Shown in pieces: positions 1 to 64,000 of a stretch of DNA of 64,000 nt. The notes under the pieces are model-generated. The model saw only the letters and a list, made by a program, of their open reading frames with translations. It ran no database searches and was not told the origin of the DNA. Each line of letters begins with the position of its first letter. Within the stretch, counting starts at the first letter, position 1. The stretch is taken from assembly GCA_029856125.1 (NCBI GenBank), contig JAHQWJ010000120.1, positions 1 to 64,000 on the forward strand, written 5' to 3'. This DNA is from Promethearchaeia archaeon (GTDB lineage: Archaea > Asgardarchaeota > Lokiarchaeia > Sigyniarchaeales > SOKP01). The translations under genes and the position numbers were made by a program.

Positions 1-145
1 TAGTTTCTTTTGAGATCGCAAATAAATCTAATACTGTACTTACCGTACTTCCAATCGGCAATGTGACTATTTTTTTTGGTGGAGCAATATTTCGTAAATT
101 AGCGAAAAATTTGATAGTTGCTGTGATATTCTTTTTATCATTCAT
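1..145 (-). CDS. MoaD/ThiS-family protein, truncated by window edge (MNDKKNITATIKFFANLRNIAPPKK...)
   Basis: Manually translated; IKFFANLR is a typical MoaD N-terminus; its ATG (145-143) lies just inside the 3' end of the upstream gene; downstream of AOR. Confidence 0.75.
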   Translation of the reverse strand, partial: MNDKKNITATIKFFANLRNIAPPKKIVTLPIGSTVSTVLDLFAISKET

Positions 146-425
146 CTTCATTTCGTTCAAAATACCATTTGTATAATAGAGACATATTCCTAGGAAACAG
201 ACCAACTCTATCGCCGTCTTTTACTTTTTTATTGAATCCCGAATATGTGCCATTCACAAATAAGTGATATGTATCCTCTTTTTCAATTGCATATTTATTT
301 AATATATCGGAGATAGTTTCGATTCCATTGCTTTCAATTTGCAAATTTAATGGTAAAGCGTCTGAAATAGTGTAGCCTTCAATTTTTTTCCGTAAATCTC
401 CAAAAATTTTCACTAAGATAGTCAT
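138..425 (-). CDS. MoaD/ThiS-like beta-grasp protein lacking C-terminal GG
   Basis: VKIFGDLR N-terminus and FVNG...VKDGDRVGLFP; ends in RNMSLLYKWYFERNEDE instead of GG. Confidence 0.75.
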   Translation of the reverse strand: MTILVKIFGDLRKKIEGYTISDALPLNLQIESNGIETISDILNKYAIEKEDTYHLFVNGTYSGFNKKVKDGDRVGLFPRNMSLLYKWYFERNEDE

Positions 426-434
426 TTTAAAAAA

Positions 435-2171
435 CTATGCGCCCCAAACTTTGTCTAATTCCTCATCTGATACGTTAAATACTTCATTGTGTGGTGGTAA
501 CGGCTCCTTTAAGAAAAACTCTGGTAATCTATCGTCTTTTTCTGTAAAACCCGCTGCCTTGTTAAATGCTCTTTCAGTATCTATAATTTGTTGTCCATAA
601 CCGGCTACATCATTAACAGTAAGACTAGTCCCTAATACACCATTAAGCGTATCAACAACGCCTACTAATCCTTCAGGAATATCTAATACAGCAAAAGCGA
701 TGAAAAGACAATATCCTGATGCATCTATGGCTGCAGTAGCGAGTTGCAAATTGCGCGATAAATCAGACTTATTTGTATCTTTAGGATCTGCTGTTCCACC
801 GACTCCCATGATTTCAGTGGCGATAGCATATCCTGCTGTGTGATCTGCCCCCTGAGGAGTCGTTGCATAAGTTACGCCAATTCCTTTAATTGCTCGTGGA
901 TCGTATGCAGGTAAGCTTTGACCTTTTACTACGGGAACTCTGGTCACACCAAATGCTTGTGCCGTAAAAGCTGTACCGTTGGCTAAAATTCTCCCAGTTG
1001 GAGTTTTTTTCTTAATTTCGTCGAATAACTTTAAAGCACCTTTTTCATCTCCAAATTCGGTTAAACCCCCTTCCATAGCAACTCCAATTAAACCACCCGC
1101 TTCAATCGTGTCTAAACCTAAATCGTTACAAGCTCTATTTAATTCTCCAATGACATCTAAATCGTAAATACTGCAATTTGGACCTAAAGCCCATACGCTT
1201 TCGTACTCTAAAACACCAACGGGATCTTTCCCACCGGGTTTTGTCCACACTTCAGAACATTGGATAACACATCCTGGACTACAGAAATGAGGACGAACGC
1301 CACCTCGCTTCTTTATTTCCTCTGCCTTTACCTCTCCAGATACTTTTTCAGATCTATCGTCTTGACCAGATGAAAAATTACGCTGTGGTAACCCCCCTGC
1401 TTCGTTTATAATGTTGACTAATACTCCCGTGCCAAACGAATTAAGCGCTCCACCAGGTTTTGTTACGTCGTGGCTGGTTAAAGCGTTCGTTAATTTTTTG
1501 ACACCCATATTAAAAGCTTCTTTGTTTAAAATCTCTACTCCTGGCGCTCCAGTATCATCTACTACAATAAATTTTAGCCCTTTTGATGCCATAACAGCAC
1601 CAAGTCCGCCTCGTCCTGCGTATCTACTTGGTAGTCCTTCAGGATCGTTAAAACAGATTCCAGAAGCGGCTCCCATTATTTCAGCTGCAATACCAACACC
1701 ACTAATACTTACTTTATCGCCAAATTCCTTATATAATTCTTTATAAACATCATAGAGTCCTTTATTCGACCACTTATTTGCTTTTATAATTTCAGTGCCA
1801 TCATTTGTAACTTTCAGGAGATAATAATCATCCCCTTTATGCTTACCTTCGACTACAATCGCGGCGATTCTCATTCTTCCTAATTTTTGAGCAAAATTTG
1901 TGCCTGCATTTGCCTCTTTAATCCCCCCTGTTAATGGAGATTTACCTCCAACAGATATTCGCCCAGATGTTGGCGCTTTTGATCCCGTAACCAGTCCCGG
2001 AGCAAATACTAGCTTATTATATGCCCCTAATGGATGGCAAAGTGGATCAACTTCTTTTGCAACAATTGTGGAGGTAAGAGCTCTTCCACCTAAAGCTACA
2101 AAATCTGCTGGAAAATCCTCAAAATTGGCTTCAAGTTTTGTCATATCTACTCTTAAAATTCTTTTTGCCAT
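435..2171 (-). CDS. aor: Tungsten-type aldehyde:ferredoxin oxidoreductase
   Basis: KSPLTGGIKEANAG, AGRGGLGAVMASKGLK, CxxGCxIxC, EYES, GLDTI, YDPR, GADH and DDRLP motifs. Confidence 0.93.
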   Translation of the reverse strand: MAKRILRVDMTKLEANFEDFPADFVALGGRALTSTIVAKEVDPLCHPLGAYNKLVFAPGLVTGSKAPTSGRISVGGKSPLTGGIKEANAGTNFAQKLGRMRIAAIVVEGKHKGDDYYLLKVTNDGTEIIKANKWSNKGLYDVYKELYKEFGDKVSISGVGIAAEIMGAASGICFNDPEGLPSRYAGRGGLGAVMASKGLKFIVVDDTGAPGVEILNKEAFNMGVKKLTNALTSHDVTKPGGALNSFGTGVLVNIINEAGGLPQRNFSSGQDDRSEKVSGEVKAEEIKKRGGVRPHFCSPGCVIQCSEVWTKPGGKDPVGVLEYESVWALGPNCSIYDLDVIGELNRACNDLGLDTIEAGGLIGVAMEGGLTEFGDEKGALKLFDEIKKKTPTGRILANGTAFTAQAFGVTRVPVVKGQSLPAYDPRAIKGIGVTYATTPQGADHTAGYAIATEIMGVGGTADPKDTNKSDLSRNLQLATAAIDASGYCLFIAFAVLDIPEGLVGVVDTLNGVLGTSLTVNDVAGYGQQIIDTERAFNKAAGFTEKDDRLPEFFLKEPLPPHNEVFNVSDEELDKVWGA

Positions 2172-2313
2172 GATATTTCACCTCTATTTTTAGGCATTTA
2201 ATATATGTGATAGATGGTTATATAAATCTACGTTATGTAAAGATAAACCAGACGAAAGATAAACTGAACAATACGATCATTTAATTGGTTAAAAAATGAT
2301 AAGATATAAAAAG

Positions 2314-2436
2314 CAGGCTCGAGGGGATTTGTTCAAGAAACGCGAAGTACGTATCTCATTGAACCCCCGACCTTCTGCTTTCTCCATACAAATTATGTAG
2401 GAGGCAGCTGCGATATCCGTGCTTCGCTACGAGCCT
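2314..2436 (-). tRNA. tRNA-Arg(CCT) with two introns (37/38: 2397-2380, 18 nt; 58/59: 2358-2329, 30 nt)
   Basis: Acceptor AGGCTCG/CGAGCCT, D arm GCGA/TCGC with A20, anticodon CCT at 2401-2399, T arm GGGGG-TTCAAAT-CCCCT after splicing; both introns form bulge-helix-bulge motifs; CCA not encoded. Confidence 0.9.
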
Positions 2437-2615
2437 TTTTTTTAAATAACGAGTGTTATGATCTAAAAATAACTATAAAATAAAAAAGTAGAGAAAATTG
2501 AGTGATCTTTTTAACCATAAAAGGAAACATAAATCAAAAGGTTTTAATTTTCAAGGTTAATTTAACATATTATAATAGATTATTTTGAAATATTTTTTTC
2601 TTAGAGCTAATTAAT

Positions 2616-2891
2616 ATGGAAAAGAGAAGCTATCAACAAGGCAAACCAAATAGACCCATTGATTATTTAAAGAATTCTATTGACAAGGTTATATTGATAA
2701 AAGTTAAGAGGAACCGCCTCTTCAGAGCAACTTTACGCTCGTTTGATGAACATCTGAATCTTTACATTGAAGATGCATCACAACTTTTCGAATATATGGA
2801 TGAAGATGGAAATGTTAAAGAAGAACACGAATCACTTGGCAATATTGTGTTACGTGGGGACAATGTTATCTTTTTGAATTTAGCAAATTAG
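2616..2891 (+). CDS. Sm/Lsm RNA-binding protein
   Basis: RPIDYL...LRSFDEHLNL (Sm1) and IVLRGDNVI (Sm2). Confidence 0.92.
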   Translation: MEKRSYQQGKPNRPIDYLKNSIDKVILIKVKRNRLFRATLRSFDEHLNLYIEDASQLFEYMDEDGNVKEEHESLGNIVLRGDNVIFLNLAN

Positions 2892-3071
2892 GGTAAAAAG
2901 ATTCTAGTCCTTGTTCCATTGGGTTTTTGAATCGTAATTAAAAATCATATAGGATCTTTACTTTCATTTAGATTAAGTAAAAAACATATTAAAGTTAAAG
3001 TCTTTTTCAATAAGTGAGAAACCTAATATTAAATTTGATTGATTTAGTTATTTAAAAAGAGATTTTAATAA

Positions 3072-5153
3072 GTGATTGAACCAGAATATCTCAAGCGACG
3101 AAATTCATTGGTAGTCAGCCCCAATTTAGGTCACCCCCTATATATTGGTATAGATAGCAGATTAAAGCAGAGAAAATTTGAAATTAAACTTTTATTTGCA
3201 AGTAATATTCCGAATTTAACTAATTTTGAGGGTTTTTTAAGAAAGAACCTAAAGCTCGTTCCAATTCTCGAATACAAGTGGAAGTTAACGAAATTACTTG
3301 AAAAAACAAAAAAAAAGGGGATATGGGACAAATTAAAAAGGTTTTTTGCCAGACGTAAAAAAAGCAGACAGAAGACGCAAGAAATCAAGGAAATCACCGA
3401 CTCAAAAGGAGATACATTTGATATTGTCCAAAGGGAAAAGTTAGAAAAGTTAAAACCACGGGCTTTTCGGGGGGATATAATAGACTGTACAGTTTTAGAC
3501 GTTCAAAATGAATATGAGCGTGAGATCGATAATCCAGGATATGACGATTATCTTAGTCCTCAAAATTATTTAGTCAAACATGAAATTTTTGGGGGTTTAA
3601 ATAAATTCTACTCAGCAACAATCAATTTTAGCCTGACAGATGAGGTAATCGAGTTTTTAAAGAGTTTTAACTTCGTAATGTTTGATATTCTCCAGCAAAA
3701 CCCGAATAAAGGTGATAGGATTAACTATCACTCGATTGTAATTTCAAAAAATGACTGGACCAATTTCAAATTTTTACACGCTACAGATTTACATTTAGCC
3801 GAAAGAAACGATAGACTCTATGAGATTGTTAAAAAATGGCAAAAATCAGTTAGAAAATCAGAAGTTGGCGAAATTGTAGCTCAAAGTGTTAAAGCAGTCT
3901 CTTATTTTCAGAGATTGTTAATGAAGAAACCAGAGGAAAAAGTTGAAACAACTAAACCATTGCACAAACGGTATATTAATCCTAATAATAATTTTAGAAA
4001 CTTTATCAAACACGTCAATAAGAGCGTGAATCAGAACGATTTAGATTTTGTAGTACTAACAGGAGATATCATCGATTTTTCTATTCTTTCAAAAATAAAA
4101 AAAGAGAAGAGGAGGACCTTAGACTTTGATTACGAATTTAGTAATTGGCGGATTTTTAAAGAAATTTTGTTAAACCACCCTCAAAAGATGAGACGAGGGA
4201 TGGTTACTGGAAACGAAATACTCTGTCCCATTTTTACAATCCCAGGAAACCATGATTTTCGTCCGTATCATTACGATCTTCGTTGGGGTAATTTGTACAA
4301 AAAAATAGGATTAAATGGTAACGAAGCGATTGCTTTGAACGACGAGTTGATGGCAAATCCCATTAGCTCTATTACGAAAAATTTCAGGGCTTTAAAAGCC
4401 TATTTAATAGAAATCAATTCGTCATTAGATTTTTCTCTCAAACTTGGAGAGAATATTTTCATTTTTCTAAACTCTGGTTCCGATTCTTTTAAAAACATTA
4501 TAGATTTTGTTAGTGGACACCCCTCGGTAACTGGAGTTTCCAACAAACAAATAAGGTATTTAGAGGACTTGATAAATAAAACCATTAAACCGGGATACAA
4601 TACATTTCTCATGGTTCATGGCCCTCCAATTAATCCTAAAAAAACCATGAGTAAACGATTTTCTCTTTCAAAAACAAAAGATAAAATGCCTTCTCTCGAA
4701 GAATTTAAAGAATCTGTTATGGAAAAATTGGGGAGGCTTCCTTCCGCAATTCGAATCAACGATAAATTTGACTTAAAATTTGGAACAATCTCTTCTAATT
4801 GGGCAAAAATCATAAAATTTTGCCTCGATTATTCTGTCCTTACTCTTTCAGGGCATACTCATCAATTAAAAGAGTTTAGGTTGAGTAATCCTCAACAGAA
4901 ATCTATAAATCCTAATACAACAATTCCAGTTAAACTAGAAAAATTAGAAAATCCCGCAGCTGTATACTACGATTACTATTCTGAAAGGCTTAAAAATCAA
5001 AACGAAGTTGAAATCAACGCCCCTTTTGTTGTCCAAACTCCCGCTTTAGGATTAGGGAGTTATCACAAACCTGTTTTAGCCGGGGCTTATCGAGAGATCA
5101 TAATCGAAAAAGGAAAATTATCTTCTTTTCATGTCAAGTATGTAAAACGATAA
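3072..5153 (+). CDS. Large calcineurin-like metallophosphoesterase with N-terminal extension
   Basis: DLH, GDIID, GNHD, H and GHTH motifs in canonical order. Confidence 0.8.
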   Translation: MIEPEYLKRRNSLVVSPNLGHPLYIGIDSRLKQRKFEIKLLFASNIPNLTNFEGFLRKNLKLVPILEYKWKLTKLLEKTKKKGIWDKLKRFFARRKKSRQKTQEIKEITDSKGDTFDIVQREKLEKLKPRAFRGDIIDCTVLDVQNEYEREIDNPGYDDYLSPQNYLVKHEIFGGLNKFYSATINFSLTDEVIEFLKSFNFVMFDILQQNPNKGDRINYHSIVISKNDWTNFKFLHATDLHLAERNDRLYEIVKKWQKSVRKSEVGEIVAQSVKAVSYFQRLLMKKPEEKVETTKPLHKRYINPNNNFRNFIKHVNKSVNQNDLDFVVLTGDIIDFSILSKIKKEKRRTLDFDYEFSNWRIFKEILLNHPQKMRRGMVTGNEILCPIFTIPGNHDFRPYHYDLRWGNLYKKIGLNGNEAIALNDELMANPISSITKNFRALKAYLIEINSSLDFSLKLGENIFIFLNSGSDSFKNIIDFVSGHPSVTGVSNKQIRYLEDLINKTIKPGYNTFLMVHGPPINPKKTMSKRFSLSKTKDKMPSLEEFKESVMEKLGRLPSAIRINDKFDLKFGTISSNWAKIIKFCLDYSVLTLSGHTHQLKEFRLSNPQQKSINPNTTIPVKLEKLENPAAVYYDYYSERLKNQNEVEINAPFVVQTPALGLGSYHKPVLAGAYREIIIEKGKLSSFHVKYVKR

Positions 5154-5173
5154 CCGGTTATAGTTTGAATAAA

Positions 5174-6664
5174 TTAATCGTTTAAACGTATAGGTCTTCC
5201 TTTTTTATGAATAGCCATGCCATATACATCTTCCATTCCTTCTAAAACCATCTCTGAAATTGTTGGATGGCTATGTATTGTAGTAGCAACATCGTGAACG
5301 GTTAATCCATGCTGCATGGCTAAAGAAATCTCAGATATTAATTCGGGTGCTTCAGCACCAATACAAGATGCACCTAGTATTTTGTTAGTTTTTTTATCGG
5401 CGATAATTAGTAAGAATCCATCTTCTTCTCCCATGCACTTCGCCTTCCCTAACGACTCATATGGGAATCTTCCCATAAGTAAATCATATCCCGAATTTTT
5501 TGCATTTTTTCTCCTTAGTCCTACTGATCCTATGTTTGGGCTTGTGAAAATAGTCGCGGGAATTATTCGGTAATTAGTAATTTTTTCTTTAACTTGGAAT
5601 TCATCTAGGCTTGCTAACGCATTTGCCACAGCAACATCACCTTCATACCTAGCAACATGAGCAAGCATTAATCCGCCTGTAACATCACCGATGGCAAATA
5701 TTCCTTTTACAGATGTTTCTAATGACTCAGAATCTACTTGAATTGCTCCGCGCGGAGCTTCTATTTTTAAATCCTCTAATCCTAAATTTCTTGATTCTTT
5801 TGCTCGGCCAATTGTAACCAAGCAGTAATCCGCTTCAACATAAGATTTTTTAGCCTTTTCTATCTGGTCTTTTGGAACATCAGCTGAAATTGTTGTTGCT
5901 TTCACGCCTGATCCTGTGTTTAGGATTGATAAAACATTTTGTGAAACAAGGATTTCGATACCAAGATTAGTAAACTTCTTTTGTATCTCTTTCACTACCA
6001 TAGGTTCTTCGGTTGCGATTGGAGAGGGAAGGTATTCAAGCATTGTAACTTTACTTCCAAAACTAGCAAATATATTAGCAAACTCAGCCCCAGCTACTCC
6101 GGCTCCAATAATAAGCAATTTATTCGGTAAAGTTTTAAAGTTAGGGTGTAAGACATCGTCAGTAGTTAATATTCTATCGTGGTCAATATTGAAAGCAGGA
6201 ATTAACACTGGAGTTGATCCTGTAGCAATTATTACCCTTTTAGCTTTAATTCTTTTATTATCGTTCCCTTCAATCGAAATTTCAAATCCTTCGTTTGCGT
6301 TTCCATTTAAAATCTTACCATGTCCTATATATACATCGTTTTTCCATGCACTTTCTAATGTCGCAATTCCATCAGTTAATTCTTTAACAACTTTATTTTT
6401 ACGAACAACAGCTTTACTGAAATCTAACTTAAAATCACCGAGAATTCCGTGATCCTCTCCCTTTTCCCTAAGTTTTTGGATAAACTCTGCCGATGCGTAG
6501 AGCGCTTTTGTTGGAATGCAACCTAAATTTAAACACGTACCTCCTAATTTATTTTTTTCAATCAAGGCAACTTTAGCACCAAATTGAGCAGCTCTAATAG
6601 CGGAATGGTATCCTCCTGGTCCTGAGCCAATTACTACAATATCATACAATTCTGAGCCTGGCAT
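5174..6664 (-). CDS. lpdA: Dihydrolipoamide dehydrogenase
   Basis: GSGPGGY, GGTCLNLGCIPTK, GDV, HSHPTISE. Confidence 0.93.
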   Translation of the reverse strand: MPGSELYDIVVIGSGPGGYHSAIRAAQFGAKVALIEKNKLGGTCLNLGCIPTKALYASAEFIQKLREKGEDHGILGDFKLDFSKAVVRKNKVVKELTDGIATLESAWKNDVYIGHGKILNGNANEGFEISIEGNDNKRIKAKRVIIATGSTPVLIPAFNIDHDRILTTDDVLHPNFKTLPNKLLIIGAGVAGAEFANIFASFGSKVTMLEYLPSPIATEEPMVVKEIQKKFTNLGIEILVSQNVLSILNTGSGVKATTISADVPKDQIEKAKKSYVEADYCLVTIGRAKESRNLGLEDLKIEAPRGAIQVDSESLETSVKGIFAIGDVTGGLMLAHVARYEGDVAVANALASLDEFQVKEKITNYRIIPATIFTSPNIGSVGLRRKNAKNSGYDLLMGRFPYESLGKAKCMGEEDGFLLIIADKKTNKILGASCIGAEAPELISEISLAMQHGLTVHDVATTIHSHPTISEMVLEGMEDVYGMAIHKKGRPIRLND

Positions 6665-6787
6665 TTTCTTTCGATATCTTCAATTGTAATATAAAATACT
6701 TATCTTATTGAGATAGATTATACATACAATATTAATTTTAATTTAATTAAATATCTCAAAAAGTATAATTAATTTTTTTCTTGAATA

Positions 6788-8227
6788 TTGTTGATGGAAA
6801 TGTATATACAAAATTATTCGCAATTAATTTCAGAGAGCCTAAATAGAAATTCCTTAGAGTTAAGAAAAATAGGGCTGAAGTCATTAGAAATTGCAATCAG
6901 TTCAGTAGAGCCCAGAAAATTAATTAGAAATGCTATGACAATATCCGATGAAATTCTCATGATCGAGCAGGATAAATACGATCTTAAGAAATTTGAGAGA
7001 ATTTTAATTATAGGTGGTGGAAAGGCAACCGCTCAAATGGCTATTGCATTGGATGAATTACTAAAAACATCCTCCAAAATTGAATACGAGGGATTTTTAA
7101 ACATCCCTGAGGATCAAGAATTAAAATTACTTACCCCCACAAAGAACATAATAATGAATTTAGCATCTCATCCTATACCAAATGAAGCTGGCTTAAACGG
7201 TGTTAATAAGATGTTAGAACTCGTTGAAAAAACTAGTAAAAGGGACTTAATAATTTGTTTATTTTCTGGAGGTGGTTCTGCCTTACTACCAATGCCAAAA
7301 AGAAAAATAAATCTCACAGATATTCAAAAAATCAACTCGTTGCTATTAGCTTCGGGTGCGTCAATTCACGAAATTAACACGATCCGAAAACATATTTCTG
7401 ATTTTAAAGGAGGTAACCTCGCAAAAAGAATTTATGAGACTAGTAAGGCAACCACACTGACAATTATCATTTCTGATGTTGTAGGGAATAAATTAGATTC
7501 AATTGCGTCAGGTCCTACTATTCCTGACTTAACATCCTTCAACGACGCGTATAATGTGTTATTGAAATATAAGTTACTTGATAGGATTCCTATGTCTGTT
7601 AAAGAAGTTATTATTGAAGGAGTAAAAAATCCACGCTTAGAAAATCCATCAGAAAATGATCCTGTTTTCGAAAATGTCCATACATACCTAATAGGAAGCG
7701 TGGAATTAAGCGTGGAAGAGGTGTCTAATTATCTAAGGAAACACGACTTTGAAATCGATTATTTTTCAAACAAGATTTCGGGAGAAGCAGCAGACTTTGG
7801 AAAAGGTCTTTTCTATTTGATAACAGAAAAACTTAAGGAATACCCGAAAGAGCCTGAAAAATCAAGAATAGCGATGATCGGAACTGGAGAACTTACTGTA
7901 ACATTGCGAGGGAAAGGAATTGGTGGGAGGAACCAAGAAATGCTTTTAAATTTGCTCAATACTATTAAAAGCGAAAAAATTGATTATAAGTTCTTGGTAT
8001 TAGGAGGTAATCTCGATGGGATAGAAGGAAATAGTAAGGCTATGGGTGCAATCGTTGATAATAGTATATTAATGGAAACGACTCAGAATAATGTTAGCAT
8101 CGATAGTTATTTAAATAGCAATAACTCTAATGCTTTCTTTAACCTATTAAATGGAGAGATTATCACAGGTCCAACCGGTATAAATGTAAACGACTTTATA
8201 TTGATTTTAGTCGACTTTAATGTTTAA
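6788..8227 (+). CDS. Glycerate 2-kinase (DUF4147/MOFRL family)
   Basis: GGGKA, HPIP, SGGGSAL, IASGPT, GGRNQE, TGPTGINVND. Confidence 0.88.
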   Translation: MLMEMYIQNYSQLISESLNRNSLELRKIGLKSLEIAISSVEPRKLIRNAMTISDEILMIEQDKYDLKKFERILIIGGGKATAQMAIALDELLKTSSKIEYEGFLNIPEDQELKLLTPTKNIIMNLASHPIPNEAGLNGVNKMLELVEKTSKRDLIICLFSGGGSALLPMPKRKINLTDIQKINSLLLASGASIHEINTIRKHISDFKGGNLAKRIYETSKATTLTIIISDVVGNKLDSIASGPTIPDLTSFNDAYNVLLKYKLLDRIPMSVKEVIIEGVKNPRLENPSENDPVFENVHTYLIGSVELSVEEVSNYLRKHDFEIDYFSNKISGEAADFGKGLFYLITEKLKEYPKEPEKSRIAMIGTGELTVTLRGKGIGGRNQEMLLNLLNTIKSEKIDYKFLVLGGNLDGIEGNSKAMGAIVDNSILMETTQNNVSIDSYLNSNNSNAFFNLLNGEIITGPTGINVNDFILILVDFNV

Positions 8228-8280
8228 TGTGTATTGTAGAACAATAATAGTTTTATATTATAATAAATACGAAGATAGTG

Positions 8281-8445
8281 ATGAATATAGACTCCAACTT
8301 TATAATAATATGTCCCGCGTGCGGCTATTCTTTCCAAAAACCTGATGTAACCGCAAAGAAAAAAACATTAACTTGCCCTATGTGTAGATATATTTTTAAA
8401 AATCCTAACGAAATGCCTTCTAAGTTTGACGATTTCACTATCTAA
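8281..8445 (+). CDS. Small CPxCG zinc-ribbon protein, 54 aa (below ORF-track cutoff)
   Basis: Manual translation MNIDSNFIIICPACGYSFQKPDVTAKKKTLTCPMCRYIFKNPNEMPSKFDDFTI; two CxxC knuckles; TATA-like TTTATATT about 25-30 nt upstream. Confidence 0.75.
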   Translation: MNIDSNFIIICPACGYSFQKPDVTAKKKTLTCPMCRYIFKNPNEMPSKFDDFTI

Positions 8446-8594
8446 CACTATCATAAAAAAAAAGTTGGACCAAGCAATATTTTTTTAGATCTAAGGTTTA
8501 GTTGATAAATCTTTTTTAACTATCATGATTACATAATTATTAATCCATAGATAGTTATGGACATTTACGAAAATGTAAAAAATGGTAAACTAAC

Positions 8595-10777
8595 ATGGCA
8601 CGTAAGAAAAAAGAAAAAGTACCTAGTAGGCCAAGAGAACAATCTAAGTCAAGTTATGGCTGGGCTGCAGAAGAAGCTGCTGATGAAAAATTAGCTGAAG
8701 GTCTAAAGAGATCTGATCTAGATAGCGGCAAGGTGATGCTAGTCGATAAAGATATTTCTACCCCTGTAATCGAGACATATGATGCAACTACGGGTGAATT
8801 AGAAGGATCAATTTTACTAAAAGATGGCAATAGAGAAGGAGTAACAGGACTAGTGAAAATTATTGAAAATGTTGATGTAGAGTTAGATCACGACTCTAAC
8901 ATAGAATCCATTAACTTTAAAGGCAATTTAAGTGTGGAAAATCAATCAAAGAAGGACAGGTTATGGGATATTGATCTTTCTCTCAAAAATATTGAAAGTA
9001 CCAACTTAAAATCAAAAGATATTAAAATCAGAGAGCTCGGAACTGATAATGATACTAATGCTTATACTGAAGATTTTGTCATTAAGGAAGAAATCAAAAA
9101 TTTGCTGCTTGTTCAAGAGTATGTTAACACTCTTCCTGAAGCCGATAACGTTCTAAATTTACGGGATATTGAAACTAATTTACTCAAAGCGAAAGATAAA
9201 ACTAGTAAGGCAGGCGCGAAAGTAAAAGAACGAGTGACTCCTGTAGAAGAAGAGGAGGAAGAAGGGAGGAAGAAGAGGAAGAAGAGGAAGAAGAGGATGA
9301 AACTTTAGAAGATGGAGGAACTGCCTCGGATGGATATTCTCTACAAGCTTTTGGAATTTCAATCGATAAAGAAAATACGGTTACCTTTGCTATTGCTATG
9401 AGAAATTTATTCGCAAAAGCAATTAAAAACGTTAAAGTTGTGAAAAATATTCCTGAGGATTTTAGCAATCCTGTTATAAGAGACACAACAGAAGGACGAG
9501 CAGAGGTTGAAGGTAATAAAGTTGTCTGGAACATTGAGAAGTTGATGCCTGAAACAACCGTTCTCATGAAATTTACCTGCAGTATCTTAGTAACAGACAT
9601 TACAAAGAGGAAAACAGGTACAATCGATGTAACATATGAAGCATCATCTTCCTTTGCAGAAGGTTTGGATATCGATAAATACGACGCTTATACTAGAAAC
9701 AAATTTTATGTTGATACGGTAGAGCGCGATGAAGAACCTGGCGTTTGGGATTGCAAGCTCGTTTTCGAAAACCCTTCAGAATTTATAATTCAATTGTTTA
9801 ATGCAGATGTGTATTCTCCCGAGGACGAATCTGTGAAATACGTTGATATAGATCCCAGTGATGTTCCATTATTACCGGCTGGTGCTCAATGGCACTCTAA
9901 AAAGTGGAAATTTGAATCTGAAGAATATCCTGCTTTTAGAAAGAAGCTCGAATTTCGAGTTATGCCTGATTTTCAAACAATCGTCATAGGAACTGCTTCC
10001 ATTGCTGATATTATATTAGAAATCGCAAGTATAGCAGGTGACATGTCTTACGACATAGAACAAGTTCCTACCTACAAAGAGAAAGATGTTATTGCCACAT
10101 TGAAGATGATCAATAATGGATCAGCCCCATTAAACGAAATCACCGTTGTTCAACAATATTTCAACGACGAATATCAACCACCTAAAGCTGATGAGATAAA
10201 AGTATTATGGGACCGAAAGGAAATTGAGCTTGATTCTAGATCTGTTAATTTTGACGGAAATGTTTTTAAAATTTCGCTGAAGGATCTCAGAAACTCGAGT
10301 AATGGTCTATTTATGCCGGAATCATCTTTAGAGTTTCAATACCCTGTTCATTGTATAAATCCCGCTCAAGACTCAAAGTTTGAATCAGAGATAACTTACT
10401 TTACTAATACATTCCCAGTTTCTCAAGAATTAGAGTTTAAGCCAGAAGTGCCCGTATTAGAAGCCTTACACCTGAGAAGGAGATTTAGAATTGGAAAGGA
10501 AGTCCTTCCAATTGGTGATTTAGGCAACTATGAAATAATCTTAACATTAGAGAATATTGGCACGGCACCTCTTCAAAAACTTGTTTTGATGGACAAGGTT
10601 CCAGATAGTTTTGAGTACTCTGATTATTCCATGAAACCCGAGATCACAGATGAAGTAGGACAAGATACACTCAAGTGGACAATTGATAAACTCATGGCTG
10701 AAGAAAAAATAGAGATCACCTATAAAATTAGCGGTACTGGAGCTTACTCTCCAAGCGACGCACAACTTGGACTATAA
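8595..10777 (+). CDS. One ~727-aa cytoplasmic multi-Ig/beta-sandwich protein (mu-homology-like N half, DUF11-like C end), split into ORFs 8595-9308 and 9398-10777 by a 1-nt frameshift at ~9264-9266
   Basis: The poly-Glu tract continues in the -1 frame (EEEEEEEEEEDETLEDGGTASDGYSLQAFGISIDKENTVTFAIAMRNLF...) with no stop into the second ORF. Confidence 0.8.
9246..9301 (+). repeat. Purine-rich GAA/GAG microsatellite encoding poly-Glu
   Basis: Repeated GAAGAAGAG-type units with one defective unit (GAAGG) at the frameshift. Confidence 0.9.
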
Positions 10778-10931
10778 TTATTATTTATTTTAAATTTTTT
10801 TTTTATATTATTTTTAAATTTTCATGTCCATTTAATAAGTATAAAAGAACTTCTATAACTATAATTAAAGAATATGAATACTGCTATTAATATTAAAAAA
10901 TCATAATATTAAGTATCTCGTGTAATGAACC

Positions 10932-12611
10932 ATGTCAAAACTCAAAAACCACTTTAATATGAATTGGATGTTTGAATGCCCTGATGCTGTTCTCACTTGT
11001 TCAACATTAAAATGTGGAGACAAATCATATATTATATTTGGGGGGCACGATAAGACCTTATACTTAATGGACGAAAATCTAAACATCCTTGATAACATTA
11101 CTTTTGATGGATGGGTGAGAACTACTCATGCTGTAGATATCACACAAGATGGTTGCGAAGAGGTTCTTGTAGGTGCTGGAGATGGCAATTTTTTGGTCGT
11201 AAAATTAGTTAAAGGTATCGACAAGCTAGCAGGCATTATGAATTTTAAATCAAAGGGTAAAGTTTTATGCGTTGTTGCTGGAGATTTTACTAGAGATAAA
11301 AATATAGAGCTGATTAATGGAAGCGAAGACAAAACTCTTAAAATTTTCGAAAATATAGATTCTAAAGAACCAAAGTACATTCTTTATTATGATTCGTGGG
11401 TAACTGCTATTACTTTGGGTTATCTAAAATTACCTGAAATTGATATTCCTATTTATGGATTATTAGCAGGTACTAAAAATGGGACGCTTCAATTAATTCA
11501 ATTTAAAGGAAATAAGCCAGATATTGTTTGGCAAAGAGAATTGGGGTCACAAATTAATACAATCGAAATAGGGGATGTTTCAAACGACGGCTATCACGAG
11601 ATTGTAGTCGGAACGGACGATTCCTTTATTAAAATATTTAATAGTAAGGGCGAAGAGTTAAAAGCTATAAAGATTGAAGAAAGTCGACCTATTTCTTTAA
11701 AAATAATTGATATCGATGCAGATAACGCTAAAGAAATAATAGTAGGCTGTGCTGATGGCTCGCTTTTCATATACCATAACCCTAACTTAGATTCATTAGA
11801 TATTGAGTTGAAATGGAAAACCTCCGCATCAAACTCTATTAAGATTGTTTCATCATTTGTAAATCCTGACGATGGTATAACGAACATCCTATTTGGTGGG
11901 TACGATAGAAGTATTAGGTGTATAACCGATTGTGAATGCGGCGAAAAACCCCCTTTAGAGATTCCGTATAACATAAAAATCTCGGAGCCTCAACCTACAG
12001 ATATAGAGGCTAATGAAGCGAAACCCATTATATTTGAAACCGTCCCAACTAACATTAGAGAATATATTTTCAAATATTTAATAGATAATAGGATTATAGA
12101 AGGAATTGGTGCAGAATTAGAGAAAAGAGGATATCTTACTGATAGTGTTGTAGAAGAATTTCAGCGAATGATTTCGGAAAAACCTGATTCCTATGATAAA
12201 ATAACATATTCAGTATGGAGTTTACCAGAAGATAAAATAGGTATAGGTGGCACGCTTGGAACTTCCGTTAAAAAGGGAAAAAAGATAAAACCCGTTGTAA
12301 TAGAACAAGAGATTTCTCCTCGAAAAGGAGGGGCGTTAATTGAGGCTTTGAAGCTGGAGGGAAAAAAGGAAAAACCCATAAATAATACACCCTCTACAGA
12401 AACTGTAGCTGAAATTAATTTAAAAACTATTATTATCACTCACTTAGAAAAATTCAAATTAATCCCCAGCAAAAACAAATTAATTGAAGATCTTGCGATT
12501 TTGGGATACGGTAGGGAAGTCGTTGAAAAACAAATCGATAAACTGAGACGTGAGGGAATCCTCATCTATTCACGCACAGAACCTAAGGGATGGAGTCTGG
12601 GGACTTACTAA
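10932..12611 (+). CDS. FG-GAP/WD40-like beta-propeller (BBS2-like blades) with probable C-terminal winged helix
   Basis: Repeats DITQDGCEEVLVGAGD, DFTRDKNIELINGSEDKTLKIF, DVSNDGYHEIVVGTDDSFIKIF, DIDADNAKEIIVGCADG; C-terminal IDKLRREGILIYSRTEPKGW. Confidence 0.75.
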   Translation: MSKLKNHFNMNWMFECPDAVLTCSTLKCGDKSYIIFGGHDKTLYLMDENLNILDNITFDGWVRTTHAVDITQDGCEEVLVGAGDGNFLVVKLVKGIDKLAGIMNFKSKGKVLCVVAGDFTRDKNIELINGSEDKTLKIFENIDSKEPKYILYYDSWVTAITLGYLKLPEIDIPIYGLLAGTKNGTLQLIQFKGNKPDIVWQRELGSQINTIEIGDVSNDGYHEIVVGTDDSFIKIFNSKGEELKAIKIEESRPISLKIIDIDADNAKEIIVGCADGSLFIYHNPNLDSLDIELKWKTSASNSIKIVSSFVNPDDGITNILFGGYDRSIRCITDCECGEKPPLEIPYNIKISEPQPTDIEANEAKPIIFETVPTNIREYIFKYLIDNRIIEGIGAELEKRGYLTDSVVEEFQRMISEKPDSYDKITYSVWSLPEDKIGIGGTLGTSVKKGKKIKPVVIEQEISPRKGGALIEALKLEGKKEKPINNTPSTETVAEINLKTIIITHLEKFKLIPSKNKLIEDLAILGYGREVVEKQIDKLRREGILIYSRTEPKGWSLGTY

Positions 12612-12616
12612 TTCCT

Positions 12617-13054
12617 TCAATTCAAGATAAACTCTTTAATCTCGTTCTGAAACGGTTCAAATTGAGTAAATTCTGTTAAGTCCTTGTTACTATATCTCGT
12701 TATAAAAAGATTCAAGATAGGGTCGATCTTCTCTAGGAATTTTTTAACAAACTTATCTGTATCTTTCTTCTTTTTATCAACTAAACCGTATAAAATAACT
12801 GGTTCCGTAACATTGTAATTTGCGGCTTGCATTTCAAGGGCTTTAAAAATAAATAAGATGTTCCCTGATTCTAAATATTCTAATGAAAGATTGTTGAAAG
12901 CAGTTTTAGCAAATGTGTTTATAGCTGAAATAAATCCTCCTCTCAAATCCTTGCTCACATTTTTAACTTTTTCCTTTTTTTCAATTTTCTTAAACTCGTA
13001 ACTTACTAGGATAAATCCTCGGAACACAATACCTATCTCGTATAGCTCTTTCAT
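12617..13054 (-). CDS. Stand-alone longin-like protein (~145 aa; likely start MKELYEIG, ORF track extends it to 13159)
   Basis: Beta-beta-helix pattern EIGIVFRGFILVSYEF...DLRGGFISAINTFAKTAF...LEYLESGNILFIF...FEPFQNEIKEFI typical of Asgard longins. Confidence 0.65.
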   Translation of the reverse strand: MKELYEIGIVFRGFILVSYEFKKIEKKEKVKNVSKDLRGGFISAINTFAKTAFNNLSLEYLESGNILFIFKALEMQAANYNVTEPVILYGLVDKKKKDTDKFVKKFLEKIDPILNLFITRYSNKDLTEFTQFEPFQNEIKEFILN

Positions 13055-13174
13055 TTTTATTAGTCTAATATTTAATAGGAAGACTTCTATATTATTCCTA
13101 TTATCATTATAAAAATTTTCATATTTATTATTACACAAAAATAAAATACAAAAAATCATTCTTAGGTTTCACAA

Positions 13175-13372
13175 TTGAAAAAAGTATGTAAATGGTATCA
13201 ATGTTGCCCGATTAAATATTTTGTAGATCACAGAATGCTCGAAAAAAAATGGGTTGAGGATTACTGTTTAATAGGAAATAAGAAGTGTATTAGGTATCAG
13301 AAAGAAGAGAATGGGGAATTTCATCCCGATAATTTACTCCCTAATGGAGAGATTCGAAAAGAGTTAAAATAA
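13175..13372 (+). CDS. Small conserved Cys-rich protein (CKWYxxCP...YC...C.RY...PDNLLPNG)
   Basis: Recognisable conserved small-protein motif; function unknown. Confidence 0.7.
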   Translation: MKKVCKWYQCCPIKYFVDHRMLEKKWVEDYCLIGNKKCIRYQKEENGEFHPDNLLPNGEIRKELK

Positions 13373-14053
13373 ATAACTATTACCAACACATATATCAATA
13401 AATTGTTCAGAAAATCTTTGCTTTATTTCCCTAATTTTTTGCGTACAGTGACAAGCTCCTATGAATTCAATTCCTTCTAGAAAATTTAAATTCCGAAATC
13501 CATGAAACCCGCCAATAATGGCTTTAATTTCGTTCGATATAATTTTACTCTTTAAAATAAATGTTTCTAAACCAGGATGTGCGCAGCCTGAGATTATTAT
13601 TAAATCATTATTTTCGGTTTTTAAAAACAAAGATTGCTCCTTTAAGAATCCATCTCCAAATTGCCCCGAAGAAAAAATATTCTTTTCAATCTCGAACAGA
13701 TCAGAGATGGTTTGAACTTGAGCTTCGGGGTAATCCCTAATAAAAGATTTTACAGCGTGGAGTGGCACGTAAATTTCAATATCATGGTTAATTTGATAAA
13801 TTTCTTTTAACCCTCCAGTATGATCGTAGTGGTTATGGGAAATTATAACTTTCTTTATTTCTGGAACCGTAATGTTAAATTTGTTTATGTTGTGAATTAA
13901 AATATCGTCTTTACTTCCTGTATCAAATAATAAGTGGGTTTTTGAGAGATTATTATAAATTAAGGCTGAAAAACCAAAACCCGTTAAAAAACCCGGTTGT
14001 GCGCAGATGTCGTCATAAACAATTTTAATTTCAAAAGAAAAGTCAGATTTCAT
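13364..14053 (-). CDS. MBL-fold metallo-hydrolase
   Basis: LFDTG, SHNHYDHTGG, GCAHPG, GGFH, CHCT. Confidence 0.88.
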   Translation of the reverse strand: MKSDFSFEIKIVYDDICAQPGFLTGFGFSALIYNNLSKTHLLFDTGSKDDILIHNINKFNITVPEIKKVIISHNHYDHTGGLKEIYQINHDIEIYVPLHAVKSFIRDYPEAQVQTISDLFEIEKNIFSSGQFGDGFLKEQSLFLKTENNDLIIISGCAHPGLETFILKSKIISNEIKAIIGGFHGFRNLNFLEGIEFIGACHCTQKIREIKQRFSEQFIDICVGNSYLF

Positions 14054-14111
14054 ACTTATAAAAAACCTTTACCCATTATTAACTATTAGATTCTGGTTAA
14101 ATATCGTATAA

Positions 14112-14912
14112 TTATTTTTTCCTTAAATTAATAGCCGTTTCAGGACATTTGGATACACATAACCCGCAACCAAAGCAATATTCTGGGAAAAAATGTAATT
14201 TTTCTGCAATAAGTTTTCTTGCACCGAAATTACAGTATTCTTCGCAAAATCCACAATTATTACATTTTATTAAATCCGTGTAAGCAATAAAATCAGATTT
14301 AATCATCTGAGGAGAACCGCTTTTTAAGAATTTATTCATGATGACACAGCAGCATGGACAGCAATTACACACTACGTAATAGAATAGTGGATTAGGAAAA
14401 TAAATAATCTGGTGGACTAAACCCCGTCTGTCGCTTTCTTCTAAAAGCTTTTTTACCTCTCTTTTTGAAACTTTAATTAAATTTTCCGATTTATAGGGAA
14501 TTTCGCGCAGCGATTTTCCAAACCCTATATGGATACATGTTTTAATAGGGTGATCACAATTTGGTGTATCTGAATGTTTTCTTTGCGTTTCTCTACAATA
14601 ACAATTAGAGATTCCAGTAACCTTTGATCTGCTTAACAGCGCTAGAATCTCCTGGGAAGGAAGAAATTTGGTCTCAATGTCTAAGTTTACATTCAATGGA
14701 ATAACCTTTCCCCCCCACCTACTCTTAAAAATGTACCGGTTCACTATTTTAAATGTGTTAATGTTTAGCTTACTGTCAAGAAACCTAAAAGTTTCGAGCA
14801 TAAAATATTCAAATACTCCGAATACAAATGATAGAATCTTACCTAAAATAGGTACTCTATCTAAGAGAATATCGAATTTTGCGTGAAAAAGCCTGTAAGG
14901 AAAAGTTGCCAT
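14112..14912 (-). CDS. 4Fe-4S dicluster protein
   Basis: CYCR...C...C, CNCCPCCC, CNNCGFCEEYC, CFGCGLCVSKCP. Confidence 0.85.
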   Translation of the reverse strand: MATFPYRLFHAKFDILLDRVPILGKILSFVFGVFEYFMLETFRFLDSKLNINTFKIVNRYIFKSRWGGKVIPLNVNLDIETKFLPSQEILALLSRSKVTGISNCYCRETQRKHSDTPNCDHPIKTCIHIGFGKSLREIPYKSENLIKVSKREVKKLLEESDRRGLVHQIIYFPNPLFYYVVCNCCPCCCVIMNKFLKSGSPQMIKSDFIAYTDLIKCNNCGFCEEYCNFGARKLIAEKLHFFPEYCFGCGLCVSKCPETAINLRKK

Positions 14913-15033
14913 AAAATTGAATCGAAACTACTTTTAAATTAAGGGAGAGAATTTTGTAATTAATTTAATTATTATTCTTTAATGATTTATTTTAATCATA
15001 ATCATAATTTTTGTGATAAAATTAATAGAATAG

Positions 15034-15555
15034 TTGAATTGTATGAGTAATACGGATAAAGAAGTTTTAGAGAAAGCGTTTGCATTGGGGAAAAAATACG
15101 AACAAGAATGTACTGGATGTGCTCAAACGGCGATCGCAGCGATTTTTGAGGCGTTAGGAATTTGGAATGACGATGTATTTAAAGCGGGAAGTGGCCTAGC
15201 AGATGGATTAGGCTTAACGGGTGATGGCTCTTGTGGAGCGTTAGTAGGTGCATCTATGGTAATAGGATATCTCTACGGAAGAAGTCGTGAAGATTTTAAA
15301 GATATGTATAAGCCTATGAAATCTTATACGCTTGTAAAAAAGCTGCACGATAAATACGTAAAACAATATGGATCCTGCCGTTGTTACGATGTTCAAGAAA
15401 AATCGATGGGTAGAACATTTAATTTATGGGATGTCGACGAAATGAAAGAAGCTTTCAAGTCGGGAATGATGGATCATTGTTCTACACTCGTAGGAGATGT
15501 AGCCAAACTCGCAACAAAAATAATCTTAAGAAATGGATTTAAACCGCCACATTAA
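15034..15555 (+). CDS. C_GCAxxG_C_C family putative redox protein
   Basis: GCAQ, GSCGALVG, GSCRC and a final C. Confidence 0.85.
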   Translation: MNCMSNTDKEVLEKAFALGKKYEQECTGCAQTAIAAIFEALGIWNDDVFKAGSGLADGLGLTGDGSCGALVGASMVIGYLYGRSREDFKDMYKPMKSYTLVKKLHDKYVKQYGSCRCYDVQEKSMGRTFNLWDVDEMKEAFKSGMMDHCSTLVGDVAKLATKIILRNGFKPPH

Positions 15556-15692
15556 GAAGTATTAAAATGAAAGGAATTAAGCTATTTTCTAATAGTGACT
15601 CAAGGAATATGCAAATTCATAATTTTTTAAACATATAGTATTTTATTAACTTATAACAAAAAGATTTTTTTTTACCTAAAAAGGTTAGATAT

Positions 15693-15941
15693 ATGTCAGC
15701 TCCAGATGATGAGACTCGATTTTGCCCTTATTGTGGTGTTAAACTCAAGCACCCATATTGGGAGCACATTCAATCAGAGCATCCCGAACGATACACACAA
15801 AAAGAAACGTGGATAAAGCTCTATCAAGATTATAGAAAACTAGGGATGGACGAAGAAATCTCGCTAACGGTCATCTCTGAACTATTTAACGCAACAATAG
15901 ATGAAATCAAATCCTTCTTGAAGAATAAAAACGCTCTTTAG
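15693..15941 (+). CDS. Small C2H2-type zinc-finger protein
   Basis: CPYCG...HIQSEH followed by a helical C-terminus. Confidence 0.75.
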   Translation: MSAPDDETRFCPYCGVKLKHPYWEHIQSEHPERYTQKETWIKLYQDYRKLGMDEEISLTVISELFNATIDEIKSFLKNKNAL

Positions 15942-16035
15942 TCTTTATTTTCGTCTTGAAATAATTATAATTTGCGTCTTGTAAAAAATAAATATAAAAA
16001 TAGTAGGAAAATCCAATAATTAGAAATTATTTAAA

Positions 16036-16323
16036 TTAAAAATCTTCTTCGTCTTCTTCTAAGAGTCCAGCTTGTTTCAATAAATCTTCAACACTGTCTC
16101 GCATTTTCATGACTTGCTCGTTTTCGCTAAGCTTAAGGTTATCAATGACCGTATCGGAAAATCCCATAAATTGTTTGATTGATTGACTCGAGAACTCTTT
16201 AATTTTCTCTGAAGTGTCCTCAATAAAATCTTTTCCGCTTTCGCCAAATGCCCCACCGACGAAATCTACAAATGCGGTATTCAATTTGTCTAAAATGTTT
16301 TCCTTCTTATCTTCATCACTCAT
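16036..16323 (-). CDS. Hypothetical acidic helical protein
   Basis: Clean ORF filling the gap, AAGGTAA upstream, acidic tail. Confidence 0.7.
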   Translation of the reverse strand: MSDEDKKENILDKLNTAFVDFVGGAFGESGKDFIEDTSEKIKEFSSQSIKQFMGFSDTVIDNLKLSENEQVMKMRDSVEDLLKQAGLLEEDEEDF

Positions 16324-16431
16324 AAAAGATTACCTTCTTTTTATTTAATTTAGTATTTGTTTTGTTCTTTAATGAACACTCTTTAAATAATTTTTTCCAA
16401 CTATTGTATAAATAGAATATATTGAAAAAAT

Positions 16432-17223
16432 TTATTTTGCTAATTCTCGATTTATCTGTTTTATCGTTAGGACACCTGCTGAAATTAACCAAAAACTAAG
16501 TGAGATCATCAATAACCATTCCCATAATGGTGCCCATTGCCACCAAGGCAGAAATGTCCAAAAATGATCTGTATACCATAAGTAGGGCACTGAATAAAAC
16601 ATGTAAAAAAATATCGGAGTTAAGATCCAAGAATTAATTACATATATAATACGTACTCTTTTTGGATTTGATATACCGATTTTTTCCTCAAGAATATCGC
16701 GGTAAAGTATACATTGTGTAGATATAAGAACTCCAGCAATCAATAAAGAAGTAAAAGCGAAATCAGCTACAAGGTCATGCCAAGGATACCCAATTGGAAA
16801 AATGTTATCCCATACTTCTCCGACATCTTCAGAAATTACACCTGTGAAAAATAATCCTACCATTGCTATTATCATACAAACTACTGACGCATTTGCTAGT
16901 ACTTTCCGCAATACTTTTGATTCGTCTCCAATAAGATTTTTTCTCATTTGTAAAGATACAGGAATTAATAATAGACCAGTATTCATCATTGCCCAATTAA
17001 TGATAATTGGCATCGGTGTAAGATCTTGATTCCCTAGGTCACTTATGTAATTAATGACTGGATTATATCCCGCGGGATCATAAGACGGTCCAGCAGGATC
17101 TAATAGACCTATCAAAAGTGCGGTTATTACTCCACTAATCCAGATAATTATAGCTGCAATAGCAGAAAACTTAACCACTTGTAAATTTGTTAAGAAGTCA
17201 TTTAGTTTTCTCATGCATATCAA
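16432..17223 (-). CDS. DUF998-like multipass membrane protein
   Basis: YNPVINYISDLG, HDLVA and WEW motifs; 5-6 hydrophobic segments. Confidence 0.7.
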   Translation of the reverse strand: MICMRKLNDFLTNLQVVKFSAIAAIIIWISGVITALLIGLLDPAGPSYDPAGYNPVINYISDLGNQDLTPMPIIINWAMMNTGLLLIPVSLQMRKNLIGDESKVLRKVLANASVVCMIIAMVGLFFTGVISEDVGEVWDNIFPIGYPWHDLVADFAFTSLLIAGVLISTQCILYRDILEEKIGISNPKRVRIIYVINSWILTPIFFYMFYSVPYLWYTDHFWTFLPWWQWAPLWEWLLMISLSFWLISAGVLTIKQINRELAK

Positions 17224-17269
17224 TTAGCCCTTATATTAATAAAGCTTTCGTGTATATTAAAAAAAAAGA

Positions 17270-18259
17270 TTAAAAATCAATATCTTGACCAATTCCTTCT
17301 TTCAAGGCTCTGTCGTATACTAATTTTCCAACTGCGACATCCTGCGCACTTATTCCAACCGATTTGAATACCGTAATTTCGGTATCGGAAGAGCGACTTG
17401 AAATTTTTCCTGTTATGATGTTCCCAATCGAAACTATATCGCTTTCAGATATAACTCCTTCATTTATAGGTATGATATAATCTCCCGCTTCAGCTATACA
17501 CGCTTCTTTCAGTCCAGCTACTAACAAAGATGCTTTTTTAATTGTTGTAGTATCTAATTCTCGAGCATCTGGGGCGTGGGCTCCTATGGAAGAGATATGA
17601 ACTCCTTCTGGAACTTTGTCACCTGAGAAAATGGGAGTAGTACTTGTTGTAGCAGCAACGATTATGTCAGTATTTAATAAAAGGTCGTCACTAGATTCAG
17701 AAATTTCGACTTCTATTCCGAGTTCTTTTTCAATTTCGCTTTTAAAGATTTCTGCAGTTTCCTTTTTGAGATCAAACACTTTACATTTTTCTAATTTTTG
17801 GTTTAAACCGTAATATACTCCAGATACTTGCTTTTTTGCTTGAACACCGGCACTATATATGCTCATCACTTTACTATCTTTTCGTGCTAAATATTTGACA
17901 GAAACTCCAGTAGCAGCTCCAGTTCGCATTGCTGTAATAAGACTACCATCCATAATTCCAACGATGTCCCCAGTATTTATGTCCTGAATCATCACTTTCG
18001 CCAAAACAGTGGGCATGTTGTATTTTTCCGGATTTTTTTTATAAACAGATACAATTTTAGTTGCGAGGGCGCTCATTTCACCTCCAATTATACCCGGCAT
18101 TACTAAAGTTAACCCTGGAGCGGGATCAGTAATAGCTATTCGCTGTGGAACAAAAGCATTCCCAAGTGTTAGTTGTTTGTAAGCTTCTTCTACGTATTCT
18201 AATGCATCTACCATGTTTAATAACTCTGCGACATTAGCCTTAGTTAGAATTCTTACCAT
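17270..18259 (-). CDS. Ornithine cyclodeaminase/mu-crystallin family (alanine dehydrogenase-like)
   Basis: MPG, KIVSV, TAMRTGA, AGVQA, FKSVGISAQD. Confidence 0.9.
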   Translation of the reverse strand: MVRILTKANVAELLNMVDALEYVEEAYKQLTLGNAFVPQRIAITDPAPGLTLVMPGIIGGEMSALATKIVSVYKKNPEKYNMPTVLAKVMIQDINTGDIVGIMDGSLITAMRTGAATGVSVKYLARKDSKVMSIYSAGVQAKKQVSGVYYGLNQKLEKCKVFDLKKETAEIFKSEIEKELGIEVEISESSDDLLLNTDIIVAATTSTTPIFSGDKVPEGVHISSIGAHAPDARELDTTTIKKASLLVAGLKEACIAEAGDYIIPINEGVISESDIVSIGNIITGKISSRSSDTEITVFKSVGISAQDVAVGKLVYDRALKEGIGQDIDF

Positions 18260-18377
18260 TTCTATAATTTCACCATGATTTAGATTTAAAACTAATTAGA
18301 GTATTATTCTTGAGCTATTAAATTTATATATTTACATTTTAAAATCATCTAATATTTCTTGATATAAGTGAAAGTTT

Positions 18378-19859
18378 ATGAGTAGAGATCATTTCCTCCA
18401 TGGATTTTTAAATCCTAAAAGCGTGGCTTTTTTTGGGGCTAATAACAAAGGAAGTTCCTTAGCAGCAATTCAAATTATGAACCTAATAAAATCCGGATAT
18501 ACGGGAAATGTCTATCCAATTCATCCTAAATTGGACGTAGTTATGGGTTTTAAAACTTATAAAACCATCGCAGATGTTCCTGAAGTTCCTGATCTTGTTG
18601 TTATTGTGTTAACAGCCAAAATTGTTCCTCAAGTATTTAAAGAATGCGGGGAAAAAGGAGTGGATAAGATAATTTTAATATCTGGGGGCTTTCGTGAATT
18701 ATCCGGCGACCGTAAAAACACTCTAACTGAAGAAATTAACGAGATTGCTCGTAAATATGGAATAAGGTTTATTGGTCCAAACTGTTTAGGACTTTTTAAT
18801 AATTGGTACGAACCTACCAATGACAATAGTGCGTTTAATATAGCTATATGGGAACATTTAAGAAAAGGAAATTTTTCTATTGCGTCTCAGAGTGGAACGC
18901 TTTCATCGCATATATGGTTTGATCCCGAAAATTTAGATTTAGGATTAAGTAAATCCTTATCAGTTGGAAACGAAGCTAATATTGATATCGTAGATTGTTT
19001 GGAATACTATAAAGATGACGAAGAAACAGAAGTTATAGGGCTTTATATTGAGGAGTTAAAGCGTGGAAAGCGATTTTTAGAATTGGCAAGAGAGATAACT
19101 CCTACAAAACCGATTATCGCGATTTATGTTGGGGGTTCTGAAGGAGGCAATAGAGCCTTACAAAGCCATACGGGGTCCCTCGCAGGCGATTCAAAAATAT
19201 ACAACGCCGCATTTAAAGAAACATGTGTTATTAAAACAGACTATGTTCAAGAATTCTTAGATATATCCTTAATTTTCTCAAATAAAATCTTACCAAAAGG
19301 CAATAGAATAGCCATTATTACAAATTCTGGAGGACCAGGGGCTATGATTGCCAATAATGCAGAAAATCATGGACTTATCGTTCCTGAATTTTCTGAATCG
19401 CTTCAAAAGGACCTGAAAGCGATCCTACCAACAACTGCAGGCTTTAATAATCCTGTCGATTGCACGTTTGATATGAACCTTCCTTATTTTTACATAACTC
19501 TCCCAGAACTAATAATGAAATCTGGTGAGATAGATGCTATCTTCCAATATGGCGTTGTTGGGTTCCAGGATGTTATCGATGATTATCTCCAAAATGAAGA
19601 GATCGCAAAATGGGCAGAATTTCAAAACCAATCCGAAGAAGACATGGATAAGTTAGCTGAAAAACTACTCCAACCAACTATAAAAAACAGTCAAAAATAT
19701 TCAGTTCCGATTTTTTACATTAACCCTATGAGCTTTACAAGTCCATGGTCTAAGCGGTTAAGAAAGAACGGAGCTCTACTTTTTAAATTGTGGGATAGGC
19801 CTGTAAACGCCCTAGCTAAAGTCTGTGAATACATTAAATACAAACAGAAACAGGAATAA
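18378..19859 (+). CDS. ADP-forming acyl-CoA synthetase alpha subunit
   Basis: IGPNCLG, SQSG, SVGNEA, SHTGSLAG (phospho-His), TNSGGPG, NPVD. Confidence 0.88.
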   Translation: MSRDHFLHGFLNPKSVAFFGANNKGSSLAAIQIMNLIKSGYTGNVYPIHPKLDVVMGFKTYKTIADVPEVPDLVVIVLTAKIVPQVFKECGEKGVDKIILISGGFRELSGDRKNTLTEEINEIARKYGIRFIGPNCLGLFNNWYEPTNDNSAFNIAIWEHLRKGNFSIASQSGTLSSHIWFDPENLDLGLSKSLSVGNEANIDIVDCLEYYKDDEETEVIGLYIEELKRGKRFLELAREITPTKPIIAIYVGGSEGGNRALQSHTGSLAGDSKIYNAAFKETCVIKTDYVQEFLDISLIFSNKILPKGNRIAIITNSGGPGAMIANNAENHGLIVPEFSESLQKDLKAILPTTAGFNNPVDCTFDMNLPYFYITLPELIMKSGEIDAIFQYGVVGFQDVIDDYLQNEEIAKWAEFQNQSEEDMDKLAEKLLQPTIKNSQKYSVPIFYINPMSFTSPWSKRLRKNGALLFKLWDRPVNALAKVCEYIKYKQKQE

Positions 19860-19863
19860 CTGT

Positions 19864-21132
19864 TTATAACAACATTTTTTTTGAAATAGAAAGTGCACAG
19901 TGTTTACCGCACATAGTGCAAAGTTCTCCATCAGTTAGGTGTCTCTTTTTTGGTTCATCGGGATCTATACAGAATTCAAACTGCTCTTTCCATTTTTTTA
20001 AATAGCGATTCTTAGAAAGTTCCAAATCGTCGTTAAAAAGGTGGTTCAAACCAAATTTCATAGAATCCCCTACGTGTGCGGCAATTTTACAAGCAATTAA
20101 TCCATTTTTGATATCTTCAAGCGTAGGTAAGCAAAGATGCTCAGCAGGTGTTATTGCACATATGTAATCTGCGCCAAACCCCGAAGCAAATGCGCCTCCG
20201 ATAGCAGCAGCAATATGATCGTGACCTGTAGCTATATCAATTGGAAGTGGTCCTGATACGAAAAGTGGTCTATTGTCGGTTATCTTCTTATGTAGTTTTA
20301 CCCATTTTATTATGTCTTTTGCGGTTATATGACCTCCCAAGCTTTCTAAAATTACCTGAATTCCATAGCTGTTTGCTTTTTTTGCTAATTTGTTATTCAT
20401 CTTTATTTCAGAAAGCTGAAATTCATCAACTTCATCGTGAATGCAACCACTTCTTAAGGCGTTTCCCAGATTTAGTACAACATCGTATTCTTTGATTAAT
20501 TCAAGAAGATTCTCGAAATTTTGTAGAAAAGGATTTTCAACTTCTTTAGCTTTCATATAAGAAGCAGTCAAACTTCCTCCTTTTGAAACCATTTTCATTA
20601 TTCTTTTTCCTTTCATTTCGTTTAATGTGTCAAGAGAAAACCCAGAATGCAACACTATCGAACTTACTCCATCTTTGAGTTGTTTTTCTACTACTTTAAA
20701 AATCAAATCTTCTGTTATTCCCGATAAATGTTCAGCTTCAATTACAGCTTGATAGATCGGAACGGTCGTTATAGGAACGCTTGAAATTTCGATAATTTTC
20801 TTCCTAATTTCGTCAATTTCTCCACCCATTGAAAGATCTGAGATGGTATCTGCACCATACTTCTGAGCTACCTCTACTTTTTTAAATTCTTCGTTTAAAT
20901 CTATAGCTGAAGAAGATGTGCCAAGATTAACGTTTATCTTCGTTCTCAAAGGAGTACCGATACCTACAGGGTGATAATTATCTCTTTTCATCACAACCAC
21001 TTCTCCTTTTGAGATCTTTTTCATTAACTTTTTAACGTCAATTCCTTCGTTCTCAGCAATATAGCGCATTTCTTTTGAAATGACATTTCCTAGAGCGTCT
21101 TCTAAAATCGTCATCGCATAATAAAATTCCAT
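19864..21132 (-). CDS. thiC: Phosphomethylpyrimidine synthase ThiC family (BzaA/B/F-like paralog not excluded)
   Basis: KINVNLGTS, GADTISDLS, VSKGGS, LRSGCIHD, ITPAEHL, C-terminal CTMCGKHC. Confidence 0.85.
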   Translation of the reverse strand: MEFYYAMTILEDALGNVISKEMRYIAENEGIDVKKLMKKISKGEVVVMKRDNYHPVGIGTPLRTKINVNLGTSSSAIDLNEEFKKVEVAQKYGADTISDLSMGGEIDEIRKKIIEISSVPITTVPIYQAVIEAEHLSGITEDLIFKVVEKQLKDGVSSIVLHSGFSLDTLNEMKGKRIMKMVSKGGSLTASYMKAKEVENPFLQNFENLLELIKEYDVVLNLGNALRSGCIHDEVDEFQLSEIKMNNKLAKKANSYGIQVILESLGGHITAKDIIKWVKLHKKITDNRPLFVSGPLPIDIATGHDHIAAAIGGAFASGFGADYICAITPAEHLCLPTLEDIKNGLIACKIAAHVGDSMKFGLNHLFNDDLELSKNRYLKKWKEQFEFCIDPDEPKKRHLTDGELCTMCGKHCALSISKKMLL

Positions 21133-21291
21133 GTTTAATTGGTATAGGAGTAATAATGGAGAAGGTCAATTATATTTTACTCATGTTTAAAGAGAAGTAA
21201 AGTCTCTTTTTGATGATATTTATCCTACACTTAAAAAAATTCTATAGTCTATAGAGATATCCTTTAAATTTTTCCAATTAAAACCAATAGT

Positions 21292-21888
21292 ATGGATTCG
21301 TACGATAAATTACCTGATGCTGAAATTAAACCTGTTGGAGAACTTTCAAAAAAGTTTTTAGACTTAGGAATTAAAACCTTTAAGGGAGCTTGTGACTATG
21401 TGCATAAGATTGACTATGGTTATAACACAAATTATGAAGATAAAATGATATTCTTCAAAGAAAAAAAAGGTACTTGCACTACCAAACATGCTGTAATCGC
21501 AGGCCTAGCACAAGAACTTGAAATTCCACTATATAAACACGTATGCGTTTATAAGTTTACTGAAGAAATAACAACTGGAGTAAACGAAATTTTGAAAAAA
21601 TTTAAGATTCCCTACATTCCTATGACTCATTGCTTTCTAGTATATGAGAACTACCGATTTGATCTTACCGAAGGTAATCACAATGGAAAAAAAAAACCAA
21701 TTGATGATTGTATCCATGCGGAAAGAGTCGATCCGTTCATTAGTAGAAAAGAAGAATATTTACTCTTTAAAAAGGTATTAAAAGAAAAAATTCTTCCATC
21801 AAAAGAAATGGAGGGAATAGCAGAAAAAACCCTACTAAAAGCCAGAGCAAAAGGCATTATCCTTTTAACAAACTGCATTTTAGTGTAG
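21292..21888 (+). CDS. Hypothetical protein, transglutaminase-like
   Basis: GTCTTKH...HCFL...FDLT suggests a Cys-His-Asp triad. Confidence 0.6.
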   Translation: MDSYDKLPDAEIKPVGELSKKFLDLGIKTFKGACDYVHKIDYGYNTNYEDKMIFFKEKKGTCTTKHAVIAGLAQELEIPLYKHVCVYKFTEEITTGVNEILKKFKIPYIPMTHCFLVYENYRFDLTEGNHNGKKKPIDDCIHAERVDPFISRKEEYLLFKKVLKEKILPSKEMEGIAEKTLLKARAKGIILLTNCILV

Positions 21889-21937
21889 TTATAGTAAGTA
21901 GGATAAAGTAATTATAAGTAGTCTCATTTTAATTATT

Positions 21938-22777
21938 ATGGAAAGCGATAAGAAGAAGGAAACTGAAGGAAGCGTCGTTAATTTTACTCAAAAACCTAGC
22001 ACATTAACTTCGCTAAAACGCGATTTTGAAGCTCTTGGTGTTAAACCAGGTGCTAATATAATAATGCATAGTTCGTTAAGTAAAATAGGCTGGACCGTTG
22101 GAGGACCAGTATCAGTTATTAGAGCCTTAATGCAAACCCTAACTCCCGAAGGCACTTTAGTGATGCCAACATTTTCTAGTGATAACTCTGAACCATCTAA
22201 ATGGGAAAACCCCCCCGTACCTGAGAGTTGGTGGGATACGATTAGAGAAGAAATGCCGGCCTTCAATCCAAAAATAACCCCCACTCGAGCAATGGGGACG
22301 ATTGTGGATACTTTTAGAAATTGGCCTAATGTCCTACGGAGCAATCACCCTATGTCATCTTTCGCAGCGTGGGGTAAACACGCAAAATTTATCACCGAAA
22401 ACCACGAATTAATAGGAGATCTTGGAGAAGGATCCCCCATTTCGCGTTTATATGAACTCAATGGACAAATATTATTAGTAGGAGTTAATCATGAGAACAA
22501 TTCATCGATCCATCTTGCCGAATATAGAAGTGATTTTCCGGGTAAAAAATATGATAAAACTGGATGCGCAATGCTGATAAATAATCAGAGAAAATGGATC
22601 GAATGGGAAGAATTAGACTTAAATCCTGACGATTTTGAACAACTCGGAGCTGATTTTGAATCCACCATTGATTACAAACCAGGAAAAATTGGACTGGCAG
22701 AGACTCGGTTGATACCACTCCGGGCTATCGTAGATTTTGGAGTTGAGTGGCTAAAAAAGAACCGAAAAGTTCCTTAA
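21938..22777 (+). CDS. AAC(3)/YokD-family N-acetyltransferase
   Basis: MHSSLSKIGW, LVMPTF, RSNHP, NSSIHLAE. Confidence 0.88.
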   Translation: MESDKKKETEGSVVNFTQKPSTLTSLKRDFEALGVKPGANIIMHSSLSKIGWTVGGPVSVIRALMQTLTPEGTLVMPTFSSDNSEPSKWENPPVPESWWDTIREEMPAFNPKITPTRAMGTIVDTFRNWPNVLRSNHPMSSFAAWGKHAKFITENHELIGDLGEGSPISRLYELNGQILLVGVNHENNSSIHLAEYRSDFPGKKYDKTGCAMLINNQRKWIEWEELDLNPDDFEQLGADFESTIDYKPGKIGLAETRLIPLRAIVDFGVEWLKKNRKVP

Positions 22778-22812
22778 ACTTACTACGTAATTAAAACTTA
22801 TAGTGATTTTAT

Positions 22813-23643
22813 ATGAAAATGATTAATGAAACTGCAATCGTAACCGGTTCTACAAGTGGGATTGGTAAAAAAATAGCCGAACTATTTCTTAAAGAAGGGT
22901 GTAAAGTAGTAATCTGTTCTCGAAACGAAACTAACGTAAATAGAACTGTCACAGAGTTTAAAAAACGATTTGGCGACTCTGTCATCGGTATACCTTGTGA
23001 CGTTTCTGATCCTGATGCCGTTAAAAATCTTGTTGACAAAACCATTGAAGCTTTTGGATCCATCCGTATCTTAGTAGCGAACGCCGGCGTGAACTTAACC
23101 TATGGGCCCTTTCAATATTTGGCACCTGATAAGGTTTACTCAGACGCTAAAACAATCATAGGAATTAATTTAATTGGAGCAATAAATTCAATATCTGCAG
23201 TATTACCCCAAATGATTAAACAAGAATATGGAAGAATAATAACATTATCAGGCGGTGGAGCCGATAGACCAATGGAACATATGACAATTTACTCTGCTTC
23301 TAAAGGAGGAGTCGTTGCATTTTCCCAGTGCTTAGCAAAGGAGTTAGAAACGAGTGAAATTAATATCAAAATTAACATATTTCAGCCTGGAATGGTGCTG
23401 ACAAATTTATATAATGTGTCATTGATTGAAGCTTGGAAGGATAGGGAAACGTATGAATCTCAGATGGAATTATTGAAGAAATATGTTATGACGGATGTTG
23501 AAAAGAGTAGCATGACAGTCATTCCTTACGCATTACCAACGTGTAAAGATAATGGTAAATCTTTCAGGGGTTTTCCACTTGCAAAGATGATCAGAGGGTT
23601 TATGAAAGTTTCAAAAGAAATGAAGCGTGCAAATACCAATTAA
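22813..23643 (+). CDS. Short-chain dehydrogenase/reductase
   Basis: TGSTSGIG, NAG, YSASK. Confidence 0.9.
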   Translation: MKMINETAIVTGSTSGIGKKIAELFLKEGCKVVICSRNETNVNRTVTEFKKRFGDSVIGIPCDVSDPDAVKNLVDKTIEAFGSIRILVANAGVNLTYGPFQYLAPDKVYSDAKTIIGINLIGAINSISAVLPQMIKQEYGRIITLSGGGADRPMEHMTIYSASKGGVVAFSQCLAKELETSEINIKINIFQPGMVLTNLYNVSLIEAWKDRETYESQMELLKKYVMTDVEKSSMTVIPYALPTCKDNGKSFRGFPLAKMIRGFMKVSKEMKRANTN

Positions 23644-23815
23644 AACGCTTATTTTCAAAACTAACTAGAATTCTTTTTGACAATTAAAAATAATAAAAAA
23701 AAAAGATAAGGTTAGATAACAATCGCAAAAAGAGTTTACAATTTTTTACTTAATTATTATTTAATACTTATTATATATTTAATTACATTTGTAGATTTAT
23801 ACTAACTCATTTAAC

Positions 23816-24079
23816 TTAATAGCGATTTCTTCTGCCGCCTCGATTATACGAATCCATTGAAGGAGGGGCTTTTTCGGTTACTACAACATTTGAAGCTTGA
23901 GGACCTTTTTGGCCTTCGGTTACTTCAAACTCAACCTTATCGTTTTCGTTTAATGTCTTGTATTCGTCATCTCCACCAGCTAATGCGGAGAAATGAACAA
24001 AGACATCAGTACCATCTTCAGAATTAATAAATCCAAATCCTTTTCGTGAATTGAACCATTTTACTGTTCCTGTAGTCAA
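23816..24079 (-). CDS. Cold-shock domain protein with Arg/Gly tail (TTG start)
   Basis: GTVKWFN, KGFGFI (RNP1), VFVHF (RNP2), KGPQASNV. Confidence 0.93.
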
Positions 24080-24405
24080 AAAATTTCAACCAATTTTGTT
24101 TTTTTTTTAAAATTCTTTAATTTTTTCTTAAAGAATTAATTACAAAAAGAATCCATGGGTAATTAATTTTTCCTTTTAAACATAGTATCCTTCATTAAAA
24201 ATTCACATTTTTAAATATTTTGTAAGAATGCCATCGATTCATAAAGGCTTTAACAAGATGTTTGAAGAATTAAAATTTTATACTAAAAATTATTAAAAAA
24301 AAAGAGATAAGGTTAGATAACAATCGCAAAAAGAGTTTTTTACTTTTATTATTTAATACTTATTATATTTAATTACGTTTGTAGATTTATTCTAACTCAT
24401 TTAAA

Positions 24406-24693
24406 TTAATAGCGATTTCGTCTTCCGCCGCCGCCACCGCCTCGATTATACGAGTTAAATTGAGGTGGAGCTTTTTCGGTTACGACAACATTGGAAGCTT
24501 GAGGGCCTTTTTGACCTTCGGTTACTTCAAATTCAACCTTATCGTTTTCGTTTAACGTTTTGTATTCGTCATCTCCACCAGCTAATGCGGTGTAGTGAAC
24601 GAAGACATCGTCACCTTCTTCTGAATTAATAAATCCAAATCCTTTTCGTGAATTGAACCATTTTACTGTTCCTTTAACCAATTTTAAAACCAA
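24406..24693 (-). CDS. Cold-shock domain protein paralog (TTG start, possibly 24681)
   Basis: Near-identical to 23816-24079; tail [13 protein letters not shown]. Confidence 0.93.
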
Positions 24694-24807
24694 TTTTTTT
24701 TAGAACTAATTCTTTCTATATCAAAGAATTATTTAAATTAACAATCCATCAATAATATATTTTTACCTTTTATTCAAAAACTAAAACAAATTTCGATAGT
24801 GGAACAG

Positions 24808-25641
24808 TTAATCTACCCAAAAACCTTTTGCCAATCTTCTTCTCGTTTGCCACAAACCATCTTTAGCAGTGAAGCCGAGAACGCCTTTGCCTTGATCTGC
24901 GTCTTTTATTTGCCAAAATCCACTCACCGCTCCCGTTAAAGCGCCGGATAAAACTTCGAAACCTTGAGCTGTGTATAAATCACATTCTACGCCCCTGTTA
25001 ATAATAAATTTTAATTGACGCATTCCTTGTTGATTTTTGGATTTAAGCACTTCTAGTAATCGCTCAACTTCTTCATCTAGTTGATCGTTGGCAACAACTC
25101 GGTTCCATAAATTCCATTCAACAGCCTTTTTGCTCGTGTGAAGCGCTCCAATAAGATTGATTTCCTTCGCTCTTCTTCGACCTATTAATCGTGCTAAGCG
25201 CGTCGTACCACCCCATCCTGGAGTTATTCCAACATCCACCTCAGGCATACCCCATTTTGAGCGTTCCGTAGCTATAACAAAATCACAAGCCATGGTAATC
25301 TCCAACCCCCCTCCCACAGCAAAACCGTCTACCGCGGCTATAGTCATTTTATCCAGTTCCTCGAGCTGATTGGCCATATTTTGATAGTATCGAACTCTTC
25401 GAGTTATATCGTTAGCGTTTCCCCATTTAATCATCTCTTTAATATCATCGCCAACGCAGAAGTTTGGACCCTCACCTTTGATGACCAAGAATTTGAGCTT
25501 TGTAGATTGTCTCACAATTTCTATGGCTGCGACGATTTCTTCTGAAAGCTTCATGCTTAACGCGTTCATCACCTTAGGTCTATTGAGTAATATCCAGGCA
25601 GTCTCTTCATTTTCCCTATAAATTAAATTTTCGAATTTCAT
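24808..25641 (-). CDS. Enoyl-CoA hydratase/isomerase (crotonase)
   Basis: LNRPKVMNAL, GGGLE, PEVDVGITPGWGG. Confidence 0.9.
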   Translation of the reverse strand: MKFENLIYRENEETAWILLNRPKVMNALSMKLSEEIVAAIEIVRQSTKLKFLVIKGEGPNFCVGDDIKEMIKWGNANDITRRVRYYQNMANQLEELDKMTIAAVDGFAVGGGLEITMACDFVIATERSKWGMPEVDVGITPGWGGTTRLARLIGRRRAKEINLIGALHTSKKAVEWNLWNRVVANDQLDEEVERLLEVLKSKNQQGMRQLKFIINRGVECDLYTAQGFEVLSGALTGAVSGFWQIKDADQGKGVLGFTAKDGLWQTRRRLAKGFWVD

Positions 25642-25717
25642 AATTTATTCTTAATTCACGATAGATTTTAAATTTATATTGCTTAATTACCAATTTTTCT
25701 TTAAATCTTAGATAAAA

Positions 25718-25725
25718 TTTATAAA
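25718..25725. promoter_or_regulatory. TATA box (TTTATAAA), 26 nt before the leader uORF ATG
   Basis: Matches archaeal TATA consensus; spacing fits a leaderless transcript starting near 25750; palindromic, so may also serve the divergent crotonase gene. Confidence 0.5.
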
Positions 25726-25751
25726 ACAGAAGGGATTTGCATACATTAATA

Positions 25752-25844
25752 ATGGTTCTGAAGAATGCAGCTCTAATGAGCTCAGTAAAAGAATTTTTAC
25801 AGAAAAAGGTATTACTTCAGACATTATTACAATTATTATTATAG
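25752..25844 (+). CDS. Putative leucine-rich leader peptide of leuS (MVLKNAALMSSVKEFLQKKVLLQTLLQLLL)
   Basis: Manual translation; 10 of 30 codons are Leu, 7 of the last 10; ends 112 nt before the leuS start. Confidence 0.6.
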   Translation: MVLKNAALMSSVKEFLQKKVLLQTLLQLLL

Positions 25845-25864
25845 CGATACAAATCCGCGTGATC

Positions 25865-25882
25865 TTTTTCTTTTAAATTTTT
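25865..25882 (+). terminator. U-rich tract between the leader uORF and leuS (candidate conditional terminator)
   Basis: TTTTTCTTTTAAATTTTT 20 nt after the uORF stop; archaeal terminators are oligo-U tracts. Confidence 0.4.
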
Positions 25883-25956
25883 GACGGGTTTGTTTGCCAA
25901 GCATATAAAATTTAATTGAAAAAGTCTGGAAATGACAAGATGAAGATGAGTATATC

Positions 25957-28845
25957 ATGTATGATCCTAAGCAAATAGAAAAAAAATGGCAAGATAAATG
26001 GGAACAGGCAAAAATTTTTGAAGCTGATCCGATCGCCAACAAGGAAAAGATTTTTATGACTTCTCCTTATCCGTACGCTTCTGGCCCTTCACACATAGGT
26101 CATGGTAGGAGTTTTGTGAACGGAGATGTTTTTGCGAGATATTATCGTGCAAAGGGATATAACGTATTGTATCCCATGGCATTCCATATAACAGGCACTC
26201 CTGTGTTAGCAATATCTTCTTCCATTGAAAGAAATGATAGAGAAACGATAGAACGAATGGAAGAGTACGTATCGTTGCATACAACGGATCGAGAACAAGT
26301 AATAAATATTGTCGAAAGCTTTGTTGAACCCTGGAATATAGTGAACTATTTTTCGGACACTTACAAAATCGATTTTAAAGCTTTAGGTATGAGTTTAGAT
26401 TGGAGACGAGAATTTACAACTGGTGATAAACTCTACAATAAGCTAATTGAGTGGCAATTTCATAAACTATTCGACCAAGGATATTTAGAGAAAGGTGAAT
26501 ACCCTATTTTATATTGTCCTCAATGTGAAAACGCTGTAGGCGAGGACGATATTGCCAGTGGAGACGAATTAAATTTAGACATTAACGAATATACTTGCAT
26601 CAAATTTCCATTTGAGGATACTTATCTAGTTCCTTCTACATTGAGGCCCGAAACAATCTACGGTGCGACTAACTTATGGATTAATCCTACTGGTACATAT
26701 GTATACGCTAAAGTGAATGGGGATACATGGATTATTTCTGAGGAAGCTACTTTACTTCTAAACAATCAGAATAAGGATGTGGAAATACTTGAGAAATTGA
26801 AGGGAGTAGATCTAATTGGAAAGAAGGTTAAGAGTGTAGATGGTAGCCGAGATCTTTTAATTTTGCCTGGAGAATTTGTAGACACTACAGTTGCAACTGG
26901 GGTAGTTTACTCAGTACCAGCCCACGCTCCATACGATTATATCGCTTTATTAGACTTACAAAAAAATGAGGCAGCTATAAAGAAGTTCAATTTAAACTCA
27001 GAGGAAATAAAGGAGATAGAGCCTATTCAAATCATTGACTTATTGGATTTCGAAGATTTTCCCGCAAAAGTTTATTGCGAAAAGTTCGATGTTCATACTC
27101 AAACTGATTACGAAAAATTAAATAAAGCGACAGCTGAGAATTATAAAGTAGAATATTATAACGGAATTCTGAACGATAAGTGTGGTAAATACAAAGGACT
27201 AAAAGTGAATGAAGCTGTGGTTAAAGTTATTGACGATTTGATTGAGGATGGAATGGCTGATAAAATTTTTCTACCAATTACTAAAGATCTAAAATGTAAG
27301 TGTGGAGAAGAAATATTGGTTTCGATATTAAGCGATCAATGGTTTTTAAATTTTAATGCGGGAGATTGGAAGCAAAAAGCGTCAAGATGTTTGAGTAATA
27401 TGAATATTGTTCCCAATAAATATCGCATGAACTTTGAACATGTGTTTAATTGGTTAGAAAAAAGACCTTGTGCGCGGAAAAGAGGCCTTGGAACTCAGCT
27501 TCCATTTGACGATAATTGGATTATCGAATCTTTAAGCGATTCTACAATTTATATGAGTTTCTACACCGTAATTCATCTGATAAAGAAAAATGATCTCAAA
27601 CCAGAGCAGCTAATACCAGCGTTTTTTGATTATATTCTATTAAATATGGGCGATATCAAAAGCCTATCTAATGAAGCTAAGATTGAAATAACTGTATTAG
27701 AACAAATGCAACAAGAATTTGAATATTGGTATCCCGTAGATCATAGACATACAGCAATAATGCATATTTCCAATCATCTAAGCTTTTATATATTTCATCA
27801 TGTCGCTATTTTTCGAGAAAAACATTGGCCAAAAATCGTCTCTTTAATGGAACCAGTAATTATAGAAGGTCAAAAAATGGGAAAATCTAAAGGAAACGTA
27901 ATTTCAATAGCAAATATAATATCTAATTACTCGGCTGATTTATTCCGTTTTTATATCTCTCATAGCGGCGATTTTGGAATCAGTGTAGATTGGCGTGAAA
28001 AGCAAATACAAATCCTAAAAAATCACATATTACGGTTCTATAATTTTATTTCGGAAAATACAGCTAAACTAAGTAAAATTGAAGGAAAAATCGAGAACAT
28101 TAACACAAAATATGCAAATATCGTTTTATCGAAATGCACTAAGAAATTTGTTGAAGCGGAAAAGGGTTTGAAAGATTTAAACATAAGGAAATATCTTCAA
28201 CTCTCTTTTTACGAGGTTTTTAATATAATTCAAGATTTTAGTAGATTTTGTGAAGATGCGAATGATGTTTTAGAAGTTTATAAAATTATTTTTACAAATT
28301 GGGTAAAAATCCTTTCTATAACCATGCCTCATCTATGCGAAGAACTATGGGAGATGATGGGAAACACCAATTTCCTTTCAAAGGTCATTTGGGATGATTT
28401 TAACAAAGAATACATTAATAACGATATTGAACGTGAATTTGATTATATTTCTGAACTAATATCTGATGTTTTGAACATTCAAAAAATTGTTTCTTCTAGT
28501 GATCAGAGCAAATATTATCTGTACACTGCTCCAAGCTGGAAATTTGAAGTTTTAAAAATAATAATTTTAAAAGAGGGAAATTTCAAAGAAGTAATTGATG
28601 AATGTAAACTTAAAGGTGATTTAATCAAAAATAAAGATTTGATCTCGTACGTTAAAAATCAAATTAAAGATAGGATTTGGGAGAAGGATTTGAATGTATT
28701 AAATGAAGAAATCTTATTAGAAGAATACAGAGAATACATTGAAAAAAGAATTAAGGGCAAAATATACATTAATTCAAAATACGATCCAAAAAACCGGTCA
28801 GTGAAAGCAGTTCCATTTAAACCAGCGATTTACGTAGATATTTAA
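25957..28845 (+). CDS. leuS: Leucyl-tRNA synthetase, archaeal/eukaryotic type
   Basis: PYPYASGPSHIGH, TLRPET, TGVVYSVPAHAPYD, IESLSDSTIY, NHL, KMGKSKGN, C-terminal AVPFKPAIY. Confidence 0.95.
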   Translation: MYDPKQIEKKWQDKWEQAKIFEADPIANKEKIFMTSPYPYASGPSHIGHGRSFVNGDVFARYYRAKGYNVLYPMAFHITGTPVLAISSSIERNDRETIERMEEYVSLHTTDREQVINIVESFVEPWNIVNYFSDTYKIDFKALGMSLDWRREFTTGDKLYNKLIEWQFHKLFDQGYLEKGEYPILYCPQCENAVGEDDIASGDELNLDINEYTCIKFPFEDTYLVPSTLRPETIYGATNLWINPTGTYVYAKVNGDTWIISEEATLLLNNQNKDVEILEKLKGVDLIGKKVKSVDGSRDLLILPGEFVDTTVATGVVYSVPAHAPYDYIALLDLQKNEAAIKKFNLNSEEIKEIEPIQIIDLLDFEDFPAKVYCEKFDVHTQTDYEKLNKATAENYKVEYYNGILNDKCGKYKGLKVNEAVVKVIDDLIEDGMADKIFLPITKDLKCKCGEEILVSILSDQWFLNFNAGDWKQKASRCLSNMNIVPNKYRMNFEHVFNWLEKRPCARKRGLGTQLPFDDNWIIESLSDSTIYMSFYTVIHLIKKNDLKPEQLIPAFFDYILLNMGDIKSLSNEAKIEITVLEQMQQEFEYWYPVDHRHTAIMHISNHLSFYIFHHVAIFREKHWPKIVSLMEPVIIEGQKMGKSKGNVISIANIISNYSADLFRFYISHSGDFGISVDWREKQIQILKNHILRFYNFISENTAKLSKIEGKIENINTKYANIVLSKCTKKFVEAEKGLKDLNIRKYLQLSFYEVFNIIQDFSRFCEDANDVLEVYKIIFTNWVKILSITMPHLCEELWEMMGNTNFLSKVIWDDFNKEYINNDIEREFDYISELISDVLNIQKIVSSSDQSKYYLYTAPSWKFEVLKIIILKEGNFKEVIDECKLKGDLIKNKDLISYVKNQIKDRIWEKDLNVLNEEILLEEYREYIEKRIKGKIYINSKYDPKNRSVKAVPFKPAIYVDI

Positions 28846-28858
28846 AATATAAGTCATT

Positions 28859-29767
28859 TTATTCTTCTTCCAGTCCGTATACTTGTCTTGGCGTAAGATA
28901 TTGAGGATATTTGTCGATTAGGGCTAAGCGCGCTTTATAGCACATATGACATTCGTCTACGTACGAATCTTCGTGCTTAATATCGTAATCTCTGACTAAT
29001 TGAGCTGGACCTCCCCGAAGTAAAGGACCACATATTGGATGATTATCAGGTTTATAATTTCTTACTAGCTCTGACAGAGGTGTTTCCCAGAAGTTACCTA
29101 TACTTAAACCCTGACAGATTTGGGCGTTACCAAAAGGATCAACATGGACTCTCCCTAATCCCTTTAAGTCTTCATATGGACACTCTTTTAGTTCTTCCCA
29201 TTTTTTCCGAGGTAAACCTTTTATCAATGTTTCAATAGCCCTCCCTCTAAAGGTTACTCCACCACCTATTACGGGTTCTCCTTTTTCATACTCAGATTCC
29301 GATCTCATTTCTACTTTTGGTTCATTGATACTGATTGAAGATGTAGGAATGTTCAATTTATTTGCTGCGTTTCTCGCTACTTTGGATAGGTTATCGTCTT
29401 TATTTTCAAAATGAAATTCATCGTCACTTACAGTCAAATCCTTTACGCCTAAATCAGTAAGAGATTTAAGCCATACTTCTGCGTCTTCAATACAGGTTGC
29501 CCAATATGAATTTGTTACGATACCAATTTTAAATCCTTTTTCATTCGCAAGTTTAATCCCTTCAAGCATTATAGGATAAAACAGAAAAGGTTCTCCACCT
29601 TCAAAATAAATCCATTCAATCGTGCCGATTTTAACTGCTTCGTCAAGAACAGTTCTAATTTGTTCCAAAGTAAAAGTACCTTCAGAATGAGGCCCACAGT
29701 ACAAAAAACAATGGTCACATTCATAATTACATTTGTAAGTGAGGAGAAAGTGTATCCCATTTAACAT
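28859..29767 (-). CDS. Radical SAM protein with SPASM-like C-terminus
   Basis: CNYECDHC, GGEPF, C-terminal CP...C...ECHMC. Confidence 0.88.
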   Translation of the reverse strand: MLNGIHFLLTYKCNYECDHCFLYCGPHSEGTFTLEQIRTVLDEAVKIGTIEWIYFEGGEPFLFYPIMLEGIKLANEKGFKIGIVTNSYWATCIEDAEVWLKSLTDLGVKDLTVSDDEFHFENKDDNLSKVARNAANKLNIPTSSISINEPKVEMRSESEYEKGEPVIGGGVTFRGRAIETLIKGLPRKKWEELKECPYEDLKGLGRVHVDPFGNAQICQGLSIGNFWETPLSELVRNYKPDNHPICGPLLRGGPAQLVRDYDIKHEDSYVDECHMCYKARLALIDKYPQYLTPRQVYGLEEE

Positions 29768-29876
29768 GATTATTTCATCTCAATTATTATTTTGAATAGA
29801 TATACATTATTTTAAAATAAAATTAATTAATAAAAATACATTAGATTCTATAAAATTTCTAAAGAAGTGAATAATT

Positions 29877-31223
29877 ATGGCAAACTCAGTAAGTATGTAT
29901 GAGAAATATTTCAAAGATCCGAAACGGGAGCCAGTATTAGTTGATTATGTCCGAACGCCAATAGGTAGAAGAAAAGGAACGGTAGGACGTCACAGAGGAG
30001 ACGATTTAGTAGTACATTGCTACCACACCATTCTTAATCGGAACGACTTCGATGTTAATATAATTGGAGATTCGATAGTTAGTTGTAACAGTCAAATTGG
30101 GGATTGTGCATTAGATATTGGGAGGACTGCTGCATTGGCAGCTCATCTACCCGTAAAAATACCTGGAATGTCCATTAATCGTCAATGTGCTAGTGGTGCT
30201 CAATCAGTAATGTCTGGTTGGCAAGCTATTGCCTCAGGGATTGTTGATTGCGTTATCTGTGGTGGAACGGAAGTCCAAAATCGGTATCCTATTATGTCAG
30301 ATTCTTACGTGTTTGATAAGGAAAAGAATAAACCTATGATGATTGCCCCCAATAAAAAAATCTTAAGCAATCCAGAAGTAGCTCAAAAATTAAAAGAATA
30401 CAAAACTTCATTTGCAGGTCAAATTAATTCTGCTCACGATCTTGGTCTCCACTGGATGAACAAATCGGGAAAAACTCTCGAAGAATTTAGGTTAGAAGTA
30501 GATAGTCTTTCATTTGCATCACATCATAAAGCAATTACCACTTGGGACAAAAGAGGAAAAGAAATTGAACCTATATGGTGCCCTAAGCTTGACGAGGAGG
30601 GAAATCCTACATTAGATGAACATAATGAAGTCGCAAAGGATTCGAGTTTATCGGTCCTAACTGAGAGGGACGAAGCACCTCGACCTAACACAACAATGGA
30701 AAAGTTAGCAAGTCTAAGAACTATCATCGGTAGAAAAAGTAAAGCCTTTTTAACAGCAGGTAATAGTTGTCCAACTAGCGATGGTGCTGCAGTACAACTA
30801 TGGATGACGCGTGAATTAGCCGAGGAAAATAGTTTAAAAATTAGAGCTTCAATTATGAGCTATGTTGTTGTTGGCACGGATCCTATATTACAACTAACTG
30901 GACCAATAGAGGCAATGCCGAAAGCGCTTGAAAGAGCAAATATGACATTTGACGATATGAGTTACATTGAAATTAACGAAGCTTTCAGCCCCGTTATATT
31001 TGCCTGTTGTTACGATCTCGGTTTAGACTGGAATGACCCCCGGTTTAATCCTTGGGGAGGAGCAATTGCGTTAGGGCATCCTACTGGAGCAACTGGTACT
31101 AGATTAATTGGTACAAATCTCATTCAACTAGAAGAGTCAGGGAAAGAATTCGCTATTAGTTCAATGTGCGTAGGATTAGGAATGGGAGCCGCAACCATCA
31201 TAAGAAATGAAAATCCTAAATAA
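29877..31223 (+). CDS. Acetyl-CoA C-acyltransferase (classical thiolase)
   Basis: NRQCASG, EINEAF, GHPTGATG, MCVGLGMG. Confidence 0.92.
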   Translation: MANSVSMYEKYFKDPKREPVLVDYVRTPIGRRKGTVGRHRGDDLVVHCYHTILNRNDFDVNIIGDSIVSCNSQIGDCALDIGRTAALAAHLPVKIPGMSINRQCASGAQSVMSGWQAIASGIVDCVICGGTEVQNRYPIMSDSYVFDKEKNKPMMIAPNKKILSNPEVAQKLKEYKTSFAGQINSAHDLGLHWMNKSGKTLEEFRLEVDSLSFASHHKAITTWDKRGKEIEPIWCPKLDEEGNPTLDEHNEVAKDSSLSVLTERDEAPRPNTTMEKLASLRTIIGRKSKAFLTAGNSCPTSDGAAVQLWMTRELAEENSLKIRASIMSYVVVGTDPILQLTGPIEAMPKALERANMTFDDMSYIEINEAFSPVIFACCYDLGLDWNDPRFNPWGGAIALGHPTGATGTRLIGTNLIQLEESGKEFAISSMCVGLGMGAATIIRNENPK

Positions 31224-31245
31224 TACTTTTTTCTCATTTTTTATG

Positions 31246-31269
31246 TTTTCTAGAGTATGTTCTAGAAAA
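31246..31269. terminator. Hairpin between convergent genes
   Basis: TTTTCTAGAG-TATG-TTCTAGAAAA inverted repeat preceded by T tracts. Confidence 0.4.
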
Positions 31270-31346
31270 TGTAATTCATGTTGTTGAGAAGTAAGATACA
31301 GATGTGAAATATTTTAGTAAATAATTTTTTTATTTAGCTCTAATTT

Positions 31347-32498
31347 TTAATTTTTCCTTCCTTCGATTGTTTTCATCATAGCTTCCATCATGTTTTCCAC
31401 AGGAATTCTATCGTATCTTTTAACCATTGATAAAGCTTCTTCAGGACAATTGTAAGCACAGACTCCACAGCCTATACATCTATCAGTATTAATAGAAATT
31501 CTTTGATCTTCGCTCTCTTCGTCAACCAGTTCGATTACCTCCATAGGGCAAATCTCTGTACATTTTAAACAAAATATGCAATTTTCCTTGGTATACTCTG
31601 GTAAAAAGTTTGAAGTTGCAACCATGCCTGGATTATCAAATTGTCGAATTCCTCGTAGCATTATACAACAATCACGATCACAGTTACAGATAAACGAAGT
31701 TTTTTCAGTTATATTTTGAGTAGTATGAACTAATCCTGCTTCAGCTGCTCCCGTTAAAGTTTTAAGGGCTTCTTCCTTCGTTAATTCTCTTCCAAAACCT
31801 TGTTCTATACAGTAATCGGCAAAAGTATTAAAATTCATACAAACATTGACAGGGTAATCATTTACAGGAACACCATCGTTATGTATTTTCATATGAGTTC
31901 TGCAAGCACAATCCATAACTGAAACTCTGTGTGATTTTTCTACTAAAGTTTTTACCTGCTCAAAAGGCAAAATTTTGTTTTTTATCACGTCTACTTCTTC
32001 GTTTACCCTTAAGAGCGTACCCTTCTCTCTACTAACAGTATCATTTATTACCTCTTGGTCAACGAAGACTCTCATAAAAGGATAGGAGGAACTCATAGAA
32101 TTTACTACATACCCTTGGTCATAATACTTCTCGTATTCCTCCGCGAATAATTTTACTACATCTTCTTCCTCTGCTAAAGCTCGTTTATGGTTAGCAAAAT
32201 ACAATTCAAAGAGTCCTGGGATTAAAGGAAACATTGAATATGTGGTTACATCGTTTTTTGTAGCTGAAAATAATCTTTGTGTACGACTCATTTCCTTCAA
32301 TAAGGGGCGAATCTCATCAACAGAGCGCTTGAGCTTTTTTGCTATTTTCTGTGCAGTAAAGCGATCCATATACGCTCCATTAAAAACCAAAAGTATTTCG
32401 GCTTCCTCAGAAGTGTAAAGTGTTTTGAGAATCTTCTCCATCTCTTCTGACCATGGGGAGCCCATTTTTTTAGCAATTCGTTCGTAATTACTAGCCAT
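31347..32498 (-). CDS. 4Fe-4S dicluster protein with N-terminal HTH-like region (paralog of 14112-14912)
   Basis: CACR, CNCDRDCC, CIFCLKCTEICP, CIGCGVCAYNCP. Confidence 0.85.
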   Translation of the reverse strand: MASNYERIAKKMGSPWSEEMEKILKTLYTSEEAEILLVFNGAYMDRFTAQKIAKKLKRSVDEIRPLLKEMSRTQRLFSATKNDVTTYSMFPLIPGLFELYFANHKRALAEEEDVVKLFAEEYEKYYDQGYVVNSMSSSYPFMRVFVDQEVINDTVSREKGTLLRVNEEVDVIKNKILPFEQVKTLVEKSHRVSVMDCACRTHMKIHNDGVPVNDYPVNVCMNFNTFADYCIEQGFGRELTKEEALKTLTGAAEAGLVHTTQNITEKTSFICNCDRDCCIMLRGIRQFDNPGMVATSNFLPEYTKENCIFCLKCTEICPMEVIELVDEESEDQRISINTDRCIGCGVCAYNCPEEALSMVKRYDRIPVENMMEAMMKTIEGRKN

Positions 32499-32703
32499 TT
32501 GTTAAATTCCTCATTTATAGAACTAATTGAATAATCTAATTATTCACGTAATTTAAAGCATTTTAAATAATTCCGATGTATATGAGTAATTTCATTTAAG
32601 ATTCAGTGGAACTTCCGTATAGCTGCCTTTCGCTTAAAAAATTAAATTTAATATTAATTAAAGATTAGATTCTATTTAATAATCAATAAGAAGAATAATC
32701 CCG

Positions 32704-33936
32704 GTGTTTAATTTGGAAAAAGTTGCGATTATAGGAGTAGGACACACTAAATTTGGAAAGCTCCAAGATAAAGGTTTAATGGATTTATTATGCGATGCTT
32801 CGTTAGAAGCAATTCAAGATTCAAACACCACTGATAAGAACTTTGATTCTGTTTATGTCGGTGCCATGAGTCCCTCTGCCTTCATTAATTTATCTGGGGT
32901 CGCAAGTGCTTTAGTAGATAAAATTGGGTTAATTCCTGCTGCTGCAGATCATATCAAAAATGGACCTGCCAGCGGTGGTTCTGCTATAAAAGCTGGATTT
33001 CAAGCGATTGCATCAGGAATGAGCGATTTAGTTTTGGTTGTAGGGGGGGAAAAAATGACTCATATAACAACTCCTGGATACGTCACCTCAAATGTGGCAA
33101 CGTTAACGCACCCAGAAGCTGAAAGACGACACGGTGTCTCACTTCCTTCGTTTGCGGGATTACTAACGAGAGCATATCTCGAGAAATATGATGCAAAACT
33201 AGATTGGATTTCCGATATCGCAATTAAAAACCATAAGAATGGCGCTTTAAATCCAAACGCTCATTTTCAGAGAACAATTAATAGTTTTATGGAAAGTGCA
33301 ATTGATAAAGGAAAAGGATCTTGGGATAATGTATATGAATTCCTAAATGACGATAAGACAAATCCGATAATTGCTGATCCACTGAGACTTTTTCATGTTT
33401 GCCCGATTTCGGATGGTGCGGCTGCTTTAGTCTTATGTAATGCTGAAAAAGCAGAAGAATATTGCGATACACCAATTTTAATTTCGGGTATTGGACAAGC
33501 AACAGATACCCAAATAGTATTTGAACGTGAGGAACTTACCACTCTGAAAGCTTTAAGAATATGTTCTAAACAAGCTTACAAGATGGCTCATAAAGCCCCA
33601 AAAGATATGGATGTAGCCGAATTACACGATGCTTTTGAAATCCTTGAGGCAGTGCAGAGCGAGGATATAGGGTTCTTTCGTAAAGGCGAGGGTGCCAAAG
33701 CTGCTCATGAAGGCCAAACAGAGATTGGAGGTAAAATCCCCATTAATCCTTCAGGGGGATTGAAAGCAAGAGGTCACCCACTTGGGGCTACTGGAGTCGC
33801 TCAGGTTGTAGAATTGGTGTGGCAGTTAAGGGGAGATGCGGGTAAACGACAAGTTGATGGCGCTGAAACGGGAATTACATGTAATTTTGGGGGATTTGGC
33901 AATAATATCATTTCAATATTGGTAGAGAGAATGTAA
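32704..33936 (+). CDS. SCP2-type/archaeal thiolase-domain protein with atypical active site
   Basis: CPISDGAAA, ELHDAF, NPSGGLKARGHPLGATG; NGPASG where NxCASG is usual. Confidence 0.88.
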   Translation: MFNLEKVAIIGVGHTKFGKLQDKGLMDLLCDASLEAIQDSNTTDKNFDSVYVGAMSPSAFINLSGVASALVDKIGLIPAAADHIKNGPASGGSAIKAGFQAIASGMSDLVLVVGGEKMTHITTPGYVTSNVATLTHPEAERRHGVSLPSFAGLLTRAYLEKYDAKLDWISDIAIKNHKNGALNPNAHFQRTINSFMESAIDKGKGSWDNVYEFLNDDKTNPIIADPLRLFHVCPISDGAAALVLCNAEKAEEYCDTPILISGIGQATDTQIVFEREELTTLKALRICSKQAYKMAHKAPKDMDVAELHDAFEILEAVQSEDIGFFRKGEGAKAAHEGQTEIGGKIPINPSGGLKARGHPLGATGVAQVVELVWQLRGDAGKRQVDGAETGITCNFGGFGNNIISILVERM

Positions 33937-33962
33937 TTATTTGTAAAAATATGAAATAAACT

Positions 33963-35873
33963 TTAATTGGATTCTAATTCTGCTATTTCTGTTTTAAAAA
34001 GGTTAGCAATCGTAAGCCAATTTTGTTTTGTTTCAAAATCTGATTTACTCTTCTCTGCAAATTTAATACCTGATTCCAATCTATCGATTGCTAACTTAAA
34101 CTTACCGAGTTCTTTATAGCAAATCCCAAGCTTGATGTGCGTTTGGAACGTATACCATTCTTCTGAGCCTATTTCGATAGCTTTGAGAAACTCATTTTTA
34201 GCGTTTTCATAATCTTGGAAGGACATTAAGATTTCACCATATGTATCGTGATAAATGCCGTTATCAGGATCTTGTTCAATTAGGTTTTGAAGTATTTCAA
34301 CCGCTTCTTCTTTTCGGTTTAAATATTGTAACCAATAAACTTTGTAAGTAAGAAGTTTTGTATCGTCCGTATATTTTTCGAGCAATTCATTAATAATGTT
34401 AAACCCTTCTTCTATATCTCTCTTCTCTTTAAGGATATATGCTACCTTAATCTTGATGTCCTTCTCTTCATCGGGGAATCTTTCGAGCATTTCATCTAAA
34501 AATGGTAGTAATTCATCGTATTTGTTAAAATAAATTAACACGCGCTCTTTGGCAACATAGGCGTCAAACTGGTCAGGATTTATGCTAAGGGCTTCGTTTA
34601 CTTCTTTGATGTTCTCATCGTAATTTGTGAATTCTTGAACTAAAAATTTCTTAGACCTATAGGTTTGTACTTCGTGCCATATTAAACCTTTTAACTTGTC
34701 ATAAGTGTCAATCAACTTCTTCTCTTTTTCAACTTTGTAGGCCAAGTAAGCAATATAACTTGGTAACAATCTCTTTAAAGAAGAACGCTGACCTTCCTGA
34801 AAAAGAGAACCGCATACTTCGTCTAATATCGCGTCTATTGTGGACTCTAAAGTTGTTGAGTAGGTCTTATCTTTATCCTCTTCGTACAATTTATTTAAGT
34901 ACGTGAATTTTGTGATATGTTCTTCGACTATAGCGTTCAACATCGTTTCAAGCTTTTCATTAACCTGGAAATAATATATCTCATCATCATCTTCTTCCAA
35001 TTTGAAAAACTTAATAGGAAATATCTTTTTATCAATAATTTGCAGGACGTGAAACTCTAACACCACCAATTCTAACCCATATTTTTTAGCAAATTTCTCA
35101 GTTGAAATAGAGATGGGATATTGTGATGGATGATTGAGGGATAAATATAGAAGTATTTTGAAGAAATCTTCTTCACTTTTTAAAGATTGCTTGATTCTTT
35201 CGTGGGGTAATCTTAAAAGGTTATTGAGAAATCGAAATCTAGTTTCATCTTCAATGATTCTATATTTTTTAAAGAATTTTAGTGTTTTTTTTGTAACTTC
35301 TTTAATTCGATTGCTTTCTTCTTCCAAAATCGACTGACGGTCTAAATCATAATCCCTCAGCATTACAGAATATTCAGCTTTACCCAATTGAGTAATTCTA
35401 TACTCTTTATTTTCTTTTTTTACAATTCTGTCTTCAATTAAGGAGTTCATATTTTTGGATAAAGAAGAATTATTAATTGAAAGGGGTTCATTTAAAAAAT
35501 CTGCCCATTTACAGAATGTATTATTATATACCATCCAGAGTATCCAATGATCGTAATTTCTTTTCCACAAAATTGCTTTCGGGGGGTAATTTAACTTCCT
35601 TTTTTGTCTCGTGGCCTGTGATAGTTCATAAAATCTATCTTGTCCTTTAGTTGTTATCGTGTATTGATTAAATTCTCTCTTTTTAATTAATTCTGTTAAT
35701 AGAAGCTTTTTTAGATAAATTGATAAAGTAGAAGGTTTAATTTTTTTTTTTAAATTAGACCACGTACATACTTTGTTGTTATTGAGCATCCAGAGTATTA
35801 CTAATTCAAAGTTAATCTTACCAAAGATCGGCTCTATAACCTCTTTAGGGGGGTAATTAATTGGAGAAGACAT
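33963..35873 (-). CDS. Tandem winged-HTH plus C-terminal TPR protein
   Basis: Two repeats (ILWM..NN..C.W...STLS....L......K....Y.IT..G) and TPR motifs such as PDNGIYHDTYGEIL. Confidence 0.78.
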   Translation of the reverse strand: MSSPINYPPKEVIEPIFGKINFELVILWMLNNNKVCTWSNLKKKIKPSTLSIYLKKLLLTELIKKREFNQYTITTKGQDRFYELSQATRQKRKLNYPPKAILWKRNYDHWILWMVYNNTFCKWADFLNEPLSINNSSLSKNMNSLIEDRIVKKENKEYRITQLGKAEYSVMLRDYDLDRQSILEEESNRIKEVTKKTLKFFKKYRIIEDETRFRFLNNLLRLPHERIKQSLKSEEDFFKILLYLSLNHPSQYPISISTEKFAKKYGLELVVLEFHVLQIIDKKIFPIKFFKLEEDDDEIYYFQVNEKLETMLNAIVEEHITKFTYLNKLYEEDKDKTYSTTLESTIDAILDEVCGSLFQEGQRSSLKRLLPSYIAYLAYKVEKEKKLIDTYDKLKGLIWHEVQTYRSKKFLVQEFTNYDENIKEVNEALSINPDQFDAYVAKERVLIYFNKYDELLPFLDEMLERFPDEEKDIKIKVAYILKEKRDIEEGFNIINELLEKYTDDTKLLTYKVYWLQYLNRKEEAVEILQNLIEQDPDNGIYHDTYGEILMSFQDYENAKNEFLKAIEIGSEEWYTFQTHIKLGICYKELGKFKLAIDRLESGIKFAEKSKSDFETKQNWLTIANLFKTEIAELESN

Positions 35874-36117
35874 AACTTAGGATCATTTAGTTTATCTTTT
35901 TAGATTTAAGTTATATTGGGTTGTGAGTTTATTTATACATTACGGTCTAAAAGAAATATGGAACTCCAATTATAATTATGTAGTATAAACATTTAGTAAA
36001 CTTAATCCACCGATAATATAAACAATCTTGTAAATCGATTTAATACTAAAGTTTTATATTAAAAAAAAAACCTACATTATAGTAAGAAATATTTCATGTA
36101 ATTCTTGAAGACTAGCA

Positions 36118-36669
36118 ATGAGTGAAGCAAGCAAAAAATTTAGGTTCAAAATAACTGTTATTGGAGATGGAGCAGTAGGTAAGACATCTCTAATCCAAAA
36201 GTTCACTAATGATAATTTTAAAGAGGATTACATCAAAACCATTGGAGCTCAATTTTCTATATTTGATAAAAAAATCGATGGAGATAAAATAAAGTTATTA
36301 TTCTGGGACATCGCTGGTCAAGACGCTTTTAATTTTTTAAGACCTTCATTTTTTAAAAACAGTGTTGCTGCAATAATTGTGTATACACTTGAAGAAAATG
36401 AACTTGGGGAAGAAAGTTTTAAAAACATTCATAATTGGGATGTAGATATTAAAAAATATTGCGGAGATATTCCTGTAGTAATTTTTGGAAATAAAGTAGA
36501 TTTGATAAATGAGAAGCAGTTAGATACATCAGCTGTCGAAAAAATTGTTAAAGAAAATAACTACTTGGGATATTTCATTACTTCAGCAAAAACGGGGCAT
36601 GGGGTAATTGATGCATTTGATGCGATTATTGACGTGTTATATGTTAAATATAAAGACATGCCCGTTTAG
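36118..36669 (+). CDS. Rab-like small GTPase (Ras superfamily), no prenylation cysteines
   Basis: GDGAVGKTS, TIGAQF, WDIAGQ, NKVD, TSAK. Confidence 0.93.
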   Translation: MSEASKKFRFKITVIGDGAVGKTSLIQKFTNDNFKEDYIKTIGAQFSIFDKKIDGDKIKLLFWDIAGQDAFNFLRPSFFKNSVAAIIVYTLEENELGEESFKNIHNWDVDIKKYCGDIPVVIFGNKVDLINEKQLDTSAVEKIVKENNYLGYFITSAKTGHGVIDAFDAIIDVLYVKYKDMPV

Positions 36670-36696
36670 AAGAACTTTTTTATCAAATTTCATGGG

Positions 36697-37779
36697 TTAT
36701 TTTTCTAAGTAATCAGGAACGAAATCAAAATATTCTTCTACTAGCGTTCTCGCCTTTTTAAATCTACTAACTTCATACATACCGCCAAAATGAGACTTGA
36801 ATTTATCAATGAACTCAGAATTGAACTTCTTAAGTCCATAACGCAAAGATTTAGATGATTTTGTTGTAACCAAAACAGAAGCAACCGGAAAATTCTTATT
36901 GTGTTCAATTAAAAGGACTGCTCGGTCCATTTTGATTTCCCGTACTTCCCCTTTCTTTAATAATTCGTCTAAAATGCTACCCACTGCTTGGAGTACCATA
37001 GTAAAGACATTCTCGTCTATTACTCTCAATTTTGCCCAATCGTGTTTAAATAATCCAATGCCCGCATTCGTCTCAACAACCAAAAGTCGATAAGCTTTAA
37101 AGGGAAGGATATAAATGATTTTAGGTTCTTTCCATATAACTATAATTGTAAATAATGCTCCTAAGCTATGAGTTATAAAACCTAATGAATTGAACATTTT
37201 AATAAAAGTTCCTAAAAAATACAGCGTTGCCGTGACAAATGAAAATAGAATGCTGCCAAACAACAAAAAGTTGACAAGTTGTTTTAGTTCACTCGGAGCT
37301 CTTTTCCAAGTGAGAAAACTCCAACTAAAATAGGTAATTACGTAATAAAAGAGGAAAATAATCTGAACAATTCTAAGAGCGCCAACAATATGGACGCCAT
37401 AACCAGGTATAATTAGCATACCTCCAGGCGTAATATATAAGTATAGCATTATAATCTCAATTAAAAGCACAATCGTAATCTTAACTGAACTCACGCGTTC
37501 TTTTTTAATTAGGTCTATGAATATAAAAAGACAGGGAACGCCAATTATTTGTGGAATAATCGCAAGAGTCATTAGTAGGGGTGAATAAAAAAGATGCGAG
37601 GCTGCGTCTAAAGCCCAAAAAAAAGATTGTAATAACCAATTTGCTGAAAATAAATACACTAATCGATTTTTTCTTTTTTTCGCGTAAGAAAATGAAAGCA
37701 AAAATCCAATAATGTTCAACACACCTGCTACTGATGCAGATGTTACTAATAAGATATTATCAAAACTAATCATTTTCAC
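36697..37779 (-). CDS. 7TM membrane protein fused to a C-terminal longin-like domain (paralog 1)
   Basis: Seven hydrophobic segments in aa ~5-216, then YRLLVVETNAGIGLFKHDW...VREIKMDRAVLLI...LKKFNSEFIDKF...FDFVP. Confidence 0.78.
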   Translation of the reverse strand: MKMISFDNILLVTSASVAGVLNIIGFLLSFSYAKKRKNRLVYLFSANWLLQSFFWALDAASHLFYSPLLMTLAIIPQIIGVPCLFIFIDLIKKERVSSVKITIVLLIEIIMLYLYITPGGMLIIPGYGVHIVGALRIVQIIFLFYYVITYFSWSFLTWKRAPSELKQLVNFLLFGSILFSFVTATLYFLGTFIKMFNSLGFITHSLGALFTIIVIWKEPKIIYILPFKAYRLLVVETNAGIGLFKHDWAKLRVIDENVFTMVLQAVGSILDELLKKGEVREIKMDRAVLLIEHNKNFPVASVLVTTKSSKSLRYGLKKFNSEFIDKFKSHFGGMYEVSRFKKARTLVEEYFDFVPDYLEK

Positions 37780-37801
37780 CTTCTTTCAATCAAGTTTTTG
37801 T

Positions 37802-38884
37802 TTATATAATTTCACTTTTATAACTTGGGACAAAACCGAATACCTGTTCAACTATTTTTGAACCCTCGACGAAATCACTAACTTTTCGTGAATCTTCTAA
37901 AGTCTTTTGAAATTGTGTAACAAATTCTTCGTTAAATCTCTTTAATCCATATCTCAACGATTTCGAAGATTTAGAGGCGATTAAAACAGATGCAATAGAA
38001 TTCTCGTTGTTGTGGTTGATAAGAATTACAGCTCGATCCATTTGGATTTCTTGGACATCACCTTTTTTTAAGATATCATCTAGAACACTTCCAATAGCTT
38101 GGATCATCATAGTAAAGATATTTTCCTCAACTTCTCCTGCTTTTGCCCAATCATATTTAAACAAGGCCACGCTTGCTATCGTGTCAACTACTAAAATACG
38201 ATAAGCCTTAAAAGGCAAGATATAAATAATTCTGGGATCTTTTAAGATAACCAAAATAGTGATGAACGCTCCAATTCCATTAACAAAGAACCCTATAGCA
38301 TTAAATACTTTTATAAGTGAGCCTATTGCATACAGTACCCCTGTTACAATTGAAAAAATAGTGCTGCCAAATAGCAAATAACTTGTTAAGCGTTTTAAAT
38401 CCGCAGGAGCCTTACGCCAGGTATGAAAACTCCATAAAACATAAAAAATCATGAAGTAGAAGAGGTAGATAATTTGCACTATACGAAGTATGCCTTTATT
38501 ATGAATGCCATATCCAGGAATGATTTCCCAATTATTTGGTACGTAAAAAGTGACGAGAAAAACTAAAGCTTCGATAATCATAAGTATTGAAAATTTAACT
38601 GGACTAACATGCTCTTTTGTGCTAAGTTCGATAAAAATGATAATACACGGAACTCCTATCAGTTGTGGAACAATTGCTAAGGCCATTAGTGGTATTGAGT
38701 AAAGATAATGAGCTGCAGCATCTATAAACCAAAAAACAGCATACATTAACCACATTGCGGAAAATAAGAAAATAAGCCGATTTTTATTTTTAAAAGCATA
38801 AATGAATGTAATAATACCTCCAATTGCTACTAATGTCCCCGTTATTAAGGTCGATAATACGAGCAGTAAATTTTCAATACTCAT
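37802..38884 (-). CDS. 7TM membrane protein fused to a C-terminal longin-like domain (paralog 2)
   Basis: Same length (360 aa) and colinear with 36697-37779; shared IIPGYG, IIYILPFKAYR and SSKSLRYGLK blocks. Confidence 0.78.
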   Translation of the reverse strand: MSIENLLLVLSTLITGTLVAIGGIITFIYAFKNKNRLIFLFSAMWLMYAVFWFIDAAAHYLYSIPLMALAIVPQLIGVPCIIIFIELSTKEHVSPVKFSILMIIEALVFLVTFYVPNNWEIIPGYGIHNKGILRIVQIIYLFYFMIFYVLWSFHTWRKAPADLKRLTSYLLFGSTIFSIVTGVLYAIGSLIKVFNAIGFFVNGIGAFITILVILKDPRIIYILPFKAYRILVVDTIASVALFKYDWAKAGEVEENIFTMMIQAIGSVLDDILKKGDVQEIQMDRAVILINHNNENSIASVLIASKSSKSLRYGLKRFNEEFVTQFQKTLEDSRKVSDFVEGSKIVEQVFGFVPSYKSEII

Positions 38885-39334
38885 TATAATTTTTTTTTAT
38901 ATTTTTTGGCGCTTTACTAATCATTGTTCTTCAGGAAAGAACTTTGCGAGGACTTAAAACATAACTGATCTCTAATTAAATAAATATTGTTTTATTCCTA
39001 TTTAAAAGATTATTCATTATTGTAAATATTTCCTTTAAAATGTCGCAAATCATTAAAAAATTTAAATGAATATATCCAGAAAAAGATATAAAATGTAAGT
39101 TTTGGGTTATTTTTTATTTTACTAAAAGAGCCGCTCTATTCTATTATTATTAAACAGTCCAGCTCTAATTCAAGATTCCAATTAAATTACATTTTTGTAA
39201 ACTAAATATGTAAATTTGCTAATATAATTATTAACAAAACATGAAACAGAAGAGAGTGAAATATTATAACATTAACGAAGCAAAAAGAAATAGATGTAAA
39301 CCACAATGGTGGAATATTACTAGAGAATAAAAGA

Positions 39335-39493
39335 ATGAAAAAATTGTTGAGATACTGTAAGGAAAGGCAATCGCGAGCTTCCTGGACTCCAGAGATGAAG
39401 TTTAATGAATGTAAACATTCTATCTTTAGATTTTATCCAGAAAAGTACATGATTATCGACGGAAGATGTTATAATTTTTCATGTTTGGGCTAA
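39335..39493 (+). CDS. Possible 52-aa protein with four Cys
   Basis: Manual translation MKKLLRYCKERQSRASWTPEMKFNECKHSIFRFYPEKYMIIDGRCYNFSCLG; no family recognised. Confidence 0.3.
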   Translation: MKKLLRYCKERQSRASWTPEMKFNECKHSIFRFYPEKYMIIDGRCYNFSCLG

Positions 39494-39569
39494 TTGAGGA
39501 TGAGGGCGTCTCAAATAAATTAGAATCCATAAAGGCTCCAAGACTCTAATCAAAATTTAATTTTCAAAA

Positions 39570-39761
39570 CTAAATATGTACTGCTACTGATAGCATAATA
39601 ACGAATACGAAAAGAATAAGTGAGTATATTAAGTATGCTCTACATGCTGAAAATGACGTAGTCAAAATTTGGCTACCACTTCTAAGAGCGAGGTTAATAA
39701 GGGTTGTGGGCGAAGTTAACTTTATTAATTTTACAAGCTTGTTTTTTTCGATTCGTGCCAA
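39570..39761 (-). CDS. Possible small protein with C-terminal hydrophobic helix
   Basis: TTG-start ORF in otherwise empty region; YLIYSLILFVFVIMLSVAV tail. Confidence 0.3.
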   Translation of the reverse strand: MARIEKNKLVKLIKLTSPTTLINLALRSGSQILTTSFSACRAYLIYSLILFVFVIMLSVAVHI

Positions 39762-39858
39762 TTAGATTGTGAATTGGATTTTTTTTATTTCCTAGCTTAA
39801 TATTTCTAAATAATGTCATATTATATTTCATTAAGTTTATAGAAATTATAAATTACAG

Positions 39859-40221
39859 ATGGGATTAGTGACTACTGAAGAGAATATCATTTGGCACAAA
39901 TGTATAAATTGTGGCTTGTTGCAACATAACACTCATCTAAGATGTTTAAAATGTAAGAACGATGATTTTGAGATTATTGAAGCTTCAGGCACATGCAAAC
40001 TACTCACTTATACAATCTTAAAAGCACCCCCTGCTGAATTTCGAGATAAGGCGTCCTATGCTCTTGGAGTTGTGGAATTTAAAAATGGTGTAAAAGGACT
40101 CGGTCAATTAACAACTCAAAATAATTTATACACAGGAATGACATTAAAACCAATTTATCGAAAAATTTGCGAAAACTTAGACGGAAAGGAAGTATATACT
40201 TATGTGTTTGAACCAGTTTAA
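39859..40221 (+). CDS. DUF35 zinc-ribbon/OB-fold acyl-CoA-binding protein (thiolase partner)
   Basis: KCINCG...RCLKC, LLTYTI...PPAEF...YALGVVEF..G. Confidence 0.88.
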   Translation: MGLVTTEENIIWHKCINCGLLQHNTHLRCLKCKNDDFEIIEASGTCKLLTYTILKAPPAEFRDKASYALGVVEFKNGVKGLGQLTTQNNLYTGMTLKPIYRKICENLDGKEVYTYVFEPV

Positions 40222-40251
40222 TTAGGTAATTAGTTCTTAGGAGGAAATAAG

Positions 40252-41928
40252 ATGTTTACAGATGAAGAACTTGATAAAATTGAAAATAAGAGGAAAGAGT
40301 GGGAAGAACAAACCTTAAATAAGTTTACTGAAAGAGGAGAGAGGAAAGATAGCTACGAATCTCCTTCAGGAATTCCTTTGAAACCTGTATATGGACCTGA
40401 AGATATCCAGAATCTTAATTATTTAGAGGATCTTGGATTTCCTGGAACTCCACCTTTTACGAGGGGGGTGTATCCAAATATGTATCGTGGTCGTATCTGG
40501 ACTATGCGACAATATGGGGGGTTTGCAGATGCTACTAAAACAAATGAGCGATTTAAATATTTAATATCACAAGGTCAAAAAGGGCTTTCAATTGCATTTG
40601 ATTTACCAACTCAGATGGGGTACAACAGTAATCATAATATTTGCTTAGGGGAAGTAGGAAGAGTTGGTGTAACTGTTAATTCATTGAGAGATTTTGAACA
40701 AGTATTTGAGGGAATTCCTTTGGATAAGGTTTCAACCAGTATGACTATAAATGCTCCTACATCAGTATTATTAGCAATGTATATTGCCGTAGGTGAGAAA
40801 CAAGGAGTAAATCCAGAAAAATTGACTGGTACTGTTCAAAACGATATTCTAAAGGAATATGTTGCTAGAGGAACTTATATTTTTCCTCCAAAACCTTCTT
40901 TAAGATTAGTGGCAGATGTAATTGAATATTGTTCAAAAAATTTACCCCGTTTTAATACAATTAGTATCAGTGGGTATCATATGCGCGAGGCAGGCTGTAA
41001 CGCTATCCATGAAATTGCGTTCACTCTAGCGGATGGAATCGCCTATGTTGAAGAAGTCCTTAATAGAGGAGTGGACATTGATGATTTTGCAACACGATTA
41101 TCTTTCTTTTTTACTACTCATAACAACTTTTTTGAAGAAATTGCTAAGTTGAGAGCAGCTAGGAAGCTTTGGGCAAAAATTATGAAAGAACGGTTTCACG
41201 CTAAGAATCCAAATTCTTTAAGACTGCGATTTCACACACAGACGGCTGGAGTTACACTAACAGCTCAACAACCTAATGTTAACATTGTAAGAGTAGCTCT
41301 TCAAGCACTTGCAGCAATATTAGGTGGGACGCAATCACTCCATACTTGTGGTGCGGATGAAGCTTTAGCTATCCCAACGGAAGATTCTGTAAGGTTATCG
41401 TTACGAACTCAACAGGTACTAGCGTATGAATCGGGGGTCACTGATGTTGTAGACCCTCTCGGAGGATCGTATTACATCGAGTATCTTACTTCACAGCTGG
41501 AAAAAAAAGCCTTAGAATATATTGAAAAAATAGATAAGATGGGTGGTATAACTAAAGCAATTGAAACGGCTTTTATCCAACGAGAAATCCAAAATAATGC
41601 TTACAACGACCAAATAAAAATTGAAAATGGTGATAACACTATTATTGGTGTAAATTCATATTGTACTGATGAAGAATGTAAAATTGATACGTTTAAACAT
41701 GATAAAGGCGAAGAAGAAAGGATTATTAAGAGTTTATTCAAGCTAAAAACAGAACGAAACGAAGAATCTGTTAAAGCAAAATTAACGAAACTAAAACAAG
41801 TTGCATTGAGTGGTGATAATATTATGCCGGTAATGATCGAAACAGTGAAAATTTATGCCACAATTCAGGAAATTTGTGATGTGTTAAGAGAAGTATTCGG
41901 AGTATATGATAGTCCTCAAGTGTTTTAA
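40252..41928 (+). CDS. Methylmalonyl-CoA mutase-family large (substrate-binding) subunit
   Basis: PFTRGVYPNMYRGRIWTMRQYGGF, FDLPTQ, QNDILKEY, ISGYH; GGAGG RBS; no B12-binding domain. Confidence 0.92.
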   Translation: MFTDEELDKIENKRKEWEEQTLNKFTERGERKDSYESPSGIPLKPVYGPEDIQNLNYLEDLGFPGTPPFTRGVYPNMYRGRIWTMRQYGGFADATKTNERFKYLISQGQKGLSIAFDLPTQMGYNSNHNICLGEVGRVGVTVNSLRDFEQVFEGIPLDKVSTSMTINAPTSVLLAMYIAVGEKQGVNPEKLTGTVQNDILKEYVARGTYIFPPKPSLRLVADVIEYCSKNLPRFNTISISGYHMREAGCNAIHEIAFTLADGIAYVEEVLNRGVDIDDFATRLSFFFTTHNNFFEEIAKLRAARKLWAKIMKERFHAKNPNSLRLRFHTQTAGVTLTAQQPNVNIVRVALQALAAILGGTQSLHTCGADEALAIPTEDSVRLSLRTQQVLAYESGVTDVVDPLGGSYYIEYLTSQLEKKALEYIEKIDKMGGITKAIETAFIQREIQNNAYNDQIKIENGDNTIIGVNSYCTDEECKIDTFKHDKGEEERIIKSLFKLKTERNEESVKAKLTKLKQVALSGDNIMPVMIETVKIYATIQEICDVLREVFGVYDSPQVF

Positions 41929-42037
41929 TCCATAAGTCATAGTATAATAGAGTTTTCTTACAAAAATGTAAAAACTTATATTTCTAATTATAATATATTT
42001 TAGTACATCCAATTTTAAAGTAAGGGTGAAAATTGCA

Positions 42038-42346
42038 ATGTTGTTTATTATATATTATGAATTAGATTCTAATTTAGATCCAGCAGATATGCTCACTGCT
42101 TATCAAAAAATCCAAGAAGCTGAAGTGGAATTTGAAAAATGGGAAACAAAAGGCTGGTACATAACTCCAGAAGATTGGGGTGTCGCTATAGTAGAATGCG
42201 ATAGCGTGGATGATATGATGAAAAACTCATATCAATGGAAATTAGCACTACCAGGTTTTTTTACAAAATATAATGTCTCCCCCGTTGCAGAAGTAGAGCA
42301 AGCAGTTCCAGTGCTGGCCAAAATGATGAGAAAATTTAAAAAATAA
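42038..42346 (+). CDS. DUF3303-like small protein (ORF track start 42026)
   Basis: MLFIIYY...GWY......GVAIVECDS.....W.........VSPV pattern. Confidence 0.65.
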   Translation: MLFIIYYELDSNLDPADMLTAYQKIQEAEVEFEKWETKGWYITPEDWGVAIVECDSVDDMMKNSYQWKLALPGFFTKYNVSPVAEVEQAVPVLAKMMRKFKK

Positions 42347-42438
42347 ATAATTTCAGAGATAAAAATATTTGTGAGTTTTTAGAACTCAGCTGAAAAGTAT
42401 TTTTTCTCCTTTTTTTTCTATATTGGTCCTCAAATGAT

Positions 42439-43866
42439 TTAAGATTTCTTTTTATAATATTCTGATATTTTTGGTAATAACGCCAGAAATTCTTGTGGAT
42501 CTCCAAAAATGGGGATTTTTTTTTCTTTAACTTTTGTGAGAAACTTGCTAACTGCTTTCGGACGAGTAAGATGTTGCGTAATTAAAATTAGTGGTTTGCT
42601 GTGTTTATGTCCAAGAGCTAGACTCTCAAAAACAGTATTGAAAAATTTCTTACTATCTTTTATCCTAGGAGGTAAGGTGAGATAAAATCCTGGTAAATCC
42701 ATAACGAGTCCATCAATGATCTTATCTGACAATACTATATCAATAACTTCTTTAACGATCTTAATAGCAAAAAATTGAGCTGCAAAATCGAGTGGGTTAT
42801 TAGGACTAGTACCAGCCATAAAAAACTTCTTTGAAATCTCACGTTGTATTTCAGGGGAAAACGGAGGGACTCCCAAGCCTACTTTTTCAATTAAATCGGC
42901 TAAAACTACCCCATAACCTCCAGAAATACTTATTAAGGCTAAATTTCGTAGCTTAAAACTACCATAACAATCAATTAAACGAGCTGTATGAAGTAATTGT
43001 TCTAAAGAGTCAACTTCGATAATATTATATTGGAGAAAGAAATTTTTCCATATTTTGTTATTACCTGATATTGAAGCTGTGTGAGTTTTAGCTGCAACTG
43101 CTCCGCTTTCACTCTTTCCGCCTTTTAGAACTATTATCGGTTTGGTGTTATTCTTAAGAATTGCTTTTAGAGTATCTATCCGCCCTTCTTTAATTCCTTC
43201 GAGATAACATAGAATAATTTCTGTTTCTGGATCATGTATTAAAAAAGAGAGAAGGTCAACAAAATCTAGATCAGCTCCATTTCCAAAGGAAAAAACTTTT
43301 GAAAAATGAATACCTAATTCAAGGGAGGAATAGATAGCAATGTTGCATATTCCTCCAGATTGAGCAATAAATCCAACATTTCCCCGATCTGATGGGAACC
43401 CTGGACGCCAAGCGACCCCTATCTTAGGATAAAATAGCCCTAATCCATTTGGTCCTAAAAATCTTACTTTATTTTGGGCTCTTTTCAACAGTTCTTTTTC
43501 TAATTCAACACCCTTTTCTGTTCCAGCATCTGAAAACTCTGAAGTAAAAACCGTAACCAATTTTACCCCTTTTTCTACGCACTCGTCCATCACTTCCAAT
43601 ACTTTATTTGCTGGAATTGCGATAAATGCGAAATCTATTGCTTCTGGGATATCGAGGATGGAAGTGTAAATATTTTCTTTTGGAAAATTAGGTATCTCTT
43701 CAGCACTAGGATGTACAGCGTAGATATTTCCTTTAAACATGTATTGGTGATTTCTTAAAAAGAAATAATCTCTCTTTTTTGAGGCTCCAATGACAGCAAT
43801 AGATCTAATATTATTAATAAAAGATACATCTTTTAAATCGATGTCCTTATTCTCTACGGTCTCCAT
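42439..43866 (-). CDS. ADP-forming acyl-CoA synthetase alpha-like (CoA-binding) subunit
   Basis: VIGAS, LGPNGLG, AQSGG, THTASISG, SGGYG, NPLD. Confidence 0.85.
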   Translation of the reverse strand: METVENKDIDLKDVSFINNIRSIAVIGASKKRDYFFLRNHQYMFKGNIYAVHPSAEEIPNFPKENIYTSILDIPEAIDFAFIAIPANKVLEVMDECVEKGVKLVTVFTSEFSDAGTEKGVELEKELLKRAQNKVRFLGPNGLGLFYPKIGVAWRPGFPSDRGNVGFIAQSGGICNIAIYSSLELGIHFSKVFSFGNGADLDFVDLLSFLIHDPETEIILCYLEGIKEGRIDTLKAILKNNTKPIIVLKGGKSESGAVAAKTHTASISGNNKIWKNFFLQYNIIEVDSLEQLLHTARLIDCYGSFKLRNLALISISGGYGVVLADLIEKVGLGVPPFSPEIQREISKKFFMAGTSPNNPLDFAAQFFAIKIVKEVIDIVLSDKIIDGLVMDLPGFYLTLPPRIKDSKKFFNTVFESLALGHKHSKPLILITQHLTRPKAVSKFLTKVKEKKIPIFGDPQEFLALLPKISEYYKKKS

Positions 43867-43941
43867 TATTATTTTAAAATTAAAGATGAGATTAATAGTT
43901 TATAAAAAAATGAAATGTTAAATAGAAAAAAGAACTTAAGT

Positions 43942-44652
43942 CTAGCTTCTGAAAATTTCATTCAGTAGTTTCTGGATAAAATCGTCAAATTTTTCCTGTT
44001 GATATTCTACCCCTAAAAAAGGTTTTATCAGTAGTGGAATCTCGGAGGGATTTACAAATACTGGCAGAAGTCTAATTCTTTCTTCTTGACTTAATTGTAT
44101 TGCCGCTCCCCTCTCTAATTTAACTGATTTTGAATCTCTAGAATGTTGAGAACAAAATAATATAAAGACTTTTGATTTTTCCAAATTATCCTCCATATAT
44201 TCTATAATATTTTGACCGCTATCTTTTTCCCAGTAGTAGACATTAGTTATTTCTGGATGAGCTTCTAATTTTTTGGCAATCTCTTTAATTCTATAGAAAT
44301 CTGTATCTACAGTTGAATAACTCAGAAAGATATTAAAATCAAGTTTAGTTCCTGTTACTGCAGCTTTTACGATTCGAGCGAATTGCTGTATTCGAACGGT
44401 AGCTTCTTCTAATGCTTGTTGATTTCCAGTTTTTAAGAATTCACCTAGTTTTCCTAATACTTTTTCCATCAATTTTGCTTCTTCGATCAATACACGATTA
44501 CTACTAGCTTTACACGCATATATCACATCGACCAACCAAAATAATTGGTCTCGAAAAAGTCTCGCCTGAGGTCTTGATTGTAATAATTTCGAAATTTTTT
44601 CCATTGATTCGTCCATTTGATATGAGTTCTTTTCCATAATTAATGATTGCAC
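43942..44652 (-). CDS. TIR-domain protein with N-terminal helical region (start may be ATG 44637)
   Basis: IFLSYS, FILFCSQHSRDSKSVKLERGAA, LLPVF...IPLL. Confidence 0.85.
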   Translation of the reverse strand: MQSLIMEKNSYQMDESMEKISKLLQSRPQARLFRDQLFWLVDVIYACKASSNRVLIEEAKLMEKVLGKLGEFLKTGNQQALEEATVRIQQFARIVKAAVTGTKLDFNIFLSYSTVDTDFYRIKEIAKKLEAHPEITNVYYWEKDSGQNIIEYMEDNLEKSKVFILFCSQHSRDSKSVKLERGAAIQLSQEERIRLLPVFVNPSEIPLLIKPFLGVEYQQEKFDDFIQKLLNEIFRS

Positions 44653-44744
44653 TTCATCGTTTGAAGAGATCAGAAATCTTGATACACGTAGAAAATGTAC
44701 ATTTAATATTATAAGGTTGATTATTCAATGATAGTTTTAAATTT

Positions 44745-45743
44745 TTGTTCGAATCAAGGAGTGATAATGGTTTGGAAACATGGAAGGAACAATTTACCTA
44801 TGATCCATTGATTCCTCTTATTTCGAGTAAAAATGGAGCGGTAACATATTTTACTAAACGAGATCTTTTGGAAGAAGTAGTCAAACCAATCAAAACGCTT
44901 TGGACATTACCTCCTGCTATCAAAATTATTAATAAACAACAAGAAGAAGGATATTGGAGATATTCCGCATGGAAAACTAAATTAAATGAGCCAGAAAATT
45001 ATAACCTGCTTGAAACATACAGACAATTAGGATTTCTGGTGGAAAAATACGGTTTTACCAAAGATCACAATACTATTAAAAAAGCTGCTGAGTATATTTT
45101 TTCTTGCCAAACGGATGAAGGAGATATTAGGGGATTTTATGGCACTCAATACAGCCCTAATTATACCGCAGCAACAACTGAATTGTTAATTAAAGCCGGA
45201 TATGGTAATGACCACCGCGTTAAAAAGATAATTGAATGGTTATTATCCATGCGACAAGAAGATGGGGGATGGGCCATTGCAATGAGAACGAATAACGCTA
45301 AATATCTTGATGTCGTTAAAAATCCTAATGCGTTTGAACTTAATAGAAAAAAACCTTTTTCTCATATGGTAACAGGTATAGTACTTCGAGCTTTCGCTGC
45401 CCATTCAAAATATAGAAATATTGAAACGGTGAAAGTAGCGGGTAATCTTCTATCTTCGCGGTTCTTTAAATCCGATAAATACGCCGATCGTAGAAATGTG
45501 GAATATTGGATGAAAGTATCGTTCCCATTTTGGTGGACTGATGTCGTTTCTTCGCTTGATTCTCTCTCCTATCTTGGTTTCACTATATCTCATCCACAGA
45601 TAAAAATAGCACTTGAGACATTGAGAGATAAGCAATCAGAGAGCGGAATGTGGGACATGAAATTATTAAAAACTAAAGATCAAGATCTCTCTTTATGGAT
45701 AAATTTGGCAATCTGTCGAATATTTAAGCGATTCTATTCTTGA
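44745..45743 (+). CDS. Prenyltransferase/squalene-cyclase-like alpha/alpha-barrel repeat protein
   Basis: QW-like repeats QQEEGYW, QTDEGD, RQEDGGW, QSESGMW. Confidence 0.75.
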   Translation: MFESRSDNGLETWKEQFTYDPLIPLISSKNGAVTYFTKRDLLEEVVKPIKTLWTLPPAIKIINKQQEEGYWRYSAWKTKLNEPENYNLLETYRQLGFLVEKYGFTKDHNTIKKAAEYIFSCQTDEGDIRGFYGTQYSPNYTAATTELLIKAGYGNDHRVKKIIEWLLSMRQEDGGWAIAMRTNNAKYLDVVKNPNAFELNRKKPFSHMVTGIVLRAFAAHSKYRNIETVKVAGNLLSSRFFKSDKYADRRNVEYWMKVSFPFWWTDVVSSLDSLSYLGFTISHPQIKIALETLRDKQSESGMWDMKLLKTKDQDLSLWINLAICRIFKRFYS

Positions 45744-45756
45744 TTAGATTAAGCTA

Positions 45757-47109
45757 TTAATCTACTTTTTCTGCCATGTAAGGTTTTAACGCTTTAATTG
45801 CAATAGCGTAAAGTGGAATCACGGAGAGTTCGATAAAAATCGAAATCACGAAAGGAGCAAATGTGCCTATACTTTCATAAGCTAATCCTCCTATTATAGG
45901 TCCCAAAACCGCACCTAATAAGCTCAACCACTGTGCAGCTCCAAAAATCTTTCCACGATGAATTTTTGATATACGACTGAGAATATTCTGTAAAATTAAG
46001 TTACCCCCCCAGGCAAAAGTCGAATCGAAGAGTAGAAGGATACCAAACATATAACCTGATGTCGAGTTAATTATTAACCCCGTTACTAAAGCACCTAAAC
46101 CGCTCACAAAAACCATCCCTAGTACAGGATTAATTTTGTCAGCAATTTTACCTAATTTTGGTGCTAATAATAATGAAATAATTTGACTTGGAAAATAGAT
46201 TAGCATAACAAGAGTGGGATCTAGGATGTTTAATTCATCGTTTAAATAACCTTGAAAGAAAGGAAATGCTAATGATTGATTAAAATTGCTGGTCATAAAA
46301 GCAATGACTAAAACACTGAAACCGATAAAAAATCCAATTGCTAAATTATTTCTTGATTCTAAAGGTGCCTCAGATATGACTGGTTCTTTGGATACAACAC
46401 TCGTTTCTACTGATGATGGAAATAAATTAAAAATATGCTTGTCAAATGTTAAATTCTCATCTACTTTGAAATGAAATATAAAACCTCCCAATACGTTAGA
46501 TAGAGCGAATAAAAGTAGTGGGGAGTAGACCAAAAAGAGATTCTCAGGTACAAAAATATTAGAAAAGCTAAAAATCGTAATACTAATAATTGATCCAACT
46601 AAATTTCCTTTTCCTATCATTCCTCCACGTTTTCCAAAAGCAAACGAACGGTTAGTTTTATTTGATTTCTCGGAAATTAATGTATCTAGTGGAGTCCAAA
46701 AAAAACCAACAAAAAATCCTAAAATAAACATACCAGCAGTAAACAACAATAAAGACGATAGAAGAATTCCTATATACATTAGAATATAGCAAGCTGCACG
46801 CCCAAAACTTCCAATTAGGATTAATAATTTCCTTGAAACGCGGTCAGTCAAATAACCTACAAGAGGAGCACTAAGTAAACCCCCGATCATTTGTATTGAA
46901 AAAGCAAAGCCTAATTCCGTTGGTGAAGCTTCCAATAATTGATTTATGACGTGAGGGATCAAAAATGAAAAGAAGAAGAACCCCATACTATTCCAAAAGA
47001 TAATTCTTATCATTGGTATAAAATCTGGAGTCATTTTCACATCATTTTCACCCTCTTGTCCATTAGCCTTGAAGCTATCTAATTCTTGCTCCTTGGGGGT
47101 GCTAATCAT
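45757..47109 (-). CDS. MFS transporter
   Basis: GYLTDRVSRK motif A, GKIADKIN, about 12 TM segments. Confidence 0.88.
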   Translation of the reverse strand: MISTPKEQELDSFKANGQEGENDVKMTPDFIPMIRIIFWNSMGFFFFSFLIPHVINQLLEASPTELGFAFSIQMIGGLLSAPLVGYLTDRVSRKLLILIGSFGRAACYILMYIGILLSSLLLFTAGMFILGFFVGFFWTPLDTLISEKSNKTNRSFAFGKRGGMIGKGNLVGSIISITIFSFSNIFVPENLFLVYSPLLLFALSNVLGGFIFHFKVDENLTFDKHIFNLFPSSVETSVVSKEPVISEAPLESRNNLAIGFFIGFSVLVIAFMTSNFNQSLAFPFFQGYLNDELNILDPTLVMLIYFPSQIISLLLAPKLGKIADKINPVLGMVFVSGLGALVTGLIINSTSGYMFGILLLFDSTFAWGGNLILQNILSRISKIHRGKIFGAAQWLSLLGAVLGPIIGGLAYESIGTFAPFVISIFIELSVIPLYAIAIKALKPYMAEKVD

Positions 47110-47295
47110 ATCAGAACGATTTTTAGCGTCAGGATTTTTTGACAGTTAATAAAACACCTTTTTGCACAATTATACTAGAAAAAGAGCCATATCCTAAATA
47201 GTTCATCATTTCAGCACAAATTAGTATCTTATCGATTATAGGGAATAACCTTTTTTTTATAGAAATACTATACTAATTTTATTACAATTTGATTT

Positions 47296-48315
47296 ATGAA
47301 AAAAAAAGTGAAAATTCAAATGTTAACTCCAGAACACATTAAAGAAATCTTAAATGATTATACAGTAAATCTTAGATTCCATGCCCGCGGAGGACAAGGA
47401 GGTGTAACCGCTTCAAATCTCTGCGTGGAAGCTTTCTATGGTTACGGCGTGTGCCAACCTAGGTTTGGTGCGGAACGTATGGGAAGTCCAACTGAAAGTT
47501 ACGTTCGACTCTCTGCGAATGCTGATCTTGTTAGATCAAACGAACAAGTGTATGCTCCTCACTTTGTTTCTGTTTTAGATCCCTCTTTATTAACAGAAGT
47601 AGATGTGGTGGCAGGTATCCCAAAAGGAGGCTGGTTAATTGTCAATACAGAGATGGATCAATTAACAATTCAAGATACCGTCAAGCGGAAAGACATAAAT
47701 ATTGCAACAATAGATGCAACTCGAATCGCTCTTGATGTTTTAGGAAGAAATATTACCAACACTATTATATTGGGAGCTTTAATTCGTGTGTCTCATCTCT
47801 TTACGCTTGAAGAATTATCTGACGCTATAATGAAGCGATTTAAAGGAGAAATAGCTGGAAAAAATATTCAGGCAATTAAACAGGCAATTGAAGAAACATG
47901 CATTTATGACATGGGGATCGAGCCAGATTTCACCGTGGACAGTAAAGTACCATGGCAACAAGTATCTTTAGGGTTGCCAGGATACAAAGATTTAGATAAA
48001 GCTGGTGTTTGGTATTGCGATGAAGATGTAATCCCTGTTGGAAGCGATCAAGTAAATACTGGGTCGTGGGGTGAATGGGAAATACTATGGGACGAAGAAA
48101 CTTGTACTAATTGCGCGCAGTGCTGGTTTATATGTCCTGATTTTGCCATTCTTAGAAAATTAGGTGATGACGGTAAATACCATATGGTTGGTATCGATGT
48201 GTTTCACTGTAAAGCTTGTCAAAATTGTCTTAATATTTGTCCCGTTCAAGCCATAAGTAAACGAGCAAAACAGGGTCCTGCTGCTTGTGCATCACCAGAA
48301 GAAGGAGGTAATTAA
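47296..48315 (+). CDS. 2-oxoacid:ferredoxin oxidoreductase gamma-delta fusion
   Basis: RFHARGGQGGVT, FGAERMGSP, NTIILGA, then NTGSW, CTNCAQCWFICPD and CKACQNCLNICP. Confidence 0.9.
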   Translation: MKKKVKIQMLTPEHIKEILNDYTVNLRFHARGGQGGVTASNLCVEAFYGYGVCQPRFGAERMGSPTESYVRLSANADLVRSNEQVYAPHFVSVLDPSLLTEVDVVAGIPKGGWLIVNTEMDQLTIQDTVKRKDINIATIDATRIALDVLGRNITNTIILGALIRVSHLFTLEELSDAIMKRFKGEIAGKNIQAIKQAIEETCIYDMGIEPDFTVDSKVPWQQVSLGLPGYKDLDKAGVWYCDEDVIPVGSDQVNTGSWGEWEILWDEETCTNCAQCWFICPDFAILRKLGDDGKYHMVGIDVFHCKACQNCLNICPVQAISKRAKQGPAACASPEEGGN

Positions 48316-48316
48316 A

Positions 48317-49540
48317 ATGTCAATAGAACCAATGAAATTATTTTTTAAGGAAATTAAAGAACCAATTGAAACTGCTATGATTGGTAATTACGCCGTAGCA
48401 GGGGGTGTCACTCAGACAGATCCCGATGTGGTATGTGCATTCCCGATTACGCCTCAAACACAATCTGTTGAGGGGCTATCCGATGTGGTTCATCAAGGAA
48501 GGTTGAAAGCAGCCTTCGTTAATGTCGAATCTGAATTAGCCGCTATTAGTTACTCAACCGCAGCTTGTGCAGCTGGTGCTAGAACTTTTACAGCAACTGC
48601 GTCTCAAGGCTATTTACTAATGTCGGAAGCTTTACCTATGGCTGTAGGGTGGCGAGTTCCCTTAACAATGATGATCTCCGCCCGAGCTTTCAACGCTCCA
48701 AATCTATCCATTTGGAATAGTTGGGAATTTGTTATTACTGATTATGGGTGGAATTGTATTGTTTCAGAAAATGTTCAAGAGACTTATGATGCTGCAATTT
48801 TGTCAGTCATGATGTCTGACAACTCGTTATTTCCAACTATGTTTGTACACGATGGTTTTATAATTTCTCATTCAGTTCAAAAACTATGGTTAATTCCCGA
48901 TGAGGTTGTACGTAAATTAACGCCAAGGAAACCTCGTCATACAATCACAACTGAGCGTCCAGGAGTCTGGGGTGGAATAGTTACGCCAGGATTTTTCATG
49001 GAAGGAAGAATGGGATTAGATATAGCTAAAAAATCAGTATTAGATGTAATGAAAAATTCTTTTGATGAATTCGGAAAAGCAACCGGTCGCCATTATAAAT
49101 TAATTGAGACCTATAACTTGGATAACTCCTCAAAGACAGCGTTTATTACGATGGGGTCAATGTGTGGAAACATTATTAGCTGGATGACGAAAAATAAAGA
49201 TATAGGATTAATCAAAATCAGAGTGTACAGACCTTTCCCTTACGAAGAGTTACAAAAGATTGTCCAAGAGCATAATATTGAAAAACTAATCATCTTAGAG
49301 AAATCAGATGCATTAAATAATCTTCTACCGCCATTTTCCACCTCAATAGCAACGGCGTTGTATCCGCTTAAAACGCTATTTAGATGTTTTATTGTAGGTT
49401 TAGGGGGAAGAGATGTTACTCGAGACGAATTTTCAGTCGCTAAGAAGAAAATGGAGTCTGTTACCAACATGAAAGGACAACTCTATACGTATCTAGGTGT
49501 TAGAGAAACTAAGGATAAAATACACGAGGTGAATATATAA
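48317..49540 (+). CDS. porA: 2-oxoacid:ferredoxin oxidoreductase alpha subunit (likely start ATG 48317 after GGAGG; ORF track 48287)
   Basis: GNYAVA, FPITPQT, ESE, TATASQG, DGFIISH, GLGGRD. Confidence 0.88.
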   Translation: MSIEPMKLFFKEIKEPIETAMIGNYAVAGGVTQTDPDVVCAFPITPQTQSVEGLSDVVHQGRLKAAFVNVESELAAISYSTAACAAGARTFTATASQGYLLMSEALPMAVGWRVPLTMMISARAFNAPNLSIWNSWEFVITDYGWNCIVSENVQETYDAAILSVMMSDNSLFPTMFVHDGFIISHSVQKLWLIPDEVVRKLTPRKPRHTITTERPGVWGGIVTPGFFMEGRMGLDIAKKSVLDVMKNSFDEFGKATGRHYKLIETYNLDNSSKTAFITMGSMCGNIISWMTKNKDIGLIKIRVYRPFPYEELQKIVQEHNIEKLIILEKSDALNNLLPPFSTSIATALYPLKTLFRCFIVGLGGRDVTRDEFSVAKKKMESVTNMKGQLYTYLGVRETKDKIHEVNI

Positions 49541-49541
49541 A

Positions 49542-50630
49542 ATGTCGAAACCAGAGAGAAATGTTATACCGTTTGAAGATATCCTAGCAAGAGACGGGAA
49601 AAGTAACGTATTGTTCCTTAACTACGATAACGAAGCTTTTATGAACACTGGTATCCAAGAATCAGGAGCAACTCCGCCTTATGCTTCAACAACGACTGGC
49701 CCGGGAGGAGAGAAAATACCTGGAAAAGTAGGTGTTAAGCAAGATCTGGTCACTCCCTTTGCTTTTTTCGGCACAAAATCTCTGTTCTTAGCCACTGCTA
49801 ATCCCGCTTATCCCGCAGACTTCATGGGAAAATTCGCTGATGCGATGAAATCAAATGGATCTGCTTTCATTCAAACGTATTCAGATTGCATGCGAGGATG
49901 GCGCCATGCCGCCGAAGACGCCGTGAAAATTTCAAAACTAGCTACGGATTGTGGGTATTGGCCTCTTTATACGATAAGAGTCAAAGACGGAATACCAACA
50001 TTTTCTTATTATCGCGGATTAGATATTGACAAAGAAAAATTCGTAGAATATCTTAAATCTATGGGCAAATTCAAGCATTTATTTAAACCGAGATTCATGG
50101 AAAAAGAAATTGACGAGATAATTTATTTAACAGAACAACGAAATCTCAAACTAAAAAAACTTATTGAAACATTCGGAGCTGAAAAACCTATAGACTTCTA
50201 TAAAGTTAATCGAAGAACCTTAAAGCCTCAAACGCATCTGCACCCGGGGCACGGATTATGTCCCGGTTGCGGTGCTGGAATGGTATTAAATCAAATGGCA
50301 ACTGTAGCCACTGCTGTCGCTGGAAACAATATTATATATGTAAACAATACCAGCTGTGCTGAAGTCTCTACTTCCAAAGATTTTGTAACCTCGTGGAAAG
50401 TTCCTTGGGTTCACCACTTATTTGAAAGCGGAGCTACTATAGCAGAAGGAATAAGTACCACCTATAAAATCTTAAAAGCTAAGGGACGATTTAGTGGAGA
50501 AGTACCGTATGTTATACACATTGCCGGGGATGGTTCTACCTACGATATCGGATTTCAATTTCTCAAAGCTGCTCTCATCCGAACAAGCTCTTTCGTTGAA
50601 ATGAATGAATATTTATCAAGTCAGAAATAA
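49542..50630 (+). CDS. porB: 2-oxoacid:ferredoxin oxidoreductase beta subunit, circularly permuted
   Basis: YDNEAFMNTGIQ at the N-terminus; GHGLCPGCG and GDGSTYDIGFQ at the C-terminus. Confidence 0.88.
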   Translation: MSKPERNVIPFEDILARDGKSNVLFLNYDNEAFMNTGIQESGATPPYASTTTGPGGEKIPGKVGVKQDLVTPFAFFGTKSLFLATANPAYPADFMGKFADAMKSNGSAFIQTYSDCMRGWRHAAEDAVKISKLATDCGYWPLYTIRVKDGIPTFSYYRGLDIDKEKFVEYLKSMGKFKHLFKPRFMEKEIDEIIYLTEQRNLKLKKLIETFGAEKPIDFYKVNRRTLKPQTHLHPGHGLCPGCGAGMVLNQMATVATAVAGNNIIYVNNTSCAEVSTSKDFVTSWKVPWVHHLFESGATIAEGISTTYKILKAKGRFSGEVPYVIHIAGDGSTYDIGFQFLKAALIRTSSFVEMNEYLSSQK

Positions 50631-50797
50631 TTTTATTTTTTTCTCTTCTTTTATTATCAACTATATACAAAACTATTTTCAGATGTGTTTACTGATAAGT
50701 CTAAATTCTCTGAATTTAGGTAATATTTTTTTGCATACCATTATTCTACTCACTAATAGTAATCTTTTATTTTAATTTAATTAGTTTTAGCAGATAA

Positions 50798-51958
50798 ATG
50801 GTCTTAACAAAACGAGAACGTGTATTCAAAGCCCTCGAGCTTGATGGCGAACCGGATATGGTTCCTATACATTTATTTGGTTTTGAGCAAACAGGGCTTT
50901 CCTTCCAAGCTTTTAAAGAATCAGAAGAAAGGAAAAAATATCATAGTTCCGTAAAAAATACGAAATCTAAAGTTAAATACTATATTACAGAACAACGCTT
51001 TTGGAACGCCGATCTTTATGGAATGGACCCATTTGGGGAAAATAAAATAAAAGTGAGATATGAAAACGCACCTCCTGAATACGCTGGCTGTCGGCTTAAT
51101 AGGATGGACGGCAGATTATACAGAACTGTGAAGCAAGTTAATACAGGTTTGGAATATGCTTGGTATGTTGGAGGTTATTTTACAAATCCGGAGATCTTGC
51201 ATTCTTATTGGGATCAGTATGGAAAACCCACTGAATTGATCAACGATAGGGTTAAATATTCGACTCAAACATGGGAAGGATTTGTCGAAGCCCTTGCGCC
51301 TTATTTCTATCCAATGGCAAATTTGCCATTAAATCCCTCCGAAGTTTTAATTGGGGGGCTTTCTTTTACTCGTTTTTCTTATTATTTGCGCAAAAACCCC
51401 AAATTTATTCACGAAATTATGGACGAGTACACTAAGGTTAATATTGAAATAATTAAACGATTAGCTGAAGTAGGCGTTGATATAGTTATGTTTGGAGATG
51501 ATTTGGGTTATAAAGATAATGGATTCTTTTCTATGAAAGTTTTTCGAGAATTTATCCTTCCATATCACAAAAGAATTTACAACACATGCAAAAAAAGGGG
51601 TGTGTTAGTTGTACTCCATTCTTGTGGAAAAGTTGATCAATATTTACCTGATTTAGTTGATGCTGGTCTTAACTGCATTCAATCTTTAGAAGCAACAGCA
51701 GGAGTTGACTTGGCAGGATTAAAAGAATCGCTAGGAGATCGTTTGTGTTTTATGGGTGGATTGGACTCCTCAGGGGTTTTAACACATGGAACTCCCGAAG
51801 ATACGTACGAAAATGTAAGGAGTACAATAAAGGAGACTGGAAAAGGCGGCGGTTTTTTCGTAGGACCTAGTCACGACATCTTAAATATGCCGTGGGAGAA
51901 TGTTTTAGCAATGAGAGCTGCTATTGAGAAGTATCGTAAATACCCTTTAAAAGTTTAA
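50798..51958 (+). CDS. UroD/MtaA-CmuA superfamily protein
   Basis: KRERV..AL...EPDMVP, GDDLG, LHSCG, GGLD, GTPE, GPSH. Confidence 0.85.
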   Translation: MVLTKRERVFKALELDGEPDMVPIHLFGFEQTGLSFQAFKESEERKKYHSSVKNTKSKVKYYITEQRFWNADLYGMDPFGENKIKVRYENAPPEYAGCRLNRMDGRLYRTVKQVNTGLEYAWYVGGYFTNPEILHSYWDQYGKPTELINDRVKYSTQTWEGFVEALAPYFYPMANLPLNPSEVLIGGLSFTRFSYYLRKNPKFIHEIMDEYTKVNIEIIKRLAEVGVDIVMFGDDLGYKDNGFFSMKVFREFILPYHKRIYNTCKKRGVLVVLHSCGKVDQYLPDLVDAGLNCIQSLEATAGVDLAGLKESLGDRLCFMGGLDSSGVLTHGTPEDTYENVRSTIKETGKGGGFFVGPSHDILNMPWENVLAMRAAIEKYRKYPLKV

Positions 51959-51984
51959 AAAGCGAGTATAATATTGTAACGAAT

Positions 51985-53265
51985 TTAGTAATGCCAATTA
52001 CTTGAAAATATATTATTGATCTCTTTAAGAATATCCTTTCGATACTTGTTTTCTAATTCCAATTTTTTAGAAAGCAAAAAATTATTTAACTTCTCCTTGG
52101 TAATTTTATTCTCTCCTTGTTCTTTTAACCAATTTGTTGCTTCATGTATGAATTCACCCTCACGACCTCCGATAAAGTTAGGTAAATATTGGTTTGTGAT
52201 ATATTCCGATCGGTAAAAGGTCCGTACATATAATCCTTTAGGATCCAGATTTTTATAGAGGTGTGAAACATTTTCCGGTGCAGAATCAATTACTAGGTTT
52301 TTTCCTGCTTCTTGAATTTTTTTGTAAAGAGGTATCCAATCATTCGAGCCCATGGATGCATTCCCTGCGCCTGGAACCCATTGGATTCCTGTTATGCTGG
52401 GTTCCTTCAATAGATAATCTAAATGTGGTAAAGCGTTTGGTCCGTCTAGATGATAGATTGCGTAATCCATGTGGTTAGCTTGCTCTACGAGATCTGGCAA
52501 CACAAATTCTTTAAACCATTTAGGATTCAGCATCGCACAAAAATCGCTCTGTAACGCATACCATCGTTTTTTACCCCAAACTCCCAACCAACAAGTACAC
52601 CCATCACAATATTGTTCAATAATTTTCTGTAAATCATCGTACACTCTTAATAATTTCTCTAGAATAATAGATCGACTTGTATCTATAACTTCAGGCTTTC
52701 TTTTCATGGTTAGAATTATGTTGGTTGGTCCTAAGAACGATGAAAGTATATCCAAAACACCACCAATATCAGTCATCGATATTAAGTAGTTCTTTCCCGC
52801 TCTCTTCGCAGCAGTTTCAGTTATTCTGAGTAATCTCGAATACCATTCGTTGTTTTGATTTAGCTTAATACTTTCCAAGTGTTCTATGATATCTTCTGGT
52901 TTTGTTGGGCGACTAAACCATACAGTTCCCGTTTTAAATTGGGGTTTTACTCCAAAGACAGCAGCCATAATTCCTGGTCCATAATTGGGAAAATAAAAAG
53001 GAAACGATTCTCCTCCAAAATAGGTTTCCCCTGCTCGTTTTTCATATCCATCCAGTGCATCATCAATGTCCTCATAGTTTTTAGCTAAGGTCCAATCTTC
53101 ACCTACGGTATCTAAAAATACTCCAAGTTTTCCTCTTTTTTTTGGATAATAATAGCTTAGAACTGGACGATCGATGATTTCGTGATCCCACCATGCGTTC
53201 ATTCGCTCCTTTGCTTCATCAATATCCCCTTTATATTCCATAAAAAAAAGATTAAAACAAATCAA
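51985..53265 (-). CDS. UroD/MtaA-superfamily TIM-barrel protein (divergent subfamily)
   Basis: AWWDHEIIDRP, NYGPG, LQSDFCAMLNPKWFKEFVLP, YHLDGP, IQWVPGAG. Confidence 0.72.
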   Translation of the reverse strand: MICFNLFFMEYKGDIDEAKERMNAWWDHEIIDRPVLSYYYPKKRGKLGVFLDTVGEDWTLAKNYEDIDDALDGYEKRAGETYFGGESFPFYFPNYGPGIMAAVFGVKPQFKTGTVWFSRPTKPEDIIEHLESIKLNQNNEWYSRLLRITETAAKRAGKNYLISMTDIGGVLDILSSFLGPTNIILTMKRKPEVIDTSRSIILEKLLRVYDDLQKIIEQYCDGCTCWLGVWGKKRWYALQSDFCAMLNPKWFKEFVLPDLVEQANHMDYAIYHLDGPNALPHLDYLLKEPSITGIQWVPGAGNASMGSNDWIPLYKKIQEAGKNLVIDSAPENVSHLYKNLDPKGLYVRTFYRSEYITNQYLPNFIGGREGEFIHEATNWLKEQGENKITKEKLNNFLLSKKLELENKYRKDILKEINNIFSSNWHY

Positions 53266-53399
53266 ATTAATTTTTACATTTTACAAATTTGAGTTTAATG
53301 AATCTTTTCTAAAGATAACTTTGAGGTTCAATCTTGTTTGGCTAATCCGAAATTTTTAAGATAATTCTGGAATTATATAACATTATTCGAGGAATTAAA

Positions 53400-56156
53400 A
53401 TGACAAGCGAATTAACGAAAATTTACGATCATAGCGTAATTGAAAAAGAGTTATATGAATGGTGGGAGAAAGAAGGATTCTTTAGACCAGAGAAATCCAA
53501 AGAGTTAGGGCTCACTAACGAGGATTCTGAACGATATTGTATAACAATTCCTTTACCAAATGTAACTGGGCAACTTCACTTAGGACATGCAATTACTATC
53601 TCTTTAGAAGATTTAATGACCCGATACGAGCGCATGCGCCATAAAGAAACTCTTTACATACCAGGTACAGATCACGCTGGCATTGCAACTCAAAATGTCG
53701 TCGAACGTGAACTTTTGAAGCAAGGCATTAAACGCAAAGATTTAGGACGGGAAAAGTTTGTTGAAAAAGTTTGGGAATGGAAAGATAAGTATCAGAAACG
53801 AATTACGGAGCAATCAAAAAGTTTGGGGATTAGTAGTGATTGGACTCGAGAACATTTTACATTAGACCCTGATTTATCACGAGCAGTTCGCGAAGCATTT
53901 TATAGACTTTATAATAAGAAATTAATTTATCGTGGAGAATATCTAGTTAATTGGTGCCCTGGAAGGTGTGAGTCGGCAATTTCTGATCTCGAAACAGAAT
54001 CTATAGAAGAACAAGGGCAATTATGGTATATAAAATATCCAATTATTACCAATTCCTGGAATGGTCCTCAACATCCTTGGTCAAGTGGTAAGTGGGCGGA
54101 AGGCGTAACAGATTTTATTATTGTAGCAACAACTAGACCGGAAACATTATTAGGAGATAGTGCGATTGCAACAATAGGTTCACATCCAAAATACGCCAAA
54201 TATATTGGAAAGAAAGCAGTGTTACCAGCAGTTGGTCGTTTTATCCCAGTTATTGTAGACGAACATGTAGATCCCGAATTTGGAACAGGAGCCTTAAAGA
54301 TTACTCCCGCACACGATCCAAACGATTTTGAAATAGGACAAAAACATAATTTGGAGTTTATAAATATTTTTAGTGAGAATGCAGAGATATTACCTGGTTT
54401 CGTTGATTCTTATACTGGATTAGATAGATATGAGTGTCGAGAAGCTATAATTAAGGATTTGGAAAAAGAAGGGCTTTTGACTGAAATTGAACCATATAAT
54501 TACGCCATCGCACATTGCCAGAGATGTCACACTATAATTGAACCTCGTGTCTCAATTCAGTGGTTCGTGAGTACAAAAACACTTGCAGAAGCTGCAGTGG
54601 AAAAAGTACGCGCTGGGGAAACCAAAATCATTCCTTTCCGAGAAGAACAGCGATTCTTTCAATGGATGGAAAATATTCACGATTGGTGTATTTCACGTCA
54701 GCTCTGGTGGGGCCACAGAATCCCCGTCTGGTATTGTGACGATTGTGATGCTGAAATATGTCCTAAACCTGATGTAGATGCAGTCGAAACCTGTCCAAAA
54801 TGCGGTAGTTCCAAAGTTCATCAAGATGAAGATGTGTTAGATACTTGGTTTTCTAGCGGATTATGGCCGTTTTCGACTTTAGGATGGCCTAATGTTGATC
54901 ATCCAGACTTCAAAAGATTTTTCCCTACAGATACCAGAGAAACAGGTTATGACATCCTCTTTTTTTGGGTTGCTCGAGAATTGATGATGGGTATTGAATT
55001 GACAGGACAAGTACCCTATCATATGGTGTATTTACATGGTTTAATAAGGGATGAAAAAGGAAAGAAAATTAGTAAATCGATGGAAAATGTGGATCAATAC
55101 GATCCTTTAGTAATTATTAAGGAATTCGGAGCAGATTCTCTTCGTTACGTTCTCATCTCTAATAGTGTCCCTGGATTGGATACGAATTTGGACCCAAAAA
55201 ACATTGATGTTGCCCATAAATATTGTAATAAAATCTGGCAAGCGTCTCGCTACGTTTTAACAAACATTACTTCAGAAGAGAAAATTCCCAAAATCGATGA
55301 ACTCGAATTGGATAAGCTAAAATTTCCCGATAAATGGATTCTTTCTCGCTTGAACTCATTGATTAGAGATGTACAATCGTACATGGATAATTACGATTAC
55401 TTAAGGATGACAAGAGAAATAAAATCGTTTTTTTGGAGTGAATTTTGCGATTGGTACATTGAGATGAGCAAGATTTTTCTATACGATGAGAGTTATTCTG
55501 ACAAACATGTTCAGAAGGCGATACTCCTCCACGTATTAGAAACATTCTATAAATTATTACATCCTGTTATGCCGTTCATCACTGAAAAATTATGGCAAAC
55601 TCTTCCAGACAACCTTAAAACTACTCCCACAATAATGTATGCTCCTTGGCCAACAGCGCAAGAATCATTTATCGATCCAACCATAGAAAATAGTTTTCTC
55701 TTGATGGCAGATTTTGTTCGGGAGGTAAGATGGGTAAAACATGATTTTGGAATTCCCTTAAAAACACTTGTTCCATTACAAATTTCAATTGAAACTGAAG
55801 CTCATCGAGAATTGTTTGAATTATGTAGGAACGAATTAGTTAAAATGGCATTTATAGACGAAAATAAATTTATTATCGATAAAAAAATCGTCCCACCTCC
55901 TCAATCAGCCCGAATTGTGCTTAGTGGAATACCTGCATTTGTTCCCTTGTCTGGAATGATTGATCTTGAGAAGGAAAAAGCAAGAATCAACACATCGTTA
56001 GAAAAAGCCAGAAAAGAAGCAAATAAAATCGATAAAAAGCTTAAGAGTCAATTTTCCGAGAGAGCTCCAAAAGAATTAGTGGAAAAGGAAAGGCAAAACC
56101 TTGAAGAATTAAGGATTAAAATCGAACAACTTGAAGATCAATTAAAAATGCTCTAA
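53400..56156 (+). CDS. valS: Valyl-tRNA synthetase (bacterial/eukaryote-like, with C-terminal coiled coil)
   Basis: PNVTGQLHLGH, DHAGIATQ, TTRPET, WCISRQLWWGH, DTWFSS, KISKS. Confidence 0.95.
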   Translation: MTSELTKIYDHSVIEKELYEWWEKEGFFRPEKSKELGLTNEDSERYCITIPLPNVTGQLHLGHAITISLEDLMTRYERMRHKETLYIPGTDHAGIATQNVVERELLKQGIKRKDLGREKFVEKVWEWKDKYQKRITEQSKSLGISSDWTREHFTLDPDLSRAVREAFYRLYNKKLIYRGEYLVNWCPGRCESAISDLETESIEEQGQLWYIKYPIITNSWNGPQHPWSSGKWAEGVTDFIIVATTRPETLLGDSAIATIGSHPKYAKYIGKKAVLPAVGRFIPVIVDEHVDPEFGTGALKITPAHDPNDFEIGQKHNLEFINIFSENAEILPGFVDSYTGLDRYECREAIIKDLEKEGLLTEIEPYNYAIAHCQRCHTIIEPRVSIQWFVSTKTLAEAAVEKVRAGETKIIPFREEQRFFQWMENIHDWCISRQLWWGHRIPVWYCDDCDAEICPKPDVDAVETCPKCGSSKVHQDEDVLDTWFSSGLWPFSTLGWPNVDHPDFKRFFPTDTRETGYDILFFWVARELMMGIELTGQVPYHMVYLHGLIRDEKGKKISKSMENVDQYDPLVIIKEFGADSLRYVLISNSVPGLDTNLDPKNIDVAHKYCNKIWQASRYVLTNITSEEKIPKIDELELDKLKFPDKWILSRLNSLIRDVQSYMDNYDYLRMTREIKSFFWSEFCDWYIEMSKIFLYDESYSDKHVQKAILLHVLETFYKLLHPVMPFITEKLWQTLPDNLKTTPTIMYAPWPTAQESFIDPTIENSFLLMADFVREVRWVKHDFGIPLKTLVPLQISIETEAHRELFELCRNELVKMAFIDENKFIIDKKIVPPPQSARIVLSGIPAFVPLSGMIDLEKEKARINTSLEKARKEANKIDKKLKSQFSERAPKELVEKERQNLEELRIKIEQLEDQLKML

Positions 56157-57067
56157 CTTCTCTTATAAAAGGGTTGATCCTTGATCTCTGGAATTTTTAT
56201 CTGAGGAGCGTTTTCTCTTATATATTTAATAGATTTTATTGTATCATCTTTAGGTAATTCAAAGACAACAGGACCATCAAAATTCTTCTGATGGATTATA
56301 TTTAGAAATTCGGGGGGAAAATTCTTTCCAGCCCCTAAAGCTGCATGATCGGAAAACAAATTGTCCCCGTCGTAGTCTTGTAGGTGAATTTCGGCTGTTA
56401 TATCCAAATATTTTTCTGTAATTTCGAGGAGATCGTGATTTCCTGAGAATCCACCAAGCACATGTGCAGTATCTAAACATAGTTTTGTCTTCACTTTTTC
56501 AATAATTTTAATTGTAGCTTCTAAAGGAAATACAATATTTTCTATCGCGATTTTGCTTCTTTTTACACCAGTTTCTTCTATGAATCTCTCAATGCTTTCT
56601 ATAGCATTAATGCTAAATAATTCTGATGTAATTTGTTTAATCTGAGGGCTTTCGATAAATCCCATAACACTTGCAACCGTTTCACCAGTGGGATGCAAGA
56701 CATAGACATCTACATCGTCCTCTAATTCTATAATAGAATTGTAGGCATCTATTAAAGAATTAACACTTCCTTCACATATGAATTTATTTGGACCCCCAAG
56801 ATCTAAGCTTAAAAAAGGAAGATGTGCGGAATAGGTAATGTCGTATTCATTTTTGATTTCTTTTAATATTTTAATTTGATTCCTATCCATTGTAATTGGA
56901 AAAATCTGAAACAAATCCAACTGGATCTCAAAATGTTGATATCCTGCAGTTGCTGCGTTTTTAACGATATCAGAAAATTGGAAATCTGATAACCCTTTCA
57001 AACCTTTTTTAGCAAGGATTCCATCAATTAATAGATCATAAGTCAAAGGTGAAATTCCAAATCTCAT
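56153..57067 (-). CDS. Xylose-isomerase/AP-endonuclease-2-like TIM barrel (possibly CbiR-like)
   Basis: HLP, VLHP, IENI, LDTAH, EIHLQD, DH, VFE metal ligands. Confidence 0.75.
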   Translation of the reverse strand: MRFGISPLTYDLLIDGILAKKGLKGLSDFQFSDIVKNAATAGYQHFEIQLDLFQIFPITMDRNQIKILKEIKNEYDITYSAHLPFLSLDLGGPNKFICEGSVNSLIDAYNSIIELEDDVDVYVLHPTGETVASVMGFIESPQIKQITSELFSINAIESIERFIEETGVKRSKIAIENIVFPLEATIKIIEKVKTKLCLDTAHVLGGFSGNHDLLEITEKYLDITAEIHLQDYDGDNLFSDHAALGAGKNFPPEFLNIIHQKNFDGPVVFELPKDDTIKSIKYIRENAPQIKIPEIKDQPFYKRS

Positions 57068-57175
57068 ACTATAAAGTCAACAATTTTATACAATTTTATA
57101 TAATTGGTTAAAAGGGGCTTAGTTTTTAAATTTTAATTTCTTTCTTTCATCATCGTATAAACATAAACTTTTATC

Positions 57176-58351
57176 ATGACATTATCAAAAAGAGAACGAG
57201 TGATTAGGACATTAGAACTCGATGACAATATTGATATGCTCCCCGTTCATTATCTGGGTTTTGAATTTACTGCTAGTTCTTATCAAAAATTTCTAAAAAC
57301 TGAAGAATACAACAATAATAAAACCTTCATTGAAAATGATTTCTCTAAGGTAAAATATTGTTGGGCAGGAGATATTACTGAATTACGATTCTGGAATGTT
57401 GATTGCCATTCCATGGATCCATGGGGTCCTAAAAAATATAAAGAACCTACTAAACGTGCTCCCCCTGAATATCCAGATTGTATGATCAGTGCGCTTAATG
57501 GATGTGTGTGGAAACTGGTTAAACAAGTTGATACGGGTTTAGCTTACCTGTGGTATGTAGATGGACATTTTCGAACTCCAGAAATAGTTCACTATTATTG
57601 GGATAAATATGGAAAACCTTCAGAGCAGGTTAATGACAAGCTTAATTATACGCCTCAAATCTGGGATGGGTATGTAGATTCTCTAAAAAAGTATTTATAT
57701 CCGATGGCGTTCGTACCAGTGGCTATTCATGAGGCTCTATTTGAAGGGATGACAATGGGCCGTGTAGCCTATTATATGCGAAAAAATCCCCAATTTATCC
57801 ACGAGGTTCTTAGCGAGTATACTAAATTAAATATCGAAGTTATCAAACGTTTTCATGAAGCTGGAGTAGATATCGTTTTTTATTCAGACGATTTAGGTTT
57901 TAAAGGGCGCTCAATTTTATCAATTGATCAATTTAAGAAATTTATTTTACCTTATTATAAAAAGTTTTATAGCGCTTGTAAGCAACGAGGTATGTTTATC
58001 GTTCAACACTCTTGTGGCTATATTGATAAAAACTTACCATATATGGCAGAAGCAGGACTTAATTGTATTCAAGCACTTGAACCTGCTGCAGGTGTCGATT
58101 TGGCCAATTTAAAGCAAACTCTTGGTGATAAATTAAGTTTTATGGGAGGAATCGATTCAAGTCGGATTCTTAATTTTGGAACGCCAGACGATATTGTACA
58201 GGAGGTAAAACGCTGCGTGAAATCCGCAGGATTTAATGGTGGTTATTTTGTTGGTCCTAGCCATAATATTTTAACTACTTCTTGGGAAAATATTGTAGTA
58301 TTACGAGATGCAATTGAAAAATATAGAAAATATCCGTTAAATCTGAATTAA
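57176..58351 (+). CDS. UroD/MtaA-CmuA superfamily protein (close paralog of 50798-51958)
   Basis: SDDLG, QHSCG, LEPAAGVDL, GPSH. Confidence 0.85.
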   Translation: MTLSKRERVIRTLELDDNIDMLPVHYLGFEFTASSYQKFLKTEEYNNNKTFIENDFSKVKYCWAGDITELRFWNVDCHSMDPWGPKKYKEPTKRAPPEYPDCMISALNGCVWKLVKQVDTGLAYLWYVDGHFRTPEIVHYYWDKYGKPSEQVNDKLNYTPQIWDGYVDSLKKYLYPMAFVPVAIHEALFEGMTMGRVAYYMRKNPQFIHEVLSEYTKLNIEVIKRFHEAGVDIVFYSDDLGFKGRSILSIDQFKKFILPYYKKFYSACKQRGMFIVQHSCGYIDKNLPYMAEAGLNCIQALEPAAGVDLANLKQTLGDKLSFMGGIDSSRILNFGTPDDIVQEVKRCVKSAGFNGGYFVGPSHNILTTSWENIVVLRDAIEKYRKYPLNLN

Positions 58352-58380
58352 AAACCATCCGCAAACTAGAAGTAAGTTCC

Positions 58381-60516
58381 CTATTTTTTGAGAATTGCGA
58401 TTATCGGCGATAAAGGAGAGATTTCTACCTTAAATTGATAGATGTTTTTTGAACTTTGAGTTAATTTTATAGTAGAAATCTTTTGATTTATCCCATTATA
58501 AATTTCTATAGTACTAACATCTAGACCATATTTTATAGGATCAAGTTGGATTTCTATTATTTGACTCCGACTACTCAAATTGTAGGCTGTAATAACTCCT
58601 AATTTGTCAATTTCATCCACGTGAAGGTGGATATTTTGGCTAATACCGTAAAATATTCCCCGCGTTAAGAAGGGTTTAATTGTTTTATAAAGGGCCATCG
58701 CCTCTTTTAATACCATATATTTTACACTTTTTCTATCACTCAATCCTCCAATTCCCAAATGTCTCGCAAGAGAAGCGTACCACCAGAATTGTAGCATATT
58801 CTTGTTATCACTATTTTCATTTATATGCAAGTATAAGGGAATAGAATAGGCTAAATTGTATTCAAAAAGCTGCGTTGCCCTACCGGACAATAAATCGTGC
58901 ATCGGATTCCACATACATTCAAAACCCCAATTTTCGTCAAAACTGTGCGGAAGATTGTGTTGGTAATATAAGGGATGGCGGGGCCTAACTCCTCTATCGT
59001 GTGCTTCTATAAGAATTTGGGGAAAATTTTTCTTTACATTTTGGATGACTTTGAAAATGTTTTCAGCATGTGTATTTCTTAGCATTGGAACCTTATGCCC
59101 GTGATCCTTACTGAAACAACCAATATTATCCACCATAAATGTTGATAAATCAGTAAAGTCAAACATGAAAAAGTCTATTCCCTCTTTTGCGAGTTCCAAT
59201 ACTCTAGGAGTCTTTTCCTCAACCCAATGATTATTAGCACATAAACTAAACAGGTTAATATAAGGATCTGCTACAACTTTTACTCCCGTTTTGCTTCTTA
59301 AGTAAAACTCGTCGGGTTCGTCTTCTCCCTCAAAATTCATCATTAGATGCAGTGCTAATTTTAATCCATATCTCTCGTGGATATTTTGTGAGAATTCCTT
59401 TAAAGGACCAAATCTTTCTTCGTTCCAAATGGAAGAGCCTAAAGCGATATTCCACCCCGGATCTAAATACAAGCATTCAGCGCCAATATCTCGAGCTATT
59501 TCGGCCTCTTCATATAATTGTTCTAAGGTATAAACTTCGAATTCTATGCCTTTCACAAAAAACCCTGTCTTCTCGGATACCCATCCTAAGTTGTACAACT
59601 CATTCCAATGAACTGGAGGATTGTAGTCAGGTTTAAATTTGTGCCCATGCTCCTCAAGATGACTTCTATAAAGATAATATCCCTCTTTATAATCTCCTTG
59701 GTATACAGCATATCTAGTAACCCCAAATGAGTAGCTATTTTCTGGTTCTAAGGTTGTAGCTAGCTCCGGATTGCCCTCATATAAGGAAACTCCTCCGAAC
59801 ACGATATCAACATCCTCAGCACCTCTTCCAGGCAATGTGGTTGGAAGTCTATGAAATCGAGAATATTCCATTTGAGACGGATTGTATTTGCATATGAGTA
59901 ACCCTCCCTGCTTATTGCCCCACAACCACCCTTCAGAACAAAATCCAGGCATTTCTGCTTGTTTTTCAACCCAGGCCCCCAACAATATATCATTAGCACT
60001 AAAACTCTCCTTTCTTCGATCTTCTCCATATCCAAAATATCTTCGAGTTGGAATAGCGGTTAAAGTATACTCGTCTAAATTATCGACCCATCCCACATAT
60101 TGCTTAAAAAATTCTTTCTTAAACCCTAAATTAATCAATCCTATTCTGACTTTTTTACTTCCACGATTAATTAATGTGATTTTTTCGTCTAACCACTTGC
60201 TTCCTTTTTCAAGTATAAATTCGTGAGTAATTGAGATATTTGTTTCTGCAAATTTTCCTTCTATAATTAATCTGTCAGTTCCTTCCATTCGAATTTTTCT
60301 TGAAGACAACTTTTTGGCCTTATACTCGGATCCTAAATGAACTAAATAAGCGTAACGAGATCCCTTTTTACTTGAGGTTAAAATTCTATAATGGTATTCT
60401 TCGTCAGCATAAACTTTATTATTAATTTTGCTATAAAGGGTATAGTTAAATCCTCGATCGCCCTTATTTTGAACTTTTAATTCCCAATTTTGGTTTTCTA
60501 AGGTGTAATCGGTCAT
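58381..60516 (-). CDS. Putative glycoside hydrolase, GH36/clan-D alpha-galactosidase-like
   Basis: PVHWNE, GAECLYLDPGW, W..ERFG.L, GIDFFMFDF resemble the clan GH-D barrel; next to a GPH transporter. Confidence 0.6.
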   Translation of the reverse strand: MTDYTLENQNWELKVQNKGDRGFNYTLYSKINNKVYADEEYHYRILTSSKKGSRYAYLVHLGSEYKAKKLSSRKIRMEGTDRLIIEGKFAETNISITHEFILEKGSKWLDEKITLINRGSKKVRIGLINLGFKKEFFKQYVGWVDNLDEYTLTAIPTRRYFGYGEDRRKESFSANDILLGAWVEKQAEMPGFCSEGWLWGNKQGGLLICKYNPSQMEYSRFHRLPTTLPGRGAEDVDIVFGGVSLYEGNPELATTLEPENSYSFGVTRYAVYQGDYKEGYYLYRSHLEEHGHKFKPDYNPPVHWNELYNLGWVSEKTGFFVKGIEFEVYTLEQLYEEAEIARDIGAECLYLDPGWNIALGSSIWNEERFGPLKEFSQNIHERYGLKLALHLMMNFEGEDEPDEFYLRSKTGVKVVADPYINLFSLCANNHWVEEKTPRVLELAKEGIDFFMFDFTDLSTFMVDNIGCFSKDHGHKVPMLRNTHAENIFKVIQNVKKNFPQILIEAHDRGVRPRHPLYYQHNLPHSFDENWGFECMWNPMHDLLSGRATQLFEYNLAYSIPLYLHINENSDNKNMLQFWWYASLARHLGIGGLSDRKSVKYMVLKEAMALYKTIKPFLTRGIFYGISQNIHLHVDEIDKLGVITAYNLSSRSQIIEIQLDPIKYGLDVSTIEIYNGINQKISTIKLTQSSKNIYQFKVEISPLSPIIAILKK

Positions 60517-60739
60517 TTCTTCTCCCTTAATTTTGTTGTTATTTATTGGAATGTTTATTGATTCTTAGAATTATTTATACTTATTACCATTTAGATGCTA
60601 ATATTGCTTCAAGTTTAGACTTTTAGTCATTTTTAGCATAAAAAGTTCAGTATATATATATATAAGAAAAGTTGATTAGTATTAATCAAAATTTTTTATA
60701 AGAAAAACAAATAAAAAAAAATCTAAAATTGGTGTATTT

Positions 60740-62185
60740 ATGACTGAAAATGTAGAAACAACTTCAAGACATTCTTTTTTTACTTTTCTATCTTTTGGTA
60801 CGTACAATATCCTATGGACAATTCCAACAGCAACAATGAGTCTTTTCATGTTTTTTTTCTATCATACAGTTGTAGGTCTTGAGGCAGGTTGGATATTGAC
60901 TGTCGTTGCTATAAACACAATATGGGCTGGTCTTAACGACCCTTTAATAGGGTGGCTAACCGATCGAAATTTTAAGTGGACAAGAAAATGGGGTCGACGC
61001 TTTCCGTGGATAGCAATCGCTTTTATTCCGGAAGCGTTATCTCTAATCATGATATTTTCTCCTCCAGATCTACCGAAGAATATCGATGGTGTGCTGATAA
61101 ATCCTTTACCTGTGATGCTTTGGCTTTTGCTCTCTCTGTTCATATTTGATTTATTTGCTACGCTTGTTGATGTCCATACAGCTATCCTTCGTACAGATAA
61201 ATTTCGAACAGAAGCAGAAAGGAGGAAAGGTGCAGGATCCTGGGGTTTCTTTGACATGATCGCGCAAGTCCTTGGAATGATGATCCCACCACTTCTTATC
61301 TTTTTTGGAGCAACAATTTTATCCTACGCCGTTATGGCAGCAATTATTGCTTTAATAGCGATAATCTTTGGTATATTATTCGTTTTGAAGGGTGCTCGAG
61401 AGGATAAGATCATTATTGATCGATATTATTCTAGAGATTATGAACGACTGCATGTACTTAAAGGTGTATGGCAAGTAATTAAGCAGAAAAGTTTTATGGC
61501 TCTCTTTATTCATTATGTTCTATGGCTCGCGGCTACTGCCTCGCTAATGACTGGAATGATAGCGTACTTAGTAACATTTATCTTTCAATCTACTGATCCG
61601 GATGCAATGATTCCATTTCTCGCACTTTTTCTCTTGGGATCATTAATTTCTATTCCAGTTTGGCTCAAAATTCTTAAGAAAATGAATAACAATAAAAAAA
61701 CCTATCTTATCGGTAGTCTTTTATTAGTTATACTTACTGTGCCGATGACCTTTTTCCAAGGCGATATTTCTTTAATGATTATCATATTTTTGGTGGGTTT
61801 TGGAAATGGATGCGTGTGGACTATTGGGATGCCTGTATTATATTCGAACGCACAAGATGATTTTGTTGTGCGTACTGGGAAGAACCAGAAAGGTATTATG
61901 GTTGGTACTTGGGCGGTAATAGGACTCGTTACAGCCTTTATTGACGAAGCATTAATAGCATTGGTTTTTTTTATTACCGGATTTAATGCAGGACTAAAAG
62001 ATTATGCCGCTTTAGTTGCTTCTGGAGCAGATGTAGTACTTGTTCAATGGGGAATTCGTTTCCTACTAGGAGTTATCCCTGCGTTACTCATCTTAGCGGG
62101 CACATTGATCTTTTGGAAATTCTATCCACTTACGCAAGAAAAAGTTATGGAAAACAAAGCTAAGCTACTTGAACTTGGCTTTTAA
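60740..62185 (+). CDS. GPH-family (MelB-like) MFS glycoside:cation symporter
   Basis: NDPLIGWLTDR..WGRRFPW; C-terminal FYPLT. Confidence 0.88.
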   Translation: MTENVETTSRHSFFTFLSFGTYNILWTIPTATMSLFMFFFYHTVVGLEAGWILTVVAINTIWAGLNDPLIGWLTDRNFKWTRKWGRRFPWIAIAFIPEALSLIMIFSPPDLPKNIDGVLINPLPVMLWLLLSLFIFDLFATLVDVHTAILRTDKFRTEAERRKGAGSWGFFDMIAQVLGMMIPPLLIFFGATILSYAVMAAIIALIAIIFGILFVLKGAREDKIIIDRYYSRDYERLHVLKGVWQVIKQKSFMALFIHYVLWLAATASLMTGMIAYLVTFIFQSTDPDAMIPFLALFLLGSLISIPVWLKILKKMNNNKKTYLIGSLLLVILTVPMTFFQGDISLMIIIFLVGFGNGCVWTIGMPVLYSNAQDDFVVRTGKNQKGIMVGTWAVIGLVTAFIDEALIALVFFITGFNAGLKDYAALVASGADVVLVQWGIRFLLGVIPALLILAGTLIFWKFYPLTQEKVMENKAKLLELGF

Positions 62186-62238
62186 ACTATTTTTTTTATT
62201 TTTTTATTAGATTTTGTTTTCGAAATCCCATTTCATAA

Positions 62239-63366
62239 CTATAATGGATATTCCCCGTATTTCTTTGCAGCCGAGATCATCGTTAATACATTCTCTAGTT
62301 TGCATGAATTGGTAATATCTGTGCAAGCACTTAACATGTATCCCCCGCCTTTACCCGCGTCACTAATGCATTTTTTCACCGCATTTACAACTTCATCTTT
62401 TGTACCGTAAGGCAATAACTGAGAAACATCAATATTTCCTATTAAGCATAACTTATCTCCATATACTTCCTTTAAGTGTTTCAAATTCATACCAGCCATC
62501 GGTTCTAAAGATTCAACTGCGCTGAATCCTGCCTCGACCAGCCCATCAAAATATGGTTCCGTGAAACCATCTGAGTGAAAGCACACGTATTTGCCCGCTT
62601 TCCTTAAAATCTGGACGGCTTGCTTATAAGCGGGAATAATGAGTTCTCGATGGTATTTTGGGTTTAGCATTGTCGTATTTTTCAAAGCAGTATCATCACA
62701 CATAAAAAAAACATCAAAATCTGTTTCGGCGTTCAATTTAGCAGCTGTAATTAATTTTTTAGTCCTTAGCTCGATATAATGCTTAATTTTACTTCTTTTT
62801 TTCCGTATCAACTTGATTAATAGTCCCAACCCTAATCCCTGCCATAGAGGTTCTAAAATTGGCTCAATATGGCAACAAGGTACGAAATCTTCTGTTGGGA
62901 ATTTTCTTAATCGTTTATTAATGTTTTTAGCGAAATCTGGAGCTTCTTCCCATTCAATGGCGAAATATGTATCGTGAAAATAATCTGCTTTTTCTTCAGT
63001 GTCGATGTAATTTCTCAAATAATAAGCTATACCCATATCGTCATTATCCTGCTTTAAAAAAATTCTTCCATTGTAATCAATAAATTTATTATTATCCGGT
63101 AATTTCGGTAAAGGAAATTCTTGCATATGCTTCTGTGAAATAAATGTTGGAAAAGAATCAAAATTCCATGCCATATCAAAACCAAGTTTATACTCTAAAT
63201 TAAAATCTCGATAAGATAGCTTAAATTTCCTATCCCTTGTATATGAATCCCCCCAAAAATTCAGGAGTTCTCGCTGAAATCCTGGCATTATAATTTGACA
63301 AAAAAGTGGTATCCGATCAGGTTCTTCATGATTTAACGCTTGTATTACTCTTTTCCGAGCGCTCAT
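62239..63366 (-). CDS. UroD/MtaA-CmuA superfamily protein
   Basis: RVIQALNHEEPDRIP, CDD, FHSDG, GNID, GGGYML. Confidence 0.85.
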   Translation of the reverse strand: MSARKRVIQALNHEEPDRIPLFCQIIMPGFQRELLNFWGDSYTRDRKFKLSYRDFNLEYKLGFDMAWNFDSFPTFISQKHMQEFPLPKLPDNNKFIDYNGRIFLKQDNDDMGIAYYLRNYIDTEEKADYFHDTYFAIEWEEAPDFAKNINKRLRKFPTEDFVPCCHIEPILEPLWQGLGLGLLIKLIRKKRSKIKHYIELRTKKLITAAKLNAETDFDVFFMCDDTALKNTTMLNPKYHRELIIPAYKQAVQILRKAGKYVCFHSDGFTEPYFDGLVEAGFSAVESLEPMAGMNLKHLKEVYGDKLCLIGNIDVSQLLPYGTKDEVVNAVKKCISDAGKGGGYMLSACTDITNSCKLENVLTMISAAKKYGEYPL

Positions 63367-63466
63367 TATTCTTAACTCTCAACAATTCTAAAATGGCATA
63401 GATGGTAAAAGAACAAAATTTTTCCCCTAAATTAAATTTATCAATCTTCTAAATCTAATAAATTAC

Positions 63467-64000
63467 ATGGTAGTATTAATTGAGAAAAAATACCCCGTCT
63501 TTACAATTATTGTTGACAATCCTGAAGCTAAGAATGCCGTTGATGGACCTACTGCTCACGAGTTAAGCCAAGCATTTAGAAATTTTGAAAACGACGATAA
63601 AGCTTTAGTGGCTGTTTTATGGGGTGCGAATGGTACATTTTGTTCTGGTGCCGATTTAAAGGCGATAGCAACTGGTCGAGGAAATAGAATAAAAGAAAAA
63701 GGTGACGGTCCCATGGGACCAACGAGAATGCGTTTAAACAAACCTGTTATCGCAGCTATAGCAGGTTTTGCCGTTGCTGGCGGTTTAGAGCTTGCTTTAT
63801 GGTGTGATATGCGCGTTGTTGAGAAAGATGCAATTTTTGGCGTGTTTTGTCGTAGGTTTGGAGTACCACTCGTGGATGGGGGGACAGTACGATTACCAAG
63901 GCTTATTGGCTTAAGTCGTGCTTTAGATATGATTTTAACGGGGCGACCAGTAAATGCTGAAGAAGCTTTAACTTGGGGGTTAGCGAATCGAGTAGTAGAT
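63467..64000 (+). CDS. Enoyl-CoA hydratase/crotonase, truncated by window edge
   Basis: Manual translation MVVLIEKKYPVFTIIVDNPEAKNAVDG...FCSGADL...AGGLELALWCDMRV...DGGTVRLPRLIG. Confidence 0.9.
   Translation, partial: MVVLIEKKYPVFTIIVDNPEAKNAVDGPTAHELSQAFRNFENDDKALVAVLWGANGTFCSGADLKAIATGRGNRIKEKGDGPMGPTRMRLNKPVIAAIAGFAVAGGLELALWCDMRVVEKDAIFGVFCRRFGVPLVDGGTVRLPRLIGLSRALDMILTGRPVNAEEALTWGLANRVVD

Follow-up and report, generated by a model that had tools for sequence, protein, structure and literature searches.

A predicted mu-homology protein and a seven-bladed propeller protein encoded by adjacent genes in Loki-type Asgard archaea

Do three neighboring genes of a Lokiarchaeia genome encode the parts of a membrane coat? 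The question comes from a first-pass annotation of a 64,000-nucleotide window (the whole stretch of DNA analyzed here, from contig JAHQWJ010000120.1), in which a mu-homology-like protein, a BBS2-like propeller, and a free longin were read together as components of a membrane-coat-like complex. The mu-homology domain (MHD) is the bipartite beta-sandwich platform of AP mu subunits, delta-COP, and muniscins, and it binds short peptide motifs and partner proteins. Where vesicle adaptors came from is an open question in the emergence of eukaryotes, and Asgard MHDs have so far consisted of sparse, borderline Pfam hits. The three genes (here A, B, and C) and the peptides quoted from them are present as annotated (Table 1).

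Table 1. Coordinates of features at the A-B-C locus, numbered from the first nucleotide of the window
Feature	Position	Strand	Description
Gene A	8595..10777	+	Soluble protein of ~717 aa; two-frame reading in the window
Gene A halves	ORFs 8595-9308, 9398-10777	+	Net one-base shift at about 9264-9266
GAA/GAG (poly-Glu) repeat with frameshift	9246..9300	+	Three-frame translations
Mu-homology domain of gene A (predicted)	8832..10009	+	P0001 residues 80-462; structure and Pfam PF00928
Two C-terminal Ig-like beta-sandwich domains of gene A	10022..10774	+	Residues ~467-616 and ~620-717; DUF11/pilin-like
T10 run in A-B spacer	10795..10804	+	18 nt past the stop codon of A
Gene B	10932..12611	+	559 aa; propeller, three-helix module, linker, winged-helix-like module
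Gene C	12617..13054	-	Stand-alone protein of longin type, 145 aa; convergent with B

Reading frame, predicted fold, and spread of gene A

The break in the reading frame of gene A sits in a hypervariable GAA/GAG repeat and most likely reflects faulty assembly or variation within the population rather than gene loss. Programmed frameshifting is ruled out by five intact proteins (P0001 to P0005, 714 to 717 aa) that are identical to the window protein outside the poly-Glu tract; no internal stop occurs in the A matches listed across 201 sampled genomes, and the length of the tract, which differs between relatives, also speaks against it. In the AF2 model (pLDDT 89.7, pTM 0.80), the protein is laid out as a basic N-terminal tail, one helix, an MHD, and two Ig/DUF11 domains, with residues 1 to 57 of P0001 contributing the tail and helix and nothing else. 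The GAA/GAG repeat encodes a disordered acidic loop of about 45 residues inside the MHD (residues ~205 to 250), where the pLDDT falls to 56 to 60 (residues 210 to 240).

As modeled, residues 80 to 462 have the complete bipartite, all-beta topology of an MHD. Comparison with mu2 (5wrk_A, residues 168 to 435) by VIA-align on Foldseek hits gave a Z score of 16.6 and an rmsd of 3.6, with 225/245 mu2 residues aligned, and the same Foldseek-seeded comparison returned mu4, mu1, mu3, and delta-COP. When 48,161 chains were searched independently of Foldseek, the matches included mu2 (16.1), mu4 (15.1), mu3 (14.8), mu1 (13.8), delta-COP (13.7), SGIP1 (13.1), and Syp1 (11.5). Every solved MHD family was a best match for this region in both searches, and the comparison with AP2 mu2 and delta-COP proposed in the first-pass annotation led to MHD proteins, not just to generic DUF11 or Ig folds.

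Pfam backing for the MHD is borderline: the window fragment at positions 9257 to 10774 matches PF00928 with 32.8 bits (cut-off, 31.6), a match that is absent from full-length P0001 and from the genome-wide search of G000, and PF00928 is precomputed for many A orthologues. When an HMM of the A family was run against PDB sequences, the top 18 matches were mu3 and mu2. It places KIIENVDVELD... on the opening strands of the mu2 MHD and ...GNKVVWNIEKL... on mu2 "ENAIVWKIKRM," and the two peptides that the first-pass annotation likened to the start and end of an MHD were correctly recognized. In this weak alignment (13 to 17 bits), K88 of A stands opposite D176 of the mu2 YxxPhi pocket and T-E-G-R-A-E opposite the PIP2 lysines K341, K343, and K345; tentatively, the YxxPhi and PIP2 residues of mu2 appear not to be conserved in A.

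Gene A thus has in common with the mu subunits of AP-1 to AP-4, delta-COP of COPI, and the muniscins (SGIP1 and Syp1/FCHo) the entire two-subdomain beta fold, with a sequence likeness (Pfam Adap_comp_sub, PF00928) that is weak but specific. Unlike these proteins, it has no N-terminal longin or F-BAR domain (neither the window fragment nor P0001 has a longin Pfam match), and it carries the inserted acidic loop followed by two Ig domains. In contrast to the medium subunits of AP and COPI complexes, it is encoded at a locus without adaptin large or small chains.

Protein searches detected the A family in 167 of the 201 Asgard genomes (9 above Pfam's cut-off). All PF00928 matches in these 201 genomes fall in A-family ORFs, and there are none in 14 control genomes. 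Adap_comp_sub proteins were listed as Asgard signature-protein candidates by Eme et al. 2023 (PMC10307638, Supplementary Table 3), where the Pfam-based distribution of the domain was sparse and no fusion to Clat_adaptor_s was found. Those candidates belong to the same protein family as gene A, and the first one listed, Jordarchaeia GBS07_35160, has the family's N-terminal motifs; compared with that report, the family is here widespread rather than sparse, and its fold has been checked by structure prediction. What Liu et al. and Makarova et al. describe as "adaptin" domains are appendage domains and were rejected as MHDs, and no paper was found under the name of mu homology in Asgard or other archaea in the literature searched.

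Architectures of genes B and C

Residues 8 to 333 of gene B are modeled as a seven-bladed propeller of the FG-GAP/BBS/ITFG2 type with 28 strands (AF2, pLDDT 79.3). The BBS2-like blades noted at first pass are borne out by these seven blades and by a Pfam Beta-prop_BBS7 match (1.4e-24; 87.4 bits, cut-off 27), accompanied by matches to Itfg2, FG-GAP, and BBS2_Mid, the last covering just 28 residues of one blade. Structural comparison with BBS2 (6vbu_2) agrees, at a Z score of 35.0, but this value is tied with those of CIAO1 and other WD40 propellers, and structure comparison fails to set BBS2 apart from WD40 proteins, with Z scores of 33 to 35 throughout. The seven blades and their FG-GAP-like signature (D-x-D-x-D-G-x-x-E-hydrophobic-G) are shared with BBS2 and BBS7 of the BBSome and with ITFG2 of KICSTOR (PF23743, PF14783, and PF15907).

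The likeness ends at the propeller. Whereas BBS2 and BBS7 continue into coiled-coil, GAE, and platform (plus helical) domains, none of which follows the propeller of gene B, its tail consists of a three-helix module (residues 375 to 415), a disordered linker (417 to 491), and a winged-helix-like module (492 to 556). The helix-helix-helix-strand-strand order of that last module is that of a winged helix, and Atlas returned winged-helix domains for it, which would fit a DNA-binding regulator with the propeller as its sensor and with gene A as a mere neighbor or target. We regard such a regulator as very unlikely: the Atlas scores (0.86 to 0.88) are leads only, the tail has no Pfam match and, among PDB sequences, matches designed helical proteins only, and the nearest families are the MCM WHD and RPA_C, whose winged helices are known to bind proteins rather than DNA.

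FG-GAP and DUF11 matches, together with the resemblance of residues 467 to 616 of gene A to the pilin domains of BcpA, SpaD, and RrgB (Z scores of 13.9 to 14.3), could also be taken to mean that A and B are adhesin-like proteins, with DUF11 repeats and an integrin-like propeller, at the surface or secreted. This is highly improbable. The repaired gene A protein lacks a signal peptide, as annotated, and has no transmembrane segment either; a scan of all three proteins revealed no signal peptide, no credible transmembrane segment, and, in A and B, no anchor. The sole hydrophobic window of A (residues 453 to 471) is modeled as confident beta-strands, and the acidic disordered loop of A and the winged-helix tail of B likewise speak against an adhesin. 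From the missing signal peptides and transmembrane segments, a cytoplasmic location of A and B is the expected one.

Gene C starts at the ATG at 13054, and the 180-aa ORF around it reflects an unconserved upstream extension. Among 587 homologues found, most of the 120 listed are 145 aa long. Its first-pass reading as a sigma-sized longin holds as far as the longin is concerned: hhalign matches gene C, with 98.1% probability and an E value of 1e-13, to Loki proteins above the cut-off of Pfam Fuz_longin_1, and a profile of those proteins matches the PDB longin domains of Mon1 (1.4e-5) and SRX (2e-4), in keeping with an Atlas lead to Fuz_longin_1 (0.89). By sequence comparison, then, gene C is a predicted longin, closest to the Fuz/Mon1 (tri-longin) type. 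Although hhalign aligns it with the stand-alone Asgard Fuz/Mon1 longins, it passes no Pfam longin model; direct Pfam searches did not go beyond sub-threshold hints for gene C, for 26 orthologues, or for 8 paralogues, and profiles of gene C matched no PDB sequence. The likeness to sigma-adaptin was rejected on the Fuz/Mon1 resemblance and on the lack of any match to PF01217 (Clat_adaptor_s) in the genome at E values of up to 10, a search with limited sensitivity to very divergent forms.

Gene order and co-occurrence

Gene A lies directly upstream of gene B on the same strand in all 73 related loci with enough flank, at a median gap of 157 nt. In a family-level sample, 26 genomes have both genes, none has A alone, and 9 have neither. 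The flanking synteny of these 9 genomes is intact, and in the two sister genera (g3 and g4) and the genome (G144) from which A and B are jointly missing, gene C directly follows the upstream MOFRL gene. The pair recurs in a second family (genome G165, locus L050), where an A that is 38% identical adjoins a full-length B that is 22% identical, in convergent orientation and a different context.

The co-conservation expected of all three genes therefore extends to A and B and not to C. C adjoins B in 76 of 78 loci, the three fold assignments are correct, and eukaryotic mu subunits consist of a longin plus an MHD, which together invite the idea of a proto-adaptor or coat complex with three parts, in which the MHD and the free longin would take the place of a split mu/sigma. 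Orthologues of C, however, are present in 40/40 genomes of the family, including the 9 without A and B; two loci, each in its own genome, retain A and B without C; and C is convergent with B, not co-oriented. The Fuz/Mon1 likeness of C and the missing PF01217 match also count against a split mu/sigma, as does the locus itself, which has no alpha-solenoid, adaptin trunk, sigma chain, or small GTPase and is otherwise surrounded by metabolic genes. The phyletic pattern has already weakened the three-part complex, which we consider quite unlikely, and gene C is a conserved neighbor outside the A-B unit. Of the membrane-coat-like complex annotated at first, the three folds stand, while the three-gene module does not and nothing coat-like accompanies it.

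A and B could instead be functionally unrelated neighbors whose association reflects nothing more than the strong local synteny in this archaeal family. The adjacency of A and B is by itself weak evidence, because the whole neighborhood is syntenic within the family, as a conserved block of metallophosphoesterase, pyridine-nucleotide-disulphide oxidoreductase, MOFRL, A, B, C, MBL, and Fer4 genes. (The MBL gene of the window and the one beside distant A homologues, considered as the same neighbor, are not orthologues.) Past the stop codon of A, the position of the T10 run is kept in all nine aligned orthologous A-B spacers; it is possibly an archaeal terminator and suggests separate transcripts of A and B. 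B has also outlived A in one genome (G138), where A is reduced to its final 46 codons beside an intact B and C. Weighed against these points are the loss of A and B together as a clean unit with the flanks in place, the adjacency in every one of the 73 loci, and the recurrence of the pair in the second family in another orientation and context. We therefore see unrelated neighbors as a fairly unlikely explanation.

Proposed role of the A-B pair

On balance, and with modest confidence, we favor the view that A and B constitute a cytoplasmic two-gene unit in Loki-type Asgard archaea and that their products work together, probably as a complex. Physical binding is something we infer from gene order only, and any ligand or membrane role assigned to the pair is likewise presumptive. 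In such a unit, the MHD and Ig domains of A might serve as a platform that binds proteins or peptides, with the propeller and winged helices of B acting as its scaffold or oligomerization partner. Full-length B was found only in the order of this archaeon and the A family across Asgard archaea, so the ancestral role of the A family does not need B. Fusion partners give no functional clue, as the N-terminal extensions of nine A homologues of 900 to 1,340 aa contain no Pfam domain except DUF11.

MHD proteins and a BBS7/ITFG2 cluster are already known as Asgard signature proteins, the latter catalogued in a recent preprint (bioRxiv 10.64898/2026.10.28.762692); new here are the structural confirmation of the MHD, the wide spread of its family, and the A-B pairing, and no description of a B partner of the A family was found in the literature searched. 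What is gained is a complete fold, a family in most sampled Asgard genomes, and a fixed propeller partner in Loki-type genomes. The pair is a concrete two-protein unit to co-express, pull down, and localize in cultured Lokiarchaea, and removal of the longin from the proposed module narrows the target of such tests.

The "proto-adaptor/coat" role of these genes is kept as a hypothesis, because nothing coat-like is encoded at the locus and the YxxPhi and PIP2 residues of mu2 are apparently unconserved. A bolder version holds that A and B are a working archaeal cargo or membrane adaptor complex, that the MHDs of AP, COPI, and TSET descend directly from its MHD, and that the MHD was built from prokaryotic DUF11-type beta-sandwiches. 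We judge this unlikely; if true, adaptor-type cargo recognition would predate both eukaryotes and the longin-MHD fusion. The DUF11-type origin is proposed because subdomain B of the MHD still matches DUF11: it contains the best DUF11 stretch of both P0001 and the window fragment. In the homologue P0116, a Pfam DUF11 match falls on the last domain (residues 639 to 703).

The mu-homology protein gene and its reading frame

In the window (G+C content of about 34%), the source genome, a 3.7-Mb genome of a Loki-type (Promethearchaeota) Asgard archaeon, encodes a mu-homology protein (gene A), a BBS/ITFG2-type propeller (gene B), and a longin (gene C).

Positions of the three genes (window nucleotides) and of the modules of the gene B protein (residues)
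Feature	Position	Strand	Remarks
Gene A	8595-10777	+	Read in two frames within the window
Gene B	10932-12611	+
Gene C	12617-13054	-	Convergent with gene B
Gene B, seven-bladed propeller	residues 8-333		Predicted model
Gene B, three-helix module	residues 375-415		Predicted model
Gene B, disordered linker	between three-helix and C-terminal modules		Predicted model
Gene B, helix-helix-helix-strand-strand module	residues 492-556		Winged-helix-like; predicted model and Atlas leads only

Frame 1 of gene A stops at a TAG (9306-9308), frame 2 is open from about 9212, and the switch falls near 9264-9266, inside a GAA/GAG repeat. The repeat (within 9246-9308) varies in length even among the closest relatives and codes for a disordered acidic loop within the mu-homology domain (MHD). 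Five intact proteins of 714 to 717 aa (P0001 to P0005) are identical to gene A except in the repeat, and no internal stops occur among the gene A matches listed across 201 sampled Asgard genomes. Given these intact relatives, the lack of internal stops, and the variable repeat, we attribute the frameshift to an assembly error or to variation within the population at a hypervariable tract, rather than to decay of the gene or to programmed frameshifting.

In Pfam, the window fragment of gene A matches DUF11 (41 bits) and, over the same stretch, PF00928 (Adap_comp_sub; 32.8 bits, where the cut-off is 31.6), and DUF11 is the sole match of full-length P0001; the sequence evidence for an MHD is borderline. 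We aligned 93 sequences from diverse homologues of gene A and predicted the structure of P0001 (mean pLDDT of 89.7, pTM of 0.80). The Foldseek list is rich in generic multi-Ig proteins, whose TM-scores are low, and also contains mu2 MHD chains at target-normalized TM-scores of 0.62 to 0.74. When these matches were realigned, ranks 1 to 38 were MHDs, headed by AP-2 mu2 (Z score of 16.6, rmsd of 3.6 Å, 225/245 residues, model 80-462 versus mu2 168-435); other MHDs were those of mu4 (15.1), mu1 (15.1), mu3 (14.8), and delta-COP (14.2, ranks 41 to 43). A second, Foldseek-independent search of 48,161 representative chains agreed and added SGIP1 (13.1), yeast delta-COP (12.6), and Syp1 (11.5). Here, the well-superposed matches to residues 80-462 (rmsd of <5 Å, >200 residues aligned) were all MHDs, and the few remaining rows across these residues were multi-Ig adhesins with rmsd values of 5 to 22 Å. 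The top 18 matches of the gene A family HMM among all PDB sequences were mu3 and mu2 (E values of 0.01 to 0.06), and the two peptides that the first-pass annotation had likened to parts of an MHD align to mu2, at its first strands and at the strands of its subdomain B. The outcome is thus the opposite of a generic DUF11 fold without MHD topology: MHDs fill the top structure matches in both searches, the proposal of a mu-homology-like protein is borne out, and gene A, as modeled, carries a real MHD.

P0001 residues 249-340 (window ~9368-9643) fall in subdomain B of the MHD; the best DUF11 stretch and the PF00928 stretch coincide there, an overlap that hints at a relationship between this subdomain and the DUF11 beta-sandwiches of prokaryotes. 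D176 and K341/K343/K345 of mu2 lie opposite non-equivalent residues in the HMM alignment, which is weak, and binding of YxxPhi motifs or PIP2 by gene A should not be taken for granted. Elsewhere in the predicted model, a basic tail and a single helix make up the N terminus, which lacks a longin domain; the poly-Glu tract (residues 205-250) is disordered; and a pilin-like Ig domain (residues 467-616, Z score of ~14) precedes another beta-sandwich. Neither a signal peptide, as already noted in the first-pass annotation, nor a transmembrane helix was found in the protein.

The propeller gene, the longin gene, and the spacer

Gene B matches Beta-prop_BBS7 (1.4e-24), BBS2_Mid, Itfg2, and FG-GAP in Pfam and has seven blades in its predicted model (pLDDT of 79.3), in keeping with the BBS2-like propeller originally claimed. 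Structurally, BBS2 (Z score of 35.0) is level with CIAO1 and other WD40 propellers and therefore cannot set the subtype, which is assigned here from the sequence matches.

No Pfam model passed for gene C. The profile of its family does align with Loki proteins passing Fuz_longin_1 (98.1% probability, E value of 1e-13), and the profile of those proteins in turn matches the Mon1 and SRX longin domains. PF01217 (Clat_adaptor_s, the sigma-adaptin family) has no match in the source genome. On these results, gene C is a longin, as first proposed, and is no sigma-adaptin. An upstream ATG (window 13055-13159, 180-aa ORF) adds 35 unconserved, hydrophobic residues. Most homologues among the matches listed have 145 aa, which places the start at the ATG at 13054.

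Between A and B, a T10 run (window 10795-10804) lies 18 nt past the gene A stop and is conserved in 9/9 aligned spacers, with 8 to 11 T residues across orthologous spacers (same position in loci L031 to L043). After it, upstream of gene B, comes AT-rich sequence containing a TTTAAT motif that is conserved. The T run may terminate transcription after gene A, and together the two elements look like a terminator and a separate promoter.

Conservation of the A-B pair

In the 201-genome sample, full-length gene B is found only in the host's family and one sister-family genome. The family synteny block reads metallophosphoesterase, oxidoreductase, MOFRL, A, B, C, MBL, Fer4. We counted loci with enough flank among 80 species-level genomes with a gene B orthologue: A lies immediately upstream of B on the same strand in 73/73 (median gap of 157 nt), and C adjoins B in 76/78, two loci having A-B without C. 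Genome G144 and two genera of the same family (g3 and g4) lack A and B together, and C there comes right after MOFRL. The suggestion that all three genes are co-conserved therefore holds for A and B, which behave as one evolutionary unit, but not for C, a separable neighbor that is kept without them and sometimes missing beside them.

In the sister-family genome G165, A (38% identity) and a full-length B (22% identity) lie side by side in convergent orientation. In G138, B and C persist and A is reduced to its final 46 codons; at this locus (L044, G138:C25, 1-6300), a 1936-aa ORF that extends past the contig start lies 5' of the A remnant, which suggests that A was removed by rearrangement or insertion.

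Of the models considered, a cytoplasmic unit of two proteins, A and B, has the best support. A would offer a binding platform through its MHD and Ig domains, and B, through its propeller and winged helices, would act as a scaffold or partner; that A and B bind physically is inferred, as are ligands and a role, if any, at membranes. The membrane-coat-like complex envisaged in the first-pass annotation is not supported, because the locus has no solenoid, adaptin trunk, sigma chain, or GTPase.

Distribution of the gene A family

The gene A family (~580 to 790 aa, 22 to 28% identity outside the order) is present in 167/201 Asgard genomes. PF00928 detects only 44/201 at an E value of 1e-3 and only 9/201 at the curated cut-off, always inside A-family ORFs, and has no match in 14 control genomes. 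This difference means that the "sparse" MHD distribution in the literature is an effect of detection limits. The 44 Asgard Adap_comp_sub candidates of Eme et al. 2023 (PMC10307638) are of the gene A family, and these authors report no fusion of the domain to Clat_adaptor_s. Liu et al. and Makarova et al. describe "adaptin" domains of the appendage type, and a BBS7/ITFG2 cluster is among the signature proteins catalogued in a 2026 preprint (bioRxiv 10.64898/2026.10.28.762692). We found no description in the papers searched of the A-B pairing or of an architecture combining an MHD with two Ig domains.

Among distant A homologues, a ~230-aa metallo-beta-lactamase-fold gene lies directly upstream on the same strand in 8/20 loci (L056 to L062 and L065). 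These come from four other Asgard families and have an A homologue of ~600 aa; the upstream gene is not orthologous to the window MBL gene (13364-14053).

Public records with the Loki-type locus, namely L120 (DATKTW010000130.1) and several DZ* MAG contigs, bear the labels "Candidatus Nanopelagicaceae bacterium" or Odin-, Thor-, Hod-, or Hermodarchaeota, which look like mistakes of binning or naming.

Follow-up and report, generated by a model that had tools for sequence, protein, structure and literature searches.

A conserved leucine-rich leader and predicted two-state RNA switch upstream of an archaeal-type leuS in one family of Lokiarchaeia

The archaeal-type leuS gene of a Promethearchaeia archaeon (assembly GCA_029856125.1) is preceded by a real and conserved leader, which very probably works as a ribosome-read gauge of leucine. 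On the comparative evidence set out below, we place the probability that this leader exerts ribosome-read leucine control through an RNA switch, whichever its polarity, at roughly three in four; the sensing of leucine by a ribosome on the leader is the firmer component and appears highly likely. The leader would constitute a variant of leader-peptide attenuation new in archaea, whose output step we infer. Leader-peptide attenuation is usually treated as bacterial, and a literature search, with most subscription papers outside its coverage, found no archaeal or Asgard case; the nearest archaeal hint is TrpY and its second-codon Trp, which Xie and Reeve are said to have described in 2005. A conserved Asgard case would show transcription-translation coupling close enough for regulatory use.

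The window is the whole stretch of DNA that was analyzed, 64,000 nucleotides of contig JAHQWJ010000120.1, in which the leader and its gene comprise the following features.

25711..25725, + strand: BRE-like purine run and TATA box (TTTATAAA at 25718-25725), the leader promoter
25747..25829, + strand: helix P1, in which ~25747-25769 (5' part of the upstream open reading frame, uORF) pairs with ~25809-25829 (first Leu codons)
25752..25844, + strand: uORF of 30 codons with a Leu run at its end (ATG at 25752, TAG at 25842-25844)
25844..25857, + strand: arm C, the 5' arm of hairpin C:D, beginning in the stop codon
25858..25884, + strand: U-rich loop of C:D, with U4+ tracts at 25865-69, 25871-74 and 25878-82
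25885..25897, + strand: arm D, the 3' arm of C:D
25904..25910, + strand: TATA-like element TATAAAA in the spacer between D and E, unconserved
25918..25930, + strand: arm E, which pairs with 25854-25870 (inner arm C and the first U-tract) in competition with C:D
25957..28845, + strand: leuS, encoding an archaeal-type LeuRS of 962 aa, the second LeuRS of the genome

A re-check of the sequence found the TATA box, uORF, Leu run, U-rich stretch, TATAAAA element and leuS just where the preliminary description had placed them. The 5' neighbor is a divergently transcribed enoyl-CoA hydratase gene, so the promoter must lie inside the 315-nt gap that separates it from leuS. Across homologues, a TTTWWA motif occurs 28-38 nt 5' of the uORF ATG, with a peak at 34 nt (43 of 69), and a Shine-Dalgarno (SD)-like motif precedes the uORF in just 2 of 69; this combination points to a probably leaderless uORF. 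Two other studies yielded DNA contigs identical to the window over 25620-27062, and either study is a possible source sample. Coverage in the one RNA run (n=1) falls only on a neighboring gene.

Within the uORF of the window, Leu occupies seven of the last ten codons, and the control codons are 21, 22, 25, 26 and 28-30. The earlier caveat that runs of TTA arise by chance in AT-rich DNA finds support in the low GC content of this genome (33%), and its companion suggestion, that TATAAAA could be a separate leuS promoter, in the presence of that element in the window copy. Against a background of 2,240 intergenic ATG-initiated ORFs of 18-45 codons from the same genome, however, just two carry at least seven Leu in the last ten codons, one preceding leuS and the other leuACD; the binomial P is ~4e-5 per ORF, and ~0.08 such ORFs would be expected in the set. 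The comparison of Leu enrichment with other intergenic ORFs that had been proposed as a check thus came out well above background. The leader moreover recurs at every family locus described below, and the second TATA element scores at background in homologues (7/68 versus 10%), a weakly supported figure given the poorly resolved weight matrix. Chance is therefore refuted as an account of the uORF, and a chance repeat accompanied by a leuS promoter of its own at 25904 retains a negligible probability; a minor second promoter at that position in the strain of the window is possible. A genome-wide generic scan for uORFs followed by hairpins was too noisy to use.

All 73 family loci of archaeal-type leuS with upstream DNA (70 in a first examination and 3 in a further one), from four genera, carry the leader, so the search for Leu-rich uORFs in relatives that the preliminary description had called for was answered positively; these relatives are not independent of each other. 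The homologous uORFs span 25-32 codons, with 4-8 Leu in the last ten, and occur down to ~60% protein identity. On the tree, codon 21 shows 10 codon changes, all of them silent, and is a Leu codon in 67 of 67 rows; codon 22 has undergone 17 codon changes and 4 residue changes, and the middle codons 22-34 changes, of which most altered the residue. All six Leu codons and all three stops are in use, TTA leading with 338 of 463, and the anchor distance is divisible by 3 in 34/34. This comparative record gives good support to the earlier proposal of leucine sensing by a translated leader of cognate codons. The doublet of codons 21-22 lies outside P1 in most homologues, which indicates that the constraint acts on the amino acid; in the subclade of the window a longer P1 takes in the doublet, and the TTA run is in part also constrained by P1 pairing. 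The best-conserved Leu codons sit 7-9 codons 5' of the stop, many homologous uORFs end on a non-Leu codon, and at four loci (L011, L164, L174 and L180) the stop falls inside arm C so that the last codons belong to the hairpin. A count of stop codons by frame was circular and was dropped as evidence. In a separate observation on this genome, ARAGORN detected tRNA-Leu genes with GAG, CAG and three TAG anticodons but no tRNA for TTA, the dominant codon of the leader; such a tRNA is probably unassembled or intron-containing.

Downstream of the promoter, the leader RNA is organized around three helices, P1, C:D and loop:E, which beat 500 of 500 shuffles on cells paired and on covariation score, as well as slid controls, in tests that ignore relatedness. 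The family core helix of P1 is 89.8% paired, with 35 cells changed on both sides (0/500 shuffles); RNAalifold returned no P1 consensus. In the subclade of the window P1 is longer, shifted in register, and contains two small internal hairpins (fold z -2.68). Hairpin C:D comprises 13 pairs, is likewise 89.8% paired and has 8 pairs changed on both sides (0/500 shuffles), and loop:E is 87.4% paired with 5 pairs changed on both sides (0/500 shuffles). Because inner arm C is common to both, C:D and the extended loop:E are mutually exclusive, and in 67 of 68 homologues loop:E has the greater stability. The window copy has lost ~44 nt near 25918, after the core of E, relative to three sister species, and despite its short E it can still adopt either fold (-16.6 and -19.2 kcal/mol); the same short spacer recurs in a contig of a third study. 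Folding with a masked ribosome footprint rated C:D at 0.95 with the ribosome absent or its A site at least 5 codons upstream of the stop, versus 0.02 with the ribosome at the stop, and this computed difference indicates that the position of the ribosome can set the fold. Covariation and the computed footprint model describe mutually exclusive helices gated by ribosome position. The folding model leaves the U-tracts of the loop unpaired in C:D (0.8) and pairs them in loop:E (0.1), and in both early states the loop is free of pairing. Rfam gave no match near gathering score for the leader RNA. A K-turn was considered and rejected: the hairpin of the window has a k-turn-like bulge and GA/GA pairs, which homologues do not keep.

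The arrangement of these helices alters the role that had been assigned to the U-tract at 25865-25882. Rather than a terminator tail, it is the loop of the 13-bp hairpin C:D, sequestered in the competing loop:E, and a scan of the leader for a bacterial-type terminator (a GC hairpin followed by a U-tail) found none. Nor could a stalled ribosome mask the tract directly, as had been envisaged, since it begins 20 nt past the stop. A U4 tract is nonetheless present in the C:D loop of 65 of 68 homologues, two tracts in 51, and this loop is the sole leader segment with conserved U4 tracts (after E they occur in just 10/68). The archaeal termination factor aCPSF1/FttA binds U4 tracts and prefers two, its Loki orthologue behaves alike, and Loki aCPSF1 works in Methanococcus (PMC8716108); FttA reads the RNA at a distance of 36 nt from its 3' end, and competition between ribosome and FttA has been stated only as a hypothesis (PMC11616081). 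With at least two U4 tracts in the loop and an aCPSF1 gene in the genome, the C:D loop is a candidate aCPSF1/FttA site. Terminators of this kind share these traits (PMC8716108, PMC11616081) and have been described at gene ends and inside operons, whereas we did not find a ribosome-gated one reported in a 5' leader.

We consider it likely that the switch controls termination or RNA cleavage, probably through aCPSF1/FttA, and at that level the polarity in which C:D is the ON fold is the somewhat better supposition. The leader mRNA would start at or beside the AUG, and a ribosome would follow RNA polymerase along it. With ample Leu-tRNA, the ribosome would get to the stop and cover arm C, blocking C:D; the U-rich loop and arm D would then stay open, or enter loop:E, and transcription would end in the leader, most likely via aCPSF1/FttA. 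With scarce Leu-tRNA, the ribosome would linger on the upstream Leu codons, leaving C free so that C:D forms first, and the polymerase would read into leuS, leading to synthesis of the spare LeuRS. Two arguments favor C:D as the read-through fold: a ribosome stalled at the most invariant Leu codons, 7-9 codons upstream, would leave C free, and in bacterial attenuators, too, a weak helix forms early and blocks a strong one that comes late. The choice of aCPSF1/FttA as reader follows from its presence in the genome, its binding to two U4 tracts, and its action within 36 nt of the 3' end. The weak point of this model is how C:D would shield an open loop from FttA. If correct, the leader would be a compact reporter for ribosome-FttA competition.

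As neither early state closes the loop, the opposite polarity and control of translation or processing stay as rivals. C:D might instead be the OFF fold, showing its U4 tracts to aCPSF1, with a stall on the last Leu codons covering C so that loop:E forms, hides the tracts and permits read-through. Such an arrangement, which we regard as rather unlikely, would suit the greater exposure of the tracts in C:D, the preference of aCPSF1 for two of them, and the position of the control run, which lies directly against arm C in all classes, including those with C inside the uORF. It would, however, turn the gene off in starvation whenever the ribosome stalled at the best-conserved Leu codons, because C is then free; in the model, C:D is lost only when the ribosome stalls on the last codon, and many uORFs finish on a codon other than Leu. 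The stability order of the two helices, early weak and late strong, is also that of bacterial antiterminator and terminator. Less probable again is translational attenuation, with the switch governing how ribosomes load on leuS, or endonucleolytic cleavage within the loop. The lack of a classical terminator would fit either, as would a probably leaderless uORF with its control codons at the end, recalling a mycobacterial system (bioRxiv 10.1101/834739), and arm E of many leuS leaders contains an SD-like AGGUG. Yet E lies ~40-60 nt 5' of the leuS AUG with no helix over the start codon, arm E of paralogous leaders is without the SD-like motif, and its pairing with C accounts for the SD-like letters.

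A further possibility, and an improbable one, is that the peptide itself matters, as a small hydrophobic protein or arrest peptide, or that the RNA binds a protein or ligand, with P1 in AT-rich DNA producing the Leu run as a side effect. Every variant does end in Leu, Ile or Val, TTA is dominant, and codons 23-26 pair in P1; but the run of hydrophobic residues is short and those in the middle of the peptide vary freely, the Leu doublet that lies beyond the common P1 register has undergone synonymous change only, and the RNA lacks an Rfam match. The residue, moreover, matches the downstream gene, as would not be the case for a structural by-product, and the leuACD leader couples a Leu run to a different RNA.

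Support for ribosome-read leucine control extends beyond leuS. A covariance model of the downstream RNA has matches in 98 of 135 family genomes, and the matches outside leuS follow uORFs of the same size with Ile-rich or mostly Val-rich tails, the Ile-rich tail before an FrhB-wHTH gene and the mostly Val-rich ones before small proteins and one acyl-CoA dehydrogenase. The codon run thus tracks the gene, being Leu before both LeuRS types and before leuACD. In the genome of the window, a 32-codon uORF with 9 Leu in the last ten lies 90 nt 5' of leuA-leuC-leuD (C140:6231, - strand; L094), in a leader whose RNA differs from the leuS type. An Ile/Leu/Val-rich uORF with the same RNA fold as the leuS leader precedes a gene for an FrhB-family 4Fe-4S protein with a TrmB-like wHTH (C129:2979, + strand; L031) and is conserved in 17 relatives. 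Two tandem Val/Leu-rich uORF-plus-switch cassettes were also seen at C123:10889 and 11529 (- strand; L032), each before a protein of 64-68 aa, and the leader of the acyl-CoA dehydrogenase gene (L163, genome G051) has 8 Val in its last 12 codons; this enzyme is possibly a catabolic target. Cognate-codon uORFs were absent before the 13 other aminoacyl-tRNA synthetase genes checked in this genome (Val, Met, Cys, Phe, tRNA-synt 1b, 2 and 2b members, and the bacterial-type Leu gene), so the screen of such genes suggested in the preliminary description yielded none. Separately, a 19-codon Arg-rich ORF preceded by a TATA box lies 153 nt 5' of a 345-aa gene (C152:51448, - strand); it may encode a small protein like L41e or be a further leader. 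PF00133 members in the genome comprise a ValRS (window 53400-56156), two LeuRS and a MetRS, with no IleRS, which is probably missing from the assembly; relatives show matches of 1060-1095 aa.

The regulated gene is, as had been proposed, an archaeal-type leuS: its product scores 929 bits against TIGR00395 (cut-off 648.5), and the HIGH, KMGKS and CP1 editing motifs are intact. It is, however, a second, patchy and dispensable LeuRS, present in 72 of 135 family genomes versus 123 of 135 for the bacterial type. Because the archaeal-type enzyme groups with the copy of the sister family and with other Asgard enzymes, it is probably an inherited copy, retained as a spare. A lineage with an acquired bacterial-type LeuRS would, on this reading, keep its archaeal LeuRS as an inducible spare. 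The bacterial-type leuS of this genome has no leader, and none was present at 27 of the 30 bacterial-type leuS loci examined in the family; two genera without an archaeal-type gene have a Leu-rich uORF, with the same C, loop, D, E layout, before their bacterial-type leuS. The leader was also absent at all 30 leuS loci examined in other Asgard families and at four in the sister family, which limits the element to one family among the genomes searched. ORFs before the leuS genes of G068 and G070 were rejected as Leu-poor and antisense to a divergent gene. In three genomes (G124, G112 and G076; loci L034, L036 and L037) the unchanged leader is followed by a LeuRS from a distant clade of archaea, with 31% identity; two of these genomes have the same neighboring genes, which suggests replacement of the LeuRS in place. 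We tentatively suggest, at somewhat less than even odds, that the leader is a family-own attenuator module, in which a leaderless uORF and a two-state RNA gate the CPSF73-like nuclease aCPSF1/FttA, and that this module is portable, serving three unrelated LeuRS genes and, through Ile and Val runs elsewhere, a branched-chain amino-acid regulon without a transcription factor.

Among known systems, the closest in logic are the classical leader-peptide transcription attenuators leuL, ilvL, trpL and pheM-pheST of E. coli. The Asgard leader resembles them in its short ORF of cognate codons before an aminoacyl-tRNA synthetase gene or biosynthesis operon, in control codons that are paired in an early helix with the stop at the start of the next arm, and in its mutually exclusive helices. 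It differs in its archaeal host, TATA promoter and probable leaderless start, in having U-tracts in a loop in place of a GC hairpin and U-tail, and in the absence of sequence or Rfam likeness. As it lacks an intrinsic terminator, we do not file it among the classical attenuators, though it would work like pheM-pheST or leuL. T-box riboswitches precede leuS in Firmicutes, where an aminoacyl-tRNA synthetase gene is likewise controlled by tRNA charging; the Asgard leader has neither a T-box Rfam match nor a specifier stem, and its reading frame is under coding selection. Attenuators of the classical kind have been predicted for Streptomyces leuS and trpS2 (PMC1262725), and the Asgard leader would work like the first of these as well. 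In the actinobacterial LEU element before leuA, the Leu-codon run forms a pseudoknot with the SD of leuA (PMC1262725). The Asgard Leu-codon run, like that of the LEU element, takes part in a helix, but it pairs with the 5' part of its own uORF. The polycysteine leaderless sORFs of mycobacteria, which form a Cys ribulon, have a leaderless uORF, as is probable for the Asgard leader, and share with it the run of a single codon type near the uORF end and the several loci per genome; they act through a duplex that hides a downstream SD (bioRxiv 10.1101/834739), whereas the start region of the Asgard gene is unpaired in most folds. Elsewhere in the window, positions 23816-24693 (- strand) hold two near-identical tandem cold-shock-domain genes with TTG starts and Gly/Arg-rich tails.

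Follow-up and report, generated by a model that had tools for sequence, protein, structure and literature searches.

Tandem genes for seven-helix membrane proteins with a longin-fold domain beside a Rab-like GTPase in an Asgard archaeon

The genomes of Asgard archaea hold dozens of genes for Ras-superfamily GTPases and many for longin and roadblock proteins, and these GTPases are without lipid anchors. A large conserved family in which a longin and a polytopic membrane domain are fused offers a concrete candidate for the part, otherwise missing, that would tie Asgard GTPase switches to membranes. From the DNA alone, two adjoining genes at the locus described here, called parA and parB, had been predicted to encode such fusions and to form a ligand-gated heterodimeric GEF for the Rab-like GTPase encoded next to them. 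Is the fusion real, and is the neighboring GTPase its partner?

The gene pair and its neighbors

The genes parA (36697-37779) and parB (37802-38884) lie on the reverse strand of the window, by which we mean the whole 64,000-nt stretch of DNA that was analyzed. Each is an ORF of 360 aa, the two are co-oriented with 22 nt between them, and their products are 55% identical (195/355, E 3e-145), making them paralogs as the original prediction held. Neither protein had any match in a Pfam search, and neither is covered by an NCBIfam model. In the 974-nt stretch upstream of parB (38885..39858, assigned to no strand), ORF and Rfam searches found no ORF longer than 63 aa and no Rfam match. The promoter of the parB-parA pair presumably lies in this stretch; a sigma-70-type promoter scan, which is of a type not applicable to archaea, gave nothing above shuffles.

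The small GTPase (36118-36669, forward strand, 183 aa) is convergent with parA, and 27 nt separate the two stops. It matches Pfam Ras at 1e-41, and among PDB entries it comes closest to Rab21, Rab9A, and a Thorarchaeota Rab, at E values between about 5e-28 and 5e-27, with Rab35 and Rab8A also among the top matches. G1-G5 are intact, with GDGAVGKT, DIAGQ, NKVD, and SAK read off the translation. Judged by its Ras-type G domain and by its closest relatives being Rabs, the protein belongs with the Rab family. Its C-terminus, KYKDMPV, has no cysteine and hence no prenylation motif, so that the description of a convergent, intact, and nonprenylated Rab-like GTPase was accurate. Roughly 80 small GTPases are encoded in this genome, none with a lipid anchor and one of them Rag-like (G000:C63:164068-165030), and the neighbor of parA is one of about 6 close paralogs there.

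Next to the GTPase is a gene for a wHTH-wHTH-TPR protein (HTH_TPR, 33963..35873, reverse strand, 636 aa), identified by Pfam TPR and winged-helix matches, and the two genes are divergent over a shared 244-nt upstream region. Paralogous HTH_TPR/GTPase units are found at G000:C12 and L121-L126, and in G000:C12 and L122-L126 this Rab-like GTPase subfamily adjoins HTH_TPR paralogs without a 7TM-longin gene. The recurrent partner of the Rab-like GTPase is the wHTH-TPR gene, and the two appear to make up a separate module in their own right. A 135-aa ORF at one paralogous HTH_TPR/GTPase locus was considered as a longin and rejected; it encodes a small membrane protein.

A membrane domain joined to a longin fold

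The full-length AlphaFold model of parB (pLDDT 85.9, pTM 0.83) has seven helices followed by a C-terminal domain of b-b-a-b-b-b-a-a order. The membrane domain takes up residues 1-215 (38240..38884, reverse strand) with pLDDT >90 over this span, while the linker and cytoplasmic longin-fold domain take up residues 216-360 (37805..38239, reverse strand), as placed by the domain model and longin matches. Alignment with parB over the full length puts the seven-helix domain of parA at residues 1-217 (37129..37779) and its linker and longin-fold domain at residues 218-360 (36700..37128), both on the reverse strand, the latter being 57% identical to its parB counterpart. The parB linker reads KDPRIIYILPF and its C-terminal domain ends with an F.F.P motif. 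Across the family the linker is near-invariant, E/D-P-K/R-hydrophobic-x-Y-I-L-P-F, and the junction motif of parA orthologs is IWKEPKIIYILPF.

A Foldseek search with the whole parB model reached E ~0.02 at best and returned GPCRs and longins mixed, a result that made separate folding of the C-terminal domain necessary. Modeled alone (pLDDT 83.6), the domain has the predicted order E14-21, E26-32, H41-61, E66-68, E73-79, E84-90, H95-111, and then C-terminal helices. A longin fold is recognized by a five-stranded antiparallel sheet in the order b1-b2-a1-b3-b4-b5-a2-a3 and better matches to longins than to roadblock/LC7 proteins. A roadblock/LC7 domain of the kind found in MglB-type GAPs would instead start with a helix, run a-b-b-a-b-b-b, and have roadblocks as its top matches. 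Nearly all of the top 50 Foldseek matches to the domain are longins, among them TRAPP Bet5/Trs23, AP sigma, Mon1-Ccz1, VAMP7, and Sec22b. VIA ranked synbindin (Z 13.6), VAMP7 (13.0), Sec22 (12.5), the CPLANE-complex chain 7q3d_C (12.1), and SRX (11.0) highly, with Mon1/Ccz1 and BLOC-3 at Z ~9, and rows 1-31 are all longin-type (Z 8.8-13.6). Roadblocks (MglB, MglC, MP1, Asgard Roadblock3), whose fold is related, follow at Z 7.6-8.7, 4-5 units under the longins. By these models the C-terminal domain has a longin fold, matching longins clearly better than roadblocks, and the predicted layout of seven helices and then a longin domain is supported.

This likeness is one of structure. Pfam longin models matched no protein in the window, family profiles found nothing meaningful among PDB sequences, and a search of the whole genome with PF19036 (Fuz_longin_1) at E up to 10 left 36697-38884 untouched. 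Two of 80 family members matched Fuz_longin_1 weakly and below threshold (best E 0.00096).

The topology of the 7TM-longin proteins is N-terminus out and C-terminus in, according to both the AlphaFold model and a positive-inside count over 80 family members, in which the mean number of K+R is 2.8, 2.3, 3.5, and 1.6 in loops 1, 3, 5, and after TM7 and 0.03-0.66 in the remaining loops. In the AF2 model of parB a beta-hairpin (residues 119-129) lies outside the membrane, in the loop that connects TM4 with TM5. GPCRs likewise have seven-helix bundles oriented N-out/C-in and a beta-hairpin in an outer loop, and bundles of many GPCR classes as well as de novo designs match the parB membrane half at VIA Z 12-14.6, a range that the tool itself remarks is usual among helical bundles. 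However, sequence comparison revealed no relation to GPCRs, Pfam 7tm matched neither the pair nor the family members sampled, and these Z scores are no higher than that to human alkaline ceramidase 3 (ACER3), the best match of this half (Z 15.5, rmsd 3.5, 196 residues, 17% identity).

The ACER3 match, along with adiponectin receptor 2 at Z 12.2, could mean that the membrane half works in catalysis or transport, perhaps as an intramembrane hydrolase of CREST type (alkaline ceramidase, PAQR), and that the longin domain does no more than regulate or scaffold it. We consider this very improbable, since TM7 of parB (residues 193-215) is without His and so without the His pair of the CREST metal site, and the GPCR-like bundles and de novo designs score nearly as high. 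Moreover, the family alignment holds no polar TM residue conserved family-wide, as would be expected of a shared active site.

With the prokaryotic 7TMR-DISM_7TM (PF07695) and HisKA_7TM (PF16927) sensors, parA and parB share a common logic in which a variable 7TM N-terminal module precedes a conserved cytoplasmic output, but the output of those sensors is a kinase, cyclase, or HD domain, and here it is a longin. A genome-wide search with PF16927 gave no match even with E values up to 10 allowed. PF07695 was matched by 3 of 80 family members (best E 0.0026), and the nearest named Atlas clusters bear HisKA_7TM (scores 0.86-0.87), in both cases below the reliability line.

Range of the family and its genomic neighborhoods

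The 7TM-longin family comprises 576 clusters at 50% identity and occurs in 206 of 400 Asgard genomes, spread over 59 of the 85 genera. Its Atlas clusters are 100% Archaea, and so far the family has been seen in Asgard archaea only. It has no Pfam or NCBIfam model. The original prediction knew of no functional description and we found none either in the literature searched: there is no account of the fusion in Tran 2024, the Liu 2020 preprint, Dey 2016, or Kostlbacher 2026, and it is absent from a 2026 structural-clustering preprint and a 2026 review of GPCR origins. No GTPase-fused or otherwise fused forms of the parA/parB-type longin domain were found, nor longer proteins containing it, which is weak evidence. 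Shorter matches to the domain are mostly fragments from short contigs. Tandem copies also occur in other branches of the family, with three genes in L054 and two in L068.

Conservation is distributed very unevenly along these proteins. W247 and F350 are conserved at 100% across the family and many linker and longin positions at >80%, whereas in the TM half P161, K165, G174, and G206 alone are conserved family-wide. The motifs singled out in the original prediction (DAA.H, PQ.IGVPC, LRIVQ, IIPGYG) are conserved in the close clade of the pair, but this does not extend to the family, which shows almost no TM conservation. The membrane half thus varies freely against a conserved linker and longin half, a sensor-like pattern that a plain membrane anchor would fit equally well.

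Does the genomic context tie the pair to the adjacent GTPase? The two lie side by side throughout the 10 closely related loci (L001-L010) and no more than 2.4 kb apart in L015, which, together with the missing lipid-anchor motif of the GTPase, favors the predicted role of parA/parB as a ligand-gated membrane GEF, with GPCR-like logic and a Rab-like switch. The match of the longin fold to the domains of heterodimeric longin Rab GEFs (TRAPP core, Mon1-Ccz1, BLOC-3, CPLANE) and the weak Fuz_longin_1 matches point the same way. However, synteny in these loci extends to the whole neighborhood (thiolase, HTH_TPR, DUF35, mutase), so that the adjacency does not count as independent evidence, and because parA and the GTPase are convergent they do not share a transcript. 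The tandem pair is present in 11 of 42 genomes of the genus, with both genes kept wherever it occurs. In another genome of the genus (G268), both 7TM-longin genes have been lost as one unit, with 47 nt from the 3' end of parA left behind, and full-length tblastn matches show that the GTPase (84% identity) and HTH_TPR (87%) are retained. The occurrence of this GTPase subfamily beside HTH_TPR paralogs where there is no 7TM-longin gene argues against the GEF role too, as does the single longin domain of each 360-aa chain, compared with three in tri-longin GEFs.

In the wider family an adjacent GTPase was found in 1 of 60 sampled loci, and these loci with their flanks hold 12 GTPase ORFs in ~780 kb, compared with 79 per 3.69 Mb genome-wide, showing no enrichment near wider-family genes above the genome background. 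In 4 of 4 sister-genus genomes, the parB ortholog is followed ~170-220 nt downstream by a co-oriented gene for a Rag-like GTPase (Pfam Gtr1_RagA 2.5e-25), and the closest Rab-like relatives in that genus sit elsewhere in the genome. The clade of the pair has two contexts with different GTPases, one Rab-like and convergent and the other Rag-like and co-oriented. The Rag-like neighbor makes a generic link to GTPases possible. Related genomes provide no good evidence that the pair works jointly with the adjacent Rab-like GTPase, which was probably the wrong first guess as partner, and we judge a GEF acting on it to be improbable.

Another subfamily has the only conserved neighbor that turned up anywhere else in the family, and it is no GTPase. 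Proteins of ~435 aa, of which this genome has two, are encoded next to a co-oriented gene for a wHTH-like protein of ~240 aa in 16 loci, directly upstream in 15 (gaps of 2-80 nt) and directly downstream in 1 (L088). With a wHTH-TPR gene also present two genes off in the window, the family might signal to transcription, the longin domain holding a winged-helix regulator at the membrane or releasing it; here this would be the wHTH-TPR protein, possibly along with its GTPase. This too is unlikely. The wHTH proteins of the two contexts have no sequence similarity, the ~240-aa protein matches Pfam HTH with a borderline 31.6 bits (cut-off 31), and archaeal genomes commonly contain HTH genes. The 16 loci all belong to a single taxonomic family and are hence not independent, and G268 as well as many paralogous loci have HTH_TPR but not the pair.

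A candidate membrane-anchored longin platform

The reading we prefer, with a probability of about one half, is that parA and parB are a membrane-anchored longin platform belonging to a large Asgard family, for which the adjacent Rab-like GTPase is not established as the partner. The platform would probably be dimeric, with parA pairing with parB at this locus, which the joint retention and joint loss of the two genes indirectly favor; paired paralogous subunits are typical of eukaryotic longin platforms. The variable 7TM half would either sense a signal or merely fix the protein in the membrane, and a soluble partner in the cytoplasm would dock on the longin half. If all well-studied longin systems are a guide, this partner would most plausibly be a small GTPase, one of the roughly 80 without lipid anchors in this genome.

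The fold and its b-b-a-b-b-b-a-a order are common to the parA/parB domain and the eukaryotic longin platforms, which include the TRAPP core Bet5/Trs23, Mon1-Ccz1, BLOC-3, CPLANE Fuzzy-Inturned, and SRX of SR-alpha with SR-beta. Unlike these, parA and parB are not members of longin families at the sequence level, and their longin forms a single chain with a polytopic membrane domain, a direct fusion absent from all those platforms. GTPase binding or exchange is established for the eukaryotic platforms, while parA and parB are known from sequence and models. Closer to hand are the soluble longin, roadblock, and Rag-like proteins of Asgard archaea (PDB 8yqg, 9jue, 8yl2, 9m28), which come from the same phylum and the same fold superfamily; the sister-genus Rag-like protein is a close relative of one of them, the solved LokiRagO (8yl2, E 7.7e-76). 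Expressed in HeLa cells, such soluble proteins showed no membrane targeting (Tran et al. 2024, PMC10933270), and the word "transmembrane" does not occur in that paper. The 7TM-longin family, in contrast, is membrane-integral.

A known membrane-anchored scaffold of roadblock/longin type that holds nonlipidated GTPases is Ragulator-Rag (PMC5680233). In the lysosomal Ragulator/SLC38A9/Rag system the anchor is a lipidated subunit, whereas in parA and parB it would be the fused 7TM domain, and a Rag-like neighbor of a 7TM-longin gene is found in the sister genus only. A bolder version of the platform reading would make the parA/parB heterodimer a signal-gated receptor whose paired longins recruit and switch a nonlipidated GTPase, Rab-like here and Rag-like in the sister genus. 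We assign this a low probability. If true, archaea would have a receptor-to-GTPase relay assembled from parts that eukaryotes later used for Rab and Rag control, and this would also explain how Asgard GTPases reach membranes.

In hhalign comparisons with the pair-family alignments, a weak test that set single sequences against profiles, no similarity (probability <1%) was found for the proteins of another cassette, which is present in two copies in this genome and combines two ~217-aa 7TM proteins with a 166-aa protein and an Arf-like GTPase (L119).

Two paralogous genes convergent with a Rab-like GTPase

ORF reading places a Rab-like GTPase gene (183 aa, 36118-36669, plus strand) beside two genes of 360 aa on the minus strand, parA (36697-37779) and parB (37802-38884). 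parA lies 22 nt downstream of parB in the same orientation, and since its stop is 27 nt from that of the GTPase gene on the opposite strand, these two genes are convergent. Aligned over the full length, parA and parB share 55% identity (E 3e-145), and neither has a match in Pfam or NCBIfam. The GTPase matches Pfam Ras (1e-41), its translation contains GDGAVGKT, DIAGQ, NKVD and SAK, its nearest solved structures are Rab21, Rab9A, Rab35, Rab8A and a Thorarchaeota Rab, and it is one of about six Rab-like paralogs in the genome. This ORF layout, together with the paralog identity and the GTPase match and motifs, shows that the original prediction was correct in describing two co-oriented 360-aa paralogs beside a convergent GTPase. 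It had also described the GTPase as non-prenylated, and the translated tail indeed has no cysteine.

A 974-nt stretch between parB and a DUF35/OB-fold gene (38885-39858) contains no ORF longer than 63 aa and nothing that Rfam recognizes; L001, a related locus, has a gap of similar size (about 970 nt). The DUF35 gene (39859-40221) and its usual partner, a thiolase-like gene (32704-33936), are split by the block containing the pair, the GTPase and a wHTH-wHTH-TPR gene (HTH_TPR, 33963-35873, minus strand).

Predicted fold and family of the 7TM-longin proteins

An AlphaFold2 model of parB (26 homologs; pLDDT 85.9, pTM 0.83) contains seven long helices, with a beta-hairpin between the fourth and the fifth, followed by a C-terminal b-b-a-b-b-b-a-a domain. 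In a set of 80 diverse family members, Lys+Arg averages 2.8, 2.3, 3.5 and 1.6 in the loops that follow helices 1, 3, 5 and 7, versus 0.03-0.66 in the N-terminus and remaining loops, a distribution that puts the N-terminus on the outside and the C-terminal domain in the cytoplasm.

A separate model of the C-terminal domain, built from 52 sequences with identities near 30%, has pLDDT 83.6. Nearly all of its Foldseek matches in the PDB are longins (best E 7.8e-4), including TRAPP Bet5/Trs23, AP sigma and mu, Mon1-Ccz1, sedlin, VAMP7, Ykt6, Sec22b, zeta-COP and Fuzzy-Inturned. VIA, an independent structure search, returned synbindin (Z 13.6, rmsd 2.8 over 124 residues), VAMP7 (13.0), Sec22 (12.5), the CPLANE-complex chain 7q3d_C (12.1), AP-3 sigma (12.0) and SRX (11.0), whereas the roadblocks MglB, MglC, MP1 and Asgard Roadblock3 reached just 7.6-8.6. 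The longin assignment, already part of the original prediction, holds at the level of structure prediction.

In VIA, the membrane half scores highest against human alkaline ceramidase 3 (Z 15.5, 17% identity); a wide range of GPCR classes and de novo GPCR-like designs come next at Z 12-14.6, values that the tool itself remarks are usual among helical bundles. Despite the ceramidase match, the metal-site residues of CREST, the hydrolase superfamily of alkaline ceramidase and PAQR, are missing, and an enzyme of this type is very unlikely. For both of these reasons, we read the membrane half simply as a generic 7TM bundle.

Grouped at 50% identity, the matches of an exhaustive HMMER search make up 576 clusters, of which 467 have E values up to 1e-10, and almost all span 340-440 aa. 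Named sources are Lokiarchaeota/Promethearchaeota, Hodarchaeales, Thorarchaeota and Hermodarchaeota, the annotation is hypothetical protein, and the Atlas clusters of the family are 100% archaeal. Genome searches found a member in 206 of the 400 Asgard genomes, covering 59 of 85 genera; the window's genome has five, namely the pair, two forms of 429-436 aa and one distant homolog. As judged from the models, the 7TM-longin architecture is real, and we found no description of it within the literature searched. Family-wide conservation is strong in the linker EPKLxYILPF and in the longin domain, with W247 and F350 at 100%, and in the TM half only P161, K165, G174 and G206 are conserved. The conserved polar TM motifs reported earlier are a property of the clade of the pair and do not extend beyond it. 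The combination of a variable membrane module with a conserved cytoplasmic one fits the pattern of a sensor family, and a plain anchor fits as well.

The pair and its neighboring GTPases

The original prediction proposed that parA and parB form a ligand-gated membrane GEF for the adjacent Rab-like GTPase. The order parB-parA-GTPase-HTH_TPR, with the GTPase convergent, is kept in ten close loci, but this adjacency is not independent evidence because thiolase, DUF35 and mutase genes are syntenic there too. In the wider family GTPases are not enriched: an adjoining GTPase occurs in 1 of 60 loci from many genera (L077), and the sampled loci with their flanks, about 780 kb in all, contain 12 GTPase ORFs, which matches background density. 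A small-GTPase HMM built from the window's genome finds 79 ORFs in the 3.69 Mb of that genome, about 2.4% of genes.

The strongest single result on this linkage is a deletion in G268, a 100% complete genome of the same genus, where the gene order at the orthologous locus is thiolase, HTH_TPR (87% identity), GTPase (84%) and DUF35. BLASTN against the pair-bearing locus L004 gives a clean 2.49-kb gap (L121 10395-10401 on contig G268:C56 versus L004 5650-8141) in which both 7TM-longin genes are gone and 47 nt from the 3' end of parA are left beside full-length GTPase matches. In this genome, then, the pair was lost by deletion, and the GTPase and TPR genes were retained. The L004 contig (DATKTW010000167.1) was deposited as a Nanopelagicaceae bacterium MAG and is probably mis-binned; it shares 93.6-96.5% DNA identity with the Asgard contig L121 at this locus, and the proteins it encodes show about 85-89% identity to the window's.

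What recurs next to the Rab-like GTPase is the wHTH-TPR gene rather than the pair. Of 42 genomes in the genus, 11 have the pair and 32 have close HTH_TPR homologs. In the window's own genome (contig C12, L117 3270-8533) a paralogous HTH_TPR, 46% identical, is divergent from genes for a small membrane protein, a TPR protein and a Rab-like paralog, and at five loci of congeneric genomes (L122-L126) Rab-like GTPases flank HTH_TPR genes; none of these six loci has a 7TM-longin gene. With the GTPase kept in G268 without the pair, and the wHTH-TPR gene as its recurrent neighbor, a receptor-GEF acting on the adjacent Rab-like GTPase is unlikely.

The best-supported reading, with a probability of about 0.5, is that the pair would form a longin platform fixed in the membrane, probably dimeric, with small GTPases as leading candidate cytoplasmic partners. 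A sister-genus gene placed with parB by the tree (support 100/98) has a 321-aa Rag-like GTPase gene 170-220 nt downstream on the same strand in all four genomes, in a neighborhood otherwise different from the window's. This GTPase matches Pfam Gtr1_RagA (2.5e-25) and PDB 8yl2, the Lokiarchaeota RagA-like LokiRagO (E 7.7e-76), and its ortholog in the window's genome lies elsewhere (C63:164068-165030, 72% identity). The clade of the pair thus adjoins a GTPase in two of three contexts. Since the Rab-like context drew attention to the pair, it was left out of the count, and we estimate the chance of GTPase adjacency in one of the other two contexts at roughly 0.09, which is only suggestive of a GTPase link.

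HTH_TPR/GTPase units and other loci

The recurrent unit (window 33963-36669, L117, L121-L126) combines a wHTH-wHTH-TPR protein of about 636 aa with Rab-like GTPases of about 180 aa, in divergent or flanking genes and sometimes as arrays of several units between thiolase and DUF35; in other genomes of the genus one or several units occupy this interval instead of the window's block. The unit is a candidate link from GTPase to transcription regulator in its own right.

Contig C8 of the window's genome carries two copies of a tightly packed cassette (L119 264-3237 and 12933-15806) encoding a 166-aa protein without a Pfam match, two 7TM proteins, each about 217 aa long, and an Arf-family GTPase of 298 aa; hhalign, run with single sequences against profiles, detected no similarity between these proteins and the 7TM-longin domains.

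The only conserved neighbor found anywhere in the 7TM-longin family belongs to the 429-440-aa subfamily, whose members are extended at the C-terminus by about 75 aa. This neighbor is a wHTH-like gene in the same orientation, about 240 aa long and with a borderline match to PF24266, and it accompanies the subfamily in 16 loci, directly upstream in 15 (gaps 2-80 nt) and directly downstream in one (L088). The window's genome has two such loci, L089 5869-8165 (C126:226869-229165) and L090 381-2429 (C4), and an EAP30/Vps36-like gene lies near the former.
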